Virus record (IMG/VR): IMGVR_UViG_2609460219_000002
Reading direction: 5' to 3' (one strand)
Length of the DNA stretch: 6,615 bases
Source: a virus
Taxonomy: Duplodnaviria; Heunggongvirae; Uroviricota; Caudoviricetes
Shown: positions 1-6,615 of the stretch, piece after piece
Layout of the letters: every line of letters begins with the position of its first letter
How positions within the stretch are numbered: position 1 is the first letter of the stretch
Position numbers and translations under genes: made by a program
Notes under the pieces: model-generated
The model's input: the letters and a program-made list of their open reading frames with translations, nothing else
Database searches by the model: none
Told to the model about the DNA's origin: nothing

Positions 1-4
1 TGAT

Positions 5-31
5 AACAGAAAGGCCGGGAAATACCCAGCC
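5..31 (-). terminator. Putative intrinsic terminator downstream of exo (end of the leftward recombination operon)
   Basis: Minus-strand RNA would form GGCUGGG-UAUUU-CCCGGCC (7-bp stem with one G.U pair) followed by UUUCUGUU. Lies about 60 nt after the exo stop. Inferred from sequence only. Confidence 0.4.
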
Positions 32-92
32 TCGCTTTGTAACGGAGTAGACGAAAGTGATCGCGCTACCCGGATATTATCGTGAGGATGCG

Positions 93-773
93 TCATCGCC
101 ATTGCTCCCCAAATACAAAACCAATTTCAGCCAGTGCCTCGTCCATTTTTTCGATGAACTCCGGCACCATCTCGTCAAAACTCGCCATGTACTTTTCATT
201 CCGCTCAATCACGACATAATGCAGGCCTTCACGCTTCATGCGCGGGTCATAGTTGGCAAAGTACCAGGCATCTTTTCGCGTCACCCACATGCTGTACTGC
301 ACCTGGGCCATGTAAGCCGATTTTATTGCCTCGAAACCACCGAGCCGGAATTTCGTGAAATCCCGGGAGGTAAACGGGCATTTCAGTTCAAGGCCGTTGC
401 CGTCACTGCATAAACCATCGGGAGAGCAGGCGGTGCGCATACTTTCGTCGCGATAGATGATCGGGGATTCAGTAACATTCACGCCGGAAGTGAACTCAAA
501 GAGGGCTCTGGCGTCGTTCTCGTACTGTTTTCCCCAGGCCAGCGCCTTAGCGTTAACTTCCGGAGCCACACCGGTGCAAACCTCGGCAAGCAGGGTGTGG
601 AAGTAGGACATTTTCATGTCAGGCCATTTCTTTCCGGAGCGGGGTTTTGCTATCACATTGTGAACTTCTGAAGCGGTGATGACGCCGAGCCGTAATTTGT
701 GCCACGCATCATCCCCCTGTTCGACAGCTCTCACGTCGATCCCGGTACGCTGCAGGATAATGTCCGGTGTCAT
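93..773 (-). CDS. exo: Lambda exonuclease (Red-alpha), 226 aa
   Basis: ORF translation ([31 protein letters not shown]...GFVFGEQWR) is near-identical to lambda Exo as I recall it, with a few substitutions. Start ATG overlaps the bet stop (ATGA). Confidence 0.95.
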
Positions 774-1555
774 GCAGCCACCTTCTGTTCAGAGGCTTTC
801 TGTTTCAGGAATCCAAGAGCTTTCACTGCTTCGGCCTGTGTCAGTTCCGACGATGCGCGAATGTCGCGGCGAAATATCTGGGAACAGAGCGGCAATAAGT
901 CGTCATCCCATGTTTTGTCCAAGGCAATCAGCAGAGTGTTAATCTCCTGCATGGTTTCATCGTTAACCGGAGTGATGTCGCGTTCCGGCTGACGTTCTGC
1001 AGTGTATGCGGTATTTTCGACAATGCGCTCGGCTTCATCCTTGTCATAGATACCCGCAAATCCGAAGGCGAGACGGGCACACTGAATCATGGCTTTATGC
1101 CGTAACATCCGTTTAGGATGCGACTGCCACGGCCCCGTGATTTCTCTGCCTTCACGGGTTTTGAATGGTTCGCGGCGGCATTCATCCATCCACTCGGTAA
1201 CGCAGATCGGATGATTACGGTCCTTGCGGTAAATCCGGCATGTGCAGGATTCATTGTCCTGCTCAAAGTCCATGCCATCAAACTGCTGGTTTTCATTGAT
1301 GATGCGGGACCAGCCATCAACGCCCACCACCGGAACGATGCCGTTCTGCTTGTCAGGGAAGGCGTAAATTTCTTTCGTCCACGGATTAAGGCCGTACTGG
1401 TTGGCGACGATCAACAATGCGATGAACTGCGCATCGCTGGCATCACCTTTAAATGCCGTCTGGCGAAGAGTGGTGATCAGTTCCTGTGGGTCGACAGAAT
1501 CCATGCCGACACGTTCAGCCAGCTTCCCAGCCAGCGTTGCGAGTGCTGTACTCAT
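770..1555 (-). CDS. bet: Red-beta single-strand annealing protein, 261 aa
   Basis: ORF translation ([37 protein letters not shown]...) matches lambda Beta. Stop overlaps the exo start, as in lambda. Confidence 0.95.
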
Positions 1556-1560
1556 CCGTT

Positions 1561-1857
1561 TTATACCTCTGAATCAATATCAACCTGATGGTGAGCAATG
1601 GTTTCAACCATGTACCGGATGTGTTCTGCCATGCGCTCCTGAAACTCAACATCGTCATCAAATGCACGGGTAATGGCTTTTTTGCTGGCCCCGCAGCGTT
1701 GTAAATGATCGATGCAGAGCGATTCAAACAAATGCTGGGGCAGGCCTTTTTCCATGTCGTCTGCCAGTTCTGCCTCTTTCTCTTCACGGGCGATCTGCTG
1801 GTAGTGACGCGCCCAGCTCTGAGCCTCAAGACGATCCTGAATGTAATAAGCGTTCAT
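1561..1857 (-). CDS. gam: Gam (short form, GamS) RecBCD inhibitor, 98 aa
   Basis: Translation [21 protein letters not shown]...[10 protein letters not shown] matches lambda Gam from its internal Met. The upstream long-form start (ATG at 1978..1976) is 121 nt away and therefore out of frame. Confidence 0.9.
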
Positions 1858-1932
1858 AGCTGAACTCCTGAAAATGGCTGTGAAAATATCGCCCGCGAAA
1901 TGCCAGGCTGATTAGGAAAACAGGAAAGGGGG

Positions 1933-2076
1933 TTAGTGAATGCTTTTGCTTGATCTCAGTTTCAGTATTAATATCCATTTTTTATAAGCGTCGACGGCTT
2001 CACGAAACATCTTTTCATCGCCAATAAAAGTGGCGATAGTGAATTTAGTCTGGATAGCCATAAGTGTTTGATCCAT
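1933..2076 (-). CDS. kil: Kil host-killing / cell-division inhibitor, 47 aa
   Basis: Internal Met of the 89-aa track ORF gives [47 protein letters not shown], matching lambda Kil. Overlaps the 3' end of cIII as in lambda. Confidence 0.85.
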
Positions 2077-2209
2077 TCTTTGGGACTCCTGGCTGATTAA
2101 GTATGTCGATAAGGCGTTTCCATCCGTCACGTAATTTACGGGTGATTCGTTCAAGTAAAGATTCGGAAGGGCAGCCAGCAACAGGCCACCCTGCAATGGC
2201 ATATTGCAT
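2045..2209 (-). CDS. cIII: cIII, inhibitor of FtsH-mediated cII degradation, 54 aa
   Basis: Internal Met of the 78-aa track ORF gives [54 protein letters not shown], matching lambda cIII. An AAGGAG ribosome-binding site precedes the ATG. Confidence 0.9.
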   Translation of the reverse strand: MQYAIAGWPVAGCPSESLLERITRKLRDGWKRLIDILNQPGVPKNGSNTYGYPD

Positions 2210-2281
2210 GGTGTGCTCCTTATTTATACATAACGAAAAACGCCTCGAGTGAAGCGTTATTGGTATGCGGTAAAGCCGCAC

Positions 2282-2650
2282 TCAGGCGGCCTTGATAGTC
2301 ATATCATCTGAATCAAATATTCCTGATGTATCGATATCGGTAATTCTTATTCCTTCGCTACCATCCATTGGAGGCCATCCTTCCTGACCATTTCCATCAT
2401 TCCAGTCGAACTCACACACAACACCATATGCATTTAAGTCGCTTGAAATTGCTATAAGCAGAGCATGTTGCGCCAGCATGATTAATACAGCATTTAATGC
2501 AGAGCCGTGTTTATTGAGTCGGTATTCAGAGTCTGACCAGAAATTATTAATCTGGTGAAGTTTTTCCTCTGTCATTAAGTCATGGTCGATTTCAATTTCT
2601 ATTGATGCTTTCCAGTCGTAATCAATGATGTATTTTTTGATGTTTGACAT
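2282..2650 (-). CDS. ea10: Ea10 early-region protein, 122 aa
   Basis: Translation MSNIKKYIIDYDWKASIEIEIDHD...DDMTIKAA matches lambda Ea10 with a few substitutions. Confidence 0.85.
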   Translation of the reverse strand: MSNIKKYIIDYDWKASIEIEIDHDLMTEEKLHQINNFWSDSEYRLNKHGSALNAVLIMLAQHALLIAISSDLNAYGVVCEFDWNDGNGQEGWPPMDGSEGIRITDIDTSGIFDSDDMTIKAA

Positions 2651-2666
2651 CTGTTCATATCCTCAC

Positions 2667-2695
2667 AGAAAAAATCGCCCTCACATTAGAGGGCA
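2667..2695 (-). terminator. Putative intrinsic terminator between the ral remnant and ea10 (tL2-like position)
   Basis: Minus-strand RNA would form GCCCUC-UAAUGU-GAGGGC (6-bp GC-rich stem) immediately followed by GAUUUUUUCUG. Sits about 17 nt upstream of the ea10 start. Inferred from sequence only. Confidence 0.45.
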
Positions 2696-2830
2696 AAGAA
2701 GATTTCCAATAATCAGAACAAGTCGGCTCCTGTTTAGTTACGAGCGACATTGCTCCGTGTATTCACTCGTTGGAATGAATGCAGAGTGCAGTATTTATTC
2801 TGTTGTTTATGCCAAAAATAAAGGCCACCA

Positions 2831-2928
2831 TCAGGCAGCCTTGTTATTCTGTTTACCAAGTTATCTGGCAATCATTGCCGTCGTTCGTATTGCCCACACC
2901 ATTGATTCTTATCAGTAGTCGTAGTCAT
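2831..2928 (-). pseudogene. ral: ral (restriction alleviation) remnant, internally deleted and prematurely terminated
   Basis: From ATG at 2928..2926 the frame reads MTTTTDKNQWCGQYERRQ-stop. The first 13 residues match the lambda Ral N-terminus. Ral C-terminal residues (AIRTTAMIAR, then a stop, then LGKQNNKAA-stop) are encoded directly downstream in a different frame. This implies an internal deletion that is not a multiple of 3, plus a nonsense change. Confidence 0.6.
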
Positions 2929-2981
2929 ATGGATAGTCCTGGTATTGTTCCATCACATCCTGAGGATGCTCTTCGAACTCT

Positions 2982-3335
2982 TCAAATTCTTCTTCCATAT
3001 ACCCCCCCCCAAATAAGTGGTTTGCTGCCTAATTTCATTTTCTGGCGACCAACACAAGTCACACCCATTTCACTGCGTGGCTTGCTGTACCATGTGCGCT
3101 GATTCTTGCGCTCAATACGTTGCAGGTTGCTTTCAATCTGTTCGTGGTATTCAGCCAGCACCGTAAGGTCTATCGGATTCAGTGCGCTTTCTACTCGTGA
3201 TTTCGGTTTGCGATTCAGCGAGAGAATAGGGCGGTTAACTGGTTTTGCGCTTACCCCAACCAACAGGGGATTTGCTGCTTTCCATTGAGCCTGTTTCTCT
3301 GCGCGACGTTCGCGGCGGCGTGTTTGTGCATCCAT
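2982..3335 (-). CDS. N: N transcription antiterminator, 117 aa, with divergent and extended C-terminus
   Basis: Internal Met of the 135-aa track ORF gives MDAQTRRRERRAEKQAQWKAANPLLVGVSAKPVNRPILSLNRKPKSRVESALNPIDLTVLAEYH..., the lambda N arginine-rich motif and N-terminal two-thirds. AGGAGA ribosome-binding site precedes the ATG. The C-terminus (…GSKPLIWGGVYGRRI) differs from lambda N and is read through a G9 tract. Confidence 0.9.
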   Translation of the reverse strand: MDAQTRRRERRAEKQAQWKAANPLLVGVSAKPVNRPILSLNRKPKSRVESALNPIDLTVLAEYHEQIESNLQRIERKNQRTWYSKPRSEMGVTCVGRQKMKLGSKPLIWGGVYGRRI

Positions 3336-3445
3336 CTGGATTCTCCTGTCAGTTAGCTTTGAGTAACGCGCCGTGATGCTTATCTCCACGGTTGCTGTCT
3401 AGCAGCTGCATTTCGCGCTACTCAAAGCTTTCTGCTTTGAATGCT

Positions 3446-3477
3446 GCCCTTCTTCAGGGCTTAAATTTTTAAGAGCC
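3446..3477 (-). promoter_or_regulatory. nutL: nutL (boxA-like plus boxB) N-utilisation site
   Basis: Minus strand reads GGCTCTTAAAAATTTAAGCCCTGAAGAAGGGC. boxB GCCCTGAAGAAGGGC is a perfect hairpin identical to lambda nutL boxB; the upstream boxA-like element is a CGCTCTTA variant. Lies between pL and N. Confidence 0.75.
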
Positions 3478-3521
3478 TCACCTTCATGGTGGTCAGTGCG
3501 TCCTGCTGATGGTTTAAAATT

Positions 3522-3589
3522 ACAAGAAAGATTGTATGTTGTAAACAAGAAATATTGTAAAAAGAGGTGTACAAAACAAACTCCATTGT
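3522..3589 (-). promoter_or_regulatory. Left operator OL (three 434-type 14-bp sites) overlapping the pL promoter
   Basis: Three ACAA-N6-TTGT 14-mers: ACAAGAAAGATTGT (3522-3535), ACAAGAAATATTGT (3545-3558), ACAAACTCCATTGT (3576-3589). These fit the 434 operator pattern ACAAGAAAGTTTGT. Candidate pL hexamers on the minus strand are TTTACA (3545..3540) and TAATTT (3522..3517); the hexamer assignment is tentative. Confidence 0.7.
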
Positions 3590-3639
3590 TTTTAAACGGA
3601 AAATAGTTTGTTTTTTGGTTATTGAGATTGAGGTGGGGA

Positions 3640-4992
<1,353 letters not shown>

Positions 4993-5000
4993 GAAATTCC

Positions 5001-5032
5001 CGCTCTTACACATCCCCGCCCTGAAAAAGGGC
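5001..5032 (+). promoter_or_regulatory. nutR: nutR (boxA CGCTCTTA plus boxB hairpin)
   Basis: boxA CGCTCTTA at 5001-5008. boxB GCCCTGAAAAAGGGC at 5018-5032 is a perfect 5-bp stem with A-rich loop. Located just after cro, as in lambda. Confidence 0.8.
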
Positions 5033-5045
5033 ATCCAATTAAACC

Positions 5046-5090
5046 ACACCTATGGTGTATGCATTTATTTGCATACATTCAATTAATTGT
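5046..5090 (+). terminator. tR1 region (Rho-dependent in lambda) with small hairpins
   Basis: Position between nutR and cII matches lambda tR1. Hairpins ACACC-TAT-GGTGT and GTATGCA-TTTATT-TGCATAC are followed by AT-rich sequence. Assigned by position and lambda similarity only. Confidence 0.35.
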
Positions 5091-5111
5091 TATCTAAGGA
5101 AATACTTACAT

Positions 5112-5405
5112 ATGTTTCGTGCAAACAAACGCAACGAGGCTCTACGAATCGAGAGTGCGTTGCTTAACAAAATCGCAATGCTTGGAACTGAGAAGACAGC
5201 GGAAGCTGTGGGAGTTGATAAGTCGCAGATCAGCAGGTGGAAGAGAGACTGGATTCCAAAGTTCTCAATGCTGCTTGCTGTTCTTGAATGGGGTGTCGTT
5301 GACGACGACATGGCTCGATTGGCGCGACAAGTTGCTGCGATTCTCACCAATAAAAAACGCCCGGCGGCAACCGAGCGTTCTGAACAAATCCAGATGGAGT
5401 TCTGA
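5112..5405 (+). CDS. cII: cII transcriptional activator (lysogeny establishment), 97 aa
   Basis: From ATG at 5112: MFRANKRNEALRIESALLNKIAMLGTEKTAEAVGVDKSQISRWKRDWIPKFSMLLAVLEWGVVDDDMARLARQVAAILTNKKRPAATERSEQIQMEF, matching lambda cII apart from V2F. The track ORF start at 5052 was rejected. Confidence 0.95.
   Translation: MFRANKRNEALRIESALLNKIAMLGTEKTAEAVGVDKSQISRWKRDWIPKFSMLLAVLEWGVVDDDMARLARQVAAILTNKKRPAATERSEQIQMEF
5121..5134 (-). promoter_or_regulatory. pRE cII-binding site (TTGC-N6-TTGC direct repeat)
   Basis: Minus strand reads TTGCGTTTGTTTGC across the first cII codons, the cII recognition repeat flanking the pRE -35 region in lambda. Confidence 0.6.
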
Positions 5406-5427
5406 GGTCATTACTGGATAAATCCAC
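5351..5427 (-). ncRNA. oop: oop antisense RNA (about 77 nt) overlapping the cII 3' end, with terminator t-oop
   Basis: Minus strand across the cII 3' end and cII-O spacer closely resembles lambda oop and ends in a GC-rich hairpin (CGCUCGG...CCGGGCG) followed by a U-tract (UUUUUUA). Exact ends are approximate. Confidence 0.5.
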
Positions 5428-5437
5428 AGGAGTCATT

Positions 5438-6338
5438 ATGACAAATACAGCAAAAATACTCAACTTCTGCAGAGGTAACTTTGCCAAACAGGAGCGTAAT
5501 GTGGCAGATCTCGATGATGGTTACGTCAGACTATCAAATATGCTGCTTGAGGCTTATTCAGGCGCAGATCTGACCAAGCGACAGTTTAAAGTGCTGCTTG
5601 CCATTCTGCGTAAAACCTATGGGTGGAATAAACCAATGGACAGAATCACCGATTCTCAACTTAGCGAGATTACAAAGTTACCCGTCAAACGGTGCAATGA
5701 AGCCAAGTTAGAACTCGTCAGAATGAATATTATCAAGCAACAATGCGGCATGTTTGGACCAAATAAAAACATCTCAGAATGGTGCATCCCTCAAAACGAG
5801 GGAAAATCCCCTAAAACGAGGGATAAAACATCCCTCAAATTGGGGGATTGCTATCCCTCAAAACAAGGGGGACACAAAAGACACTAATACAAAAGAAAAA
5901 AGAAAAGATTATTCGTCAGAGAATTCTGGCGAATCCTCTGACCAGCCAGAAAACGATCTTTCTGTGGTGAAACCGGATGCTGCAATTCAGAGCGGCAGCA
6001 AGTGGGGGACAGCAGAAGACCTGACCGCCGCAGAGTGGATGTTTGACATGGTGAAGACCATCGCGCCATCAGCCAGAAAACCGAATTTTGCAGGGTGGGC
6101 TAACGATATCCGCCTGATGCGTGAACGTGACGGACGTAACCACCGCGACATGTGCGTGCTGTTCCGCTGGGCATGCCAGGACAACTTCTGGTCCGGTAAC
6201 GTGCTTAGCCCGGCCAAACTCCGCGACAAGTGGACCCAGCTCGAAATCAACCGTAACAAGCAACAGGCAGTCGTGACAGCCAGCAAACCAAAACTCGACC
6301 TGACAAACACAGACTGGATTTACGGGGTGGATCTATGA
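5438..6338 (+). pseudogene. O: Replication initiator O, disrupted as sequenced by a +1 frameshift inside ori iteron 4
   Basis: N-terminal frame (5438-5887, MTNTAKILNF...YPSKQG then GHKRH-stop) and C-terminal frame (...DTKDTNTKEKRKDYSSENSGESSDQPENDL...DWIYGVDL, ending 6338) both match lambda O but differ by +1. Total span is 901 nt rather than a multiple of 3. The shift maps to CAAAACAAGGGGGAC (about 5864-5870). Confidence 0.75.
5786..5920. repeat. ori-lambda: four O-binding iterons plus adjacent AT-rich unwinding region
   Basis: Four inverted-repeat iterons: ATCCCTCAAAACGAGGGA (5786-5803), ATCCCCTAAAACGAGGGA (5806-5823), ATCCCTCAAATTGGGGGA (5830-5847), ATCCCTCAAAACAAGGGGGA (5853-5872). They are followed by AT-rich ACAAAAGACACTAATACAAAAGAAAAAAGAAAAGATTATT. 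Confidence 0.85.
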
Positions 6339-6615
6339 AAAACATCGCCGCACAGGTGGTTAACTTTGACCGTGAGCAGATGCGTCGGATCGCCAACAAC
6401 ATGCCGGAACAGTACGACGAAAAGCCGCAGGTACAGCAGGTAGCGCAGATCATCAACGGTGTGTTCAGCCAGTTACTGGCAACTTTCCCGGCGAGTCTGG
6501 CTAACCGTGACCAGAACGAACTGAACGAAATCCGCCGCCAGTGGGTTCTGGCTTTCCGGGAAAACGGGATCACCACAATGGAACAGGTTAACGCAGGAAT
6601 GCGCGTAGCCCGTCG
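6335..6615 (+). CDS. P: Replication protein P (DnaB helicase loader), N-terminal part; continues beyond the window
   Basis: ATG at 6335 overlaps the O stop (ATGA). Translation MKNIAAQVVNFDREQMRRIANNMPEQYDEKPQVQQVAQIINGVFSQLLATFPASLANRDQNELNEIRRQWVLAFRENGITTMEQVNAGMRVAR matches the lambda P N-terminus. Not in the ORF track because no stop falls inside the window. Confidence 0.9.
   Translation, partial: MKNIAAQVVNFDREQMRRIANNMPEQYDEKPQVQQVAQIINGVFSQLLATFPASLANRDQNELNEIRRQWVLAFRENGITTMEQVNAGMRVAR

Follow-up and report, generated by a model that had tools for sequence, protein, structure and literature searches.

In phage lambda, by annotation, sieB sits between N and orf28/ral in the pL operon. 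In the stretch of DNA analysed here (6,615 nucleotides, referred to as the window), a first-pass annotation made from the letters alone reported a broken ral gene, only 53 bp between the N stop and the ral start, and the absence of sieB. The locus raises the question of whether ral and sieB were both lost from a lambda-like ancestor, or whether the two observations have different explanations.

Genomic setting and quality of the window

The window corresponds, over its full length, to contig JNOG01000115.1 (6615 bp) of a draft E. coli assembly (GCA_000740625.1), and both of its ends (positions 1 and 6615) are assembly breaks within prophage genes. Based on the ORF list and database matches, it comes from a lambda-like phage with the immunity of phage 434, of which it contains the early-left operon and the immunity region. 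The exo, bet, gam, kil, cIII, ea10 and N genes, a hex-like gene and a 434-type cI gene were assigned to the minus strand, and the cro, cII and O genes to the plus strand. The closest full-length relatives were 97.5-97.9% identical and comprised lambda imm434, phage Chlobot and prophages of closed E. coli genomes. The next gene downstream of the ral block is ea10 (2282..2650, minus strand), which encodes an intact 122-aa DUF2528 protein according to the ORF list, the Pfam label and the annotation of phage 434. The cIII RNA thermometer, a known element (Rfam Lambda_thermo, 88.5 bits), was also intact at 2164-2222 on the minus strand.

The replication gene O was split by a private 1-base insertion at about position 5865 on the plus strand (CAAAACAAGGGGGAC, compared to CAAAACAGGGG in the relatives), and the resulting +1 frameshift left O fragments in the ORFs at 5438-5887 and 5754-6338. 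This frameshift may reflect either a replication-defective prophage or a further sequence error in the draft contig. Private small indels inside or beside short base runs were also present at about 65, 2668 and 3463. Transitions accounted for 53 of the 77 window-private substitutions, a majority of the kind that natural divergence would be expected to produce.

ral is a deletion pseudogene

The ral start codon was located at 2928-2926 on the minus strand, with AGGA just before it, and the first 13 codons (MTTTTDKNQWCGQ) matched those of lambda (MTTTIDKNQWCGQ) at 12 of 13; the ribosome-binding site, start and first 13 codons had been retained, as first claimed. Alignment of ral with the lambda, SfI and HK544 sequences revealed a single gap, which follows ...AATCAATGGTG, spans exactly 103 columns and lies in flanks that were otherwise almost fully conserved. 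This gap separates a 5' remnant (2894..2928, minus strand), which consists of the start and codons 1-12 (13 including the following CAA) up to the TGG of the junction, from a 3' remnant (2831..2893, minus strand), which represents about codons 46-66 of intact ral and is out of frame with the start. A gap of 103 bp does not amount to a whole number of codons, so the frame shifts at the junction, and the ORF that begins at the ATG runs for 18 codons to a frameshifted TGA at 2874-2872. A second lesion, GAA to TAA at 2863-2861, lies within the 3' remnant; the original ral stop codon, TGA, was kept at 2833-2831. The gap and these two stops account for the previously reported jump into the C-terminal codons and the premature stop.

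Consistent with the alignments, the Ral profiles (Pfam PF11058 and PHROG 1055) covered only positions 1-13 and 47-66 of 66 in the window, corresponding to the 5' and 3' remnants and lying in two different frames. No single ORF in the window spanned the whole 66-position profile in this search; by comparison, lambda Ral was matched at profile positions 1-66 (E=1.6e-48). Both nucleotide homology and position identified the gene as ral, since in the alignments it lay in the pL operon 3' of N/orf28 and 5' of tL2a/ea10. Lambda ral (NP_040622, PF11058) has the same pL locus and orientation, and its start, first 13 codons, last 21 codons and downstream terminators are homologous to those of the window at a DNA identity of about 95% or more. 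Compared to lambda, the window lacks ral codons 14-46 (103 bp), has a shifted frame after the gap and carries one additional nonsense codon. These results confirmed that ral is a deletion pseudogene, as the first-pass annotation had proposed, and that the observation was real and correctly located.

The deletion junction lies in an imperfect direct repeat

The segment missing from the window has, in intact ral, TGGACAAT on its upstream side and TGGGCAAT on its downstream side, the two lying 103 bp apart. Alignment with intact ral showed that the window retains exactly one repeat copy, TGGGCAAT, at the deletion junction (2889..2896, minus strand). The two sequences form an imperfect direct repeat with 7 of 8 positions matching; exact microhomology is limited to TGG (2896-2894), within which the break point is ambiguous. 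The GGGCAAT motif that had been noticed at the junction is present, and its real identity is the downstream copy of this imperfect repeat; as an exact match it shrinks to the TGG. The proposal that the deletion occurred between short direct repeats was supported in this modified form, with imperfect repeats bounding the segment and one copy kept.

The pair offset by 103 was the best 16-nt direct match inside lambda ral (12/16). The same level was reached in 20 of 60 shuffles and is therefore not statistically unusual; since one third of shuffled sequences matched as well, the repeat was rejected as stand-alone evidence for a mechanism. Repeat-mediated deletion of ral is plausible but not proven.

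Typing of 40 deleted loci distinguished the junctions TGGACAATACG (24 loci), TGGGCAATACG (15, the window included) and TGGACAATTCAAGCGGCGGCAATG (phage E212 only), which represent different crossover points along the imperfect repeat, all in the same 103-bp register. The TGGACAAT-type junction was present in 24 of the 40 typed loci and the TGGGCAAT-type junction in the window, ECP1, 5CRE51 and DLL7555. In phage E212 (MZ043897; locus L009, about 1201-1251) the crossover was located some 12 bases further along the repeat, which suggests either an independent deletion or gene conversion.

orf28, and not spacer, lies between N and ral

The distance of 53 bp between the N stop and the ral start was reproduced, with the N ORF ending at 2984-2982, the ral ATG beginning at 2928 and the interval occupying 2981-2929. 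However, this interval is not spacer but the 5' part of an intact gene, orf28, and the distance is so short because a lesion at the end of N, described below, causes read-through of that gene. orf28 (lambda lambdap47; 2912..2998, minus strand) was identified from the lambda and SfI annotation and by PHROG 16060, which it matched over the full profile (positions 1-28 of 28, E=7.1e-19). It encodes 28 amino acids, MEEEFEEFEEHPQDVMEQYQDYPYDYDY, and its last 17 nt overlap the start of ral. The translation was identical to that of lambda orf28 (NP_040623), and the frame was open in all 47 loci inspected. The product has 12 acidic, no basic and 7 aromatic residues and a net charge of -12; a search of the literature found no function for orf28. 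The first-pass annotation had itself raised the objection that related phages might naturally carry an intact short ORF at this position, and the objection holds in part, in that lambda and SfI have orf28 there.

The UniRef entry Q38269_LAMBD names orf28 'Ral(Restriction alleviation66)', apparently by mistake. In E. coli P276M (L013) and one further locus (L019), orf28 had an in-frame 6-nt deletion that left 26 aa ending in ...YPYDY, beside a deleted ral.

The absence of sieB reflects an alternative module order

No sieB gene was found between N and orf28/ral in the window, where neither the ORF list nor the alignment contained an ORF of about 184 aa antisense to N, and no sieB fragment was left at the N/orf28 junction. 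The 3' end of N was the HK544 allele (...GSKPLI, compared to ...GKSIPLI in lambda) and joined orf28 base for base. HK544 has the same sieB-less junction, as do prophages of E. coli DLL7555, SC406, NC22 and others; among approximately 107 intact-ral loci, the upstream context ...GCAGCAAACCACTTATTTGAGGTGA and the lambda/sieB context had similar frequencies. Because the interval is a known module-exchange site, the absence of sieB represents an alternative architecture and not decay. The earlier statement that sieB is absent between N and ral was correct, but its loss in this lineage was unsupported, the HK544-type junction being a normal module alternative.

HK544 (NC_019767) resembles the window in its identical 108-aa N, in the direct passage from the 3' end of N into orf28, and in having no sieB. 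It differs from the window in having an intact ral, the native N TGA and GAGGTGAT as the ribosome-binding site of orf28. In lambda, in contrast, N and orf28 are separated by the sieB module, and the C-terminus of N is different.

A private run of nine G residues alters the end of N

The N antitermination gene (2982..3335, minus strand) was assigned from the ORF list and by Pfam N36 (PF11438, E=1.8e-26). Its first 108 codons were identical to those of HK544 N and were followed by nine extra codons (WGGVYGRRI), to give a product of 117 aa. HK544 N ends in ...GSKPLI*, with its TGA inside TTTGAGGTGATATATG, which also holds the orf28 ribosome-binding site. At this position the window has TTTGGGGGGGGGTATATG, in which a G9 homopolymer (C9 on the plus strand; 3002..3010, minus strand), detected in the alignments and in a homopolymer scan, replaces the usual TGAGGTGAT. 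The change amounts to three substitutions to G and two extra G within 10 bases. The G9 run abolished the GAGGTGA that held the last two bases of the N TGA and the Shine-Dalgarno sequence of orf28; the native stop, expected at 3011-3009, was converted from TGA to TGG, and orf28 has G9 in place of its usual ribosome-binding site. The stop at 2984-2982 is thus a substitute and not the one native to N.

The homopolymer scan found no other long homopolymer in the window. All of the 46 other loci typed, together with every upstream context listed in a wider set, carried TTTGAGGTGA(T/G)AT or a close variant. A search for the G-run pattern CCACTTATTTGGGG...ATATGGAAGAAGAATT gave no matches in IMG/VR, the GTDB representative genomes or the JGI metagenomes; a natural family of G-tract variants consequently had no support in the three collections. 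The 117-aa N product (KFH74794.1) was on record from this contig alone. RNA folds of the N/orf28 junction were no better than those of shuffled sequences for either the G9 or the HK544 version, and an Rfam scan detected only the known cIII thermometer and no structured RNA at this junction. At a run length of G8 or G11, N and orf28 would be joined in one frame. The G9 run may be genuine, a mutation of a prophage in decay, or it may result from a sequencing or assembly error.

The ral remnant has diverged, and its 3' end overlaps a terminator-like hairpin

Among 19 distinct deleted haplotypes, nucleotide diversity was 0.061 in the ral remnant compared to 0.012 in orf28 outside its overlap with ral, which points to relaxed constraint on the remnant. 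In intact alleles, the 103-bp segment was at least 99% identical to that of lambda in 721 of 795 records. The terminator scan and RNA folding placed an intrinsic-terminator-like hairpin (2842-2821) and its T tract at 2812..2842 on the minus strand, overlapping the last ral codons and stop; the predicted fold had an energy of -14.8 kcal/mol (z=-2.8). The need to encode this hairpin in the same bases accounts for the survival of the last ral codons. Downstream of ral, a conserved block (2668..2796, minus strand) was identified from the Sf6 annotation, the terminator scan and alignment as the Sf6 'boundary sequence bsq4'; it ends in a lambda tL2a-type terminator, whose hairpin the terminator scan located at 2696-2675 on the minus strand. 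The match of the window to Sf6/SfI at about 2796-2668 covers both bsq4 and the tL2a terminator.

The deleted allele is widespread in E. coli prophages

The same-register ral junction was found in about 101 of 5426 complete E. coli genomes (approximately 2%), with differing neighbours. Only full-length matches of at least 90% identity were counted, weaker matches being gapped alignments to intact ral. The same junction was present in 36 IMG/VR contigs and, among isolated phages, a same-register junction was found in ECP1, which has the junction type of the window, and in E212, which has the other crossover point. The intact 103-bp segment was found in 793 genomes and 55 phage records; the deleted share was roughly one ninth of ral loci, or about 11% of ral-bearing E. 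coli prophages. Several deleted copies are labelled 'antirestriction Ral family protein, frameshifted' by NCBI. The frameshifted pseudogenes OI124_RS26565 (NC22) and CA593_RS28865 (5CRE51) and that of ECP1 (NC_049926) have the same 103-bp deletion and register, with orf28 intact. They differ from the window in their neighbouring modules, and they have neither its G9 run nor its TAA. Since about 100 finished E. coli genomes already contain the same broken allele, with annotation, the ral finding is an ordinary one and the deleted allele is already known from public genomes, although a literature search found no paper describing it.

Over 288 shared flanking bases, 38 deleted and 104 intact alleles were compared, and the deleted-intact distance (2-8 differences) was about the same as the deleted-deleted distance; free recombination in the flanks keeps this comparison from being decisive on the number of origins. 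Each of the three codon backgrounds for lysine 7 seen in intact ral also occurred among the deleted alleles. The several junction types hint at more than one origin, while the flanking haplotypes cannot separate recurrence from a recombined old allele. From the sequences compared, a recurrent same-register hotspot, rather than one old allele, would be an unlikely though not negligible account of the 103-bp deletion, and the same low probability covers the accompanying reading of the G9 run as a genuine, slippage-prone tract. If ral were repeatedly knocked out with orf28 kept, selection might tolerate or favour prophages that lack Ral, and orf28 might be the selected gene of the block.

Origin of the locus

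The window very probably derives from an imm434 E. coli prophage with HK544-type gene order, in which ral was killed by a 103-bp repeat-flanked deletion, the remnant drifted and a separate, private G9 run arose. The proposed pL operon order would be N, orf28, ral, the terminators and ea10, without the sieB module. The 103 bp would have been deleted between the best-matching imperfect repeats in ral, TGGACAAT and TGGGCAAT, likely by replication slippage or short-homology recombination. Removal of codons 14-46 together with the frame shift would leave no Ral protein, and the phage, when its DNA is unmodified, would presumably be unable to stimulate modification of that DNA by EcoKI-type (type IA) systems, as judged from the published biology of Ral. 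The ral remnant would then have drifted and gained its TAA, while orf28 and the terminators stayed intact. The G9 run would be a separate lesion, private to the contig, that removed the N stop and altered the orf28 ribosome-binding site.

The first-pass annotation had instead read the locus as accessory-gene decay, in which a lambda-like N-sieB-orf28-ral ancestor lost both sieB and ral. The closest full-length relatives do have sieB and an intact ral, and other decay in the contig, namely the O frameshift, the lost N stop and the nonsense codon in the ral remnant, is in keeping with such a history. Nevertheless, an HK544 N allele that abuts orf28 base for base, as it does in many prophages, points to module exchange and not to a scar, and no sieB remnant is present; a common loss of both genes is accordingly very unlikely. 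It is just as improbable that the short ral, the G9 run or both arose as artefacts, from collapsed reads of related prophages or from homopolymer errors in the draft. The contig is a whole short piece of a draft genome whose strain may hold several lambdoid prophages, so that consensus errors, or the assembly collapse that the first-pass annotation had considered, are possible; the G9 lesion was unique among all loci and collections searched, and the private O frameshift and the other private small indels in or beside short base runs are of the kind that such errors would leave. However, about 100 closed genomes, and isolated phages as well, have the exact deletion junction, so that no artefact is needed to explain it, and the excess of transitions among the window-private substitutions also argues against error. 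Because the same junction is found in so many closed genomes, the ral deletion allele is real biology.

The history of deletion, drift and a separate G9 lesion was also weighed against a functional role for the remnant, in which the 3' part (MVWAIRTTAMIARELGKQNNKAA) would encode a 14- to 23-aa 'Ral family protein'. NCBI has annotated such remnant ORFs in DLL7555, in an O55:H7 strain and in 2013C-3492. Against this, the remnant ORF is cut to 13 aa by the TAA in the window and is cut by a TAG in the O55:H7 type, its diversity is five times that of orf28, and the terminator hairpin in the same region accounts for the retained last codons. A functional short Ral peptide was therefore rejected as hardly credible, the remnant ORF being interrupted in several lineages and evolving approximately five times faster than orf28.

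Consequences for restriction and annotation

With Ral, type IA systems such as EcoKI methylate the first strand faster, and unmodified phage can thereby escape restriction (PMC12707154). CRISPRi mapping showed that ral, orf28 and sieB are dispensable for plaque formation and that ral matters only when type I restriction is active (PMC10695390). A phage with the deleted ral that arrives unmodified on EcoKI-type hosts should consequently plate poorly and would otherwise be viable, as is ECP1. For annotation purposes, this prophage copy cannot make Ral, and orf28 rather than spacer lies between N and ral. The annotated 117-aa product of N depends on a G9 run that is unique to this draft contig, and it should be relied on only if reads support it. 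A modest wider point is that deletion of ral is common while the overlapping orf28 is conserved.

In Sf6 and SfI, by comparison with the window, an extra small gene (gene 36) lies between N and orf28, and ral is intact or C-terminally truncated. In SfI (locus L001, 969-1148) ral is annotated as 59 aa, and the same stop was found in many IMG/VR loci (L054-L173). Approximately 17 of 107 otherwise full-length ral alleles had this premature stop at codon 60 (ELG*QNNKAA), suggesting a common variant of Ral with a truncated C-terminus.

Follow-up and report, generated by a model that had tools for sequence, protein, structure and literature searches.

A natural poly-G allele at the end of gene N in imm434-type Escherichia coli prophages, and its probable lengthening by one base in a draft contig

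The nine-base homopolymer at the 3' end of the antitermination gene N in the prophage DNA studied here is most likely a minor natural allele with a sequencing error on top of it, not a demonstrated genetic switch. We consider it likely that a genuine mutation of the N/orf28 junction, confined to one prophage lineage, accounts for the run, and that a one-base sequencing error was added to it in this contig. The allele itself is an undescribed variant of a very well-known gene.

The N/orf28 junction in the window and in its relatives

The window, by which we mean the whole 6,615-base stretch that was analysed, holds the lambdoid prophage genes exo, bet, gam, kil, cIII, ea10, a ral remnant, orf28, N, nutL, a 434-type cI/cro immunity region, cII, O and P. 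Within it, N is placed in the pL operon, with the immunity region on one side and orf28/ral on the other. The features on which the argument turns are the following.

3012..3335, minus strand: antitermination protein N, canonical core of 108 aa, MDAQ...KPLI (PF11438, alignment)
2982..3011, minus strand: extra N tail as assembled, WGGVYGRRI and stop (translation)
3002..3010, minus strand: poly-G tract, G9 as assembled (sequence and comparison with relatives)
2912..2998, minus strand: orf28, MEEEFEEFEEHPQDVMEQYQDYPYDYDY, 28 codons, a conserved acidic mini-ORF between N and ral
2872..2928, minus strand: ral remnant, 18 codons (internal deletion of ~100 bp relative to HK544 and lambda ral)
2821..2842, minus strand: terminator-like hairpin followed by a T-run, just past the ral stop
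2282-2650, minus strand: Ea10 protein gene
3446..3460, minus strand: presumed nutL boxB hairpin GCCCTGAAGAAGGGC, with a boxA-like GCTCTTA upstream (hairpin scan)

Judged by its sequence, the gene is a lambda-family N by all testable criteria except its C-terminal end. The core has a precomputed Pfam match to PF11438, its 108 residues are collinear with lambda-type N, and residues 1-85 equal those of lambda N but for a single residue when aligned to chain N of PDB 6GOV, the lambda-N transcription antitermination complex, which contains full-length N. The N-terminal arginine-rich motif that binds boxB is present and identical to that of lambda N. The position in the pL operon agrees as well, as does the upstream hairpin at 3446-3460, which, going by lambda nutL, we take to be boxB, the RNA site bound by N. 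In lambda N, RNA polymerase is bound by the C-terminal third, and the protein is largely disordered on its own. In lambda-type N this region ends at about residue 107-110; in the window lineage, by contrast, the core is present but is followed by 9-32 residues after PLI, for want of a stop codon at that point. A literature search on the N C-terminus returned nothing specific.

As assembled, N runs on the minus strand from an ATG at 3335 to 2982 and has the C-terminus ...GSKPLIWGGVYGRRI*. Its 3' end reads AAA CCA CTT ATT TGG GGG GGG GTA TAT GGA AGA AGA ATT TGA, which is translated to ...KPLIWGGVYGRRI and, in the alignment to 6GOV, extends 9 residues past the lambda-type PLI end. The initial annotation had reported nine C/G at 3002-3010 and a tail of this kind beyond PLI, and both the sequence and its translation bear this out: positions 3002-3010 are CCCCCCCCC on the plus strand (C9), in the context ta-CCCCCCCCC-aaataagtgg, hence G9 on the N strand. 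No other homopolymer longer than six occurs in the window, and a C9/G9 run arose in 3 of 200 dinucleotide-preserving shuffles. A scan for promoters and terminators around the tract found no element at the tract itself; it returned the nutL boxB hairpin and hairpins 3' of ral only.

What does the run replace? In HK544, in the SY3626 and USMARC-49610 prophages and in the nearest IMG/VR loci, the junction is CCACTTATT-TGA-GGTGA-TATATGG (...CCA CTT ATT TGA GGTGA TAT ATG), so that TGA ends N directly after PLI. The 7-nt GAGGTGA forms the junction in hundreds of lambdoid relatives, where it also serves as the Shine-Dalgarno sequence of orf28, whose stop in turn overlaps the ral start. The G run takes the place of precisely this conserved element, N stop codon and orf28 Shine-Dalgarno together, and thus forms a simple-sequence tract (G7-G9) lying inside a reading frame, in the last N codons and the orf28 ribosome-binding site. 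HK544/Sf101-type junctions otherwise have the N allele, the orf28 and the gene order of the window, sieB being absent from between N and ral; the window differs in its G run and in the internal deletion of ral, the latter also seen in SY3626 and USMARC-49610.

Surveys of the canonical junction gave a uniform picture. A gapped pattern search of IMG/VR and GTDB, together with earlier-fetched loci, yielded a 10-nt GAGGTGA[G/T]AT-type spacer in 125 of 125 loci and a G run in none of them. When a 69-nt query spanning the tract was compared with 5,426 complete E. coli genomes, 448 records matched it over nearly its full length, as did 40 of 50,697 phage records. Every full-length match has GAGGTGA, and the top matches are all 92.8% identical, which corresponds to exactly five tract differences from the window. 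An explicit G-run pattern had no match in IMG/VR and JGI metagenomes, and neither the spacer census nor a look-up of the WGD-tail protein returned an intermediate between GAGGTGA and G7. The initial annotation had allowed that the tract might prove interrupted, with a stop right after PLI; this is the arrangement in most relatives, but not in the closest ones, which carry pure G7 or G8.

Modelling of the run length indicates how the tract shapes the protein. With G7, the tail after PLI is WGGIWKKNLKSSKSILRM (+18 aa, N of 126 aa), read out of frame through the orf28 start. With G8 it is WGGY followed by Orf28, an in-frame fusion (+32 aa, N of 140 aa) that terminates at the orf28 stop at 2912-2914, just within the start of the ral remnant. 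The WGGVYGRRI tail (+9 aa, N of 117 aa) requires a run of 9 (or 6, 12 and so on) and overlaps the orf28 start out of frame, and G10 would give a 19-aa tail in the third frame, similar to G7. A change of length hence alters the C-terminal tail in every frame, as had been proposed, and no modelled length truncates N or restores the stop after PLI. The accompanying expectation that one G fewer would cause a much longer read-through towards ral is right as to the longer product of 140 aa and wrong as to its target, which is orf28; ral is a deleted remnant.

In principle, a run of G7-G9 might also be recoded, by ribosomal frameshifting or by slippage of RNA polymerase, and yield mixed N isoforms. 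The one point in favour is that a homopolymeric G run would permit perfect re-pairing of tRNA-Gly in any frame. The known sites of efficient slippage in E. coli, however, are A/T runs or X XXY YYZ motifs made of A/U-rich codons, and canonical N would be regained in no frame, and we regard recoding as very improbable.

A lineage of prophages with G7 and G8 tracts

A sequencing or assembly artefact comprising the entire tract, with canonical GAGGTGA and a stop after PLI as the true sequence, was the explanation favoured at first, given that the tract was unique among the relatives first sampled and that the assembly is based on Ion Torrent data. It was dropped once exact look-up of the window Ea10 protein, which led to NCBI draft and ENA metagenome contigs, gave a G7/G8 lineage. 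Over 5.6 kb, these Ea10-anchored contigs match the window at ~99% identity, and all have a pure poly-G at the junction. Further look-ups with the G7 and G8 N proteins brought the total to 26 loci of imm434-type E. coli prophages (18 with G7 and 8 with G8), taken from NCBI drafts, ENA metagenomes and Logan assemblies of separate runs. Since 26 independently assembled loci agree in the position of a pure G7 or G8 run and in the lineage-specific SNPs around it, a wholly artefactual tract is now barely conceivable.

The abundance of each form was estimated by exact protein look-ups in a collection of 15 billion proteins. The canonical 108-aa N is found on at least 1000 contigs. The G7 form is found on 20, with 5 more that have an upstream start call and 9 in an S29T background, and the G8 form on 10-13. 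The G9 form is encoded by one contig, the window itself, and by no other among 153 billion gene positions; the look-up yielded no run-level assembly with the G9 protein. Proteins corresponding to G4, G5, G6, G10, G11, G12 or the WGD intermediate are absent from the 15-billion-protein collection. NCBI and UniRef records annotate the G7 protein as 'antitermination protein N'. The G8 protein is called in Logan and ENA contigs, while the NCBI assemblies L131 and L137 list no product for it and may have flagged it as frameshifted.

To relate run length to ancestry, 2.7 kb of flanking sequence were aligned with the tract removed. This resolves eight G7 haplotypes and one G8 haplotype, and run length is constant within each, lengths here being those of the assembly consensus, which reports the majority length and hides heterogeneity within a culture. 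The G8 haplotype is 1 SNP away from two of the G7 haplotypes and occurs across many independent samples, on different exo-bet arms. With the tract removed, the window and the G8 haplotype show 0 differences over 2.7 kb. Run length is thus inherited with the haplotype, a pattern unlike that of a fast phase-variable tract. Because length co-segregates with haplotype, one slippage event suffices to explain all lengths outside the window. The proposal that the tract can slip is accordingly supported by at least one natural event, documented by the G7 and G8 alleles of related prophages; the further proposal of phase variation is not, since length is fixed per haplotype and other samples yielded no forms but G7 and G8.

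One locus separates the tract from lambda-type N altogether. In L132 (JAAMJF010000017.1, 2061-2740), the G7-orf28-ral remnant-ea10 module comes after another N-type gene (127 aa, PF25694) and a 45-codon ORF, and of lambda-type N only ~20 nt of the 3' end are kept. The poly-G is intergenic there, immediately upstream of orf28, and a TTG lies in frame with orf28 (MGGYMEEEF...). That the G7 module occurs behind a different N implies that the tract is real and moves together with the orf28 module.

Might the run nevertheless be a selected contingency locus, in which slippage between G7, G8 and G9 supplies three N isoforms (+18, the Orf28 fusion and +9)? Such a locus, which we consider improbable, would tune antitermination, prophage inducibility or expression of orf28. 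The resemblance to the poly-G/C contingency loci of Neisseria, Haemophilus and Campylobacter is evident: a poly-G of 7-9 in a coding region sets the reading frame, and its length differs between near-identical prophages. The recurrence of the G7 module behind the different N of L132 indicates that the module spreads by recombination. In addition, the three changes to G within 7 nt stand against none private to the 324-nt N core and ~2.6% divergence downstream. Three clustered substitutions, all to G and far above local divergence, suggest more than drift and could reflect selection for the run rather than mutational drift.

Against a contingency locus stand the perfect co-segregation of length with the flanking haplotype and the presence of only two lengths outside the error-prone window contig. 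Recurrent, reversible and haplotype-independent changes of length were not found; a single change accounts for the data. No frame provides an OFF state or the canonical stop, and ral next to it has already been reduced to a remnant by deletion, in keeping with decay of a non-essential region. Moreover, the E. coli host is mismatch-repair proficient, and G7-G8 lies at the low end for high-frequency switching. If the contingency reading were true, it would mean a switch within the master early regulator of lambdoid phages, operating in a mismatch-repair-proficient host, with isoforms that differ in antitermination strength and set lytic entry of imm434-type prophages. The data are better described by a tract that is mutable on an evolutionary timescale, with one length change seen, and that is passed on as a stable allele rather than working as a fast on/off switch.

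The ninth G

Exact look-up of the 117-aa N identified the window as the whole of contig JNOG01000115.1 (GCA_000740625.1) from E. coli CS03. This commensal isolate was sequenced on Ion Torrent with reads of ~140 nt and assembled with MIRA 4.0, with 45% of the reads entering the assembly, and the draft has 4,829 annotated genes against 4,228 coding sequences (PMC4256178). Ion Torrent is unreliable at homopolymers of this length (Quail et al. 2012); PMC4687164 concerns PacBio undercalls and is hence no source for Ion Torrent error. The exact count of nine is untrustworthy because it comes from an Ion Torrent/MIRA draft contig.

The closest G8 loci allow a direct comparison. Window positions 2285-6615 against L142 and 1902-6032 against L143 show 0 mismatches over 4.1-4.3 kb (4.7 kb for the two comparisons combined), and the differences consist of an additional C in the tract and an additional A at 5865 (CAAAAC-A-AGGGGG), with no others. 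A third indel lies at the left end of the contig. Two of the three fall in conserved genes.

5865..5865, plus strand: extra A (A to AA), which frameshifts the replication gene O (comparison with relatives)
66..67, plus strand: missing C (CC to C), by which the DUF1317 (orf60a-like) gene at the contig's left end loses its frame (comparison with L131 and L137)

Deleting A5865 gives an O protein of 299 aa that agrees with a reference in 293 of 299 residues; every relative, the otherwise identical G8 loci included, has an O of 299 aa and lacks the extra A. Likewise, adding a C at 67 gives a DUF1317 protein identical to the reference in 32 of 32 residues. All three indels are thus changes of ±1 in homopolymers, and the two outside the tract break conserved genes without downstream decay. 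On this comparison, the A5865 insertion is probably an Ion Torrent error, and a run of eight is far more liable to such error than the runs of one and two bases also miscalled here. The spectrum of private SNPs of the window relative to the first panel of relatives was mixed.

Taken together, the contig shows the features of Ion Torrent/454 homopolymer miscalls: a flow-chemistry platform, a ±1 difference in a long run on a contig otherwise identical to independently sequenced relatives, and further frame-breaking one-nucleotide homopolymer indels on the same contig. The likeness extends to the ninth G alone; the run itself is real. We regard the ninth G as a probable overcall because the window otherwise equals the G8 haplotype, because it carries other one-nucleotide homopolymer indels and because of the platform. 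Comparative sequence evidence therefore makes it probable that the true CS03 tract is G8 and its product an N-Orf28 fusion; the annotation KFH74794.1 probably describes a phantom protein. The initial annotation had also named the tract as prone to sequencing error, and such error is the probable source of the ninth G.

Alternatively, G9 may be true in CS03, as the outcome of a second +1 slippage (G8>G9) that left N with the WGGVYGRRI tail. The tract has slipped once in nature already (G7 versus G8), longer homopolymer runs slip more often, a G8>G9 slip is just the behaviour to be expected of such a tract, and an assembly consensus is usually built on many reads. Yet the G9 protein is confined to this contig, two other ±1 homopolymer indels break conserved genes within it, and runs of this length are documented to be called unreliably on the platform. 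We therefore judge a true G9 unlikely, although clearly less so than a contingency locus.

The left part of the contig has a history of its own. Positions 1-1860 (the exo-bet-gam arm) differ by 23-44 SNPs from the other G8 loci, and positions 1902-6615 are identical. Either recombination in the red region produced this divergence, or MIRA merged two lambdoid prophages of CS03 into one consensus; in view of the divergence, the contig cannot be taken as a plain copy of any sampled G8 prophage.

Origin of the allele and its neighbourhood

How might the G run have arisen? G7 has the length of GAGGTGA and differs from it by three substitutions (A>G, T>G and A>G), and G8 is G7 plus one. We envision that, in a small imm434-type lineage, GAGGTGA was converted to G7 by these substitutions with no change of length: a short G run may have formed, and misalignment ('dislocation') errors at the ends of the run would then have absorbed the neighbouring bases. 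The conversion removed the N stop, so that N is read 18 codons further, to 126 aa. On this view, a later, single +1 slippage produced G8 in one haplotype and joined N in frame to Orf28 in a protein of 140 aa. The window contig belongs to this G8 haplotype, its ninth G being most probably an Ion Torrent homopolymer overcall, and the real CS03 prophage would encode the N-Orf28 fusion rather than the WGGVYGRRI tail. Conceivably, the G run still acts as a G-rich ribosome-binding site for orf28.

As assembled, G9 and WGGVYGRRI serve mainly as a warning about homopolymer lengths in Ion Torrent drafts. The underlying real feature is a natural stop-less N allele, encoding N+18 or N-Orf28, which occurs in dozens of sources, both E. 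coli isolates and gut metagenomes. Since the C-terminal part of lambda N binds RNA polymerase, such alleles are useful as natural tests of how much extra polypeptide is tolerated at the C-terminus and of whether these prophages are N-proficient. The point is a modest one, for lambda specialists, and opens no long-standing question.

Other natural N alleles end within ±2 residues of PLI (...PLI, ...PLYEG, ...PAYYD, ...PLA). Alternative C-termini seen among natural N proteins are ...PLYEG (P0008), ...SIPAYYD (P0013), ...SIPLA (P0009/P0015) and ...QKNEIRQQTTYLR (P0022). The last of these is frameshifted, resembles a one-nucleotide change in the A-run of CAGAAAATGAAA, and stops at the second TGA within GAGGTGA. 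Given several alternative natural C-termini, the extreme C-terminus of N seems either to tolerate change or to be often mis-sequenced.

Downstream of the tract, the lineage-specific substitutions in orf28 are synonymous. From ral (window 2872-2928 and 2815-2871), ~100 bp are missing between two CAAT(T/A)C(A/G)AACGA-like direct repeat copies, and in the window the retained 3' part also carries a GAA>TAA change. The same deletion is found in E. coli SY3626 and USMARC-49610 and in two IMG/VR loci (L011 and L015), all with canonical GAGGTGA. In lambda itself (J02459; locus L004, 455-480, minus strand), the sequence ...AATCCACTATTTAAGGTGATATATGG lies just upstream of orf28 and downstream of sieB, and looks like a relic of the 3' end of an HK544-type N gene. 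This relic suggests that sieB and the lambda-type N 3' end were inserted there, which would make the N/orf28 boundary a mosaic joint.

Upstream of N, the nutL spacer between boxA and boxB (window 3465, AAAAATTTAAG) has one base more than in lambda imm434 and NZ_CP148578.1; the extra base is common to the G8 loci and is therefore a real feature of the lineage, not an error. The complete E. coli genome NZ_CP148578.1 (L128) also offers a second case in which a Shine-Dalgarno-like GGAGG has become poly-G in a similar prophage: at 5612-5619, which corresponds to window ~4693-4698, it reads GATTGGGGGGGGTAAAT (G8), where the window has GATTGGAGGTAAAT, a GGAGG-like motif upstream of the 434-type cI start.

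Follow-up and report, generated by a model that had tools for sequence, protein, structure and literature searches.

A private extra base in replication gene O of an Escherichia coli CS03 prophage contig is probably a consensus error

The locus described here raises the question of whether a frameshifted replication initiator gene O marks a defective lambdoid prophage, or whether the base that breaks the gene exists only in the deposited sequence. The window, a stretch of 6,615 bp analysed at its full length, is the early region of a lambdoid prophage. Its minus strand encodes exo, bet, gam, kil, cIII, ea10, a ral remnant, N, hex and a 434-type cI, and its plus strand a 434-type cro, cII, O and the start of P. 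Over its whole length the window shared 97.5-97.9% identity with many E. coli prophages and with lambda imm434 and phage 434 (OL657226), the last standing at 97.5%, while a 1-kb O query matched lambda (J02459) and lambda imm434 (OM418626) with 97.7% identity. The immunity region is of the 434 type, with a cI of 210 aa and a cro of 71 aa, and the four iterons, the AT-rich region and the O-P overlap are all as in lambda and 434. As a replication module the region is of the usual lambda type, with an origin inside O and P next in order. In contrast to lambda and 434, the window has one extra A in iteron 4, and O as assembled is split into 149 aa and a remainder in the +1 frame. In comparison with lambda imm434 and 434, it also lacks sieB and most of ral (2650-3035). 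The same compact ral-remnant/N arrangement was found in a prophage of E. coli DLL7555 (L004), and the loss of sieB and most of ral is thus a natural mosaic variant rather than a deletion specific to this contig.

The lambda-type O gene occupies 5438-6338 (901 nt), as judged from the list of open reading frames and the alignments. Both agree with a first-pass annotation of this DNA, which had described a +1 switch within O, an upstream stop at 5885-5887 and a remainder running to 6338. Alignment to lambda O/ori, which had been proposed there as a check, located one extra A within ori iteron 4; against phage 434 and lambda imm434 there was exactly one surplus base, these phages reading CAAAAC-AGGGGG and the window CAAAACAAGGGGG. 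The 149-aa product consists of the N-terminal origin-binding domain followed by four out-of-frame residues (GHKR-H) and the TAA at 5885-5887. Pfam PF04492 (Phage_rep_O) was matched at residues 22-115 of this piece (E = 9e-36; 122.7 bits against a cut-off of 28.7). The domain therefore lies wholly within the upstream piece and the C-terminal half is lost from the product, in keeping with the earlier description of an O cut down to its DNA-binding domain. Downstream of the shift the +1 frame is open as far as the normal O stop, carrying ...GDTKDTNTKEKRK... and closing with ...DWIYGVDL* at 6338. A continuous frame of about 299 aa joining the DNA-binding and C-terminal P-interacting halves is absent from the sequence as assembled and appears once one A is removed, when O is computed to be 900 nt and a continuous 299 aa. 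A sequence search of the PDB found no solved structure related to the repaired O. The coordinates of these and the other features discussed are collected in Table 1.

Table 1. Features of the replication region and private lesions of the window
Feature	Position	Strand	Remarks
O frame as assembled	5438..5887	+	149 aa, ends ...CYPSKQGGHKRH*; from the list of open reading frames
Extra base (AA where all relatives have a single A)	5865..5866	+	shifts O by +1; from alignments
Rest of O (linker and C-terminal P-interacting half)	5868..6338	+	+1 frame; from the list of open reading frames
ori iteron 1, ATCCCTCAAAACGAGGGA	5786..5803		mapped from phage 434 gpO sites (OL657226)
ori iteron 2, ATCCCCTAAAACGAGGGA	5806..5823		mapped from phage 434 gpO sites (OL657226)
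ori iteron 3, ATCCCTCAAATTGGGGGA	5830..5847		mapped from phage 434 gpO sites (OL657226)
ori iteron 4 (ITN4), ATCCCTCAAAACAAGGGGG	5853..5871		19 bp against 18 bp in relatives; 434 gpO sites and alignment
AT-rich origin region	5872..5915		44 bp, 75% A+T
Start of P (helicase loader)	6335..6615	+	runs off the contig end; PF06992 (Phage_lambda_P) on the called gene
1-bp deletion (CC to C; GCGCC to GCGC) in orf60a/DUF1317	66..67	-	gene start near 102
Private C9 run (two extra bases and three substitutions)	3002..3010	-	3' end of N; CTCACCTC in relatives

The origin itself is otherwise conventional, with four dyad-symmetric iterons of about 18 bp inside O and the AT-rich stretch next to them. The first three iterons are 18 bp long, while the fourth is lengthened by the insertion, as had been proposed, although to 19 bp and not to the "about 20 bp" given at the time. 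The surplus A sits between the two half-sites, at the centre of iteron 4. P lies directly downstream, the O stop overlapping the P start in an ATGA at 6335-6338.

Related loci were then fetched from viral and genome collections, and 133 were compared with the window for private states, a state being called private when seen in none of them. At the insertion site, 108 of 108 related loci have one base fewer within 5865-5872. At least 80% of a 65-nt query over the site was covered by about 1,115 records from complete E. coli genomes, among which the best full-length matches reached 98.5% (64 of 65 bases, with one gap) and none 100%. The full-length phage matches listed all span 1,000 bases, against 1,001 in the window, and the insertion-bearing iteron, searched as an exact pattern in genome, viral and metagenome contigs, gave no match. 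Judged by these sequence comparisons, the extra A is private to one assembly. It is also the sole private state in O, where private substitutions numbered zero. Four residues that we take to be differences from lambda O (G11C, G17K, A30V and G103C) were considered as private changes and rejected, since none is private among the related loci. The A at 5887, which changes ATT to AAT (Ile to Asn) in the O frame, is common to 13 of the 108 loci and, on this distribution among relatives, is a natural polymorphism. As the TAA at 5885-5887 makes use of this polymorphic A, the stop arises solely through the frameshift.

O is not invariably intact elsewhere. Of 90 related loci spanning the complete gene, 86 encode the intact 299-aa protein and the remaining four are broken at other positions (L015, L063, L051 and L052, with frames of 194, 194, 225 and 221 aa). 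L015 and L063 carry the identical lesion, which suggests either an inherited, real frameshift or one strain sequenced twice. A split O had seemed to occur in phage 434 as well, whose record lists 'replication initiation protein (x2)'; this candidate was rejected, the two features being O and P and the O of 434 being intact.

The window proved to be identical to an entire contig, JNOG01000115.1 (6,615 bp), of the E. coli CS03 assembly GCA_000740625.1. This contig was the one hit to an exact look-up of the extended N protein, whereas neither the 149-aa O product nor the exo product gave a hit in the assembly index. This draft was produced from Ion Torrent reads of about 140 nt by de novo assembly in MIRA, initially from 45% of the reads, and it holds 4,829 annotated genes against 4,228 predicted coding sequences (PMC4256178). 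The source thus consists of flow-based reads without polishing by another platform (PMC4256178). After subtraction of about 100 RNA genes we estimate that some 500 genes of CS03, about 10%, are non-coding or pseudogenes. In another Ion Torrent assembly, curation of false homopolymer frameshifts brought the number of pseudogenes down from more than 400 to 64 (PMC3917457). The present case resembles such false frameshifts in its platform, in a one-base change of run length beside a homopolymer, and in the occurrence of several broken conserved genes close together within a genome that has an excess of non-coding genes. It differs from them in that the affected run is just one base long (A to AA). 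The over-calling of a single A as two is unlike the classic miscall of a long homopolymer.

Other private lesions were found in the same contig. The conserved gene orf60a/DUF1317 is frameshifted after ...HDNIRV by the deletion at 66/67, which is absent from all 31 related loci; in complete E. coli genomes the best full-length match over this site was 98.5%, with 65 bases against 66, and none of the matches carries the deletion. At the 3' end of N, the C9 run turns the stop TGA into TGG and extends the protein by 10 aa (…PLIWGGVYGRRI). Among complete E. coli genomes, full-length matches reached 94.5% at best here and none carries the run, the appearance of which suggests an assembly artefact. 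After 2668 there is a further private deletion, of 2 bp (AT, 2668-2669), in the intergenic sequence just before an A6 run upstream of ea10, where each of the 64 related loci covering the site has one or two extra bases. Small indels at 1871, 3465 and 3487 were also considered as errors and were rejected, as they are common to other loci and so are natural variants. The insertion in O is a private indel that lengthens a run of identical bases, from A to AA beside G5, and has similar lesions nearby (CC to C, and the C9 run). The private lesions hit two or three of 14 genes, where about 1.2 would be expected if about 10% of genes were broken by error, a number that fits without any need for biology.

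We infer from the platform, the private base, the neighbouring private lesions and the freedom of O from other decay that the extra A is an indel error in the deposited consensus and does not belong to the DNA of the organism, a reading to which we give a probability of roughly 0.7. A single A would have been over-called as AA just before the G5 run in the Ion Torrent/MIRA draft, and the real prophage would encode a normal 299-aa O and an iteron 4 of 18 bp. The estimate sets the roughly 6-10% of genes broken by error in this assembly against the 3-4% at most of O genes broken elsewhere. The four real O frameshifts among the 90 loci count against an error. A sequencing error next to the G5 run had been mentioned in the first-pass annotation as an alternative, and the platform, the uniqueness of the base among more than 1,000 loci and the other private lesions now make it the likelier explanation. 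The preference expressed there for a real mutation in a defective prophage is, on the same evidence of an Ion Torrent/MIRA draft, a unique base and further lesions, not the best supported.

It is nevertheless possible, if rather unlikely, that the extra A is a real and recent 1-bp insertion that truncates O to its 149-aa DNA-binding domain and leaves it null for initiation, as one of several lesions in a decaying prophage. Iteron 4 would then be longer by 1 bp between its half-sites, and the element could not replicate from its own origin unless a co-resident lambdoid phage of the same O specificity supplied O. The frames and the stop are indeed as described in the assembled sequence, natural disruptions of O occur at the frequency noted above, and the contig has other inactivating private changes, orf60a being frameshifted and N having lost its stop codon. 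Its private coding substitutions, moreover, are mostly nonsynonymous (6 to 2, the C9 run left out). The nonsynonymous changes include exo M140T, ea10 V51A, cro A70S, cII V2F and P M8V (at 355, 2499, 4984, 5115 and 6356), and the synonymous ones are just two, at bet L212 and hex G35. Substitutions are rare among Ion Torrent errors, and flow-based errors would not produce such a pattern. The excess also fits relaxed selection or simply young mutations, and the sites are too few to separate error from decay.

Against a real insertion, however, stands the absence of further decay in O downstream of the shift, together with the intact state of cI, cro, cII, exo, bet, gam, kil, cIII and ea10 and the confinement of the variant to one assembly. 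With about 10% of genes non-coding in an Ion Torrent/MIRA source, frameshifts due to error would also be commoner than real ones, which affect no more than about 3-4% of O genes. A consensus error thus remains the preferred reading.

Were the base real, O would be null. An O dimer binds each iteron through its N-terminal domain, while the C-terminal part recruits P-DnaB. Amber mutations of lambda O are null with 160, 205 or even 294 residues remaining, and deletion of ITN4 (ori98) abolishes origin function and complementation by O (PMC6022878). Among the classical O-null and ori- alleles (Oam317, Oam8 and Oam205; ori98/r98 and ti12), the lesion would most resemble an O amber leaving about 150 residues, and like ori98 and ti12 it touches ITN4 (PMC6022878). 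The classical alleles, however, were made in the laboratory and comprise nonsense mutations, in-frame deletions and a point mutation, whereas the putative lesion here would be a frameshift hitting protein and site together. With a base added between them, the half-sites of iteron 4 would be respaced by 1 bp, and this may in turn affect the binding of O. The earlier account of what a real insertion would do is thus sound in the light of the O ambers and ori98 (PMC6022878), and is already textbook knowledge. Truncations of this gene and mutations of its origin have been studied for decades, and a real insertion would add one more null allele to them.

Ribosomal frameshifting had also been put forward, and we considered whether, with the base real, full-length O might still be made by +1 slippage between the insertion and the stop. 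The shifted stretch, given as six codons, reads CAA GGG GGA CAC AAA AGA CAC TAA, and it holds two sites at which the P-site tRNA could re-pair at +1, GGG_G and AAA_AGA. A slip at GGG_G (5867-5870) was computed to restore the exact wild-type O of 299 aa, and one at AAA_A before AGA, a rare codon in E. coli, a protein of 299 aa with two substitutions. The two-frame arrangement is, however, unconserved. It was found in none of the 108 loci, the roughly 1,115 matches in E. coli genomes included no 100% match, and the three contig collections scanned held no exact match to the insertion-bearing sequence. Every relative examined encodes O in a single frame, and the comparison thus lends no support to frameshifting and gives no evidence of selection for it. 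Unprogrammed slippage, furthermore, usually runs well below 1%, whereas the origin requires a stoichiometric supply of the unstable O protein, in the form of four dimers. We therefore regard production of full-length O by slippage as exceedingly improbable. Scarcely more credible is a combination in which a real extra A disables the initiator and respaces its iteron-4 half-sites while slippage at GGG_G yields a leaky, replication-attenuated prophage with an intact 434-type immunity region.

The locus is not novel under either main reading, being a consensus error in a well-known gene or else an ordinary null allele. If the base is an error, it illustrates how flow-based drafts can give familiar genes the false appearance of pseudogenes, and why the platform behind a private frameshift deserves a check before the prophage is declared defective.

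The search for related loci also returned near-identical lambda O/ori sequences on short or low-coverage contigs in assemblies labelled as Chromatium, Bradyrhizobium, Shewanella, Pseudomonas, Neobacillus, Mycobacterium, Helicobacter, Lactobacillus and others (L087-L098, L103, L106, L111-L114, L117, L118, L122, L123 and L128-L134). The presence of lambda O/ori in those assemblies is most simply explained by contamination with lambda DNA from a spike-in or vector.
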